From Malacoraja senta (taxonomy: Eukaryota): 64,000 nucleotides of DNA. Below, piece after piece: positions 1 to 64,000 of this stretch. Position 1 is the stretch's first letter. Each line of letters opens with the position of its first letter. The translations under genes were made by a program, and so were the position numbers. The notes below the pieces were generated by a model. The model was not told where the DNA came from. It was given only the letters and a program-made list of their open reading frames with translations, and did no database searches. The DNA is taken from positions 12,214,001 to 12,278,000 of the forward strand of contig CM075988.1 of the NCBI GenBank assembly GCA_038087875.1. The letters are read 5' to 3'.

Positions 1-1192
1 TAAAGAAACATGAACCAGAAATTTGAATGTACAAACATGGATGCAGTAAATGATATAACAAAGGCATGTCTGCAGCCATTTTGGACATGAGTCATTGAAG
101 ACTTCAGCAGTAAAAGCTCCAGCATTTATTTTAGTGGGGAGTGGGTGGTGGGTGAACATATTGCTGTGGGACTGAGGATCTGGGATCCAATTGACTTTGG
201 GTCAGTGATCATATTTAGGAAGCCAGGGATAGGGAAGGATTTGGTTGAAGCCCAAGTGGGTAAGTGGCCAGATAAGTCAGCAGTGGGACTGCGACGAAAG
301 GTTGAAATTGAGGCCTTGGGTGAATAGCTGGGTCGGAGAGATGGCCATTTTTAGGGATGCAGAGGGAGAGTGGTTGACAAGGTCAGACTCTCAGATGTTG
401 TGTGTGGGGAGATGAAGGGATAGAGGAAATCAAAGGCATGAGCTTGTCAGGAAGTCGAGGGATCAATAGCCAGGGAAATTGATACATCAAAGAGGGGGAT
501 AAAAGAATAAAATAATGGTACATAACTTAATGGGTGCCATGAAGACTTTGTTTACAGGAACATCCGTGATGGTCAGTATAGAACAGCAAAGGGAATAATG
601 CCATTGGATATATTTCTAATAAAGAATTATATCAGATGTGCATACAATGTATAGATAGACTATCTGAAGTTATGCAAAATTATGCCATAATGGTCATTAT
701 CATATTTTACTCTATGGTATTTACATTTTCACCCAGAAAGTGTTGAAATAAATAGTGCTAAGCAACCTAATTTCTAAACATTAAATAAAAAATAAAAGTA
801 AATAAAAAATAATACTTGCCTGTGTTACATCTTATTCTTTTTCTTTTTCTTCCCCTCCTATTTTTCCCTACTTCTCTCGTTCATCAGATGAGCTGATCCT
901 AGCCAATATTCTCTGCTAATTCTGGTCCATCTCCAAGACAATGTCTTTGTGATAAAGCTTTTGGTCTTCAGTCAGTACCTCAGCTTGACAGCTCAGTCGG
1001 GTGTTGAAAATCACAAATATAGGATTGCAATCAATCCTTGGTAGTGCACATAAATACATCCATTACAGTATCATCCCCTGGGTGGGATGGCTAACTACAT
1101 TTATTTGGAGTGCATGCCATAGAAGAATACATTTATGAGCTGTGTACTATTTATCCACACAGAAATTGGTCCAATAATGAATGTGAAATTAA

Positions 1193-1412
1193 AAACATAG
1201 AAAATAGGTGCAGAAGTAGGCCATTCGGCCATTTGAGCCATGGATGATCAGCCATTCAATATGAACATGGCTGATCATCCAGAATCAGTACCCTGTTCCT
1301 GCTTTCTCCCCAAATTCCTTGATTCTGTTAGCCCTAAGAGCGATATCTAACTCTCTCTCGAACACATCCAGTGAATTGGCCTCCGCTGCCTTCTGTGGCA
1401 GAGAATTCCACA
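1193..1412 (-). mobile_element. CR1/HER1-type LINE 3' fragment
   Basis: Reverse complement matches the 3' end of the LINE copy at 63257-63673 (LWNSLPQK-coding segment, GGATGATCAGCCATG, CCTATTTTCTATGTTT tail). Confidence 0.85.
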
Positions 1413-1469
1413 GAAATCAGTCATATCTTAAAATATTTGTTGTGTCCTTTAGTACAAGGAACTGTGGGG

Positions 1470-1762
1470 AGGCACATTGGCACAGCGATAGAGTTGCTGC
1501 CTTACAATGCCAGAAACCTGGGTTTGATCCAGACTACGGGTGCTGTCTGTACGGAGTTTGTATGATCTCCGGGTGACTGTGTGGCTTTTTTCCGGATGCT
1601 TTGGCTTCCTCCCACATTCAGCTTTTAGGTTTCAGCTTGCAGGTTTTAAAGTTAATTGGTTTCAATAATTATCCCTCATGAATAGGGGAGAACTAATGCG
1701 CGGGTAATCGCTGTTCGGCGTGGACTATGTGGGCCAAAGGGCCTGTTTCCACGTTGTGTCTC
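1470..1762 (+). mobile_element. tRNA-derived V-SINE (HE1-like)
   Basis: A-box-like TGGCACAGCGATAGA, B-box-like GGTTTGATCC, degenerate V-domain core (TCCGGATGCTTTGGCTTCCTCCCACA), LINE-shared tail GGGCCAAAGGGCCTGTTTCC. Confidence 0.8.
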
Positions 1763-2529
1763 AAAAAACAAGAATTGCAATGCAAATATGTCAGCTGGAT
1801 TTTGTAATCTTGGGCCATAGACAAATCGGTTCTCTGAAACATTGTCCAATGACTGGTCTGCAAGCAATACAAAGCTGAAGCTGGGTAATCATCCAAAGGG
1901 CCAGTTTAATAGTTTGAATTGATGTAATCTTTCATCAAATGGTAGAAAGCAGCTCCCACTGCAATCCATGCCTTTATTTCAGTGATGAACCCCATGCTAC
2001 CAAAGTGCAACAGTATTAGTCCCATGCTTCAAATCTTTATTCTTTCATTTCAATAATTAATTTTTTACTTAGCGATAACCTCTGAAATATTATTCCTCAT
2101 CCTGCAATCTTTCAGTGAATGGGTGCCAAACTAAATGGTTGATCTGCTTTTACTTCAACAAAATATTTTTCTTATGCATTTCTTCAGGATCGATAATGTG
2201 CTCTGCACTAATTGTTTGGGGGAGGGGTGGGGGTGCAAGGTGGTTAATAAGACCAATGTGAGAAACATAGACTCTTCCCCATATTGTAGATGCAATCTGT
2301 ACAAGTGTGGGTTAGGACAGATGCTAACTTACTGTACATATGTGGCTCTGGGGTAATACTCAGTTAAGTCGCAGGTCAAGAGGAAATTCTGACCTGCCTC
2401 GAATGTGGCTTGTATGAAAACTGATACCATCAGCTTTATCTCATGTGGACTTGTAAGACAACCTGTGGCATGAAAAGGACATGAGCATGGTGTTACTTTG
2501 CCCCCAATCTACAGCTAGAACCAATGTTC

Positions 2530-2897
2530 AGCAGCCAATACGACATATATTTACATTACACCGTCAGTACTTTCAGATACATGTCTCTTGGTTGTGAGAG
2601 TCGAGAGCGAGGAGTGCTGTCGAGAGTTCCCCAGCAGAGGGGCCACCTGGTGCGAAGAGCAGACCTGGCAGGGGAGCTTTTGAGAACGAAGGGGATACCC
2701 ACTGAGAATGAAGGACATCCCGGCATGGGGCCATGTGCGGCGGCAGGCAGAAGATAGGACTGATCGGTGAACTTTTGTAACTTTGTCGGCACCAGAAATG
2801 TGGCGACACTTGCGAATTGCCTATGCGAGGTCTGCTGCAGGATTTTACCAGGTGGTATGCAAAACAATTACAATTTCACTGTACCGAGGTACATGGT
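2530..2897 (+). mobile_element. GC-rich non-autonomous retroposon fragment with Rex1-like tail
   Basis: GC-rich body followed by CTTTTGTAACTTTGTC...ATGCAA...TTTCACTGTACC...ACATG, similar to the insert at 32804-33014. Confidence 0.45.
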
Positions 2898-3418
2898 TGT
2901 ATTGGGACGAGAGACTGAATGCTTGGTTAATGAGCAGCCGTAAGAAATAAAGACAGAATTTAAAGAGGGAATTGGATATTGCAGATTCTAGGCAGCTAAT
3001 GCCACAGCTGTTGTGCTGAAGATGAAGGAGCTGAGATGACTGAAGGCTGGCATTTGTGGAGCATGCAGATCGTGGAGGAGAGGCGTGACCTGGATGGGGT
3101 GTGCAAACAAGGAATAGGATTGTAAAATCAAAGTTTTGCCACCCACTGTGCTTTATGCTATTTATTCTTTCAGGTTTTGCATTTTCTTTGAAGTAAGCAT
3201 GCACACAGAGAGGTGAGTCATTTAGGTTTTATTGGATGAGATGTTAATGCCTTGAAACTGACACCAGCCATCTCATGAGAAAAGAGAACACCTGTTCCGA
3301 CTCCCCCTTTATCTCAATATTTAGTGGAAACAGTTCTCTCCTGTACTGTGGTATCAAACTCGACCTGGTATCATGCATCATCTTCCGTTTGGAATCCACA
3401 GCTACTTCACCAACATAG

Positions 3419-3500
3419 GGTTTTGGCCCGAAACGTTGCCTATTTCCTTCGCTCCATAGATGCTGCTGCACCCGCTGAGTTTCTCCAGCATTTTTGTGTA
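3419..3500 (+). mobile_element. Penelope-like terminal (pLTR) mini-insertion with 15-bp TSD
   Basis: GGCCCGAAACGTTG...GATGCTGC...CCCGCTGAGTTTCTCCAGCATTTTTGTGT; flanked by the exact direct repeat ACTTCACCAACATAG at 3404-3418 and 3501-3515. Confidence 0.8.
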
Positions 3501-4447
3501 ACTTCACCAACATAGTCTGATTGTCAATTTGTTACTAAATCAAGGGCTCTCCTACTATTTAATAAATATACTAAATAAAGGCAAACCTGTCCACATAACC
3601 TGTGTTCATTCATGCAATATATTTGCTGATGTCCTATCTTCCAAGACACTCAAAATGTAATTTTAACATTTTGAACATCAAACACATTAACACTTACAGA
3701 AGGCACTTTTTGTTTCACTTCTACAAAGAAGGATTAAAAATTCATTTTGCTACATTTTGAATGGATTTTGAATGAATGTTTCATGCTCTTTCAAGAAAGT
3801 TTGCAGTTACAGTAATGTTTCTGAATTATTTCATTAATTATGGATTTGCCAGCTTGGATATTTGTAGCTTGTACCCATTGCATGATACATTTTTTTTTTT
3901 TATTTTCCAGATAAATTGTCTCTTAGATTTCAATTTGCCTATCTTTCTATTCTTTTGTTCAAAACATCAGCTAATACAGAAATTATTCTTCATTAGACAG
4001 TGCAAGTACATTTGTTTTAACAATCAAGCAATAAAAAAAAGCCCAAATAATGTGCATGTAATTTGGTAGGCTAGGATAAAATAAAATATTGTACATGTTT
4101 GTACATTGAAATGAAAACATTAAAATCTTGGAAAAAAGGTGAAGCAATATTTGTTTAAAATTAACATTTCAGATCAATCAAATTCATTAAAATGGTACTT
4201 ATATTCTCCTGTTAGCAACATTCCCGGTGGATTGTTTTGTTCATTGAAAATTATGAATAATTCATTTGCATTTCCAATTTTTTTAATTTGCTGTCATGTC
4301 CTTTAAGCAAATTTCTTCTTCCAACTCATCTCTCATACCTACATAACTACTTTGTTTACATTTAAGGCACTACTTTCAGATTTAACCACATCATTCTCAA
4401 ATTGTAAAATTGCAGTACCCTACGCTCTCCATTCTGAGGATAACTGA

Positions 4448-6210
4448 AGGGCCTGTCCCACTTAGGCAATTTTTCAGCGGGCTGCCGGCGAGTGTCAAGC
4501 TCGCGGCACTCGCTGAAAAACTGGGAAGTGGAACGGCGAGTGTCAAGAGTGGAACACACACACATCGCAAAGGCGGGGGCCAGGGAAAGTGGGGGAGCGC
4601 TAAGTCCTTTAAAGGGGGGGGGGAGAAGTGGGGGTGGGGGAGAAGTGGGGGTGGGGGGGTGGGGAGAAGGAGTGGAGACACTTTTAAGAAGCCAGATAAC
4701 TTTTAATAAGCCAGAGATGCACAGCTGTGAAGTTTGGCGGGCATTTAACATTATCGGTTGGTTTTCCTTGGTTCTGAAAACTCGTGCTTATGTTTTGTTC
4801 CCCAATGAGTCAATGAAAATGCCTGGTCAGCAAAGGAGATTAACTAAAACTACCTATAATAATAATAATAATGAATTTTATTTACGGGCGCCTTATACCG
4901 AGGTCTCAAGGACACCTTACAGAGATTTATAGGAAACATATAATCAGAATTTAAAAAATAAGTTATAAAGACCAATACACAAATCAGGGACAGAATTCCT
5001 TCCAAAAACACAAGAAATAAAAACAGAAGCACAATTTGAGGAGAGAGAAGCGGCAACGAAACCGCGCCAGCGTCCACTCTCCCCTCCGACCGCCATCTTG
5101 AACACAGACTAACAAATACAATTACAAACAATTACATACAAAAATCATCCCCCCACAGTGATTTCCACTGTGGGGGAAGGCACAATGTCCAGTCCCCAGC
5201 CCCAGTTCACCCCCAAAAAGTCAGGCCAAATGAGGCCCCCGCTGTTGCCTCTACGGAGGCCCGATGATCCTGGCCGTTCTCGCCGGGTGATGTAGCCCCG
5301 GCGTCGGGAGAGTCCTCCAGCAGCTGGGCCACCTGGAACGGCCGCATCCCTCACCGGAGACCGTAACTACGGCTGGAACGGCAGATTTCCCGCAGGCGTC
5401 CGCAGCACCTGAAGCCGACAAGGCCGCGCCGATTTGGAGCTCAAGGCTCCCGGTGTTGGAGTCGGCGCCGCCGCCCGCGGATGGTCGCTCCAGTCCCGCA
5501 GCCCGGAGGTGTTGTGCTCGGCGGTCCAGCTCACCGGAGCTCCAGCGCGTCGGTCCAGCGCGGCGACCCAGGCAAGGCATCGCCCGCTCCGCTGCACAAT
5601 AGCACTCCAGCGCCGTGCCGCCACCGAAGCTGAGGGTGCTGTGCGGCCCCCGCCAGGAAACACCGCTCCACGCCGCTCCACGCCCGCTGGTAGGCCGCGA
5701 GGACGGGTCGACTGGGCAACCGGAGAGAAGGCTGCCTCACCGACCAGGTAGGGACCAGGAAGTGATTTCTCCTTGATCCCCCCACATCAAAGGCAAATAA
5801 AGAAAAAACAGAGACTTAAAGAAAACTAAAAAAACTTGGAAAAAAAGTACAATTAACGGACGGCTGCTGTTTGGCAGCCGTTCCTCAAGATGGCTCTTGA
5901 CCTATGGCTACCTCAACTACCTACAACTACATGACGACCCCACAACCACTGCATCTATGATTATAAAGTATCAATTTTCTCCATGGCGACCATTTTTTGG
6001 TCGCAGAAAATTTTTCAACATGTTGAAAAATTTGCTGCGACCATACTGAGGCCACGACTAGTTCCCAGAATGCGGGAACTGCTCGCGACCATGAAGGAGA
6101 CTCATCAGAGACCACCAGCGAACATGTGACGACCCTGTGGCGAACATGTGGCGACCCTGTGGCGATCATGAGGCGAGCGCAGAGTCTCCTAAAAAGTCGC
6201 CTAAGGCCCT
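4448..6210 (+). mobile_element. PIF/Harbinger-type MITE family A, interrupted by a retroposon
   Basis: Left TIR AGGGCCTGTCCCACTTAGGC; right TIR CCTAA[deletion]GGCCCT followed by TAA. Collinear with the 60690-61491 copy except for the 4858-5899 insertion. Confidence 0.8.
4858..5899 (-). mobile_element. GC-rich non-autonomous retroposon (copy 1, L2-like tail)
   Basis: Minus-strand 3' end CTGTAAGGTGTCCTTGAG...AAGGCGCCCGTAAATAAAATTC(ATT)n; flanked by ACCTAT at 4852-4857 and 5900-5905; absent from the sister MITE copy. Confidence 0.75.
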
Positions 6211-6242
6211 TAAGTCTAACATTCCCAATTAGCCCCATCCAA

Positions 6243-6928
6243 CAGCGGACCTCACTATCAAAACATGGAGGGGACGGGACACAATTTTTTGGTGGCCACG
6301 CGCGCATGCGCACACACACACACGCGCGCGCGAGGCTTCGGAGGCTCAATCCAGCGCTAAATGCAGCTCAACTGCCTGTCTCACCGGGTTAACTACAGCC
6401 CTGGCTGGACTGACGGGATACCAGTGCTGCTTCTCCGCGCTGGCCATATTTCCCGCAAGTCCAGGAAGGGTTGTAAGCTCACCTGGCGGGACAGGCAGAG
6501 TTAGCTGGGTTTAGCGCTGTTTCTCTGCGCTGGCCCGTCTGACTGCCGACCAAAGATCCTATAGCGGAGGATCTTTGCTCCCGACCTCTCCGGCCACCCG
6601 CGGTGGGAGGGTGGGGGGGGCACTCGAATGGGGACGGGACAGCACCGGAGACCCGGCCGGGATGGATCCTGCCTGCGGATGAAGCGCAGGCCTGTGCCAC
6701 GTCTCCCTCCTCCAATCATCGCGCTGAATCATGTCCCGCCTCCATTGCCTGCTGACCGACGTCTCTCTCATCCAATCAGCGCCCTCGATCATCAGTCCCA
6801 CCCCCACTGTCTCGCAAAAAGCGGAGATTTTAAAATCAGGATCACAAAAACTTGGGGGGGATGTCCCCCACCTCCCAAAACATGGAGGGGACGTGTCCCC
6901 TCTGGCCCCCCCGGGTTTTCCGCCCCTG
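6243..6928 (+). mobile_element. Probable hAT-type MITE
   Basis: Right end TCCGCCCCTG, degenerate left end CAGCGGA. AAAACATGGAGGGGACG occurs near both ends. 8-bp flanks CCATCCAA/CCATCTAG match 6/8. Confidence 0.5.
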
Positions 6929-7284
6929 CCATCTAGCTGCACAACATTGAAGCAGGAATGGTCAGTTTTTTACAGGACATGGTATTCCTGTTGAGCTTCT
7001 GCTGTTGGAGTAACTTAAGTCACGCACTGTGATTAAGATCCAAAGACTTTATTAACATTACACCAAAGGTAACTTCATCTCAGCACGTAACTCCATGGGA
7101 GGGAGAAAGGGCAGAGAAGCTTTCTATTAAACAAGTGGGCGTAGCTACAAAGTATGACTGATAACATGACTGACACTGATCTATATCCTCCCAAAGAAAG
7201 GCTGAACTGGCAGCGAAACGTTGTAGTGTTTGTCTTAATGAATCGGTTTGTTAAAGATGCTGATCAGAGGTTGGTGGACAGTTT

Positions 7285-7690
7285 CAACTGTGGCAGCGAA
7301 TTCCACAGATTCACAACTCTCTGGATGAAAAACGTTTGCCTCATCTCAGTCCTAAAGAGCCTACCCCTTATTCTTAAACTCTGTCCCCTCGTTCTGGACT
7401 CCCCCAACATCGGGAACATTTTTCCTGCATCTAGCATGTCCAATCCCTTAAGAATTATATATGATTCTATAAGATCCCCTCTCATCCTAAATTCCAGTGA
7501 ATACAAGCCCAGTCAACCCATTCTATCCTCATATGTCAGTCCCACTATCCAGGAAATTAACCTGGTGAACCTACGCTGCACTCCCTCAATAGCTAGAATG
7601 TCCTTCCTCAAATTAGGAGATGAAAACTGAGCACAATACTCAAGGTGTGGTCTCACCAGGGCCCTGTACAACTGCAGTAGAACCTCTTAT
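7285..7690 (-). mobile_element. CR1/HER1-type LINE ORF2 C-terminal fragment
   Basis: ORF 7264..7506 YSLEFRMRGDLIESYIILKG...SRTRGQSL...FFIQRVVNLWNSLP is the typical CR1 ORF2 C-terminus. Confidence 0.9.
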
Positions 7691-8123
7691 AACCATTACA
7701 GCACGGAAACAGGCCATCTCGGCCCTTCACAGGCTGATGCACTTTCTTGATCATCGCATCAGTATGAAGGGATTAGGTTAGGTTGCTGATGATAAGGATG
7801 CTTAGATGTCTGAAGGCGTTAATCATCTCTTCAGCAGCACCGTTGATGAGGGACAAATAAAGGAATTGCATAAAGGTGTGGCATTAATTGTGATGAGACC
7901 TCTTTGGAATGATGTAGTCTAAATAGGTAGATGTGAAAATCAATTCAAGGTTAATTGGTCACAGAAATAAATGGTAATTTTCAGATACTAAAACCTTGTC
8001 TGCTAATTCCCCAGAGGTGAAACAAGCCCATTAAGGTTAAGAGGAAGAACCAGACAGTATTGACCTTGTTTTTATTTAGTTCCCATGTTGGGAAATGTGA
8101 TGTCACGAATATAACAGGCATCC

Positions 8124-8256
8124 TGTGTAGGAAGGAACTGCAGATGCTGGTTTAAACCGAAGATAGACACAAAAAGCTGGAGTATCTCAGCGGGACAGGC
8201 AGCGTCACTGGAGAGAAGGAATGGGTGGCGTTTCGGGTCGAGACCCTCCTTCAGAT
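8124..8256 (-). mobile_element. Penelope-like pLTR fragment
   Basis: Near-identical to the terminal segment joined to the PLE ORF remnant at 46271-46935. Confidence 0.8.
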
Positions 8257-9096
8257 TCAATCGACGCCTATTGGCCACAAGAGTCTCATGTGCAATTATT
8301 TTATTTTTTTTGCTGGTGATCTTTCTTGATATTAAATTCCTTTCTGTAAATTACTCAAAAATGGGAAGATTCTGGATGCTCGGCCATACATCTTTCTCTT
8401 GTTATGACAAGTAGTGAGCAAGTCTGATATGGCAACGACAACTTTTACCATCAAATCCAATGTAACTCAGACCTCCAGTGAATTGCTTCTTGCACTTTCT
8501 CCATTGTTTGAAGTGAATTTTCAACCCATTGCCTTGAGAAATAATTCATGTTGCAAAGCAAACCTCTTTCTTCTGCTCACTGTTGAATCCAGAATGATGT
8601 TGTATCAGGCTCGGCAAGCTGTAAAATGAAGGAAGATAACAACAGAATATAGGCTGCTGATCAACACTGTGGTGGCAATTGCTTTAGTGCTATGGAGACC
8701 AATTTCATTCCAAAATAGCCACAAAGATTTGATGCCTCCCACTTGCACTCAATGCCACACATGTATTCATTAACATGAAGGGCCCATCAACCAAGCTATT
8801 TGCAGTGAGCATCATCCACATGAAGTTTGGCTGCTCGTAGATTTTCAGTCATTTTGACTTGAATAATTGCTTGGTTTGTTTGCAAATTATTTAATTGTTT
8901 CTGAAGTCTTTGAAAGAATATGTGTCAGTTGCTCAGGGGATTTGTCCTGCCATCAAGACAGGTAGCGCTCACAATTGGATTCTGAAAAGAAAAAAAATAA
9001 TAGCAGATGCAAGCAATCTTAAATAAAAACAGGAAATGAAGGGAATATTCAGCAGGTCCAGGCAGCATCTCTGGACAGAAGAATGGAGTTCATGTT

Positions 9097-9420
9097 TTAG
9101 TTTAGTTTAGTTTAGAGATACAGCGTGGAAACAGGCCCACCGAGTCCGCCCCGACCAGCGATCTCCGCATATTAAAACTATCCTATGCACACTACGGACA
9201 ATTGACATTTATGCAAAGCCAATCAACCTACAAACCTGTACGTCTTTGGAGTGTGTGAAGAACCGAAGATCTCGGAGAAAACCAACGTGATCATGGGGAG
9301 AACGTTGGTAGTCGGGATCTGTAGTCGGGATCATAGTCGGGATCGTAGAACTGTAGTCGGGATCGAACCTGGGACTTTTGCGCTGAAAGCAACTGTACCG
9401 CTGTGCCATCGTGCTGCCAC
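9097..9420 (-). mobile_element. HE1-like V-SINE with internal tandem amplification
   Basis: (TTTAG)n tail, GGAAACAGGCCC, B-box GGTTCGATCC on the minus strand; four copies of TAGTCGGGATC at about 9309-9364. Confidence 0.8.
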
Positions 9421-9686
9421 TGTTGACAACCATCAACATTTGCTCAGGGAGAAAACAAGTGGGTCTCAATTTGTGGAGGGAGTTAGGGGTAGAGAAAACA
9501 AAAGGGAGGAATGTCTGTGGTGGACATGGAGATGGTCTGGGTAATAGAATCATTTTTGGTGGTATCTGACAGAGGGATATTTCTGAAGATCAGTGATGCT
9601 GAGATGACAAACACAGCAGTTGCCAGAAATCTTAAATAAAAGCGAATACTGGAAATAATTAACCAATTGCATAGCATAATCGAGTT

Positions 9687-10555
9687 ATACAATACAATAC
9701 AATACAATATGGTTTTATTCGTCACATTGCACATAAAGTGCAAGTGAAATGAATTTGCCAGCAGCGGTACAATGAAAAAGAACACACAATAAAAATTTAA
9801 CACAAACATCCACCACAGCATTCATCACTGTGGTGGAAGGCACAAAATTTGGCCAGTCCTCCTCCATTTTCCCCCGTGGTCGGGACCTCAACCCTCCGCA
9901 GCCGTCGCTGCGGGCATCCAGATGAGTGAAAGTCCAGGTAAGTCCTGAAAAATGGTGCCTCCCCCACCGGAGACCGCGGCTTCAGGTTGGTGTAGGCCGC
10001 AGGCCGGCGGTCGAAGTTTTAAAGTTCCCGCCGCGCCGCAGCAAGAAGCACCGCAGACCGCAGGGCCGGCGGTCGAAGCTCCCCTCCAGGGGTGATGGTA
10101 AGTCCACGCCGGGCCCGCGGTAGAAGTAGGCCGCGGGCCGGCAGTGGTATCTTCTTCTTCTCCCGGGTCCCCCACGCGGGATCCCTGGGCTGCGGACGCC
10201 GCGCCAGCTGGAGCTCCGCAGACCGCGACTTCAGGCTGCCGCGGGCCAGCGAAACGGAGCGCTCCCCTCCGGCGAGCCCCAGCGAGGACTCGCCCGCTCC
10301 ACGCCGAGAGTCCACGCTGCGCCCGCGGCTGAAGCCCCGGGCGCGTCTCCGGGAAAGGCCATCCGATCCTCGATGTTAGGCCAATGGGGAGCCGACCTGG
10401 AAAATGTCGCCTCTCCGTGGAGGAGGCGACCGAAGCGGTTTCCCCCTTACCCCCCCCACACCACCCCCACACAAGACACACAAAGAAACATTAAAAACAG
10501 ACTTTAAAACATACTAAAAAAATTTAAAAAGCAGAAAAAAACGGACACGCTGCTG
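9687..10555 (-). mobile_element. GC-rich non-autonomous retroposon (copy 2, Rex1-like tail)
   Basis: Minus-strand tail TTCATTTCACTTGCACTTTATGTGCAATGTGACGAATAAA+(TTGTA)n resembles the Rex1 tail at 35208-35259; shares internal hairpins with copy 1. Confidence 0.75.
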
Positions 10556-10567
10556 ACCACATGGTTA

Positions 10568-10705
10568 GACCACATGGAAACAGCCCCTTCGGCCCAACTT
10601 GCACATGCCGACTAAGATGCTCCAACTGCACTTGTCCCAACTGCCTGAGTTTGGCTTATATCCTAAACCTTTCTGATCCATTTACCTGTCCAGATATCGT
10701 TTAAA
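10568..10705 (-). mobile_element. CR1/HER1-type LINE extreme 3' tail
   Basis: CATGGAAACAGCCCCTTCGGCCCAACTTG...GGCTTATATCC matches the reverse complement of the LINE tail at 53160-53300. Confidence 0.7.
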
Positions 10706-10713
10706 TGCTCATA

Positions 10714-11032
10714 AAAATATTTGTTTCTCTCTTTTTCCTCTTTCTCTTTCTCTTTCTTTTCTAGGGTCTATTTATTAACTCTTTTTCTTTTGTTTTTAAT
10801 TTTGTTCTTATAGGGTCTTCGTCCTTTTTTGTTGTCACATTTTCTACACTTTCACTTTTTCCTTCACTTTCTTCTTTCTTTCAATCTTTTCCTTTTCTAG
10901 TGTAAAAAATAAATGGAGTACATTAATTGTAAGAAGACATAAGTGACGAGTACTAATGTATGTGGTTGTAATGTAATGTACTTCTAATAAATAAAAAATT
11001 AAAAAAATAAAATAAAAAAATAAAATAAAAAA
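10714..11032 (+). mobile_element. L1/Tx1-like 3' UTR remnant with poly(A)
   Basis: T-rich body, AATAAA, degenerate poly(A); flanked by AAATGCTCATA (10703-10713) and AAATGCTGATA (11033-11043). Confidence 0.55.
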
Positions 11033-11189
11033 AAATGCTGATAGGTGGAGAGATGGATTTACATGTGGAGAGAGAAAATCTGAGCAAATTGATGACCTTA
11101 GAACAGAAATTCCCACAAAAAATTTAATCCCAATGACCCAAATGTTTTGAAACTATTGCACCTGATTTAATGGTGAGACTTAAAACCTT

Positions 11190-11810
11190 CAGTCATGTCT
11201 TCCCTTTTCTTCATCCATCTTTATCTCCCTACTACAGTTGCCATGGTTCTCAACCACATCTCCTCCATTTACCTTCCCTTATACCCTCTCCTTCCAGGCA
11301 GTTCTCTAGTCTCCATGTTCGGTGTGTTGTCTGTAAAAGTTAGACCATACTCAATGAGATTCTATCACCAGACATGACTTCACCTCCCCTCCCAGTATTT
11401 GAAAGGACATATTTCCTTCATGACTCCCTGGTTCGCTCTTCCATGTACATTAATCTTTACCTTCTCATAGCAGTCTCTCAAGTAATTCCACCATCAACAT
11501 GGCCAAACATTTACACCTCAGTTTCCACCAGCTGGGGAACCATGCAGTATTCGTCTTTATTTTAGATTTGGCATCAAGATTCCTGCTGTTCTTTCATTTC
11601 ATACTGCCTTCACTGGACAGATTCCTCTCTTAGACAGAAATTAGTTCATCTGGACAATCTTGATCTCCACCCTGTCAGAGCTGTTGTCTTCACTCTCTAC
11701 GCCCTCTCCTTTCCTGTAACGCAAAACACGGAGGTTTTTGTTTCTTTGATCCTAAACATTCATTCTGTTTCTCTCTCCACATGGTGCTACCTGATCAATA
11801 TTCTTTCAGT
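11190..11810 (+). mobile_element. Old Penelope-like remnant
   Basis: Degenerate PLE-like segments (CACATCTCCTCCATTT, CATGACTCCCTGGTTCGCTC) ending in a TGTTTCTCTCTCCAC..TGCT.CCTGA terminal motif. Confidence 0.4.
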
Positions 11811-12597
11811 TTCTCTCTCGGCATGATGTTGCCTGTACGACCAGCCCCTATTTTTGTTCCTGGATATGGATGCATCTCCTTGGAAAACAGAGTGACTGGT
11901 AGAAGGAGCAGAGGACAACACCGCTGTAGGACGTTGATCAAAGAGGGAGGAGGGGAAGTGGTAGAAGGGCACTCAGCAGGAACTAAGGCAACATATTTCT
12001 AAACCTCTGTGAAGGACTTACCACCTGCAGATAGAAGATTGAAAGCAGTGAAGTGTATTCTTTCTGGAACAGAGCACTTGATTGGCAATGTATTAACAAT
12101 TAAAACATTGGTTCAAAGTACTGGTTCAGTTACCAGCACACTTTATGCGTTGAGTTTAATGGGCAAATAATGTGAAAAGCTAACAAGTTCTTAGAAAATG
12201 TTTGGAAAGGCATGCCAATTGTGTGAATCAGATAATGGACTGATGTATATTGAACAACTAATTCTGAGCACTTGGTGTCTTAATGATCCGAACTTACATT
12301 CCCAATTTGTGCATTATTTAACAGTGCATTGTTAACATGTCACTCTTTCTGCAGCAAGGCCTGCCCCAGTGTGTATTACTCTTAACCCATGTAATGTATC
12401 ACATTTTATGTCTTTTGCGGCTCCCAAAGTGATCAGTGGAAATTCAATGATGAGTTACAGTTGACTGCAATGAAACTGAGATGTCAGTCTTAATTGTCAA
12501 ATATGAGCATGTTAATAATATTCAGTTTGCTATCAGTTACAGTGAAATGTTTTAAATTCATAAAAATATATCAATTTTTGGTCTTGCAAAACACATA

Positions 12598-14175
12598 CAG
12601 TGCCCTCCATAATGTTTGGAACAAAGACCTATCATTTATTTATTTGTCTCTGTACTCCACAATTTGAGATTTCTAATGGAAAAGAAATCACACATTAAAG
12701 TGCACATTGTCAGATTTTAATAAAGACCATTTCTATACATATGGTTTCACCATGTAGAAATTACAGCAGTGTTTATACATAGTCCCCCATTTCAGGGCAC
12801 CATAATGTTTGGGCACAGCAATGCCATGTAAATTCAAGTAGTCATGTTTAGTATTTTGTTGCATATCCTTTGCATGCAATGACTGCTTGAAGTCTGCGAT
12901 TCATGGACATCAGCAGTTGCTGGGTGTCTTTTCTGGTGATGCTCTGCAAGCCTGTATTGCAGCCATTTTTAGCTTATGCTTGTTTTGAAGGCTAGTCCCC
13001 TTTAGTTTCCTCTTCAGCATATAAAAGGCATGCTCAATTGGGTTCCGATCAGGAGATTGACTTGGCCACTCAAGAATTTACTATTTTTTAGCTTTGTAAA
13101 GCTCCTTTGTTGCTTTAGAAGTATGTTTGGGATCATTGTCTTGCTGTAGAATGAACTGCCGGCCATTTGTTTGAACTTGAGCAGATAGGATGTGTATATA
13201 CACTTCAGAATTCATAATGCCACTACCAACGGCAGTTGTATCATCAATAAAGATGAGCCAGTACCTTCAGCAGCCATACATGCCCAGGTCATAACACCCC
13301 CACCACTGTGTTTCACAGATGAGGTGGTATGCCTTGGATCTTGAGCAGTTCCTTCTCTCCTCCATACATTGCTATTGCCAGCACTCCGATATAAGTTAAT
13401 CTTCGTCTCATCTGTCCACAATACTTTTTTCCAGAACTGTGGTTGCTCTTCTTGGCAAACTGTAACCTGGCCATCCAATTTTTTGTGGCTAACCAGTGGT
13501 TTGCATCTTGCAGTATAGCCTCTGTATTTCTGTTCATTGTCTTCTGCGGACTGTGGTCATTGATAAATCCACACCTGAAGAGTGTTTTTGATCTGTCGGA
13601 CAGGTGTTTGGGGATTTTCTTTATTATAGAGAGAATTCTTCTATCCTCAGCTGTGGAGGCCGTCCTTGGCCTGCCAGTCCTTTTGCGATTAATAAGCTCA
13701 CCAGTGCTCTCTTTCTTCTTAATGATGTTCCAAACAGTTGATATTGGTTAACCTAAGGTTTGGCTGAAGTCTCTCACAGTTTTATTCTTGTTTTTCAGTC
13801 TCATAATGGCTTATTTGACTTTCATTGGCACAGTTTTGGTCCTCATGTTGATAAACAGCAATAAAACTTTCCAACGGTGATGGGAAGACTGGAGGAAAGA
13901 CTAGGTGCTGAGAGCTCTCTTATACCTGAATTAGGGAGGCATTTAAACATACCTGAGCAAGTATAAACACCTGTGAAAGCATGTGTCCCTGAAATGGGGA
14001 GACTATGTATAAACACAGCTGTAATTACTACATGGTGAAACCAAAATATATAAAAATACCATTTAATAAAATTTGACAACGTGCACTTTAACCACATGTG
14101 ATTTTTTCTATTACAAATCTCAAATTGTGGAGTACAGAGGCCAATAAATAAATGATGGGTCTTCGTCCCATACAT
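12598..14175 (-). mobile_element. Tc1-family IR/DR DNA transposon, near full length
   Basis: TA then CAGTGCCC start; ~210-bp inverted repeats (12598-12815 and about 13985-14175) with internal direct repeat CCATAATGTTTGG (12607, 12800); outer tip of the right ITR is missing. Confidence 0.92.
12848..13846 (-). pseudogene. Tc1 DD34E transposase pseudogene
   Basis: Motifs FWKKVLWTDETKINL, VKHSGGGVMTWACM, QQDNDPKHTSK, WPSQSPDRNPIEH and C-terminal KGYATKY*; broken by stops and frameshifts. Confidence 0.92.
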
Positions 14176-14367
14176 GTGCGATATCAGCAATCTGGCAGAT
14201 TTCTATCTTGCACTGTGACGAGTTGTAACAAACATTTGACTGGTGATGACAGTGCATTGTATAAACAGTTGGTAGTTGAAGTCCAATAAACCAGGGCGAG
14301 TGCAACAACCTCCTGTGAATTTTGCAGCTGTGCTGCGCAGGTCAGGAAGAATCTCCAAGTGGTAAAA

Positions 14368-14650
14368 CCAGCACAGTGGCGCAAATGTAGAGTTCCTGCC
14401 TTACAGCGCTAGAGATCCGGGTTTGATCCTGACTGCGGGTGTTGTACTGTCTCCTGTTACCATGTGGGCTTTCTCCGGGTGCTCCGGTTTCCTCACACAT
14501 TCCAAAGACATACAGGTTTATAAGTTAATTGGCTTCTACAAATTGTAAGTTGTCCCTCGTGTGTAGGATAATGTTAGTGTATGGGGTGATCATTGGTCGG
14601 TGTGGACTCGGTGGGCCGAAGGGCCTGTTTCCAAGCTGTTCCTCTAAAGT
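14368..14650 (+). mobile_element. HE1-like V-SINE
   Basis: TGGCGCAAATGTAGA, GGTTTGATCC, CTCCGGGTGCTCCGGTTTCCTC, GGGCCGAAGGGCCTGTTTCC. Confidence 0.85.
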
Positions 14651-16444
14651 CCAAAGTAAATGGTATCCCAACGGAGACTGGAACTACATTTCCAACTTTG
14701 CCCATACTTTTTACACCTCAAGCGTCTATCCAGGTATCTGGGGAACATTATGTTGCTGTGATGGTTTCATTAGACATTGTCATTTATCGAGTAAACTAAT
14801 GAAACATTCTAAATGTGGCACAGTTATTTCACCTACTGAAGAGGGACAATTTTTTCTATCCATAGAGTGGGGCGTTGATCCTGAGAGTTAAATTGTGAAG
14901 TAGGTAAAAGTCAAAGGGATGTGTTTAAAATGCTTAATTCCTGACATTTATAAAGGCGTAATTATTGTTTATTTCAATCCAGTTGCAACAACGTTTTCTC
15001 TCTCTCTTCAGTCTCTGCCCAGTAATTTCAGAAATGACAATTACAGAGAGGAGATTGGAGAGAGTATAAATTAGTCAATCAATCACTGCCTCTTTCAAAT
15101 AAACACACACTCCTATTGCAATGAACATGTACATACAAACACACAAAACTGACTTTAGTTAATGAAAATAAACACTTGGTATTTGCTAAAATAGTACTGG
15201 GTCATTATTGTCATGTGCACTGAGATACTGTGAAAAAAACATTATTTTGTGTGATCTGCAGGCATGGGAACATTAATGAGAAATCAATGTGCATCAGGAA
15301 ATCTCATTCTGCTCCATCTTGTGGTCCACAGGAAATCATTTTAACAATCTTGATAACTGTAGATGTGGGCAATCAGATGTAATTAAACCCCCAGAAACCT
15401 TTTGACAATAAGGAGATGACTAATTGCTCTGCTTTTGAAGCAAGGCAATGCATGACAAGCTTCATTTTACTTCAAATGCCAGGCTAAATCTGAGCTTGGT
15501 AATTGTTATAAACTTCAGAAGTAAACTTAAGAGCATTAAATATAATTTTAAATGCGCAATTGTTTTTTTTTGTATTGATGTCCTGTTTTTCTTCTGGAAA
15601 GCATACTAGTGCGACAGTACATAGTTTCCACTCAAGGATGTCAGGGACAGTGCCGATTTTTAAACTATTCATTTATTTTGGGGGTGTGGGAATGTAATAA
15701 AACTTGAAACGGTGTTAGTGGGGAGTTTCCTGGAACCATTGTAGTACTTCTGATATACAGTATGTACTCCCTCATTGTTTTTGGGGAGGGAATTGCAGAA
15801 TTCAGTTGCCAAAGTGATGAAGGACTGTGAAATATTTACTCATCGAACACTCATGGGCCCAGGACTGCCCTAAGGAACTTTGTCCTGCAAATGATCTCTG
15901 ATTATTTGGAATGGTTGGTTCTTGATCCAAAACCAAAATAGAAAGGAGATGAAATCCAACAAGCCCTCAAACCTGGTGTCCAATTAAGTAAGATTCTGAA
16001 TGATCATAAACCTCCAATTCTCTCTTTTACTGAGTCCTGAGTTCCCTGAGTCTCTGATCGCCTCAATCTATCAGTATCAGCATTGAATTGACTTAGTGAC
16101 TAAGCATTCATAACCCTTAGGAGTCAAGAATTTCAAAGATATGCAAGCATCTGACTTGAAGACATGCCTCCAATTTCAATTCTAAATAACTCTCCGCTCA
16201 TCTTGACCACATTCCCTCCACATTATAGTTCTCTCACCATAGGAATTATAATCTCACCATTGAACATATTAATCACTCACAGAACCATTGTGCTGCTAAA
16301 AAAGATGATTTGTCATTCTTTTAAATACTTAACTGCAAGTTGATCAAAAATTCATATTGCAGGGTCAGTCTCCAATCCAGATTTTGGATCAGATTTGTTG
16401 TAAAACACTAATAGATCCAACTCGAGGGTAATAACCACAGACTG

Positions 16445-16592
16445 CCACAGGTTTGTCGGTTAATTTGCTAGGGTATGTACACTTGGTATAAGGGTAAATT
16501 GTCCTTAGTGTATGTAGGGTAGTGTTAATGTGCTGGTTGGTGCAGACTCGATGGGCCGAAGGGCCTGTTACCGCGTGTTATCACTAAACTAA
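16445..16592 (+). mobile_element. V-SINE 3' half
   Basis: TAAATTGTCCTTAGTGT...GGGCCGAAGGGCCTGTT...CTAAACTAAA. Confidence 0.7.
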
Positions 16593-16749
16593 ATTTAGAG
16601 TGTTGGCCATTGGTGTGCCACTGAGTAGTTCATGGACTCTGATGCCAGAGTTTTCAGATGCAGCTAAATAGTTACTCCACAAATCCTTATATATTGTTGG
16701 AGAGCAAGAGAAGGGAAATTTGGTGGTCTTGTAAAAATATTCTTATTTT

Positions 16750-17480
16750 CAGGACGGTGAGTTATTATTAGCAAGATGCCATTGTGATTGGCCCTGGGCC
16801 CTTAACTTACAATAATGAATTAAATAAAACATTTGCATATCTGGGTTTACTGATTAAAGGACTGTGAAAATGAACTGTAACAAGGTTGCAAGGAGACTGC
16901 AAAGGAACCTTGATAGTTTAAGTGAGTGGGTAGGAATGCAGCAGATAGGAGCATGCTGTAGGAAAATTGGAGCTTGTTCATTTTGGTCAGAGGATTAGCT
17001 AATCAAAGTACCTCTTAAATGGTCCAGGTTGTTGATGTACAGGAGGTTCTGATTATGCTGGATCAATGATACAGAAAATAAATCTGCATGTGCAACAAGC
17101 AATTTGGGATGTCGCGTGAGGTTGGATATTTACTTTTAAGGAAGCTGCAATTTTGAAAGGGTTAGGTGAGCACCTTTGGAATACAGTGTGTCTGGTCTCG
17201 TTGCCAGTTGGAGGATGTAATTACCTTGACATTTTTTGCAGCATTATTAACTGAATTTAGTCTTGGGAGACGAGGCTATCTTGTGAAAAGAGACTGCATA
17301 AGATCTGATTTTTCTCCTATGTTCAGCAGAATTAAAGATTATTTTGTTGATGTTTACAAGATTATGGGATGGAGTGACTGGGTGAGAAGCTCTTTTTCTG
17401 TAGCCAAGAATCTTGAACTCGGGGGGGGCTTAGACTCAGGTGAAGGAATTCTCATTTTTAAGAATGGGGACCAATCCTGC
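16750..17480 (+). mobile_element. Ancient degenerate CR1 LINE ORF2 remnant
   Basis: Weak CR1-like segments (GAGACTGCAAAGGAACCTTGATAGTTTAAGTGAGTGGG, GTGAGCACCTTTGGAATACAGTGTG). Confidence 0.45.
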
Positions 17481-17584
17481 AAAACACCAACAAATTGCAG
17501 GATGCTGCAGTAGGATTGTGAAACTGGGGAGAAATCTTTGTTTCGAGGTTTGCAAGGTCGAGAATAGATCAAAGGAATAGTAGC

Positions 17585-18570
17585 AAAGGAACAAGCCTCT
17601 CGACCCACAATGACATGATTCCAGGATAGGCTAATCTCTTCTGCCTGCATGTGATCCATATCCTACCATTCCCTGCATATCCATGTGCCTATCTAAACCC
17701 CTCATAACTGCCACTAAAGTGTCTGTGTCCACCACCTCACCAGACCTGTTTCCACACTGAATCTCTAAACTACTCAATATAAGAAACTATCGGTGACAAG
17801 AATCATTGGCGTACAAAATACAAGGTGACATTAAAACAATGCCAATTGATCTTCTGTGTCCAAGACGTTCCAGGCACCCCACCACTGCATGTTAAAAAGA
17901 AGCTTACCCCATACCTCTCCTTTAAATGTTAAGGGGCTGTCCCACTTGGACGACCTAATCCGCAAGTTCTGGCGAGTTTGCCCTCGACTCATACTCGCAG
18001 CATGGTCGATACGAGGTCGTAGAAGGTCTTTGTAACTCTCCTTCATGCTCGAGAGTAGTCCCCGTGTACTTGAGGCCTCAACTAGGTCGCGGCATATTTT
18101 TCAACATGTTGAAAAGTGCCCGCGAGTAAAAAAAGGTCGCCATGGAAAAAATAGATTTTTTTTTTACTCGTAGGTTTAGTCGTAGTAGGTCGGCATGTTA
18201 GTCGTAGGTAATCGAGGGTAGTCAAAGGTAATCGAAGGTAGTCGAAGGTAGTCGTAGATAGTCTTCATCATAGTCGAAGGGAGGTCGAAAGGAGATCGAA
18301 GGAGGTCGTCTTCACTCTCCACTATTCCGTGTCCAATTTTCCCGAAGTTAGTTGTAGCTAGTCGAAGCTAGTCTTCAACATGGTCGAAGGAGGTCGAAGG
18401 AGGACTTCAACATGACATTTTTTCAAACTCTCCTAAACTCTTCTAAACTCGCCAATTAGGTTGCCCAAGTGGGACAGCCCCTTTATCCTCTTACCTTAAA
18501 CCCATGCCCTCTAGACTTTTGACATTTCCAGCTTGGGATAAAAGTTCAGACTGTTTATCTATGCCTCATA
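17585..18570 (-). mobile_element. CR1/HER1-type LINE 3' fragments interrupted by a Harbinger MITE
   Basis: TCCATATCC..CCATTCCCTGCATATCCATGTGCCTATCT, TTCCAGGCACCCACCACT, and CTTACCTTAAACCCATGCCCTCT resuming after the MITE. Confidence 0.6.
17932..18482. mobile_element. PIF/Harbinger-type MITE family B
   Basis: TIRs AGGGGCTGTCCCACTTGG / CCAAGTGGGACAGCCCCT; TTA at 17929-17931 and 18483-18485; internal GTCGAAGG/GTCGTAG repeats. Confidence 0.9.
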
Positions 18571-19279
18571 AACTTTTAAATGTTCTCTTCAACTGGGCAA
18601 TGGTTGTTCAAGGTTAAGAATCTTGGATTTAATACACTTACAGACATCAAAGGAAGCTAGAATGTGTGGACCATGTGGAAAAGTGGATCTGAGGTGGAGG
18701 ATTATCCATGATTTTATTAAAAGCATGGGCATTTTGGCATCATCCACCTTCCGTTAGATTCATTCTTATCTTTCAGTTGTTTATATTTTCTTTGTGATGA
18801 TGATACTAATATTTACTAATATTTACAGAATTCTTGAGATGGCTTCCTTGCTAATTTTGACAAGCCAATCTGTTACAATTTCAGGTAGAACACAAAATCC
18901 ATGCAATGCCTTGAATATTTCTGACCTTATAAATAAATGTTGAAGTAAAAACCACAAAGAATCAACTGGTAAAATTGGCAACTCACCTTTGCTTCAGAGC
19001 AGGGTCACAGTTTCAGAATAAGGCAAGCAGAAAATTTGTCACTCCAAGGTGGGGAGCCTGGATGGATGTGGAGACCTTGGCAATCTCCTCTTTCAAAGTA
19101 GATATCAAGGATAATGAGAATAATGTTGGGAAAATGGCACTGTGGCGGAGGATATTCAGAGGGTCAGATAGTCTACTCAGAGGCTTCTAAAGCTGAAGAT
19201 GTTTTGTTTTCTCCTCAAATCATTAATTCTATTTGCAGGAAAATTAATTAATTATCAATTTATTTAGTTTGTTTCTTTG

Positions 19280-20140
19280 AATAGAACAGCACAGGAATAG
19301 GCCCTTCACCTCACAATGTCTGTGCGAAATATAATGTAAAAACCAACTCTGACATTCCTACACATAATCCATATCCCTCCATTTCCTTTATATCCATATG
19401 CTATCCAAATGTCTCTTAAATACCACTGTGGTATCTGCCTCCACCACCACCACTCCCGACAGCACTATCCAGGCACTCACCATCCTTTGTGTAAAAATGT
19501 CCCGCACATCTCCCTTAAAATTTGTCCCTCTCACTTTAAGACTATGCCCCCTAGTCTTTGATATTTCCTAACTGGAAAAGAGGTTCTTACTGTCTACCCT
19601 GTCTATGTCTCTCATAATTTTTTATACTTCTATCAGGTCACTCTTCAACCTCCGGTTTAGTTTAGTTTAGTTTAATTTTAAAATACAGTGCGGAAACAGG
19701 CCCTCCGACCCACCGAGTCCACGCTGATCAACGATCAACAGTAGACTAGTCCTATTGTTATCCCAGTTTTGCATACTACATACTAGCAGCAATTTACAGA
19801 GGCCAATTAACCTACAAACCTGCATGTCTTTGGAATGTGAGAGGAAACCGAAACCGAACCAACTTCTCCTTGTAGCTAATACTTTCTAATCTAGGCATCA
19901 TTCTGGTAAACATCCTCTGCACCCGTTCCAAAGCCTTCATATGCAGGGCCATTTATCTTAGTAGGTTAATTGGCTTTTGTAAATTGTCCCTAGTTTGTAG
20001 GATAAAATTAGTGCATAGATGATCGCTGGTCAGCATGGACTCAGTGGGTCAAAGTCCCTGTTTCAATGCTACATCACTAAGCTAAACAAACATATCCTTC
20101 CTGTATTGGGCAACCAGAACTGCATGCAATACTCCAACTA
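19280..20140 (-). mobile_element. CR1 LINE fragment with two nested partial V-SINEs (about 19655-19852 minus, 19960-20086 plus)
   Basis: CR1 3' region on the minus strand, interrupted by a (TTTAG)n-tailed SINE and a plus-strand SINE 3' half. Confidence 0.65.
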
Positions 20141-21023
20141 TGTTTAATAGGTTTAATTGATGCAAGTACAGTAGGGAAGTGTGCCAACACGGTCTCTAAC
20201 TTTATCTTTACTCCTCTCTGCAGTAATCCACATGCAGTTGCACGATAGATTATGTCTGCGGTGTGTTAGTCACTGAATGCTCCCTCCCTTTCCATGTGTT
20301 GCATATCCTGGCAATGTCTGCTACAATAATGTCACATGTGTGAGGCAGGCTGACATCTCAGTTGACAGAGAGATAAAGAATATGAACAGAGTGATTTATG
20401 ATCTTTCACAATGCTGCAAGAATATGTCAGAATTCCCTCCAATGATTCACCTCCTATTCTACGCGAATAAAGGGTTGATTTATTCTCAGGTAATTCAGAG
20501 TTAGACCACCTTGGATTTGGAGCTTTTCCATGCACACACCAACCACCAGATTTCCAGAAATAGATACAGGGTTATTGATTTTGAATGTAATAAAATGCTT
20601 CAATCCTATAGGCACTGTTATTGCATCATTTGAGACAGAAACCGAGCCAAAGTCTCACACAGAATATTACTGCATGGGTGTTGGACATTTTATTGCTCAG
20701 AAGGCATTGAACATGGTGAATATATTTGTGCAGCTATTGTATGTTTCCTTCCTGATGACTCACTGACAGAGATGTGAAACAGGTGACAATTGAACAGGAG
20801 CAGGCTTTGCTTTGACAATGACAATGCTGATCAAAGCCGTAGATAGCTTTTCACCAGGTTTTCACAAGCAGCAGTGAAATCGTTGTGTACGTCACCTGTT
20901 TTGGTGCTGAGAGAAGAATAGGTATTCTTCAAATAAGACTTGAATTTAATCTCACCCCAAAGCTTGGCATCTATGGCAGTGCAGCACAATGTGTTATGCT
21001 TTGTGGGACTTGAATTCAAAATG

Positions 21024-21363
21024 GGCAGCACAGAGGCACAGTTGGTAGAGCCGCTGCCCCATAGCGCCTGAGACTCAGGTTCGATCCTGACCTCGGGTGC
21101 TGTCTATGTGAACTTTACACTTTCTCCCTGTGCCTGTGTGGGTTTTCTTCAGGTGCTCTGGAATCTGGGTGATCCTCTCACATCTGAAAAGATATGCTAA
21201 TTTGTCGGTTAATTGGTCACTGTAAATTACCCCTCGTGTGTAGGGAGTGGATGAGAAAGTGGAATATCATTCATCTAGTGTGAATTGTACAGATGACGAA
21301 TGGTCGGCGAGGACTCAGCAGGCCGAAGAGCCTTTATCTTTGCTGTATCTCTAGACTGAACTG
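21024..21363 (+). mobile_element. HE1-like V-SINE
   Basis: GGCACAGTTGGTAGAG, perfect B-box GGTTCGATCC, V-domain remnant, GGCCGAAGAGCCT tail. Confidence 0.8.
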
Positions 21364-21554
21364 AAATGTATGACTGAAGTGAGAAGGCTTCAGACAGCTA
21401 ATGCATTCCAGAAATAGTGCAGAATGCATTTTAAATTAAGAAAATGATGGGGAGAACTAAAACACTTCTTTCCATCCCCAATAATCCAGGATTTTCTTCC
21501 AACTTTTGGGTTTTGATGAGCCTTGGTCATCAAAATGCCATTATTATGGTTATC

Positions 21555-22217
21555 ATTAATTTGGAAAGACTGCAGAGATTCACGAGGATGTTGTAGGGCT
21601 TCAGGGCCTGAGCTTTAGCAAGAGGTTGGGCAAACTATGACTTTATTCTTTGCTATATTTAAGAGGGAGTTAGATGTGGCCCTTGTGGCTAAGGGGATCA
21701 GGGGGTATGGAGAGAAGGCAGGTACGGGATACTGAGTTGGATGATCAGCCATGATCATATTGAATGGCGGCGCAGGCTCGAAGGGCCGAATGGCCTACTC
21801 CTGCACCTATTTTCTATGTATCTATGTATCTATGTAATCACAGTAAGCTGGGGCGATCTTATGGAAGTGTATAAAATCATAGGAGGAATAGATAGGGTGA
21901 ATGCACTGTCTTTTACTGAGGGTTGGTCAAGAACCAGAGGACAAACCAGGGAGAAGGAAAACATTTAATAGGAGCCCAACGAGCAACATTTTCACACAGA
22001 CGGTGGTAGGTGTATGGAGTGAGCTACCAGAGGAAGTAATTGAGCCAGGTACAATAGAAGCATTTAAAAGACATTTGGACATGTACATGGATAGGAAAAG
22101 TTGAGAGGGATATGGGCCAAATGCTGGCAAATTGACTAGCTTGGATGGGGCTTCTTGGTCGAAATGGACAAATTTGGATGAAGGGCCTGCTTTTGTGCTA
22201 CATGACCCTCTGACTCA
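21555..22217 (+). mobile_element. CR1 LINE fragment with a younger CR1 tail nested at about 21651-21836
   Basis: ORFs DLMEVYKIIGGIDRV and FTQTVVGVWSELPEEV..FKRHLDMYM; nested tail ends in (CTATGTAT)n. Confidence 0.8.
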
Positions 22218-22609
22218 ATAACAATTATAATATGAGCCAATGCCTTAATTTTATTTGAGTTTTGCAGAAGTAAAGGGTGGAAATTGTTTCTGATGAGAAT
22301 AAAAATCGAGATGTCAGCAATATAATCGAGGAACAATAAACAAGCTACTTCCATTTGGTTATTGCATGGGAGTTTTTTAAATAAAATGTATTTGGAATTG
22401 AAATATACATAATACCGCGCAAGTTACTTGAACCCCATATTTACTGTTTACTCCATTGTGAATTTGTCCATATAGAAATTTTAAATTTTGATTAAAAAAT
22501 TTACATTAATAGGTGAGCAGAAAAAATCACAAACTGGAGGCTACATTGTGTTTGTTACACATTTGACAAATCCTTCATTACTGCAGCAAAACACATTGTA
22601 ACAAAAGCA

Positions 22610-23135
22610 TTGGACACAAAGTGCTGATGTAACTTAGCATCTGTGGAGAACATGGATAGGTGAAGTTTTGGGTTGAGACCCTTCTTCACACCTGATTGTA
22701 GAGGAGATTTAAAAAAAGCTGCTGATGGGAGAGACAGGACAAAGGGCGGCAAGTAATAAATCGACACAGGCGAGGGGTGATTGTGAGAGGCAGGTGATTG
22801 GGACAAAGGCCAGAGATAAGAGCCGGGGGTGTGAGAGGGTTTGAAGAGTTGCGGAATATGAAGCCAGAGGGAGGGAAGGAAAGGAAATAGATGGGAGTCC
22901 AGCTGAGGCACTGGGGAGGGAAGGGGGTGAAGGGGAGGGTGGGTGTGGAAGAAAAAGGGGTGGAGGTGTGTGTGGGGGATTAGTTAGAGGTTACCTATAA
23001 TTGGAGAATTCAACGTTCATACCATTGGGTTGTAAGCTCCGAAGAGTGCTGTTCCTCCAGTTTGCATGTGGCCTCACACTGGCATCAGAGGAGGCCCAGA
23101 ACAGTGAGGTCGGTGTGGGAATGAGAAAGGGAGAT
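22610..23135 (-). mobile_element. Penelope-like 3' fragment
   Basis: pLTR motif GAGACCCTTCTTCA plus purine-rich spacer and GTTCATACCATTGGGTTGTAAGCT..GGAGGCCCAG, as in the 46271-46935 copy. Confidence 0.75.
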
Positions 23136-23446
23136 GAAATGGTTAGAATTACTTTGAAAATATATTGGGATAAACTCTGCCAGTAAATAAACTGGCTGTT
23201 ATGTGTGCCTATTGAAGAATTGTAGAACTCTGGTGTGATAAATGCATTTTTATAGTGATCGGTCTTTGGGATGAGAGAGTCAGGGCTGAAAGATTTTGGT
23301 GTCATATCCTAGAACCTAATGGGAAGCACTCTGTGTGACATTAACCCTTGAATGCATGCCGCAAACAACAATTTACGCTTAGTGGGATGTTTTTTGAATG
23401 AATTAGATTTTACCTGTGCCTTTGACAGGTAGAATTGAACTGATAG

Positions 23447-23870
23447 TGTAGAAATAAGGAACTACAGATAGTTGCTCACAAATAAAAAACACAGTGCTGG
23501 TGTAACTCGGCGGGTCAGGAAGCATCTCTGGAGGATAGATGCAAAATATTGGTGTAACTCAGCGGGACATGCAGCATCTCTGGATAGAAGGAATGGGTGA
23601 CGTTTTGGGTCGAGACCCTAAAGGTCACTCATTCATTCTATCCAGAGATGCTGCCTGTCCCGCTGAGTTACTCCAGCATTTTGTTTCTATCGTCAACATA
23701 AACCAGCATCTGCAGTTCATTCCTAAGCATCCCTGGAGGACATGGATAGCTGACGTTTTAAGTCAGGACTCTTCTTCAGTCTGATCGAAGGTCCCGACCT
23801 GAAATGTCTCCTATCCATGTCCTCCGGAGATGTTGCCTGACCCGCTGAGTTACTCCAGCACTTTGTGATG
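23447..23870. mobile_element. Nested palindromic Penelope pLTR units
   Basis: Inner fold-back unit 23536-23724 is flanked by AAGCATCTCTGGAGGA/AAGCATCCCTGGAGGA (23520-23535, 23725-23740) inside an outer fold-back unit. Confidence 0.8.
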
Positions 23871-24202
23871 TTTTTTGAACTGATATTATTAACTTGCTTT
23901 TGTCTCTCTCTTCACCGAGCAAGTGCATATTTTCTCATTGTTTATACTACTTACTATTCCAGTAATAGGATATTTTGCCTCCAACTCCAGGAAGCATATG
24001 CTTAATCAACCTTGTTTATCACTGTAATGTAACCACCAAACAAACTACTGCATGACATCTCACAGATTCATACAAAGCCTTTCTTCCAACATTTCAGCCC
24101 GTTATCTTCACTGCCTAACACTGTTTATTTTGTTTATGGTTTTCAAACTGAAAATAAATGGTGTTTCTTCGTGACTGATTATCTTTGTGTTACGATCAAA
24201 AT

Positions 24203-25745
24203 TGAATGAATGAATGAATGAATGAATGAATGAATGAATAAGTTTATTGGCCAAGTATTCACATACAAGGAATTTGCCTTGGTGCTCCGCCCACAAGTGA
24301 CAACATGACATACAGTGACAGTTGAGAATGATGCATAAAACATTAAACATTAATAATAAAACATTATTGATTAAACATGTAAATTAAATAAAATACCAGA
24401 GCAAAAGGTGGCTACAGATTTTTGGTAATTGAGTAAAGCTACTACTCGTGGAAAAAAAGCTGTTTTTATGTCTGGCTGTGGCAGCTTTGACAGTCCGGAG
24501 TCGCCTTCCAGAGGGAAGTGATTCAAAGAGTTTGTGGCCAGGGTGCGAAGGGTCAGAGATGATCTTACCCACTCGCTTATTGGCCCTTGCAGTGTACAGT
24601 TCGCCAATGGAGGGAAGGTTGCAGCCAATAACCTTCTCAGCTGATCGGACGATTCGCTGCAGCCTCCGGGTGTCGTGCTTCGTGGAGCCAAAACAGACCA
24701 TGATGGAGAAGGTGAAGACAAACTCTACGTTGGCCGTATAGAATTGGACCATCATTGCCTGTGGCAGATTGTGCTTCCTCAGCTGCCTTAAGAAGTACAT
24801 CCTCTGTTGTGCCTTTTTGACTGTGGAGTCGATGGTAGCCCCCCACGTAAGGTCCTTGGAGATGATGGTTCCCAGGAACTTAAAAGACTCCACAGATGTG
24901 ACTGTGGAGTTGTTGATGGTGAGTGGGGTGAGGGGAGGGGGAGCTCTCCTAAAGTCTACAATCAATTCCACTGTCTTAAGAGCATTGAGCTCCAGGTTGT
25001 TGCGACGGCACTAGGACGCCAGCTGTGACACTTCCTGTCTGTGGGCAGATTCTTCCCCATCCTGGATCAGTCCAATCAGGGTTGTGTCATCCACAAACTT
25101 GAGAAGCTTGACAGAGGAGTCTGTGGAGGTGCAGTCGTTGGTGTAGAGAGAGTAGAGAGTGGAGAGTACACAGCCTTGCGGTGCTCCTATGCTGAGGGTT
25201 TGCCGGTCCAGTATGTGCTTTCCCAGTCTCACATGCTGCCTCCTGTCTGTCAGGAAGCTGGTGATCCACCGACAGAGGGGTTCAGGTACAGTCAACTCAG
25301 AAAGCATGGATTGTAGTTGCTCTGGCACAATGGTGTTGAATGCAGAGCTAAATTCAACAAACAAAATCCTCGCATAGGTCCCCTGGTGCTGGAGGATGAA
25401 GTGCAGGCCTAGGTTGACTGCGTCCTCCTAAGATCTATTGGCCCGATATGCATACTGCAGAGAGACCAGCAGGGGGATCGTGATATTTTTCAGCTTGGCC
25501 AGCACAAGCCTTTCAAGGGTCTTCATGATTACAGAGGTCAGTGCGACAAGCCTGTAGTCATTAAGACCAGTAATCCTTGCCTTTTTGGGTACATGGACAA
25601 AGTGGAGACTTTGAAGCAGGCAGGGACAGTACATGTTTGCAGGGACTGGTTGAAAATGTCTGTGCCAGTTGTTCGCACAGAGCTTGAGAGTAGAGGGGGG
25701 AAACATTGTCCGGTCCTGGAGATTTCCGGCTTTTCTGTCTTATTA
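24203..25745 (-). mobile_element. Rex1/Babar non-LTR retrotransposon, 5'-truncated RT region
   Basis: ORFs with LNDYRLVALTSVIMK, QYAYRANRS, FSSAFNTI, GAPQGCVLS, KFVDDTT, ELIVDFRR, LPSGRR; 3' (ATTC)n tail at 24203-24239. Confidence 0.93.
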
Positions 25746-25783
25746 ATTAGCAGACTTTTCAAAGCCCAACCTACTTCTCCTCG

Positions 25784-26010
25784 TGTGGGAAGGAACTGCA
25801 GATGCTGGTTTAAACCGAAGATAGACACAAAAAGCTGTAGTATCTCAGCAGGACAAACAACATCTCTGGAGAGAAGGAATGGGTGACATTTCAGGTCGAG
25901 AGCCTTCTTCCATCTGAAGACGGAAGACAGGTCTCAACCAAAAACATCACCCATTCCTTCCCTCCAGAGATGCTGCCTGCCCCGCTGAGTTATTCCAGCT
26001 TTTGGTGTGT
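25784..26010. mobile_element. Palindromic Penelope pLTR unit
   Basis: Two inverted arms meet at about 25905-25925. Confidence 0.8.
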
Positions 26011-26439
26011 AACCTAGCTCTACTTTGTCAGTCTTGCAATAGGGAATACGTACATTGGCTGCCTAATTTTTTCGTGGAAGGTAAATCCTAGTGCTGTTTA
26101 AACAAGCGCAAGAGTAAAGTGTTAGTTTCCTCAGGGAGCAAGAGTGGAGTAAATCTGTCTGTCAATATGGAGGTATTTATGTCCATTCAGCACTGAGGAA
26201 AGCTGATCAGATTATCACCCTTGGAGCTACATTTTTAATAGAGTTGTGTGTAATTTAAAAAAAATAGATGATGTGACCCTGCTCACTATTACTGAAGTAA
26301 TTGAATCACCATGGGCAACAAGTGAACACTTTACCGCGTGCTGGTTGACAGGATGTTCAGAGGGCCTTGTACACAGCTCAGACCTGAAAGGGAAGCTCCC
26401 ACTCAACAATTAGCAGTGCACAGATCATTTTTATTTGGT

Positions 26440-26610
26440 AGACAAAGAACTGCAGATGCTGGACCCTTGAGCAAAATACAATGCACTGGGGTAACTCAGT
26501 GAGTCGGGCAGTGTCTGTGGAGGGAAGGGGCAGACGATGTTAGCCAAAACGGCATCTTATCCATTCCCGGCACAACTGCTGCCTGACCCATTTTTATTCC
26601 AGCATTGTTC
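26440..26610. mobile_element. Older palindromic Penelope pLTR unit
   Basis: AGAACTGCAGATGCTGG...GTAACTCAG...CTGCTGCCTGACCC...TCCAGCATT. Confidence 0.55.
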
Positions 26611-26664
26611 TGCTGACAGGCAGAAACTAAATTCGACTAAGCCTGTCGTCAGAACAATGAAAAA

Positions 26665-27134
26665 GTGGTCTGGTTTGGCTCAGCCGCCAAGCATGACATC
26701 CAGAGGCTGCGGCGCATCATTTGATCAGCCGAGAAGGTTGTTGGCTGCAACCTTCCCCCCATCGACAAACTGTACACTGCAAGGGCCAGGAAGCAAGCGG
26801 GTAAGATCATCTCTGACCCCTCTCACCCTGGCCACAAACACTTTGAAGCACTTCCCTCTTTAAGGCGACTCCGGACTGTCAAAGCCGCCACAGCCAGACA
26901 TAAAAACAGCTTTTTTCCATGAGCAGTAGCTCTACTCAACAACCAAAAGTCTGTAGCCTCCTTTTGCTCTGGTATTTTATTTCATTCTTCACATGTCTAC
27001 ATAATAATGTTTTATTTGTAATTGTCTACTGTATACCGTGTTGTTACTTGCGAGCATAGCACCAAGGCAAATTCCTTGTGTGTATACATACTTGGCTAAT
27101 AAAATTAATTCAATTCAATTCAATTCAATTCAAT
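26665..27134 (+). mobile_element. Rex1 3' fragment
   Basis: High similarity to the reverse complement of 24240-24700; (AATTC)n tail. A second, very short Rex1 tail follows at about 27241-27311. Confidence 0.9.
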
Positions 27135-28416
27135 TGCCCTTCACGAGCTTGTTGACGTTTCTTCGACAAATATATTGGTATATGTTTATTGTTGTTCCGC
27201 TTAGTGAGATACAGTGAAAAACGTTGCTTTGCGTTCTATCCAGGCAAATCTTGTATGTATACGTATTTGGCTAATAACATTTATTCAATTCAATTATTCA
27301 ATTCAATTCAATTACATATTTATACCCAGGGGAATTAAGTAGTTATTTTGTAACTGCATTCATGGAGGAAGATGCACAACATTTTCCAGATATATTAGAC
27401 AATGAAAGTTCTAATGAGAATGACAAACTTAAGAAATTATGCATTTTTCTAACACAGTTCAAAAAAAATTAGTAATCTTAAAAACGGATAAATTCCAAGA
27501 AAGTGGTGGTATGTGATAGTGTACATGACCACATCTTGATCGCTGCATGATTTTAAAATCTTCTACCAACAGAGGAAAGAAAACCTTCTCAATGCTGCTG
27601 AGTGGTTGATATTTCTGAATTAAAGTCTGCTCTAGGTTGCCTCTTCACACGTGAGTGTGTGCTGCAGACATTTTATATATATATATATAGCACTGTTAGT
27701 CATTATAATTATTATTCCAACACTATATTTATCATGTCTCTGACATGAGTCCTTGGCTTACAAAATAGTTTCATTTGCTGCAAAAAATATTTTGCAACAT
27801 TTCATGGGAGAATGATGTGGAGGAAGGATCAGGGAATGTAACATGGAGCTTATTTTTAAATTGGCGTTGTGTCTAATTCCTTGTTCATCTCTAGTGCAGT
27901 TAATTGGATGATAAAAAAACAATACCATTGTTTTATTTTCCCAAAATAGACTTCATTTTTAAAATAGCATTTGCACTAAAATTTTATGTGCAGTTGTCCG
28001 TCAGTACTGTCTGTGAGAAATGAGTCATGGATTAAAAATAAAGGATTTAAGAAGAATTCTTCATTTTTGTGTTGTATTTCTTTGAACAGCCTTTTCCTTC
28101 AAATCACTCTCAGATTAATACAGTTTCTACAATTGTACATCAGAATATTGTTGGAACAATTGTTTTGGCATTTGTCTTCGACATTATGCAAAGGCAATTC
28201 AGTGAAGCTGTATAAAATTAGATTTGGCCTTACCCTGTCAGGATGCGACTATGTAAACCTGTAGTCGATAAACCTGATGATCGAAGATATTTTGTTCCCA
28301 CTCTGCATTCAAGGCTTCTGACACGACTGAGGAAACCAGTGTGGGAAGAACTATTGTTTCTTCTCAGATGGGGCAGAAGGTGCGTATTGGGGTGGATGGC
28401 TTGTGAGGAGGTGCAT

Positions 28417-28722
28417 GTTTAGTTTAGTGTAGTTTAGAGACACAGTACGGAAACTGGCCCTTCGGCCCACTGAGTGTATGCCAACCAGCGATCCCCGCAC
28501 ACTAACACTATCCTACACACTAGGGCCAATTTACAATTATACCAAGCCAATTAACCTACAAACCTGTGCATCTTCGAAGTGCAGGAGGAAACCAGTGATT
28601 GTGGAGAAAACACACACAGGTCACGGGGAGACTGTACAAACTCCGTACCGACAGCATCCATAGTCGGGATCAAACTGGGGTCTCTGGCACTGTTAGGCAG
28701 CAACTCTACCGCTAGGCCACTG
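28417..28722 (-). mobile_element. HE1-like V-SINE
   Basis: (TTTAG)n, GGCCCTTCGGCCCAC, GGCAGCAACTCTACCGCT. Confidence 0.85.
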
Positions 28723-29234
28723 TCTTCCTTGTTCCCCCGGATATGAGGTCATCATCACCCCTCTGGGCAACCTGGGGAAACACACTGAAGAACTGTGCAA
28801 ATCCCACACAAACATAGGCTCAACCTTCACTCTGATCAATGGAATTTCATGGTGGATTCAGTGATCAGTTGTTATAACCCTGGCTGAATCCTAGTGAAAA
28901 ATTAATTCATCCGTGCTTTCCCCTCTACTCACCCAGCTGTACACATTTGAAGACCTTTGGGTTTTGTCATTGACTGCCATCCGATCTGTAAAATATTGTT
29001 GTGCCCTTAAAGGCACACGCAGTGCCTTATTTTAATTTGGTTGCATCGATAGAATGTTTTGTGCACTGAGCCTCAGTTGCCTTTAATTTGTATCTTTCTG
29101 TACTTCTCACATGTTGTGTAAAATTGACGATGGCGTTCCCATTTATGTGATTAAAGTCATTTATTTAGCTAAAGATTGTAAAATACACTTGCTGTGCAGA
29201 AACAGAATACATTGCATTTGCAGAAGATAAATTG

Positions 29235-29560
29235 GTGGCCCAGTGACACAGCTGGAGGAACAGCTGGCTCACAGCTGCAGTGACTCATTCAATCCTGACC
29301 TCTGGTTTTGTCTGCATGGATTTGTACGTTCTTCGATGAACATGTAGATTTCCCCTGCATGCTCTGGTTTCCTCTCACATCCCACAAAATGTGCAGATTG
29401 AGATATTAATTGGTCACTGTAAATTGCGTCAAGTATAGGATGAGTGATACAATTTGCAGGTAGTTGATGTTACTGTTTGGTGAGGGAGAGGGGAGTCAAA
29501 ATAGGACTTGGATAGGATTACTATAAATGGATGTTGATGGTTGTTGAACACTTAGTTGTC
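29235..29560 (+). mobile_element. Old degenerate V-SINE
   Basis: TTCAATCCTGACCTC, GCTCTGGTTTCCTCTCACATCCCA, TTAATTGGTCACTGTAAATTG. Confidence 0.55.
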
Positions 29561-29752
29561 TAAAGGATTACTGACACCTTGACAAAGCTAGGTTGGTTGA
29601 TATCCCAATATATTTCTTCAGCTGATTTTAGTTGAGTAATAGTTCGGAATTTCATAATTTCACTGCATAGTTGTTAGTCAGTAACTCATACTGGAGATGT
29701 GCAGGTATGGAGATGCATTGAGATTCAGGGTATACGGTTAAATTACATATCT

Positions 29753-30068
29753 GGGTGGCACGGTGGCACAGCGGTAGAGTTGCTGCCTTACAGTGCTTAC
29801 AGCGCCAGAGAGCTGGGTTCAATCCTGACTAAGGGTGCTGTGTGTATGAAGTTTGTACTCCCCATGACCACGTGGGTTTTCTCTGAGATCTTTGGTTTCC
29901 TCCCACATTCCAAAGATGTACAGGTTTGTATGTTAATTGGCTTGGTATAAATGTCAATTGTCCCTTGTGTGTGTGGGATTGTGTCAATGTGCAGGGATCA
30001 TTGGTCGGTGCGTATTTGGTGGGCCGAAGGACCTGTTTCCGCGCTAGTTTAGTGTATCTCTAAACTAA
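29753..30068 (+). mobile_element. HE1-like V-SINE, full length
   Basis: A-box TGGCACAGCGGTAGA, B-box GGTTCAATCC, GGTTTCCTCCCACA, tail TCTCTAAACTAAA. Confidence 0.88.
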
Positions 30069-30612
30069 AAAGATGTCATGCTGAACTATTTCCCAATTGA
30101 ATGTGATACTTGAAGGCAACTTGGTTCCATTAAAACAAAAATCATTAAAGCTAAATAATTGCGACCAAACTGGTGAAAATGAATGGTAATAGCGGAGTAG
30201 AAATGGTGTAGCTGACTATATATTCAATACCAGGCAGCTAACATGTGGGATGATTCCTGATAATGGACCAGGGAGACGATGAGATTGCATGAAAATGAGA
30301 AAGAAGAAAATTACACAGTCATCTGTGAACTGTCAACTACTGAAATATTTGCTGAAGGTAAGTTCCTGCCTCATTCTAAACTATCCCTGCCACCATCCCA
30401 GTTTCTGTCTTTAATTTCAGTAAAAGAAAAATCACAGCCATGGAAATCAGTTGTGGGAGAATTAGCAGAGTATATTGCAATTGCTGCTTCACTCCAGAGC
30501 AAAAGGCTGCTGAGAAAAGCATGATTGAAATTGCACTGAAATTTCAGTTCAACCAGGACCGCACAAAGACACAATTTATATGATCTAACAGTGCACCACT
30601 AGTTTTAACCAA

Positions 30613-30826
30613 AAGGACCCAAAGTGCTGGAGTAACTCAGCAGGTCAGGCAGCATCTCTGGTGAACAAGGATAGGTAGTGTTTCGGATCAAGACCCTTCT
30701 TCAGTCTGATGAAGAGTCCTGACCCAAAATGTCACCTATCCATGTTCTCTAGAGATGTTGCCTGAGTTACTCCAGCATTTGGTGTCCTTTTGTGTAAATA
30801 AACATCTGTAGTTCCTTCTTTCTCCT
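30613..30826. mobile_element. Palindromic Penelope pLTR unit with 11-bp TSD
   Basis: Arms joined at CTTCTTCAGTCTGATGAAG; GTTTTAACCAA at 30602-30612 and 30827-30837. Confidence 0.8.
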
Positions 30827-31160
30827 GTTTTAACCAAGTTTAGTTTGTTACAATCATACAACGGGTCACAACTGTTTGCTGAATAGGAAAAAAGAGGAAT
30901 ATTGTGTGACTTATTCTGCTGTTGGCTTGGGTGAAACATTTAAGTTTGTTGGTTTTTATTCATGACTTTGGTTTGTGGAAGAGCAAGCTGGCAGAAGGTG
31001 TTTTTTTTCCACATTGCATCACTTTTCAAATTATCAGAGAATTATTAAAATTGCAGCGTAAAGATCCTGTAACACATTAGCCTCTGCAGTTAACATAATG
31101 TAGCTTTAATTGGTCCCTATCAGTGCCAGATCTAATCGATCGATAGATTATACTTTGGCA

Positions 31161-31530
31161 GTGTGTGGGAAGGAACTGCAGGTACTGATTTAGGATGAAC
31201 AGCCATGATCATATTGAAAAGCGGTGCTGGCTCCAATGGCTGAATGGCCTATTCCTGCACCTATTTTTTTCTATGTTTCTATGCTGGCTTGAACCGAAGG
31301 TAGACACAAAAATCTGGAGCAACTCAGCAAGTCGGACTGCATCTCTGGAGAAAAGAAATAAGTGACGTTTTGGGTCGAGAGCCTTCTTCAGACTGAGTCT
31401 GGGGAAAGGGAAACGGGAGATATAGGTGGTGATATAGAACAAATGAATGAAAGATATGAAAATAAGTAACGATGTTTACTGAAAGGAAACAAGCCATTAT
31501 TAGCTGTGGACTAGGTGAAAACGAGTAGGA
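31161..31530 (-). mobile_element. Penelope pLTR fragment interrupted by a CR1 tail (about 31193-31281, plus)
   Basis: GGAAGGAACTGCAG | GGATGAACAGCCATGATC...TTTCTATGTTTCT | ATGCTGGCTTGAACCGAAGG...CTTCTTCAGACTGA. Confidence 0.75.
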
Positions 31531-32624
31531 CATGCTTAGCTTTAACACAGGTTTGGTCATGGCCTGGAATAACAAATACCAGCAGAGAGCAGACTGTGGC
31601 TAACTGAAGCAATGGCAGATTAATCTGTGCCCAATGACTGAACAGTGAGCTGTATATCTGGCATTGTTTCTCATTTCAGATTTCATTGCACTTATGCATA
31701 TACAATGAATGTTAATGTGAAGCTGGAGAGTATTTGCTACTTTTGAAAATGAGGAATACATTTCCAAGCAATATTTATATTTTTAGCACGAGGGAATGTT
31801 ATTCAATTTCAGGTTTCAAATCCTAGTTGGAAATGGTGCTTTATTGTTGCAAGTAGTGCATGGGAGGAAATCTTATTTCCACGTGGAATGATTACTTGGG
31901 TATTGAAAACGAGACCTAGTAATAACTCGTGTATTTTCGATAGGTGAGAGAAAATGAGCAATGCTCATATAATTATTGAATTATTGAAGGTTAAGGCAAA
32001 GGAGGACATTTGGCCGATCATATCCATGTTGTTCAAAAATGAGCTGTATCGATTAATCCCACGTTCCATGTCTGGGGCTCTAACTCACCTGGCTGCTGTT
32101 TAAATGTGCTGAGAGTTTCATCCTTTGATATCCTTTCAGGGAGTGAGTTGCAGACTGTTGCCATTGTGCGGTTGAAATAAATATTTCCTTATCATCCCTC
32201 TAATCCTTCCACCAATTACTTAAAATCCCTGTGCCCCGCTCTGCTCATGGAAATTGATCCATCTTACAGTTTTAAGTCTCCCTTCAGGCTTCTGAATTTC
32301 AAAGAGAGCTTCTCCAATTTAGCCAATCCCTCCATAAAATTCACAAATCTTGAGGATATCCTTGTCAGTTTGTTCTGCAGCTTCTGTGGTGTAGTGTAGT
32401 GTAGGAAATATTATTTTTTTCATCTGCACCATAATAGTGGCCTGGAACACACTCCCTGAAAGGATATCAGATGAAATCCTGAGCACACCTTTGCTATAAA
32501 GTGACCAAAATAGTTTGTCTTCTTAACTACCCTTTCTGCCTGTGCAGCAATGTTATGAGATCTGAGAACATGTACTCCAAGCACCCAGGTTTCCTCCGTA
32601 CTTCCCATTGATGCTGCGTTTTTT

Positions 32625-33108
32625 ATTTAGTTTAGAGATACAGCATGGAAACAGGCTCTTCGGCCCACTGAGTCCACGCTGATCAATTCCATCCTGCACA
32701 CAATTTACAGAAGTCAATTAACCTACAAACCTACACATGTTTGGAATGTGGGAGGAAACCGGAGCACCCGGAAAAAACCCATACAGTCACTGGGAGAATG
32801 TACGACAGTGGGAGAAAGGACAATGGGGACCCGGCGTGGGGGGACTGTTGTGGTGGGGGGGGGGGGGAGGGAGGGGGGACAAAAGGGGGAGCCGGAGTGC
32901 TTTGTAACTTTGTCAGCATTGTAGGTGGCTGCTATTTTTATACATTGTTTATGCAAGCCAAGAATCTCACTGTGCCTAGTCACATGTGATAATAAAATAT
33001 TCCTATTCCTATTCGTACTCTGTAGAGGCAGCACTCGTAGTTAGGATCGAACCTGGGTCTCTGGCGCTATAAGGCAGCAACTCTACCGATGCACCACTGT
33101 GCCACCGT
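32625..33108 (-). mobile_element. V-SINE containing a nested retroposon 3' fragment (32804-33014, plus)
   Basis: SINE halves are separated by a G-rich insert ending TGTGATAATAAAA(TATTCC)n; GTAC at 32800-32803 and 33015-33018. Confidence 0.8.
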
Positions 33109-33161
33109 GTTCTTGCCTTGTTTTCCCTGATCAAATGCAGGCTCTCACAAGATAAGTTAAT

Positions 33162-33255
33162 ATGAAGATGGTTCTTGACCCGAAACATCACCCATTCCTT
33201 CTCCAGATATGTTGCCTGTCCCGCTGAGTTACTCCAGCTTTTTGTGTCTATCTTG
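33162..33255 (+). mobile_element. Penelope pLTR fragment
   Basis: TGAAGATGGTTCTTGACCCGAAACATCACCCATTCC...CCGCTGAGTTACTCCAGC. Confidence 0.75.
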
Positions 33256-33664
33256 TTAATTCCATTCATATATACTCCTTTATGCAATGGTCACGGTGCT
33301 AATTTCCTGTGGAACTTCATTGCAGCATTGTAGTCCTTAAAATACCTGTTGAGTGTGACTTTTGTGTTCCCCCGATTCACCAACTTTGGATCCACCTTCT
33401 CGCTCCTTTTTGGATCTTGATTTCCTCATTAATTTGCCATTTTCTCTCCATTTACCAATGCCATTGCAAGACTGGCATCTATTGCCCAATACGGATTGTC
33501 CATGACAAGATCATAGTAAGACATCACCTTGACCTGCTGCAGTTTCCAACATGATAGTGGAGGGTCTTCCAGGATTTCTAACCCACATTATATTTCCAAG
33601 TCAAGGTAATGGGTGACAGAGGGGAATAAATAATGGTGTTGTTCCCATGCACTATTTTTTTGTG

Positions 33665-33965
33665 TAGTTTAAAGATACAGTGCAAAAACAAGCCTTTCGG
33701 CCCACCGAGTCTGCGCTCACCAGCCACACATTAACACATTAACACTATCCTACACACACTAGGGACAATTTACACATACACTGAGCCAATTAACTGACAA
33801 ACCTGTACGTCTTTGGAGTGTGGAAGGAAACCAAAGATCTCAGAGAAAACCCATGCGGTCACGGAGAAATGTACAAACACCTTATAGACAGCACCCATAG
33901 TTGGGATCTCTGGTACTGCAAGCACTGTAAGGCAGCAACTCTACCACTGCGACACCATGCCGCCC
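33665..33965 (-). mobile_element. HE1-like V-SINE inside an ancient LINE remnant (about 33465-34100)
   Basis: CCTTTCGGCCCACCGAGTC...GGCAGCAACTCTACC; flanks resemble 52150-52850. Confidence 0.75.
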
Positions 33966-34455
33966 CTTTGCTGCCTTTGTCTTCCTTAGTGGCAGAGGTC
34001 AGAAGTTCAGGAAATCTTGCTGAAAGAGCCTTGAGTAATGGCAGTGTATGTTCTTTGCATCAATTTGCCACCAGTGGTGGATGGGGTGTTATTTGGGACA
34101 TTGACAAGAGCTTCTTGCCATTATCTGTACAGACTGCAAAGAGTAATGATCATCAATGATTCTCCAAGTTCCCTCCTTGGAAAAAATCCAATCAAATTAA
34201 TAAAGACATTGCTTACCCTTTTCCATAGACAACTTGACAATGCCTGATTAATCTGTGCCTTTGTGAATGATCATTCGTGCTGTCACTTTGGTTATTTCCC
34301 TTTAATTTGCTCACTGTCCATGCTCACTTAATATTTGGAAGTACATTTTTATAATTCGCTTTGCAATGCTTAAAATAATAAATTATAGCTTAACAGGTTG
34401 CTACGCATTTGTAAGAATAAAATGTAATAATGTAAGTAAAATTTAATGAAGAACT

Positions 34456-34546
34456 ATTTTAAGAAGGAACTGCAGATGCTGGAAAATCAAAGGTAGACAA
34501 AAGTGCTGGAGAAACAACTGGAGATTCTCCAGCACTTTTGTCTGCC
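34456..34546. mobile_element. Minimal palindromic Penelope pLTR unit with 14-bp TSD
   Basis: Inverted repeat AGGTAGACAAAAGTGCTGGAGAA / TTCTCCAGCACTTTTGTCTGCCT; TTTAATGAAGAACT at 34442-34455 and 34547-34560. Confidence 0.82.
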
Positions 34547-34874
34547 TTTAATGAAGAACTGATTGTTTTAAAAATTCATGGTGTAAAACCTGAGGCCACC
34601 TTACATTTGCATTTGTGTGGCAGGAAGTTTAGATCTGCACATTGTTTTTGTGAAGAAATAAACAGTGAAATTGTATTGTTTTAATGTTAGTGAGGGTGAA
34701 ATTGGGTGTTTCCACATCCTAGATTTTACAAACTTTTATAGAGAAAACAAAGATATAAAGTTACATTTCTATATGTAATATAGATTTAGCTTAACTATAT
34801 TTAGCTTAACTCAGTAGGTTATAACTATAACCAGTTACCTTTACATTGTATCTGCCTGTAATTATGTGGGTGGG

Positions 34875-35259
34875 ATTTAACAAGATTATGGGAGACCCCT
34901 TCCACTCCAGCAACGGACTGTTCCAGCTGCTACGGTCAGGCAAACGCCTCCGTTGCCATGCTGAGAGAACGGAGAGGATGAGAAGGAGTTTCTTCCCAGA
35001 GGCCATTAGGACTGTAAACTCCTATCTCTCCAGGGACTAACTTTACTGGACCATTCTACTGTTGTGTGGTGTCTTTTAAAAATTGCTGGGTTTTTTCTCC
35101 TTTTTCTTCCCACCCACAAATATGTAATATGTGAATATGTGATTCTGTTCCATTCTGTTTGTAGGTTGTTTGTTTGTTTTTTTGCACAATCCGCGAGCAT
35201 TGCCACTTTTCATTTCACTGCACATCTCGTATGTGTATGTGACGAATAAACTTGACTTG
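34875..35259 (+). mobile_element. Rex1 3' fragment (second subfamily)
   Basis: ORF NKIMGDPFHSSNGLFQLLRSGKRLR...RMRRSFFPEAIRTVN; tail GTGACGAATAAA(CTTGA)n. Confidence 0.88.
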
Positions 35260-35734
35260 ACGATTACATAGTCAGAGGCGTGTTTGAGCCTGGGATTCTC
35301 ACGCAATCGTGCTAGTAGTTATTAGTTTTAGTTGGAGGAAGCATGGGGGAGAAGGCACAGCATTGGACCATGCATGAGTTCCACCATGCACGAGTTTGAC
35401 TACGAGTAAGATCAAAATGTACTTAAACAAGAAGAAGTTTGGATGAATATCTTACTGTTTTTACCACAACAATAAAGAGACTATTAATCAAGAGTATGTT
35501 TTGAAGATGTATCTTTGGACGACTTTAAATGTCTTGTGGAGAGCTCTCAAACATATCAAAATTATCTCCTCACCCCTGTCTTCAATCATAGTGGCTAGAG
35601 GAAAGATTCCTTGAACGATATAATAATCTGCCATGACACTATGTTTAAAATCTCAACAGTGTAGCGAGAGAAAGAAATGGATGGCCATTGCAGATGGAGG
35701 CCACACGTTTCCCAAAATGGTCGCCTGGTCTGTG

Positions 35735-36185
35735 CTTGGTTTCACCAATATAGAGGAAGTACTTGCCATCAATGAATGCAGTAGAACAAGTTGGAAAAGT
35801 TGCAGGTGAACGTCTGTGTCACTTGGAAACACTGTTTGTGTCCCTGGGTAGAGGGGGATGAGCGAGCCAGGGAGTCACAGAGAGAATGGTCATTGTGGAA
35901 AGCAGAAAAGAGGAAGAGGGGAAGATGGGACTGGTGGTGGAACCACATTGGAGTCTGAAACTGATGATGAGTTTGATGCGGAGGCTGGTGGGGTTATAGG
36001 TGAGGACCAAGGGGACTCTACCTCTGTTTTGTCTGCAGAGGGTTGAAACATCTGAGGGGTGTAAACAGAAGTGCAGGGAATAGAGGAAATGTGTGTGAAG
36101 GCTCCACCATCTATGGGATATGGGAAGCTAAGATTCTGGAAGAAAGAGAACATTTCCGAAGCACAATAGCAGAAGATCTCATCTT
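35735..36185 (-). mobile_element. Old Penelope-like ORF remnant
   Basis: GGTTTCACCAATATAGAGGA (LYIGET on minus) and GCAGGTGAACGTCTG..TCACTTGGAA, similar to 46790-46815. Confidence 0.6.
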
Positions 36186-38559
36186 GGTGCCATCTGCCCA
36201 TCATCCCCTCTCCATATTGTTATTGTCATTGCCTTAATTGAATATTGTCTTTCTGATTAAATGAACTCTATAGTTGTTTTGCGCAAACACATATTCGATT
36301 GGAAAGTTTCCATTTGATGCACATAATTTTCAGAGCATATCATCATGAAATAGGAAGTGTGATGAGCAGGAGAAAGTGCACACGAGCTTAATTGCATAGA
36401 ATAATTTGCAGAATGTCCATCAAATCGTGTGCATGAAAAATCTTGGCTATGGAATGGATGTAATTAAATGTGATAGTTCAAAAAAATACTGTACATGTGG
36501 GCTCTGCTGAGAAGTCTTTTATTTTCTCTAAATTAAGATGGATCTTTTTCTGCAGAACAATCAAAGTCTCTGTCAGAAGTATTCCCTTGAAAATATTGAA
36601 CGCTTGTCATTATTGTCGGGTTTTTTCATATCATTGACATTATGGTCGAAGTTAAAATGACGATTGATATTTGTGTTTCTGTGACTTTCTTGAATGAATC
36701 TATTGAATTTTGTGAATCTCTAGCACCATGTCTTTAAAAATTTAATGAGAGCAGTCTAACAAAGTTATTTTGAGATTATAATGCTGGTTCTGAGCTATGG
36801 CAATATAGATAACTGGAGACATGGAGCAAAATTGTTTTTAGGGATATATAACGCTACAATAGTAAATGAAGGCTTGGTCTTTTTACACATGGAAGGAAGG
36901 AAAAGGAATAATCTTTAGACTTTTGCACGTTAATGTTACCCTCTCCAAGAATGTTGTCGATTGTTGCAAAGAAATAAAAAGTAATCAGCCATTAATTAAA
37001 TTGATATACACACGGCCCACTGACTTTAAGCATTTATTTTTCCTTGTACTTTTGTCCATTTAGTTTTCTATCCATTAAAGTGGTCATTCATTGGCAAACT
37101 GTAACTCGCCATTCAAACTGTTAGCACCCCAGTGCCATGAAGTAATTGTAGGGTATATGTGTAATTAGGCAGCATGTCAGTGTTGTGTGTTATTTGTAGC
37201 TACGAATGCATTGATTGGAATTAGCCGTCCCTATTGTACATACACAAAAATGGAGTATTTTAACCTGGAATAGTTGCACGTGAGGAATATTTTTAGTACG
37301 TTCAATTTAATATGTTCTGTCACTCTCGTTGCAGGTGAGGAGTGTATAAAGTTAGGCCTATTTATTAAATCATATTGAGCTCTTATTGGAACAGTTATAA
37401 TTGCTTTTCAGAAACTAGAATAGTTTAATGTCTGAAATGGCTGTATGACATGAGCAGAGGAGAGTATTGTCTGTCAAAAGTGGAATTTAATATGAGTGCT
37501 TTGAATGTCTTGGTAACAGAGGTTGCCGGTGTCATTTCTCTCTCTTTTACAGATTTGCCAGCAAGCCTGACAGGTCTAAATTACTTTTTGGGGTTTTGTT
37601 CTGCTTTAATGTAAGACATGACTCACAAATTGAAGCGGATTTGAAAATGTTGCTATTTTTAGACTTCATCAAAATGGTCGGTCACCTACTTGATGGGTTT
37701 AAACAAATCAGTGCAAGAATTAATGCACTAGTGTGTGGGGGAAAAAAAGAACAAGCTAGGGATCAAAGACAATTGTGGACAATGCAAAGGGGAAATTTGC
37801 TTTCAGGGTCAAACAAAATAATGTAAGATGAAGCAATCACACGAAGCTGCAGATGCCGGGTTTACCAACAAAGACACTGGAGTACAAGTGCTGGAGTAAC
37901 TCAGCAGGTCAGGCAGAATCTCTGGCAACTATGGACAGGTGACACCTTGGCTAGGGATGATTCAGCTGCTTGACCCATTGGCACTTTGTGACTTTTGAAG
38001 GGAAGAAGTTGCAGGTTTAGGTGAGATGAATGGAGTGGAAGCTGGTTCAACTCTTAATATTAACACAGTGACAGTTATGGGGTGGAGGAAGATCATATTG
38101 GATAAAGTGTCTTCACCTCAGAAGAGCAAGCAGAAGAATTGCACTGAATAAGGTTAAATAAAACGAGAAATACAAATGTTTGAAAAAATATTTGAAATTT
38201 GAATGCTTATGCTAATGGATGATGAATGTTTTTCATGCATTGCAATCAATGATGACAGCACTGGTGGAATAGCTTTGTCAGTGAAAGACAAGGCTTTTAC
38301 AGTTTGTTAAAAGTCACTGAAGGGAAGCTAATGTTCAACTAAAGGGAAATGAGTAGTTCAGAGGAAGGTAAACACAAGGATTTTGGAAGCATTCATTACA
38401 TTGGGTACTTTTAAGAATAGAGCAATCAAATTAATATTTAATGTGCTATATACGTGAGAAAATTGGAAGGAATTATTGATTAACATCTAGAGAAGAAACA
38501 GAAAAAATATATCTTGATTGGTGGGTGGGAGGCAAAACAACCATTTGAAGAAATAGAGA

Positions 38560-39120
38560 TGCAAGGAACTGCAGATGCTCTTGTTGTGAGCAAAATACAA
38601 AGTGCTGGAGTAACTCAGCAGGTCAGGCGGCGTCTGTGGAGGGAATGGACAGACAGCATTTTGGGAAGGGTCCCTTCTTCAGACTGATTGTAGTGGAGGA
38701 CAGAAGCTGGAAAAGGGAGGTGGGGGTGGGACGAAGCCTGGCAAATGATATGTGGGTGTTGGTGAAGGATGTTTAGTTGGCAGATGGGTGGAGTAAGTGA
38801 CAAAGGTTAGAGGTGAAAATAAACAAAAGTGTGTCATTTCAGGAGAGAAGAGATGGAGTGAAATGTGAGGGATTGTAATGCGAGGGATGTAGGTGGATGG
38901 GGACATGGGGAGGGGAGAGAGGGGATATAAAAGGGAAATGAGGGACAGGATAGGAGGTGAGTGTATTACAAGGGGGGAAAGGAGCAGGATGACTGGGGAA
39001 GTGGAAGAAAGGGGTGCCCACTGGGATGGGTGGAGGGCACAGGAAAGAGAGGAGTGTGGGGTAGTGGGATAGTACTTTAAATTGCCAAATTCAATGATCA
39101 CACCATTGGATTGCAAGCTT
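38560..39120 (-). mobile_element. Penelope-like 3' fragment
   Basis: AAGGAACTGCAGATGCT...CCCTTCTTCAGACTGA plus purine-rich spacer and CACCATTGGATTGCAAGCT. Confidence 0.75.
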
Positions 39121-39689
39121 TCAGTTAGACCTGCTGTATATATTTCTAGGCATTTTCTACATTTACTCCAAATTTGAACCATCTGTAATTTTTTTAATTT
39201 TGCTTGTCAAAGCCTTCATGGAACATCCCATATACATCATTGATAATTATGCTGCTCAGTGATGGTGTTTGATTAGAGTTTACATTTTATGGGCCATAAT
39301 GTAAGTCTGTACACAACCAGAATTGTTTATGAAGGTCTGCTTGCAAATTTCTTTCAACAATTAACTGAAAGGAAATGTCAATAATTGAGCTTGAAACAGC
39401 TATAATGTGAGTGACAGGAAAATGCTGTAAGGTAGTATACTTCGCAGATTGGACTACAGTCTTGCACCATTCTGCTGTCTTGCCAGCACATCATATTGAT
39501 TGTTGTACTTCTCATTAATCACTGTAAACTAGTTACTCTGCAAGCTTCATGTGAATGAGGAATTTCAATGCACCCTGGTATACATGACAGTAAGCTGGTT
39601 TGAACCTGCATTCCTTTGCTGAAACTCTTTTCCAATGACTTGCAACACATGACCATTGCTTCATCATGCCCTTGTTATGCACAATTGAG

Positions 39690-39915
39690 GATAGACACAA
39701 AAAGCTGGAGTAACTCAATGTGGGACAGGCACCATCTCTGGAGAGAAGGAATAGGTAACGTTTCGGCTCGAGACCCTTCTTCAGTGCAAAAGGGCCTCGA
39801 CCCGAAACGTCATCCATTCCTTCTCTCCAGAGATGCTGCCCGTCCCCACTGAGTCACTCCAGCTTTTTGTGTCTATCTTCGGTTTAAACCAGCATCCGCA
39901 GTTCCTTCCTACACA
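39690..39915. mobile_element. Palindromic Penelope pLTR unit
   Basis: About 90-bp inverted arms around 39783-39790; degenerate flanking repeat TTATGCACAATTGAG/TTGTGCAGAATTGGG. Confidence 0.85.
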
Positions 39916-40379
39916 TTGTGCAGAATTGGGGACCATTTTCCACCTGAATAGTTGTGTTGCATTTAACAGTGGATCTCCAGTTGACTTGCGCTTGGCAAAT
40001 TGAAGGATATGGGCTGAGTAATTTTGTTTCTCGGCCTGAAATGAATTGACCATCAAAATTAGTTTCCCCTTCTATTAACTTCAATGGAAGGAAAGGGTGG
40101 ACAGAATTGTTAATGACATTTAATCTGCTATTACTCATTATATGATACCACGTCTTTGCTTCTGTCACTTCCACAGATTATTTTGCAATATTTTTCTAAT
40201 TCCATTTTGTATCTTTGCCATTGCTATATATATTACTTTTTTGTTTGGCAATCCTTTTTCCTTTTGGATAGGAAATGATGGGTGAAACGGAATTGATGAG
40301 GCTTATAAATTAGTTTTTATAGTGGTGTGTGTGAGAATATACAGCTGATGGGATTTAGTGATTGCATTTAGATGGAATT

Positions 40380-40577
40380 GTATTCGATGGATGTTTGCAC
40401 CTCTATACTGTCATTAAGTTGCATGCTTTTACTTTCGATCATTTGTATTGCATAATTTATGTACAATTTATGTTTAGTGTGTTGTCTTAGTCTATGTGCC
40501 TGTGATGCTGCTGCAAGCAAACTTTTTCATTGTACTTGTATCACACCGTACATGACAATAACCTAACTTGATTTGAA
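40380..40577 (+). mobile_element. Rex1-like 3' UTR remnant
   Basis: GCCTGTGATGCTGCTGCAAG...TTTTCATTGTAC...CATGACAATAAC...(TTGA) tail. Confidence 0.5.
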
Positions 40578-40914
40578 TGGACCAGGGCACGAGTAGACCT
40601 TAAGAAGGTTTTGGCATATTTATGAGTATTTTTAATGTGTACAGGGCTGGAATGGCTGGGCTGAGAAATTTGAATCTGGGAAAGAATTCCAAGAATTCCA
40701 AGAATGGAACTTCCCCTGCTGCTGGAAGCTCTGCCACAATTCATTCATTCTTTAAGAGTCCAGGGTGCTGCAATCCATTGAGTTTGGTCCTGCTCCTCTG
40801 GACTAAGTAATTACAAGTATGGATGATCCACAGCGAGTCGATGCAGGGAGATTAAATCAGTAAAATCTGTTCTATTGGTTTTACTTCCAACGATGGCACT
40901 GCGCTTTAATTTTG

Positions 40915-41224
40915 GTTTAATTTAGTTCAGACATACAACATGGAAACAGGCCCTTCAACCCACCCAGGTCCACCGATCATCCATTTACATTAGTTCTATG
41001 TTATCCCACTTTCTCATCCGCACCCTACACATTCGAGAGAATTTCCAGAGTCCAAATAACCTTCAAATCCGCACACGTCAGGGGTGTGGGTGGAGACCGG
41101 AGCACCCGAAGGAAACCCACGCTGTTACTGGGTGAACATGCAAACTCCACACAGGCAGCACCTGAGTTCAGGAATAAATACGGGTCCCTGACGCTGTGAG
41201 GCAGTGGCTCTACCAGCAGTGCCA
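40915..41224 (-). mobile_element. HE1-like V-SINE
   Basis: CATGGAAACAGGCCC, ACCGGAGCACCCGAAGGAAACCCAC, GGCAGTGGCTCTACC. Confidence 0.82.
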
Positions 41225-42524
41225 ATGCCTATTGTATATTGCCATTTATAATTCCAAGTTGCTTCAAAGGTTCAAAGGTATTTTATTGTCACGTGTACCA
41301 ATTACGGTACTGTGAAACAGAGGAGAATATTCAAATAACCATTTATACCCAGCCATATAAAAATTCAAGAAGGACAGGAAAGCTTAGCGTCGCCAGCCAG
41401 TTGTGTGTAGTAGGAAGCAGAATGAACGGGGCCCAACCTGCCATTATAATCCTGACAGCAATTATTTACAAGAGATCTTTTCCATCATGTTGGTTCATCA
41501 ACTATGTTAGTGTAAAATGTTGAAGAGCTGTCAAAAGGCTTTACTCGAATTGCCATCTCTCAGTTATGTTGCTCGTCCTCCATTCTCTGTTGAAGTGTAA
41601 ACAAAATGCCTGATTAAAAAGAACAGGTTGATTGCAGAATTCCAGCTACATAGCACACAGACTACTTCTCCGAGAGTAGAAACTCTCTGGATCTGGTGCT
41701 TTTTAGCAAACAATGGAGCCGGGACAATGAGGAGTATAATTCAAAAATTATAATTCAACTATTTCAAAAATTGAATGAGTGAAAACTTGCTCTCTGAATC
41801 AAAGTAAACGTGCCTTGGGTTCTTCTGAAATCTTTGCAGTTTGAAGTACATATTCATATGATAATACAGTTGTATTGTTGATTGAATACTTGACTCCTAG
41901 TTTCAGGATCAGATATCTGAGTCTCGGAGCTGTCTGTCATTTCTCACCTGGCTGGGTTTCGACAGGCGAGAGAGTGTTGTGTTAGAGTGCGATTCTCACC
42001 CTGTCACTTGAATTGTATCCTTCTTTAAAGGGAAAGCTACAGTGTGCATTAGTTATAATGGCAATTGCTTAATTCTATTTAAACCTTAATGGTGTAATTG
42101 GAGACATTTATAAAACATGAAAGATGATCCAGTGGTTCACTCAAATGAAATATCATTGTTGCATCCATAAAGACAAGCTGGTTATGAATTTTATCACCTT
42201 TTCTCCACAATCATAATTTATACAGGGCACCAAAAATATCTGTGATGCAAGTTGTGCAGGAGCCATTTTGAATGTTTGCCTTTCCTGCACAATTACTGAG
42301 CATTCCAGCTACCTGCATACTGGGTCCTTTTTGGCCTCATTTGCAATGGTCAAACTTTAGACCATTGTCATTGGAGCTTGCGTGCTTTCTCGAACTACCC
42401 TTCTCGGTAGCTTTGACTGAGGCTCACGGTTTGCAGAAGTTCACAAGATTAGATGATGGGTGTTAAAATTACGTGCGGCCCTTCCACTCCTGTGACACTC
42501 CTGTAACACTCCCTCAACACAAGG

Positions 42525-42860
42525 ACACAAGAAAAAAGGATCAGAAATGGGTCACTAAGCCCATCTAGCCTGCCCTATTCGTCAATATGACATTGGCTAA
42601 CCTGTGCTGGTCATAATTCCTCTTCTGTGCCAGTTCCCTATTACCATTGATTTGTTGCACTTTCAAATATTTATCTCTTGACTTTAAATATATCTAATGC
42701 TTCCAACACCCTGAGGGGCAGAGAATTTGAGAGATCCTCCATCCTCTGAGAGAAGTCAAGGCTACGCACCTCAGTTGGCCCTTGGTTTACAATGGTGTCC
42801 CTTGCTCGTGATTCTCCCACTCATGAAAACCCACCGAGTCTCCCAACATCAATTTCCTCA
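42525..42860 (-). mobile_element. Ancient CR1-like fragment
   Basis: GGGGCAGAGAATTT..AGATCC..CATCCTCTGAGAGAAG resembles the LWNSLP segment on the minus strand. Confidence 0.45.
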
Positions 42861-44937
42861 AGGATAAATTGGACAATACAATTTGAATAAAACCCAGCAT
42901 TCTTCCGGGCTTTGTGTGATACTGAGTGCTTTGTTAGGCTGGCTTCACCGCAGAACCTTGAACTACAAACGTAAATAAAAATGTTAAATAACTCAGTGTA
43001 GCTTTCAGTTAAATTATCTATCTAAGTCAAGTGAACACTACCAGTTGGATATTTACCAGGCAGCTACTTAAGACTGCAGGGAAAACTGAGCTTCTAAATA
43101 CTTATCCCTGTTTCCATTCACTCCAGCTTCTTATACTCTTTTTTTCATGGATTTGTGCCAATCACCATGGCAGCCGGCCTATTAGTAAGCTGTCCCAGGA
43201 AACCCTCCTGGCTGCCCATCAATGTGAACATACAGTTAGTGCTGTATCTCACTGCTTAGAAATATTTTTCCTCATTCTTTTTTTGTAAAGATATTTTCTA
43301 TTTAATTCGGTTTTACTCAGTGGCTTTGGACGGCAATTTAAATGTGTTGTATCAGTTGTGTGGTAATTTCTTGTTTTGGTTCAGCTGATAATTACAGTTG
43401 ATTATTAAAATTTCACATTGTGGGAGCTGTGTTAATTAGACTTTGGCAGGGTTCAGGAACTGCAGAAAAATGACATATTCAGGGTAATTTGGATCCCAAT
43501 TCATAAATAGTTACATCTCAAAACCCAATGTGGAAGACTGCTACAAAACCATGATCGTTATTTTCAACAGATTTAACACATTGGCCTCGACAACATGCCC
43601 CGTGGTCAAATATTCTGCAAAATAGCATTCAGAATTTTAATGGTAATCTAAAATGATGGCAAGTACGGACCATTTTAAGTGATTTTATGTTTAGGTTTGG
43701 ATATGATGGGGCTTTGCAGGAAGACAACTTGCTGATTTGGTGTGGGAATGAGCAAGCTCGTTTGGTTGTATCAAAGAAACTGTTTAGTCTTCAGTGGTCT
43801 CTCGGGTGACAAGATGAAAGTTGAACTAAAATGGGGTTAAAACACATTTATGAATGTGATAGAAGTCTTGCTTTGGCGAACGTTAATGAGATCAACACTT
43901 TTTTTAAATTACATTTGGGTTGCTATCACAAATTTGTTTGTGTAATCAAATCGACTTGGAGTGTCTGCAATCTCTATCAATTCACATAGCCTGTTATTTC
44001 CAGAAATATATTTTCATTAGCTGACTGAACAAGTTGAATGCCATCATAATTTAAGTACAGCAGGGACATGGTGCAAGATAGCAGAAGGGGGGGAATTTGG
44101 GGACATACATGCTCTCCCCAATAATTGCATGAAAATAAGCATACATATAACATGTGGCTTTGTGAGCACATGAACAAAGTTGCCCAATAACATAAAGGTC
44201 TTACATGCCTTATCCATTCAAACGAAGAACATTTAAATCATGAATGCTGCTGATTGCAAACACTTTTAAAATGTTCACACTTGAATCCATTATATATACC
44301 GTATATCCTTTTTACTCCTGACATTTTGTGTTCTCCATCATCCTCTTGCATAATTTCCTCCCTCACTTGGAGACAACTTGCCTGATCTTAGATTATAAAA
44401 ATGAATACTAATTTCTCCTCCAACTAAATAGATGTCATTTTAAATTTCTCCATGGTGAGTGCAGTTTGATGTTTATTTGTCGCTGGTCTTTCCTCTCCCG
44501 TCCACTCAAAAAAGTCAACACACGTGCTACTATACATAAGCACATCCCTTCAACAAGAACAGACTTCATTTTTGACAGAGAAGTGCATTTCTCAGTACAT
44601 GAGATCTGGTGGTTTTAGTTTTGGAACAATTAAAAAAATATGAAAATTGTTCTGTTAGTTGGAAATTGAGCCGTCATTGATTCATTTGATTGGGAACCGT
44701 GCAAGATTCTGAGTGAGAGTGATAGAGTAAGCTTGAGAGGCTCTTTCTTTCCTATCTCTCAGATCAGAAAGGATACACTTTTCAAAAACTGAGATAATGA
44801 CAAAACTCTTTACATAGATCATTCTAAACCTTTGGCATTTTTGCCAGCTGTTGACTAATCGCAAGTCCAATAGATGTTTTAGCACACGTACAAGGTAGTG
44901 AGGAATGCATGGTAAAATGAATGTGATGTATTATCAG

Positions 44938-45026
44938 AAGATAGAAACAAAAAGCTGGAGAACTCAGCGGGACAGGCAGCATCTCTGGAGATAAGGAAAG
45001 GGTGACATTTTGGATCGAGACCCTTG
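44938..45026 (-). mobile_element. Penelope pLTR fragment
   Basis: Family consensus motif; TTATCAGA on both sides. Confidence 0.75.
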
Positions 45027-45371
45027 TAAGACATTTATCAGATTTATTTTAAACATATATAGATGAAAAGCAATTTACTTCAATGAGTATTTTAACAAAG
45101 GAACACTAGCAACACAGCACCGTGTTTGGCTGAACTATTGAACGGGAGCTGTTTTAAATCTACTTTAAAAGCCTGACAAATGTATCTTTGTCATAGGTCA
45201 ATGGGGTCCTTAATTTCAGAGCTTGACATCTTGAGTATATTTGACATGTTATGACTTTTTTAAATCCATTGTTAATTAACAAGTAAGATTTGTGGAATAT
45301 GAAAGGACAAAGATGAGAGCGAGAGGTTATGATCAGATAATATAATGTGCCATAATCATGAAAAGAAGGAT

Positions 45372-45469
45372 GTCTGAAGAAGGGTCTCGACCCGAAATGT
45401 CAGCCATTCCTTGTCACCAGAGATGCTGCCTGTCCCACTGAGTTACTCCAGCTTTTTGTGTCTTTCTTC
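45372..45469 (+). mobile_element. Penelope pLTR fragment
   Basis: Starts at GTCTGAAGAAGGGTCTCGACCCGAAATGTC and continues with the family consensus. Confidence 0.8.
45374..45401 (+). ncRNA. Minimal hammerhead ribozyme motif (PLE type)
   Basis: CUGAAGA + A + helix II GGGUC/GACCC + GAAA-UG-UC; helix I is weak. Confidence 0.55.
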
Positions 45470-45999
45470 TGCATATATTTTAAGCCTGGTATTAAGTTAA
45501 CACATTCAATTACAGTCCCTGAAAGCCTGCAAATGACTAGCTTTATCCACTCAAGTCCATTGGAATAAGATTGTAAAAGTCTGAGGTTGTATTAATTCTG
45601 AAACCGTGGAAATACGAGCAACTGTTAGTCATATATTTTGAAGGGGATAACGGGATGTCTCCAGCAGACAGAACTGATTGGCAAGTCTCCGTTGTGAGAG
45701 ATGAGAACAGTGAGGAATAGTGACAGATACCAGTCAATGAGTAGTTCCTTTGCCAATCTGTTGTCGTTGCTAAGTAAGACAAGTTCTGCTGCTCTTGCCT
45801 TCCCTTCCAAAAAATGTACTTGCTTTCTTCGAAAAGACCAATGGCTTCAATTTCAAGGTTGTAACTATGCCAGAAATCTTCAGATTTCACCTTCAGAAAA
45901 GAATTGACTGTGAGTCGGCAGTGAGGCTGTGGTCTATTCCCCTGATCACTGTCCATACTAGCAATGGATAATTTGACATGAGCCTGTGTGTTGCATGTA

Positions 46000-46270
46000 T
46001 ACAGACGCACAGACAGACACACAGACAGACACACAGACAGACACACACAGACACACAATCTCACATACACACACACTCACACACACTCTCAAGCTCGCAC
46101 ACTCTCAAACACACACACTTAAACACACTCACACGCACACATGTGTAAATATATATGTGTGTGTAAATATATATGTGTGTGTGTGTGTAAATACATATGT
46201 GTGTGTGTGTATATATATATATATGTATATATGTAGATATATATTTGTATAATATAGATATACATACATA
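46000..46270. repeat. Compound (CA)n/(CAGA)n/(TG)n/(TA)n microsatellite
   Basis: Directly visible low-complexity dinucleotide runs. Confidence 0.9.
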
Positions 46271-46935
46271 GTGTGTAGGAAAGAACTGCAGATACTGTTT
46301 TAAATCAAAGGTAGACAGAAAATGCTGGAGTAACTCAGCGGGACAGGCAAATCTCTGGAGAGAAGGAATGGGTGACGTTTCTGGTCGAGACCCTTATTCA
46401 GACTGAAGTCAGGGGAGTGGGAGGTACAGAGATAAAATGTAGTCGGAGACAGGAAAACTGGTGGGAGAACTGGGAAGGGGAGGGGATGGAGGGAGAGGGA
46501 AAGCAAGGGGTACTTGAAATTAAAGAAGTCAATGTTCATACCGCTGGGGTGTAAGCTACCAAGCGAAATATGAGGTGCTGGTCCTCCAATTTGCGCTGGG
46601 CCTCACTCCGATAATGGAGGAGGCCCAGGTCAGATTGGGAATGGGAGGGGGAGTTAAAGTGCCAAGCAACCAGGAGAGCAGGTAGGTTTAGGCGGACTGA
46701 GCGGAGGTGTTCAGTGAAACGATCGCTGAGCCTGCGCTTGGAGTTGACACCTGGAACAGTGGATACAGTAGATGAGGTTGGAGGTGGTGCAAGTGAACCT
46801 CTGCCTCACCTGAAAAGACTGTCCGGGTCCTTGGACGGAGTCGAGGGGGGAGGTAAAGGGACAGGTGTTGCATCTCCTGCAGTTGCAGGGGAAAGTACCT
46901 GGGGAGGGGGTGGTTTGGGTGGGAAGGGACGTGTT
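46271..46935 (-). mobile_element. Penelope-like element: GIY-YIG endonuclease region plus 3' pLTR
   Basis: ORF 46711..47118 contains PGTFPCNCRRCNTCPF...FQVRQRFTCTTSNLIYCIHCSRC (PLE Zn-knuckle and first GIY-YIG strand; the YIG segment is deleted), followed by the pLTR with a mutated hammerhead core at about 46371-46405. Confidence 0.9.
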
Positions 46936-47646
46936 GACCATAACCCCTGAAAAATGCCTAATGTCCGCTAACCTCTCACAATTATAATAGTCATACTTGA
47001 GTCGCCAGCAATGTCTCCCTTTGTAGATAGTATGTCTCTGTCTTCCAGACCTGTTAGGTGAAGGGTAGCAGGCAGAGACCATTTTGTGGTCAAACCTCAG
47101 TAATGGAAACCCGCTCATTTGAATGGAGTTGCTGTTCAGGCTGAAAACAGGGGTTAAGCCGTTTTTATTTCTCTATTTTGCTTTATCACAATGACTTTAA
47201 TTACACATTTCCTTTTGCCTATGTTGTAGCTTGTTTGAATTGTTTGCAATTGAATCCAAGTTTACTAACATTTTAAAATCAATTCAACGAGCAAGCTGTG
47301 AAAAGACCATCAGGACATTTGAGGGGAGGATTCAGGCTTGTGGGCTACCCCCTTGATTCTGGGGGTGGGGTGGGTTAAGAGTCCTCTGTACGCAGTTGAG
47401 ATTAGTGTGGGCAGGCAGTTACTGATGAAAGTGAGATCAGGTTATATGTTCAATCCTGAACCATCCAGTCCATTTAAAATTGCTTAGTGCTTGGAGTATA
47501 AAATAGGGGGAGCATGAGCTGAAAACTTGTGGGTTAAATCAATCCTTGGCCCTTTAATCCAGCAGAGAGCAACAAATCCAACTGTTGTAATCATATAAAT
47601 CTTTCTCCTCAGTAACACTACCGTTGCTTGCCTTGGCTTCATTGAC

Positions 47647-47900
47647 AGTCTGAAGAAGGGTCCTGACCCAAAATGCTGTCTATCTCTCCACAGATGGTGC
47701 CGGACCTGCTGAATGCCTCCAGTAAAACACAAAGTGCTGGAGGAACTCAGCAGGTCTGGCAGCATCTCTGGAGGAATGAATAGGCGGCAATCTTTCGAAT
47801 CAGGACCCTGCTGCAGAGTCTGAACCCATTCCCTCCACTGATGCTGCCTGACTCGCTGTTTTTGCTCAAGATTCCTGCATCTGCAGATTCTTGTGTCCCT
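47647..47900. mobile_element. Cluster of inverted Penelope pLTR fragments
   Basis: CAGTCTGAAGAAGGGTCCTGACCC..., CACAAAGTGCTGGAGGAACTCAGC..., GCATCTGCAG. Confidence 0.7.
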
Positions 47901-47959
47901 GGGCTTCTGTCAGTAGTTTGTTTCTCTTTGAGAAAATGTCAGAGAAGCTCAGCAGCAGC

Positions 47960-48195
47960 CAGGAGCGTGGTGTACACCACTACCTGCAGGTTCCTCTCCA
48001 CACCGCACACCATCCTGACTGGGAACAATATCACTGTTCCTTCATCCTTCTGGATCCGAATCCTGGATCTTCCTCACTAACACTGGAGAAGATCTGGACC
48101 AGAAACACTGCATCAGGTGAAGAAGACAACTCGCCAACACTTTCTCAAGTAATTAGAGATGGGCAATTCTCACTGACCTTGCCAATAAAAGAATG
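47960..48195 (+). mobile_element. Ancient LINE 3' end (CR1/L2 group)
   Basis: CACACCATCCTGACTGGGAA..TATC.CTGTTCCTTCA...TTCTCAAG.AATTAGAGATGGGCAAT; reverse match to 52150-52320. Confidence 0.55.
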
Positions 48196-48249
48196 AAAAC
48201 AAAATACTTGTGCACTGTGAAAGTTGGCACAGCCAGGTACATGCTATGA

Positions 48250-48610
48250 TAGTTAGAATAGTGAAAGGCTTGGATAGAGCGGATGTGGAGAGGATGTTTC
48301 CACTTGTGGGAGTGTCATAGCCTCAAAATTAAAGGACATTCTTTAAGGAAGGAGATGAGGAGAAATTTCTTTAGTCAGAGGGTGATGAATCTGTGAAATT
48401 CCTTGCCACAGAAGGCTGTGGAGGCCGTCAGTGGATATTTTTAAGGCAGAGGTAGATAGGCTCTTGATTAGTACAGGTGTCAGAGGTTATGGGGAGAAGG
48501 CAGGGGAATGGGGTTTGGAGGGAGAGATAGATCAGCCATGATTGAATGGCGGAGTAGACTTGATGGGCCGCATGGCCTAATTCTATTATTCCTTATGACC
48601 TTATGACCTT
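48250..48610 (+). mobile_element. CR1/HER1-type LINE 3' fragment
   Basis: GAGATGAGGAGAAATTTCTTTAGTCAGAGGGTG...GATCAGCCATGATTGAATGGCGG; (CCTTATGA)n tail. Confidence 0.88.
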
Positions 48611-49089
48611 AATTTTTAATACTTGTAACCAGCTGATAAGCTTTTAATCTACCCTTTAGATTTTTTGCGACAGAATAGTTATGGTTCACATTTTAATTGA
48701 TTTTATGATGCTGCCATGGCGACAGTTGCAGGAAGATATTAGCTCCCACAAAGAATAGTGTGAAAATGTCCATATAGAGTGATGTATCTAATTGAGACAT
48801 GAGGTCTGTCAGGTGAGTTTTGCCCTGAGGTTCACGTGTAGTTGGCATCTAATAAAACTAACATTACAGCGAATATAGTTTTAATGAAACTGATAAGTGA
48901 GATAGGTTTATTTGAATGAGTCAAAATGATTAATTTTTTTATATCAGAGAGCTGTTAGTTCAGCGAATAGCACGGTATTTAAAAATGAAACATGGAGTAT
49001 TAAAATGCAGCCAATGTTTTAATGCCGGAAGCAATTGTAAAATTCAACGGGGAATGCACATGAAACACTCAAGGCTATACATGTTATAT

Positions 49090-49497
49090 GTGTGTGGGAA
49101 TGAACTGTAGATGCTGGTTTACACTGAAGATTGACACATAATGCTGGGGGAGCTCAGCGGGACAGACAGCATCTCTGGGGAGAAGGAATGGGTGACGTTT
49201 CAGGTCGAGACCCTTCTCATGTTGTTTGAGAGATAATGTTAACATTGGGGTGATCCTCAAATTGTTGGTTTTTGGAGACAAATCTACAGTGGAATAATGG
49301 AGGCTTGGTGGGCACTGGAATGCCACACGTGTAACACGCATTGTAACAGGTTTACCGCGCAAGTTGTTTTAATTGCAATTACCACACAAGTAAGATTTTA
49401 ATCAAAGATAGAAACAAAATGTTGGATAACACAATGGAAGAGACAGCATCTCCAGAGAGAAGGAATGGGTGACATTTTGGGTCGAGACCCTTCTTCC
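49090..49497 (-). mobile_element. Two Penelope pLTR fragments (49090-49218, 49405-49497)
   Basis: GGAATGGGTGAC.TTT..GGTCGAGACCCTTCT in both. Confidence 0.75.
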
Positions 49498-51039
49498 TGA
49501 TGTTCTAAATGATGTTAATCTATACAAGCTTTACTGTGGACAAAGCATTTATACCTCACAACATAAATTAACAGTGCCTGGTTGACCCCCAGTCCATGGC
49601 AGGCAGCTCTATCCAGAGCATGGCTCATAGGTTTGGCACCAGCCATGACCCAGTCTGACGGTAAAGTCTCTACCATGAGCACCCCCTTAGTCTATGTGAC
49701 AGTCTTTTCTTATCAGCAACATTTCACATATAACAATTCTGAGCAGAAGCAAAATACATCAAAACACATTTGTCTGCAAAATGAAATGGCATATGATTAG
49801 TACAGAATATTCACTCAAGCTTACATCGGAGGGCTCCAATACCTGGCTTTTAGCTAGTGTCCACTGCAGCTCCATAGCCATTCTCTAGTAGCCCTCCATT
49901 TCCCATGCTCTCCCTTTAACCTTTCCATCCAATGAATCACTACCGGACATGTTGCAGCCTCACACTTTTCTGAGAGACACAAAGGTGTGCACTGCCTGTT
50001 TAAAGGGAATTATGTCCATTTGATTTGAGGGTGCGTTTGAGACACTTGCGATATATAAATGAAAAAGGTATGTTTGAAACGCATCTGTGGCTGATCGTAC
50101 CAAAATGAATCTGTTAAACTATTTGACGCAGCATGCTTCCAATTTCTCATCAATAGTCATGTAAACTGAGGAAGACTGAGAAATGGGCAGATTTAAATTT
50201 TGCAAAATGGAGAAAGAACATTCCAAGGCTTAACTTGCCTCACTCTGGCAGTGGACCCATAATTTGCTACAAACTGTTATCAGTACACAGAGGATTCAGT
50301 AAAACAACCTTTAAGTACAATCCACTTAAAAAGGTATTTTAAAAAAATGTGGGTTATCTAAAGTGATCAATAGTAAAGTACTTAATAATTGATGGTGCTT
50401 AACCTTAGAATAACTTTACCCTTTATTAAAAATAGATATAACCTTTACAGTACTCCAATTTTGGTGACGGATTAATAAATTGTTAAGCCATTTTTTGTAG
50501 GGGGTGCAGAACATTTAGATTAATCGCCTGCCAACATTGTTTTCTTTTCCCTTGTGAATATAACACTTTAGGAGTGAATTTTAGGTCGGATCTTTGACTG
50601 AACTTGAACCCATGATGTCTGCTGGCCCACATGTATCTGGATGTGGACTACTGGAATCTCTGACCTTCCCAGCCCACGGGATCCGGGATATGATGGGGCT
50701 TTGGTACTGTCCCACTGGGGCCACCACCTTCAAATGCCCTGTTAACCTTGGACAACTCTCCGCTGTTTTTTGTTTTTTAATGGGTTTGATTATCATTGAG
50801 CTTCAAGCTATGCAATTTGATCTAAAAAATTATTAACACAATGAAAAATAAAACGAATTAAGGTAATAAATTAGTAAATTAATAAATAAACTAATTAAAG
50901 TCCTTCAATGCAGCCAGATAATTCATAGCGCAAAAACTAAATAAAATTAATTCAATGTATATAATAAATTATCAGTTATTCTAAGGAAACCGGACCATGG
51001 TAGTGCAACGCAAAATCCATAATGTAACTGCAGTGCAAA

Positions 51040-51350
51040 GTTCAAGGTATTTGGTGCTGAGTTAGGCCTGTGCATGGAGTTGCACAAGAGCCGGTTGGTT
51101 GATGGGAGGATGCAGTTCTTGAACCTGGAGGAAATGGTTCTTGGGCTCCTGTACCTTCTTCCTGATTAGGAGCAGCGAGATGAGAAAATGGCCTGGCTGG
51201 TGTTAAGTCTTTGATGATAGTAGCTGCCTTTTTGAGGCATCGCTTCCTGCAAATCCCTTTGAGAATGGGAATTTTGACATCCGTGATGGACTTCACTTTA
51301 GGCAGCCTACTTCATTCCTAAGCATTCGAATTGCCAAACTAGGCTGTGAT
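51040..51350 (-). mobile_element. Old Rex1 fragment
   Basis: ORF ICRKRCLKKAATIIKD and frameshifted SGRR/FKN-like segments typical of the Rex1 C-terminus. Confidence 0.65.
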
Positions 51351-51369
51351 ACAATAAATTGGAAAGTTA

Positions 51370-51535
51370 GCTTGCCCTGCTCCTCCTCTCTTCTAGCTTT
51401 CTTTCCCCCCTCCCTCCCTCCACCCCACACACTCAGCGGTCTGAAGAAGGATCCTGAACCGAAACGTCACTTGTCCATGTTCTCCAGGGATGCTGCTTGA
51501 CCCGCTGAGTTACTCCAGCACTTTGTGTCCTTTTT
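51370..51535 (+). mobile_element. Penelope pLTR fragment with hammerhead core
   Basis: GGT-CTGAAGA-AGGATCCTGAACC-GAAACGTC-ACT at 51438-51471. Confidence 0.75.
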
Positions 51536-52149
51536 TTATGCAATGTCAGCCATACACCTGCAGAAGTTCAATAGAGTATTTAGCCGCATGCCAAGTCTTC
51601 TCAAACTTGTTGGTGAGCTTTTAAACACTGAACTGCTATACTGTGATAATAGTAAATATGCCAATTCAAGGGGAATCTTTTGCATTTATGTTCCAAGGTC
51701 CAGAGGAAAATAAAATAAGAATGGACTTGGTGGATATGTGAATGAAGCAGCAGCAGAATGAAAAAAAAGTAACAATGTACAAAGTTAGCCAGTGAACAAT
51801 TACAGGAACTCATCAGACAACCGTTGGAGAACAACCAACTAATATCTAAAATATTTCACCCGTATCAGCGGGAAAAGCAAGAACTGTTGCTATCAACCAC
51901 CAATAAAATAGTAACGTTTTTCAAGAAATATTGATAAATATTGCAGCAAGAAGTGATTCAATAAAAAGGAAGAGATCTCTGTGATGGGAAGAGTGCCAAC
52001 GTAGAAGGAATGGAGCAATGCAAATATTACAAGCAAAGCCTTGAAGTTGAATTCAATAATATATAGTTATTGTTACATAATGCCCATATTATTATACAAT
52101 AGCTATTATAACATGTAACATTATTATTCATATTTTTAATATGTGCTCA

Positions 52150-52850
52150 TTGCTGGCAATGCCAGTATTTATGCCCATTCTTAATTGCCCTTGAAAAGAT
52201 GATGGTGAACCACCTTCATGAATCACAGCAATAAGTACCACCATTATGTTGATGGATGGTCAGTTCAAAAATTTAGACTTGGAGACTATAAAGGAATGGT
52301 GATCCATCCAAACCTGGGTCACTTGTGAATTCAAGTCAGACCTGCAGGTGGCAGTGCTGTTCCAACCACCAGGTACCTTTGTCCTTGTACCAGATTTGGG
52401 AGGTGTTGTTGGAGTAGCCCAGCCAAATAACCATGGTGCATGTTATAGATGGTATACTTGGGCCATTGATGGTGGTGGAGGAAGTATTTACATTGGCAGG
52501 TGGAGTGCCAGTCTAGCAGGTTGTTTTGCTCTGGATGGTTGTTGAGCCTCTTCAGTGCCATCCAGGGAAGAGCAGAGAATGCCATCGTGCTCTAACATGC
52601 CTCGTGAATGGCTTAGAGATCTCAGAAGTGACTGGCTTACTGCATGTTGCCCACTCGCTTACCTGTTCTTACAGGTACATTGTTTCTGTGGTTCTATTTC
52701 TTGGCCTCCTAGTCGGTGGTAAATCCAGAATGTTGATGGTAGGAGGCTTGACAATGTCACAGTGAAGATAAATGGTTCAATTGTGTCTTGTTGGAGATGG
52801 TCATTTTTTGGCTGGGCTGACGTTATCACTTGTAACTTCAAGCCTTGCTG
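52150..52850 (-). mobile_element. Ancient LINE 3' region (CR1/L2 group)
   Basis: TGCCCATTCTTAATTGCCCTTGAAAAGATGATGGTGAACCACCTTC, same family as 33465-34100 and 47960-48195. Confidence 0.55.
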
Positions 52851-52939
52851 CCTGTAAGAAAATGTCTAACACAATATCTATAAGTTGCAGTTTCATGAAT
52901 CATGTTTCATGAATTCTCTGTGGCATAAATGTCTCGTTG

Positions 52940-53300
52940 CAGTGGTCATGAGAGGAATAGATCGGGTAGACGCACAGAGTCCCTTGCCCAGAGTAGTGGA
53001 ATTGAGAACCAAAGGACATAGGTTTAAGGTGACGGGGGGGGGGGGGGGGGGGGAGATTTAATAGGAACCCGAGGGGTAACTTTATCATGCAAAGTGTGGT
53101 AGGTATATGGTTGGAGCTGCCGGAGGAGGTAGTTAAAGCAGGTACTAACGCAATGTTTAAGAAACATTTAGACAGGTGCATGGATAGGACAGGTTTAGAG
53201 GGATATGGGCCAAATGCAGGCAGGTGGGACTAGTGTAGATGGGACATGATAACGGGTGTGAGCAAGTTGGGCCGATGGGCCTGTTGCCACACTGTAAGAT
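52940..53300 (+). mobile_element. CR1/HER1-type LINE 3' fragment
   Basis: GAGAGGAATAGATCGGGTAGA...GAGCTGCCGGAGGAGGTAGTT...GGGCCGATGGGCCTGTT. Confidence 0.88.
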
Positions 53301-53305
53301 TCTAA

Positions 53306-54087
53306 TGGGCCTGTCCCACTTAGGCGATTTTTCAGGCGACTGCTGGTGACTGTCAGGTTGCCAGCAGTCGCCTGAAAAACCAGCAACTGGAACGGCGACT
53401 GTCAGAATGGAACACACACACACATTGCTCCCTTCACCAGCCCATTATGCAGGCGGGGGACAGGGCAAGCGGTGGGAGCGCCGTCTGAGTGAAATTCACA
53501 CGGTGCAAAGTCAATATGATACAGACACACACCGCGATGAACAGGAAGGTAGGCACTGTAATTAAGAAGCTAAAGCACAGTGTACGGTAATTCCTTTAAA
53601 ATAGGGGGGGAGAGAGGGGGGAGAAGGAGTGGAGACAACTTTTAAGAAGCCAGAGGTACACGGCTGTGAAGCTTGGCGGACATTAACATTACCGGTTGGT
53701 TATCCTTGTTTCTGAAAATTACTGCTTATGGGTTTTTTTCCCAATGAGCCAATGAAATTCACCGATCAGCACAGGCTACAACCTATGAGAACCTAAGAGG
53801 ACCTTCGACCTCCTGGCAACCCACTAGGACCTCCTGGCGACCCACCTATGGCACGAGAATTCTCGCTACTCTCCATGGCGGCTTCATTCTAGTCGCTGCT
53901 AATTTTTCAACATGTTGAAAAATTCGCGGCGACCATAATGAGGCCGCAGCCAGTTCCCAGAATGCGGGAACTCCTCACGACCATGAAGGCGACTCCCCGG
54001 CAACCACTTGCGAACATGTGGTGACCATGTGGCGACTGCATAGTCTTCTGGAGTCGCCTATAAAGTCATCTAAGTGGGACAGGCCCA
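53306..54087 (+). mobile_element. PIF/Harbinger-type MITE family A, intact ends
   Basis: TIR TGGGCCTGTCCCACTTAG / CTAAGTGGGACAGGCCCA; TAA at 53303-53305 and 54088-54090. Confidence 0.92.
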
Positions 54088-54221
54088 TAAGACTTGGATA
54101 TTCACAAGGAAATATGCTAAGTTAGTGGGGCACTAAATGGCTCTAACAAGTCAGAGTAAAATTGCTATGTTAACTGGGCTTGAAGTAACTCTGATTTTGG
54201 TATCTAGATTGATGGTACATC

Positions 54222-55061
54222 CGGTGGCGCTGTTGCTAGTTGCCTCCACCTTCAGTCCGGTATCTTTTTGTTTTTTTGTTATGTTTGAAGAACGTTTTTT
54301 GTGGGGGGTTTTGTCTTTATGTGGGGGGAAGAGGGTACGGTAAGGGGGATACCGTCCTTCAGTCGCTTCCTGGAGAGGACGCGACTATTTTTCGAGTCGC
54401 GTCCTCGCCCACCCCCCCCCCCCCCCCCCCGCGGCCTACCTAATGGATTGGTGCGGCCTTTCCTGCCGGGAACGACCAGAGCTCCAGCAGCAGCGGCGCA
54501 GTGCTGGATACATCGCGGGGCGGGCGATGCCTTACCGGGGATCGCCGTTTGGAGCTCCGGAGTGTTGGGCCTGCTGCACCGACATCGCGGAGCTGTGATT
54601 CGCGGAGCTCCCAACGCGGGCGGCGCTGACCAACATCGCGGAGTCCTGCGACTCCGCCCGGCTCGGCCTGTGGACTTCGGGAGCCGCAGACTCTGGTGGG
54701 AGGTGGCTGATTTGGAGGTCCGGGCCGCTGAGGATGTTCTCCGTCGGGGTTCGGCGTCGGGGTTCCATCATTCCTGGCGTGAGGGCCTGAGCATCGGGCC
54801 GCCCGTGGCGGCGACTACGGGTGCTCGGGAGGCCCCGACCACGGGTGAACATCTGGGAAGATCGCCGGGGAGGCTGGCTGGACTATGGTACCTTCCTTAA
54901 CTTTGGTGACGCTGTGGGGTTGTGTTGTGTCGTGGACTTCTGTGTTTGCGCTTTTTTATTTATTTATTTATTTATTATTTATTTTTATGATACGTGACTG
55001 TAAGGAAAATCCATTTTGTTGTCTCTTATGAGATAATGACAATAAATTGAATACAATACAA
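54222..55061 (+). mobile_element. GC-rich non-autonomous retroposon (copy 3, Rex1-like tail)
   Basis: Same layout as copies 1 and 2: T-rich leader, GGTAAGGGGGA.ACCG motif, hairpin, CpG-rich body, ATGACAATAAA+(AATAC)n tail. Confidence 0.7.
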
Positions 55062-55749
55062 TGTCAGATGTTTTCCTCTGGATAAAACCCTTTCATACAC
55101 CTAGATGGCTTGCTCAACAAGTTCAATAAAGAGGCAACCAAACAGGCCAGTGTATAAGAATAGCAATTATTCATCCCTGAATTACACAATTGTGATCGCA
55201 GATTATTATTTTCAGCATTGATTCAAAGTATTGCATTCCAAAATTACAGACTATATATATATAGATACAGTCTGTAATGCAATGCTTTGAATATATATAC
55301 ACATTTATATATATATATTATATAATTTATATAAATTCTATTCATTTATTATTTAGATCAGAAATTCCAGAGAATATCTATATTACTAAAAGTCTGATCT
55401 TGACCGCTTTTGGCTCGCTGTGCTGCGATTTCCGAGAGAACGCCGCCACCTACGGCTGTCATTTTTGGCCACCTCGCTCAGAGCCCCCCTCCGCCTTCTG
55501 GGACAAGAGGATTTTTCCCATCGATGAAAGATCAGAGAGATATTAATGTTTTTTTTTTAATTGCCATTCTCTCTGCTGCCCCTGCTAAAGGGAGGGGGAG
55601 GGATTATAAAACCAGGAAGTGGTGTGCCTCACTCAGTCTCTGCAAGATGGAGGAAGCGTGAGGGTCACGTCTCTCTGAGCTCTGAATAACACTGAACACA
55701 TGTCTACTCAACTGTGAGTGCTCTTAATGTGGTTTGAAAATGAAAATAT

Positions 55750-56010
55750 GGTTGGTTTGAAGTAAAAATGCACTGCTAATGGTTGTTTGGGTTGAAGTAA
55801 AAATGCACTGCTAATGGTTGTTTGGGTTGAAGTAAAACTGCACTGCTAATGGTTGTTTGGGTTGAAGTACAAATGCACTGCTAATGGTTGTTTGGGTTGA
55901 AGTACAAATGCACTGCTAATAGTTGTTTGGGTTGAAGTAAAAATGCACTGCAAATAGTTGTTTGGGCGGGTTTTGGGTTGAAGTGAAAAGGCACTGCAAA
56001 GGGTTGTTTG
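55750..56010. repeat. 35-bp minisatellite, about 7 copies
   Basis: Unit GGTTGTTTGGGTTGAAGTAAAAATGCACTGCTAAT at 55781, 55816, 55851 and onward. Confidence 0.95.
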
Positions 56011-56387
56011 TCTAAACTTGACAACTTCCTGTTTGCACTATATTGATTTTAGGTAAAACACTACCACTTACGGCTGTGATTTTTTCCCATCTTACTCAGT
56101 CCCCCTCCGCTGATCAGGTGCAGAGGATTCTTCCCATCAATGAAAAGTAAAAGTGTTATTAGTGTTTAAAAAATGTTGAGAATCCCTCTCCTGTCAATCA
56201 CGCCATGAAGGCCGCACCTTTTCCGGTGGAAGGGGAGGGATTATAATACCCGGAAGTGTGGGTGTGGCTCAGTCTCTGTATGATGGGGAGGGAGATGTCA
56301 CAACTCTGTCTGAGCTGTGATTGAACTGAACACACTGAATATCTACTGAACTGTGAGTGTGGTGTTTTGTGTGGTTTTATGGTGGTT

Positions 56388-56740
56388 TCACCTTGCTTGA
56401 AATGGTATGAAACTGCATTTGAATGTGGTGGCCTTGCACCCTGCATGAAATGGTATGAAACTGCATTTGAATGTGGTGTCGTTGCACCCTGCATGAAATG
56501 GTATGAAACTGTATTTGAATTTGGTGGCCTTGCACCCTCGTTGAATGGTATGAAACTGCACTTGAATTTGGTGGCCTTGCACCCTGCTTGAAGTGGTTGG
56601 AAACTGCACTTGAATTCGGTGGCCTTGCACCCTGCTTGAAGTGGTAGGAAACTGAACTTGAATTTGGTGGCCTTGCACCCTGCTTGAAATGGTAGGAAAA
56701 TGGATTTGAATTTGGTGGCCTTGCACTCTGCTTGAAATGG
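56388..56740. repeat. 48-bp minisatellite, about 7 copies
   Basis: Unit GAAATGGTATGAAACTGCATTTGAATGTGGTGGCCTTGCACCCTGCAT with a 48-nt period. Confidence 0.95.
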
Positions 56741-57779
56741 AATTTCAAGGAATAGCCGTGAGTCAACTGCCAGCCCTCCAGCCGCGAGTGAGCTGCCAGC
56801 ACATCAGGCTTGAGGGACTGAGCTGCCACCCCAAGAATCCATTTGGCCCACAATGTCCATATTAGCCCTCTGGAGACCAGTAGTCCCCACAGCCAACAAC
56901 ACCCATACCAGCGCTCCAGAAAGCCCCCCCCCCCCACTGGCCACCAATATTGGAATTGGTGCAGAGGTGGAATATTGCGTCGGGGGACCAGCCCTCCCGT
57001 GTTAACATGGGACCCAACGGGTCCCACTTAGTCTAGTATACATATATAAATTATAAATAAATCCTCTGCCAACAATGAAAAAAAAGAAAATGTTGTACAA
57101 GTGATTTTTTCCCCCCCATTAACTGAATTTCCTACAAAGCTCTACAAAAATGGAAACTTGAAGCCAGGGTGATTGTTTCTATTGTTCTCAGCCCCCTCTC
57201 ATCGAAATCAACAACAGCATTGCATTGAAATTATGTTGCGAAACAAAAGTGGTGTGGTTCCTCTACAAAACTGATCTAATTAGAAATTGACAAAGCTCAA
57301 TGCCGCGTTTTGCTTCTGGCAAATCATCTCATAGCTGGTTTATCTGCAGGTGAAGCAATTTCCCTGATTATTTCTTTCATTATGCTAAGTTGTATCTAAC
57401 TCCACATTGAGTCACAGGCTCTGCATATTAAGTCCTAGCAAACAATGTTCAACATGTCCCTGAAGATCTGAAAATATCTATTATTTTCAAAGTCTTTGAA
57501 TCACCACCGATTTGAGTTCTGTATGATGCTATGATTTTATGTCCATAGGGGCTTATACTGTGGATTAATTCCCCTTCTTGTTGATATGTTCTCCATTCAG
57601 TTTGCTTACTGTGCCGTGATGAGACTTTGTATTTCTTGAATTTCCCAAGTTGTTTTCTTTACAACATGTTTTTGTTTTAAGCAGACAATGAATAAATACA
57701 TGGTTCTTTCCCATAATGCTGGGATTTGGGGTGAGTTTCTGTTGGGGATTGATGCTGTGTTAGAGGAGCAAGTACTTTA

Positions 57780-58765
57780 ATGGAAGTCAAATTCAAATTT
57801 GGCCAAAAAGAAGAAGGAAGCACCTGCAAGGTTTAAGAGGATGGAATCAGACAGGGACTTTGAGGAATATAAAGTGATGAGGAAATAACTCAAGCTGCTG
57901 ATTAGAAGGACTAAAGGGGACCACAAAATAGCTCTAGCAAGTCAGACTACAGAAAATGCCAGGGATTTCATACCAACATTAAAAACAAGAAGGTATCAAA
58001 TAGGAAAAGAGAGGACCACTCACGGATCAAAGTGGGAATTCCTATTTGGAGTCAGGGATTGTTTAGCGAGGAACTAAACGATAACTTGGCTTCTGTTTCC
58101 ACCAAGGGGAAGGACATGGAGGACAATGAGAACAGTGTGGGGAATGCTAATATGCTGGGGCAGATTGAGATTAAGAAAGGGGAAGATTTGGGGCTCTTGA
58201 AGTCCATTAAATTGGATAAATCCTCAGGACGTTGGGTTTTAGAGAGGAGATTGCGAGAGCCTTGATGAAGATATTTGCATCTTCGCTACGCACAGGCAAA
58301 GTCCTAGAGGATTGAAGAGTAGCAAATCTTGTTCCATTTTATAAGAAGTGAAGTAGAAGGAATCAAACGGACAATAGGCTCGTGAGCCCCACGTCGTTGG
58401 CAGGGAAGCTATTGAAGAGGATTTTTCGGGATAAGCATAGATAGGGTAGATGGTCAGAGCATTCTTCCCAGAATGGAAATATCAAACACCAGAGGACATA
58501 GCTGTAAGGTGAGAGAGGAAATGCTTAAAGGAGATGTGCAAGACAAGTTTTTTTTTCACAGAGGGTGGTGAGTGCCTGGAACACGCTGACTTGTGTGGTG
58601 GTGGATGCACATGCGATTGTGGGATTTAGGAGATCTTTGGATAAGGACATTGACATGCAGGGATTGGAGGAATATGGATTATGTGCAGGCAGATAAGAGT
58701 TGTTGTTGGCATCATGTTTGGCACGGAAGGGCCTGTTCCTGTGTAGTACAGTTCCATGTTCTATG
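57780..58765 (+). mobile_element. Degenerate CR1 LINE with internal deletion
   Basis: Pre-RT ORF2 segment (EELNDNLASV..IKLDKSSG; AATCTTGTTCCATTTTATAAGAAG) joined at about 58435 to the 3' tail. Confidence 0.8.
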
Positions 58766-60199
58766 CGGATGCTAAAAATCTGAAATAGTAACAGACAACG
58801 CTGAAAAATCCAGCAGCATCTATGGGAAGGGAAACAGTCGGCATTTTGAAAGGTTCAAAACATTGACTGTTTTTCTCTTTCCATAGATGTTGCTGGATCT
58901 GCTAGATTTTTACAGCATTATCTGCTTTTATTTGTATTTAGATGGTGCCTTGGACCATAATAACATGCACCCACATATGTCTATATGTTGTTGTCAGTAA
59001 GTGGAAGAGTAGTTTTGTATCATTTTATTCAGGCAACCCCTGCCTTCTGCATTTTCGGGTAAAGAAAGTTCACCATTATAGAATTTACAAATCACCATCC
59101 AAATCTTTGAGATAAAATAGGCTCTCACTGAATTTAGGTTGGAGTGGAGCAAAAAAAAAATGTTTTTCCAACTAGCTTTTCTTGAATCATGCTCAGATAA
59201 TGTTGTTTTGGGTTATGGAAAATCACAATATGATCCACCTTCTTGAAACACAACTCCCCGTAATGTAGGGATCACCATGTAAAGTATTAAAAAAGTACAT
59301 ACTTTGGTCATTTTCCTCTCCTTTTGAAAGGCATCTGAGACACCAGTGCTTAATCTTTGCACATTTAAGTACACCCAGTTAATAATGGTAGCGATGAACT
59401 GCCAAGGAAGCTCAAATATTTGTTTTGAAGGGAACATTGATGGGAAATTACGTAGAACTTTTGTCAATATCAACAATGAAATGGGACATGTTGGCCGGTG
59501 TGGGCAAGTTGGGCCGAAGGGCCTGTTTCCGCGCTGTAAGGCTCTACGAATCTAATTCATGTACAAAGGCTTCTGAGTCAATGTGTTCTTGTGCTCCATC
59601 CTTTACTAAGAAATGATTGGAATATGGCAGGGAGATAATGTGGACAATTTGAAATCCTTCATGTTTGAAATCACCCTGAATTTATTCTGTTTATTCTGCA
59701 TATATATTGAAATCCTGTCATTCAGCAATGTGGATCTGTTTCTCCTCTTCCAATGGTCCTTCATTCTGTTTCATGTTGCATACTTAATTGACCATACACC
59801 AAATGGAAATTTTGGAGGTGCAATACTGTTGGCAAAGCATGCAGGTAGATTGCTGGATTTCAGGATGCTCAAACTTTCACACACAATTATATCACTCCTG
59901 ACTGGGTCTGTTGCTTTTCCTGATGTGAAGCAATATATGCATGCACAATACCAGCTAAATATTCAGATGTTGAATTTAGTTAATCAAACTCCTCAGCGTA
60001 GCAAATGTAAATGACCTATGCTAATGAAAGTGGTGACATTCACTGAAAAACAAAGGGGGGGGAATAAAACAATGGCCAAAGCAGTGTTGAGAGAGTGAAT
60101 GCTATCTGCAGCCGACATGTGTGTTCACTGCAAACAATTGATAATCAGGACAGGCATTTTACATTGGCATTTGATTGGAATGAATAGTTCAACGTGCCA

Positions 60200-60602
60200 G
60201 ATTCAACGTGTTGATCTCCCAGCAGAGTGAGATGTCCGTCAGGGAATGTTGCCGACGGGCCCACTTCAGAATGCAGGAGTACGTGCTGAGGGACTCGCTG
60301 AAGCTCGGTGCAACCAATGCCAAGGCTCTGTGGGGGATGACCACAGTCGAGGGTCTGTCCGCAGTGAGATATTGGTGGGGGGTTAGTGTCTGGTGGAGAC
60401 GCCCCTCAAACAAGGGAAGGGATATCACCACAGGAGGCCACACGAGTGGCAAGAACACGTGGTAGAAAGGATAGTTTGCGAACACTACAAATATAACACC
60501 AATTAATGTATAAATGCTGAGAATGGTTGAACAGTTTTCTTGCACTTTTCTTGTTTTGCATTTATTTTTAAATTCTGAATAAAGTTTATTTTTGGAAAAA
60601 AA
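60200..60602 (+). mobile_element. L1/Tx1-clade LINE 3' end
   Basis: ORF EMSVRECCRRAHFRMQEYVLRDSLKLGATNAKALWG resembles, from recall, the Tx1-like ORF2 C-terminus; AATAAA and a short poly(A) follow at 60578-60602. Confidence 0.7.
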
Positions 60603-60689
60603 TGATCAAACATTTACCGAACTGGGAGTTTCTCTCACATTCATAAAGGGCCATTCAAACTGACAAGGGGTCCAAGTTTAATTGTGTAT

Positions 60690-60795
60690 TGGGCCTGTCC
60701 CACCTAGGCGATTTTTCAGCGGACTGCCGACGAGTGTCAAGTTCGCAGCACTCGCCTGAAAAACTGGGAACTGGAACGGCGACTGTCAGAGTGGA

Positions 60796-60878
<83 letters not shown>

Positions 60879-61491
60879 TCGCAAAGGCGGGGGCCAGGGC
60901 AAACGGGGGAGCGCTGTCTGAAATCACACGGTGCAAAGCCAAGGTGATACAGACACACACCGCGATGAACAGGAAGGTTGGAGCTGTAATTAAGACGGCT
61001 TGCACAGTGTACGGTAAGTCCTTTAAAGAAGGGTGGAGAAGGGGGGAGAAGGAGTGGAGACAACTTTTAAGAAGCCAGACAACTTTTAATAAGCCAGAGA
61101 TACACAGCTGTGAAGTTCGGCGGACATTTAACATTACCGGTAGGTTATCCTTGGTTCTGAAAACTCGTGCCTGTGTTTTTTTCCCCAATGAGCCAATGAA
61201 AATGACCAGTCAGCTTCAGCAAAGGCGACTTTTAGTTAAAAACTACCTACGACTACCTCGACTACCTACAGCTACAGGGTGACCCCACTACAACTGCACC
61301 TACAACGACAAAGTATCGATTTTCTCCATGGTGACCATACTGAGGCCACGACTAGTTGCCAGAATGTGGGAACTCCTCGCGACCATGAAGGAGACTCACC
61401 AGAGACCACCAGCGAACATGTGGCGACCATATGTGGTGAGCGGAGAGTCTCCTGCACTCGCCTAAAAAGTCACCTAAGTGGGACAGGCCCA
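60690..61491 (+). mobile_element. PIF/Harbinger-type MITE family A with expanded (CA)n
   Basis: TIRs TGGGCCTGTCCCAC / GTGGGACAGGCCCA; flanks TAT/TAA; CA tract at about 60796-60873. Confidence 0.9.
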
Positions 61492-62608
61492 TAAGGATGT
61501 GGAAATGATGCTAGACATGTCCTTGCTCCATTTTGAAGTAACACCATGCGCATTTATGCTCAAAGATTTATTTTGGGTCTGATTTACTTTTCTTTCCCGA
61601 CAAGCAGGAAAGACCAAAACATTTGAATTAAGTTACTTCAGTTCAACAGTATTCAGTTCTAATTAAGTACAATATCAAATGAAAAGGATAATAACAAGTA
61701 CAAGTTGATTACATTGAAAATGTTTGAAACGGCAACAAAAATATGAAGAATGAAGCAGTTGCTAATTATTTTGCAACACTATGAAGCACAAATATAAAAT
61801 TTACCTGAACAAGTGAGTTCAGGAAGGCTGATATTTGCCTTTGAAAACATGATGCAAAATAAAGAATGTATTGTTTTTCTTTGACCACATGGAAGGAAAT
61901 TGTTGTGTGCAAAAGGGTGGAGAGCCCACCTGCATGTAGAGGTTGAGAGAATTATTTACTGTTATCCATTCCATGCAGACCTTGAATTGGAAATTCATTC
62001 ACGCTGTGTGAAGTGCATTAAAGCAGTGTTGTATCTGCCTGCTCTGTGTGAATCATGCTGAACAGCGAGATGCTGTGGGTGGTAACACAATTTATGCACA
62101 GGTTATGCACAAGAACTCCATTCAGAATTGGCAGGTTAGATAGACTGTAGATTGCTCTGAGTGAGTATAGAGAGAGTGGTTGGAGGATCAAACCTGGACT
62201 TAAGAGGTTTGGAAGCATCAGTACAATGGGGAATTGGAAGGGTGAGGGTGTGGGAGTTATAGCATTAGATATTTCAAATTTAAACATCTAAATTTAAACA
62301 TCTAAAATAAGTCGGAGTTCATGAGCTAGTGTGTGAGAGGGACACACCGTAACTCGAATGAGGAAAGAGCAAAGATGTCACATCCATACACACAACAAGC
62401 CATTGTTGCTTCTGAAGCTGGCCTCTGCTCCCCAGTGAGGTCTGTCTTCTGCGTGATTGTCCTGTGTCATTCACGGCCATCCATTAGCAAATGTTTATTA
62501 CATCAGCAATGCCAAAATAAGTGCCGCACTCCATTAGATAGGTAGTCCCCGTGCGCATGTATAGGTGAATGAATCTACTGGATGAACGCAACAAAAGATT
62601 GAGTTTAA

Positions 62609-62715
62609 GAAGATAGACACAAAATGCTGGCGCAACTCAGCGGGACAGGCAGCACCTCTGGAGAGAAGGAATGGGTGACGTTTCGGGTTGAGACCCTTCT
62701 TCAGACTGATGTCAG
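62609..62715 (-). mobile_element. Penelope pLTR insertion with 12-bp TSD
   Basis: GATTGAGTTTAA (62597-62608) / GATTAAGTTTAA (62716-62727). Confidence 0.8.
62673..62708 (-). ncRNA. Minimal hammerhead ribozyme motif (PLE type)
   Basis: Minus strand reads CAGU-CUGAAGA-A-GGGU(CUCA)ACCC-GAAAC-GUC-ACCC: intact core, palindromic ACGU helix III, GUC cleavage triplet. Confidence 0.62.
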
Positions 62716-62837
62716 GATTAAGTTTAATGATCTGTTTTTTTTAAATCAACTGTTTAGTGCACAGAATAGCATTGTATTGCTCTTTGCAACATAATGCCTA
62801 GCCCTTTGATCACCGACCTGTGTGTGCCACATGTTAA

Positions 62838-63120
62838 ACAGTGGTGCGGCGGTAGAGTTGTTCCCTTACAGCACCACAGAGCCTGGTTCGATCCCGACTT
62901 TGGGTGTTGTCTATACGTTCTTCCTGTGATGACGGGGGGTTTCTCCGGGTGCTCCAGTTTCCTCCCACTCGCCAAACACCTGCAGGTGTGCAGGCTAATT
63001 TGCTTCTGCAAATTATCCCTCATGTGCAAGATGAAACTAGTGTACGGATGATCCTTGGTCGGTGTGGACTCTGTGGGCCGAAGGGCCTGTTTCCACGCTG
63101 CATCCCTAAATTAAACTTAA
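62838..63120 (+). mobile_element. HE1-like V-SINE
   Basis: TGGTGCGGCGGTAGA, GGTTCGATCC, CTCCGGGTGCTCCAGTTTCCTCCCAC, GGGCCGAAGGGCCTGTTTCC. Confidence 0.87.
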
Positions 63121-63256
63121 CTAATCGACTTTAAAGATACCTTCACATTTTCCTTACAACATTGAAGGATGAAATTCAGCCAATTGAATCTCTGACAATT
63201 CTCAGAGCAATCAAATTCCACCACTAATTTTCCTCGTAACCCATTCGTAATACACG

Positions 63257-63673
63257 TTGGAATTCAGAAGACTGAGGGGGGATCTCATAGAAACTTTCAA
63301 AATTCTTAAGGGGTTGGACAGGCTAGATGCAGGAAGATTATTCCCGATGTTGGGGAAGTCCAGAACTAGGGGTCACAGTTTAAGGATAAGAGGGAAGACT
63401 TTTAGGACCGAGATGAGGAAATCATTTTTTACACAGATAGTGGTGAATCTGTGGAATTCTCTGCCACAGAAGGTAGTTGAGGCCAGTTCATTGGCTATAT
63501 TTAAGAGGGAGTTAGACGTGGCCCTTGTGGCTAAAGGGATCAGGGGGTATGGAGAGAAGGCAGGGATGGGATACTGAGTTGGATGATCAGCCTTGATCAT
63601 ATCAAATGGCGGTGCAGGCTCGAAGGGCCGAATGGCCTACTCCTGCACCTATTTTCTATGTTTCTATGTTTCT
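63257..63673 (+). mobile_element. Young CR1/HER1-type LINE 3' end
   Basis: Uninterrupted ORF EFRRLRGDLIETFKILKG...RTRGHSL...LWNSLPQ...GIRGYG*; (TTTCTATG)n tail. Confidence 0.93.
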
Positions 63674-63915
63674 ATTATCTCACATTTCCATTATTTCCTC
63701 CCGGATTCCAGAACTCACAGACACACTGGGCAGAGTTTATCTGCAACCTACAAGTCTCTGTTGTGTGGGAGTAAACGAGAACACCCAGAAGAAAGTGACG
63801 TGGCACCAGGAGAACGTAAAAACTCCACTCAGACAAAAGTGGTCAGGATTGAACCCAGGTCGCTGGATCTGTGAGGCTGTAGCTCTACCTCTCGCCAAAT
63901 TTCTCATGAATATAT

Positions 63916-64000
63916 GTGTAGGAAGGGACTGCAGATGCTGGTTTCAACCGAAGATAGACACAAAAAGTTGGAGTCTCTCAGCGGGTCAGACATCATCTCT
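63916..64000 (-). mobile_element. Penelope pLTR fragment (runs off the window)
   Basis: GTGTAGGAAGGGACTGCAGATGCTGG...GATAGACACAAAAAG. Confidence 0.75.

What the first reader, a model, noticed from the sequence alone, without database searches (positions are those of the whole stretch)
4858..10555. GC-rich non-coding retroposon family with a shared body but different LINE-type tails
Seen: three elements of 0.84-1.04 kb (4858-5899 minus, 9687-10555 minus, 54222-55061 plus) share one layout: short GC start, T-rich leader, G-run, hairpin module, CpG-rich body, then a GGACT..TG(T)GCCTTCC-like motif. None has a tRNA A/B box or credible ORF. Copy 1 ends CTGTAAGGTGTCCTTGAG..AAGGCGCCCGTAAATAAA(ATT)n, which I recall as an L2-type tail. 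Copies 2 and 3 end like the Rex1 tails in this window; TTCATTTCACT..GTGACGAATAAA is shared between copy 2 and 35208-35250. Inference: a SINE-like, possibly Pol II-driven parasite that has switched helper LINE by tail exchange. I cannot match it to a described family, and it is the best candidate here for an undescribed system.
Basis: partly seen in the sequence, partly recalled or inferred. Interest (0 to 1): 0.75.

Follow-up and report, generated by a model that had tools for sequence, protein, structure and literature searches.

The report
Abundant non-coding LINE-dependent retroposon family
Three 0.85-1.0 kb GC-rich repeats in this skate-like genome are real members of a very abundant, non-coding jumping-element family that borrows the tail of a Rex1-type LINE to copy itself; it is an unusual variant of a known kind of genomic parasite, not a new class.

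Summary
The three elements (4858-5899 minus, 9687-10555 minus, 54222-55061 plus) are true homologues, about 61% identical (z 16-23 against shuffles). They have no tRNA head, B box, conserved reading frame or Pfam domain.

Main new result: a paralogous empty site at 61245-61250 shows that copy 1, unusual tail included, is one 1042-bp insertion flanked by a 5-6 bp target-site duplication. It is not two adjacent insertions at this locus.

Tails:
- Copy 2's last 77 nt match the 3' UTR end of a Rex1-like LINE fragment in the window (z 8.4).
- Copy 3's tail matches another Rex1-like 3' end (0 of 500 shuffles).
- Copy 1's tail matches neither. Calling it "L2-type" could not be tested.

Several T-runs near each 5' end and one AATAAA 20-25 nt from each 3' end argue against Pol III and fit Pol II; this is inferred. 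Contigs from this species and two relatives show the family is very abundant.

The scan has met this family before on other DNA of this genome (s1-213380 and several first-reader notes), with a similar verdict: a variant of a known kind.

The parts
4858..5899 (-). Copy 1: complete single insertion of 1042 bp (GC-rich body plus divergent 3' module)
   Evidence: Boundaries fixed by the paralogous empty site.
5900..5905 (.). Target-site duplication of copy 1, upstream copy, ACCTA(T) on the + strand
   Evidence: right junction against the empty site.
4852..4857 (.). Target-site duplication of copy 1, downstream copy, ACCTA(T) on the + strand
   Evidence: left junction against the empty site.
61245..61250 (.). 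Paralogous empty site: a second copy of the host repeat runs uninterrupted through ACCTAC
   Evidence: Flanks 4500-4857 and 5900-6140 align at 82-95% to a contiguous stretch at about 60740-61430.
5886..5894 (-). GCCATCTTG at nt 6-14 of copy 1. It looks like a YY1 site by recollection; not tested.
5715..5736 (-). 5' hairpin with U-rich loop, copy 1. Equivalent hairpins at 10389-10415 (copy 2) and 54372-54409 (copy 3).
   Evidence: 89.7% of cells paired, 3 pairs changed on both sides, register-specific.
5571..5590 (-). Most conserved core motif GGAGCGGGCGATGCCTTGCC (copy 3: 54517-54536; copy 2: 10282-10300, diverged)
5150..5184 (-). TGTGCCTTCC motif plus 11-12 bp 3' hairpin, copy 1 (copy 2: 9809-9844)
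   Evidence: one C-G to A-U compensatory pair between copies 1 and 2.
4858..5100 (-). Copy-1-specific 3' module (about 243 nt). It starts at CAAGATGGCGG and ends with a hairpin, AATAAA (4877-4882) and (ATT)n. It replaces the last 90 nt or so of the Rex1-type end seen in copy 2.
   Evidence: Homology with copy 2 stops at ..GTGTTC, about 5101.
9687..10555 (-). Copy 2 (869 bp). It starts about 30 nt further in than copy 1 and has a Rex1-type tail ending in (ATTGT)n.
9687..9763 (-). Copy 2 tail homologous to the Rex1-like 3' UTR end at 35153-35262
   Evidence: score 24, z 8.4, 84-column alignment..
54222..55061 (+). Copy 3 (840 bp), with a Rex1-type tail ending in (ATACA)n-like repeats and a C19 run at 54412-54430
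34882..35262 (+). 5'-truncated Rex1-like LINE: ORF C-terminus plus 3' UTR. Candidate partner lineage of copy 2.
24203..25697 (-). 5'-truncated Rex1-like LINE (RVT_1 plus ALKBH8_N, 3' UTR, (TTCA)n tail)
26665..27135 (+). Rex1-like LINE 3' fragment with (AATTC)n tail. Closest in-window match to copy 3's tail.

Best explanation
These are members of a very abundant family of non-coding, non-autonomous retroposons of about 0.85-1.0 kb. They encode nothing.

Proposed mechanism: their RNA is probably made by RNA polymerase II from the element's own CpG-rich 5' part (inferred). It ends just after a single AATAAA. It carries a 3' end (terminal hairpin, AATAAA, short tandem repeat) copied from the 3' UTR of Rex1-like LINEs. 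The LINE's reverse transcriptase recognises that shared tail and inserts the RNA by target-primed reverse transcription (inferred from the SINE/LINE 'stringent' model, PMC3747384).

Different subfamilies carry the tails of different LINE lineages. The copy-1 subfamily has had the last 90 nt or so of the Rex1-type end replaced by a different 243-nt module, and that composite moved as one unit.

Shown: homology, non-coding nature, tail sharing for copies 2 and 3, single-event insertion with TSD for copy 1, high abundance.

Inferred: polymerase, trans-mobilisation, and the identity of copy 1's helper.
For: - Homology among copies: z 16-23; conserved order of modules.
- Non-coding: no conserved frame, no Pfam domain, no tRNA or B box, no Rfam family.
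- Tail sharing: copy 2 against the Rex1-like 3' UTR end at 35153-35262, z 8.4. Copy 3 against the Rex1-like end at 27026-27135, 0 of 500 local shuffles. The LINE is a real RT element (RVT_1).
- Single insertion event for copy 1: empty site and ACCTA(T) TSD.
- Against Pol III: 4-5 runs of T4-T7 in the first 100 nt and one AATAAA 20-25 nt from each 3' end.
- Abundance: summed contig depth 2.6e5-1e6 over the elements against 26-50 over single-copy stretches, in the source species and two relatives.
- Body bins of copy 1 are within about 2-fold of its 3' bins. Most laid sequence is therefore body plus tail, not tail alone.
- 5' hairpin kept through 3 two-sided changes.
Against: - No RNA data: no RNA run holds the stretch and X20 is probably DNA. 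Transcription and its polymerase are therefore inferred.
- No TSD could be found for copies 2 and 3.
- Only three copies were available as sequence. 5' ends differ by up to about 30 nt, so a fixed start is not shown.
- The tool itself warns that depth from contigs is not a copy number.
- The Rex1 clade assignment of the LINE rests on domain content, tail architecture and recollection, not on a tree.
- Copy 1's helper is unknown.
Confidence: 0.7

Rival explanations
1. Origin rival. The elements are internally deleted autonomous Rex1-type LINEs, made of LINE 5' UTR plus 3' UTR like MAR4 and RTESINE1 for RTE. The 'body' would then simply be the helper's own 5' UTR and promoter. Mobilisation would be the same; only the origin and the novelty change.
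For: - The whole 3' 200 nt or so is laid out like the Rex1-like 3' UTRs in the window.
- CpG-rich, promoter-like 5' parts are typical of vertebrate LINE 5' UTRs (general knowledge).
- Elements built from a LINE 5' end plus its tail are listed in PMC3747384 Table 1.
Against: - Not tested. All Rex1-like copies in the window are 5'-truncated (they start at aa 454 or later of P0015), and full-length DNA could not be fetched.
- No similarity between the elements and 150 Rex1-like proteins.
- The body is not part of the Rex1-like 3' UTRs in the window.
Confidence: 0.3
2. Copy 1 is a one-off chimera. It would have arisen by reverse-transcriptase template switching from a short tail-bearing RNA onto a GC-rich element RNA, or by retroposition of a nested master read only once. 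It would not be a subfamily that changed helper.
For: - One TSD pair around a two-part element is what template-switch chimeras give (general knowledge).
- The second part begins with its own CAAGATGGCGG start-like motif.
- No second copy of the junction exists in the window.
Against: - The terminal bin 4800-4996 still has a summed depth of 1.6e5 in the source species, so that tail sequence is itself highly repeated.
- Unchecked notes from other windows of this genome report GC-rich bodies with an 'L2-type' tail (s1-141001, s1-179770, s1-207030). These are leads only.
Confidence: 0.25
3. Copy 1's tail is not L2-type. It is a further, diverged Rex1-type tail, with an internal insertion of about 150 nt, so no change of LINE clade took place.
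For: - The last 143 nt of copy 1 align collinearly with copy 3's Rex1-type tail up to a shared CTGTAAGG (score 27, 0 of 500 local shuffles, z 3.4).
- The very end (AATAAA, AATTC-like, trinucleotide repeat) has the same form as the Rex1-like ends at 24203 and 27135.
- The Rfam UnaL2 3' element gives no hit.
Against: - The match to copy 3 is mostly T-rich low-complexity sequence and only just beats the best shuffle (27 against 26).
- There is no significant match to any of the three Rex1-like tails themselves.
- The paired ..GTAAGGTGTCC.. and ..AAGGCGCC.. boxes resemble, by recollection only, tails seen on fish L2 elements.
Confidence: 0.35
4. The similarity is a by-product of GC-rich composition, or the elements are protein-coding genes or pseudogenes.
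For: Long ORFs of 139-203 aa occur in all three copies.
Against: - z 16-23 against dinucleotide shuffles, and the GC-rich control does not align.
- The frames of the ORFs are not conserved and there are no Pfam hits.
- Copy 1 has insertion hallmarks.
Confidence: 0.02

Closest known systems
MAR4 / RTESINE1 (marsupial non-autonomous elements built from the 5' end and 3' tail of RTE LINEs; PMC3747384 Table 1)
   Same: No tRNA, 5S or 7SL head. LINE-type 3' tail shared with the helper. Non-coding. Mobilised in trans.
   Different: The helper here is Rex1-like, not RTE. Homology of the 5' part to the helper's 5' end is untested. The body is long, CpG-rich and carries conserved hairpins.
CORE-SINEs, V-SINEs and DeuSINEs (SINE superfamilies with a conserved core and different LINE-derived tails; PMC3747384 Table 1)
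   Same: One shared body carried with the tails of different LINE lineages. 'Stringent' tail recognition. Ancient, diverged subfamilies.
   Different: Those have Pol III (tRNA or 5S) heads and are 200-500 bp. These have no Pol III head, carry T-runs that would stop Pol III, and are 0.85-1.0 kb.
SVA and its gibbon relatives LAVA/PVA/FVA (hominoid composite Pol II retroposons; from my own knowledge)
   Same: Non-coding, GC/CpG-rich and of composite build. Presumably Pol II transcripts ending at an AATAAA. Mobilised in trans by a LINE. Relatives differ by exchanged 3' modules.
   Different: No sequence relation. The helper there is L1, acting through poly(A) ('relaxed'). Here the 3' end is a LINE-specific hairpin plus microsatellite. 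There is no Alu-like or SINE-R part.
SINE2-5_NV / Rex1-24_NV of Nematostella (the only Rex1-partnered SINE in PMC3747384 Table 1)
   Same: Non-autonomous element using a Rex1-clade tail.
   Different: That one has a tRNA head and comes from a cnidarian. This one is a vertebrate element without a Pol III head.
The same family as reported earlier in this scan (s1-213380, another window of this genome)
   Same: 0.8-kb non-coding LINE-dependent repeats, very abundant, two internal hairpins with compensating changes, no tRNA head. Verdict: variant of a known kind.
   Different: That report calls the tails L2-type. Here two of three tails match Rex1-like LINE ends in the window and only copy 1 has the other type. 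New here: the empty-site proof that body plus alternative tail inserted as one unit.

Membership tests
Classical SINE (Pol III retroposon) | Internal Pol III promoter: tRNA-, 5S- or 7SL-derived head with A and B boxes | tested here: not met
   No tRNA-like gene. No B-box match inside any copy. No Rfam tRNA, 5S or 7SL hit.
Classical SINE (Pol III retroposon) | Transcript can be made by Pol III: no internal T4+ terminators, length usually under 600 nt | tested here: not met
   4-5 runs of T4-T7 in the first 100 nt of each copy. Lengths are 840-1042 nt.
LINE-dependent non-autonomous retroposon, 'stringent' type | 3' end homologous to the 3' UTR end of an autonomous LINE in the same genome | tested here: met
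   Copy 2 against 35153-35262, z 8.4. Copy 3 against 27026-27135, 0 of 500 shuffles. Not met for copy 1.
LINE-dependent non-autonomous retroposon, 'stringent' type | No coding capacity of its own | tested here: met
LINE-dependent non-autonomous retroposon, 'stringent' type | Insertion hallmarks: target-site duplication and a defined empty site | tested here: met
   Copy 1: ACCTA(T) TSD and paralogous empty site. None found for copies 2 and 3.
LINE-dependent non-autonomous retroposon, 'stringent' type | Dispersed, high copy number | tested here: met
   summed contig depth is 1e4-fold above single-copy stretches in three species. Only the order of magnitude is claimed, because contig depth is a poor measure.
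LINE-dependent non-autonomous retroposon, 'stringent' type | Mobilised in trans by the partner LINE's proteins | not testable with these tools
   Needs a retrotransposition assay.
Rex1/Babar clade (the partner LINE) | RT-encoding non-LTR element with a conserved 3' UTR followed by oligonucleotide repeats of variable sequence (PMC6274825) | tested here: met
   RVT_1. Three 3' ends carry (TTCA)n, (AATTC)n and CTTGA repeats.
Rex1/Babar clade (the partner LINE) | Groups with Rex1/Babar in an RT phylogeny | not tested
   The best relatives are unnamed teleost proteins at 57-64% identity. No reference set was at hand.
L2-type tail (copy 1) | Homology of the last 60-100 nt to the 3' end of an autonomous L2 LINE | not testable with these tools
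   No L2 in the window. The Rfam UnaL2 3' element gives no hit, but that model is eel-specific.
LINE deletion derivative (5' UTR plus 3' UTR, MAR4-like) | 5' part homologous to the 5' UTR of the partner LINE | not testable with these tools

The most novel reading that the evidence does not exclude
A structured, Pol II-transcribed non-coding retroposon lineage of skates keeps its own promoter-bearing body and two RNA hairpins while swapping 3' modules. This lets it parasitise LINEs of different clades (Rex1 and L2). The L2-tailed composite then expanded mainly in this species: the terminal bin is about 20% of the depth of the neighbouring body-side bin here, against 1-3% in two relatives. It would be a SINE-like parasite without any Pol III ancestry, a fish counterpart of the SVA/LAVA type of element but using sequence-specific tail recognition.
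Probability: 0.3. Interest if true: 0.5.

Novelty: new variant of a known kind. Interest (0 to 1): 0.35.

Why it matters
If the family is as abundant as the contig data suggest, it makes up a visible share of a skate genome, yet it fits no textbook SINE definition. Repeat annotators will tend to label it 'Unknown' or lump it with Rex1 LINEs.

It offers a natural test of two questions:
- How stringent, tail-recognising LINEs are parasitised by Pol II transcripts.
- Whether a parasite can change helper by exchanging its 3' module.

It does not open a new category. Shared cores with different LINE tails, and LINE-end chimeras, are established.

Tried and rejected
1. Fetching full-length Rex1 DNA to test whether the body is a LINE 5' UTR. 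P0015 itself shows no endonuclease domain.
2. tblastn of all 150 Rex1-like proteins against the three elements: only noise, E above 0.005.
3. Coding potential: tblastx between copies shows shifting frames on both strands. Rejected.
4. Rfam at permissive thresholds over both regions: only sub-threshold miRNA noise. No ribozyme, rRNA, tRNA or UnaL2 element.
5. Idea that copy 1's 3' module is a duplicate of the family's T-rich 5' leader, suggested by repeats D1, D3 and I2: not significant, z 0.5-1.7. Rejected.
6. TSDs for copies 2 and 3: none convincing.
7. Presence or absence of copy 2 in related species. Contigs of organisms B and C stop matching at 9693 with about 38 further unlike letters (records 21 and 30). 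The matching joint, if any, was not among the rows shown. Unresolved.
8. RNA evidence: no RNA run holds the stretch, and X20 is probably DNA.
9. Literature searches for a described Rex1-partnered vertebrate SINE-like family, and for tail motifs as text: nothing relevant.
Its length window could not have shown body-ORF fusions anyway.


Full report
**What is there.**
- Each element has a short GC-rich start and a T-rich leader of about 60-90 nt.
- A G-run and a hairpin with a U-rich loop follow.
- Next comes a 550-650 nt body of 65-69% G+C with CpG observed/expected 0.87-0.96, against 0.42 for the window.
- The most conserved core is GGAGCGGGCGATGCCTTGCC.
- After the body comes GGACT..TGTGCCTTCC, directly followed by an 11-12 bp hairpin, a T/G-rich stretch, and a tail with one AATAAA and a short tandem repeat.

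The resemblance is not a composition effect. Local alignment scores are 37-48 against 13 +/- 1.6 for dinucleotide shuffles (z 16-23). A neighbouring GC-rich stretch scores like the shuffles. A profile built from the three finds no further copy in the window.

**Non-coding, not Pol III.** ARAGORN finds no tRNA-like sequence, and no B box lies inside any copy. Rfam gives nothing at gathering or permissive thresholds.

The 139-203 aa ORFs expected in such GC-rich DNA are in different frames in the three copies and hit no Pfam family.

Each copy has four or five runs of T4-T7 within its first 100 nt. Each has exactly one AATAAA, 20-25 nt from its 3' end. By established knowledge, T-runs terminate Pol III, so a full-length Pol III transcript is unlikely. 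A Pol II transcript ending at the AATAAA is the natural reading. This is inference: no RNA run holds the stretch, and the one candidate run is probably DNA.

**Copy 1 is one insertion.** Copy 1 sits inside another repeat that has a second, uninterrupted copy in the window. Flank 4500-4857 and flank 5900-6140 align at 82-95% to a contiguous stretch around 60740-61430.

At the empty site the sequence reads ..AAAACTACCTACGACTACC.. (61245-61250). At the filled site ACCTA(T) occurs on both sides (4852-4857 and 5900-5905).

So the GC-rich body and the unusual 3' module arrived together, with a 5-6 bp target-site duplication. It does not tell whether the composite was formed once (template-switch chimera) or is a propagating subfamily.

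**The tails.** The window holds three 5'-truncated copies of one LINE type. All three match the same protein family, and the longest, at 24203-25697, carries RVT_1 plus ALKBH8_N. Their closest relatives are unnamed teleost proteins at 57-64% identity. Their 3' UTRs end in (TTCA)n, (AATTC)n and CTTGA repeats.

A conserved 3' UTR followed by oligonucleotide repeats of variable sequence is how Rex1 is described (PMC6274825). I did not build a tree, so 'Rex1-like' is a working name.

- Copy 2: the last 77 nt align to the end of the 34882-35262 fragment with z 8.4, including TTCATTTCACT..GTGACGAATAAA.
- Copy 3: the tail matches the 27026-27135 end (0 of 500 local shuffles) and, more weakly, the 24203 end and copy 2.
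- Copy 1: it shares sequence with copy 2 up to ..GTGTTC (about 5101). It then carries a 243-nt module beginning CAAGATGGCGG. That module has its own 10-bp hairpin, a T-rich stretch, a terminal hairpin, AATAAA and (ATT)n.

Copy 1's module matches none of the Rex1-like or CR1 ends, and nothing else in the window carries it. Its only similarity is a weak, largely low-complexity collinear match to copy 3's tail ending in a shared CTGTAAGG (score 27 against a best shuffle of 26).

Whether it is 'L2-type' cannot be decided here. There is no L2 in the window. The LINE end at 63251-63680 is CR1-like, with (TTTCTATG)n. The Rfam UnaL2 element gives no hit.

**Structure.** The 5' hairpin keeps its position and U-rich loop in all three copies while the stem changes. 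89.7% of cells are paired against 32-44% when the partner is slid, and three pairs changed on both sides; 26 of 500 shuffles reach this.

The 3' hairpin is perfect in copies 1 and 2, with one C-G to A-U exchange, but half decayed in copy 3. With three sequences the count is not significant (167 of 500). These agree with the hairpin notes of this scan (s1-141503, s1-213380) but add little statistical weight.

**Abundance and relatives.** Contigs of the source species (X1, which has perfect matches over single-copy parts) and of two relatives were laid on 4800-10700. The relatives are about 4-5% diverged in the single-copy parts.

Single-copy stretches have a depth of 26-50. The elements have summed depths of 2.6e5-1e6. 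The tool warns that contig depth is no copy number, so I claim only 'very abundant in several species'.

Along copy 1 the body bins stay within about 2-fold of the 3' bins. The body is therefore not a rare LINE 5' end attached to a common tail. Copy 2 declines about 4-fold toward its 5' end.

The terminal bin 4800-4996 holds the end of copy 1's special module plus 58 nt of flank. Its depth is about 20% of that of the neighbouring bin (4997-5193) in the source species, but only 3% and 1% in the two relatives. This hints that this tail expanded mainly in this lineage; the evidence is weak.

**What could not be done.** The key open question is whether the body is the 5' UTR of an autonomous LINE. 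Answering it needs a full-length element. All in-window copies start at or after residue 454 of the longest relative. No Dfam or Repbase library is available here.

**Comparison with known kinds.** Table 1 of PMC3747384 lists two relevant groups. One is SINE superfamilies with one core and different LINE tails (CORE-, V- and Deu-SINEs). The other is elements whose 'promoter' is the 5' end of the helper LINE (MAR4, RTESINE1). Its only Rex1-partnered SINE is a tRNA-headed one from Nematostella.

The family here works like these through tail sharing and trans-mobilisation. It fails the defining test of a classical SINE, the Pol III head. Functionally it also resembles SVA-type composite Pol II retroposons (my own knowledge), but with a sequence-specific LINE tail.

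An earlier follow-up in this scan on another window of the same genome (s1-213380) reached the same overall verdict. It called the genome skate-like.

**Verdict.**
- It is a new variant of a known kind, already met by this scan.
- The new piece of evidence here is the empty-site proof that the body and its alternative tail transposed as one unit.

Noticed in passing
window 4362-4857 + 5900-6400 and 60650-61450: The repeat that hosts copy 1 has a second copy 55 kb away (82-95% identical), with G-rich 17-mers and an (AC)n run. I did not determine whether it is a transposon or a local duplication. It served as the empty-site reference.
   Followed up: partly
window 7164-7754, 7952-8345, 9134-9330: These stretches have the highest summed contig depths of the region (1e6-1.7e7) in all four runs. 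Opposite-strand joints at 8124-8162 suggest a fold-back. A perfect B box (GGTTCGATCCC) lies at 9359-9369 on the minus strand, next to a 12-bp tandem repeat (9308-9348). Together these are probably tRNA-type SINEs.
   Followed up: no
window 9687-9693: Contigs of two related species match the single-copy flank up to 9693 and then run on for about 38 letters unlike copy 2. Either copy 2 is absent at the orthologous site there or its repeat tail differs. The tool output did not let me decide.
   Followed up: partly
window 63251-63680: 3' end of a CR1-like LINE: ORF C-terminus, a GC-rich hairpin region and a (TTTCTATG)n tail. It is unrelated to the tails of the three elements.
   Followed up: partly
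window 54412-54430: A run of 19 C in copy 3, where copies 1 and 2 have ordinary sequence. It may be polymerase slippage or an assembly-prone homopolymer.
   Followed up: no
window 55752-55966 and 56389-56740: Two clean minisatellites: a 35-bp unit x6 at 96% and a 48-bp unit x7.4 at 90%. The second lies inside long artefactual ORFs.
   Followed up: no
window 9967-10334 (copy 2 body), 54578-54643 (copy 3), 5516-5559 (copy 1): The CpG-rich bodies contain short internal direct repeats. Copy 2 has an exact 15-mer twice, 62 nt apart, and 26-32 nt repeats 78-249 nt apart. This may explain the variable body length and the poor alignment of the middle part.
   Followed up: partly
window 24387-25010 (minus): The Rex1-like LINE ORF carries a Pfam ALKBH8_N match (E 1e-14) just after the RT. 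The same domain appears in its teleost relatives, one of which UniRef names by this domain.
   Followed up: no
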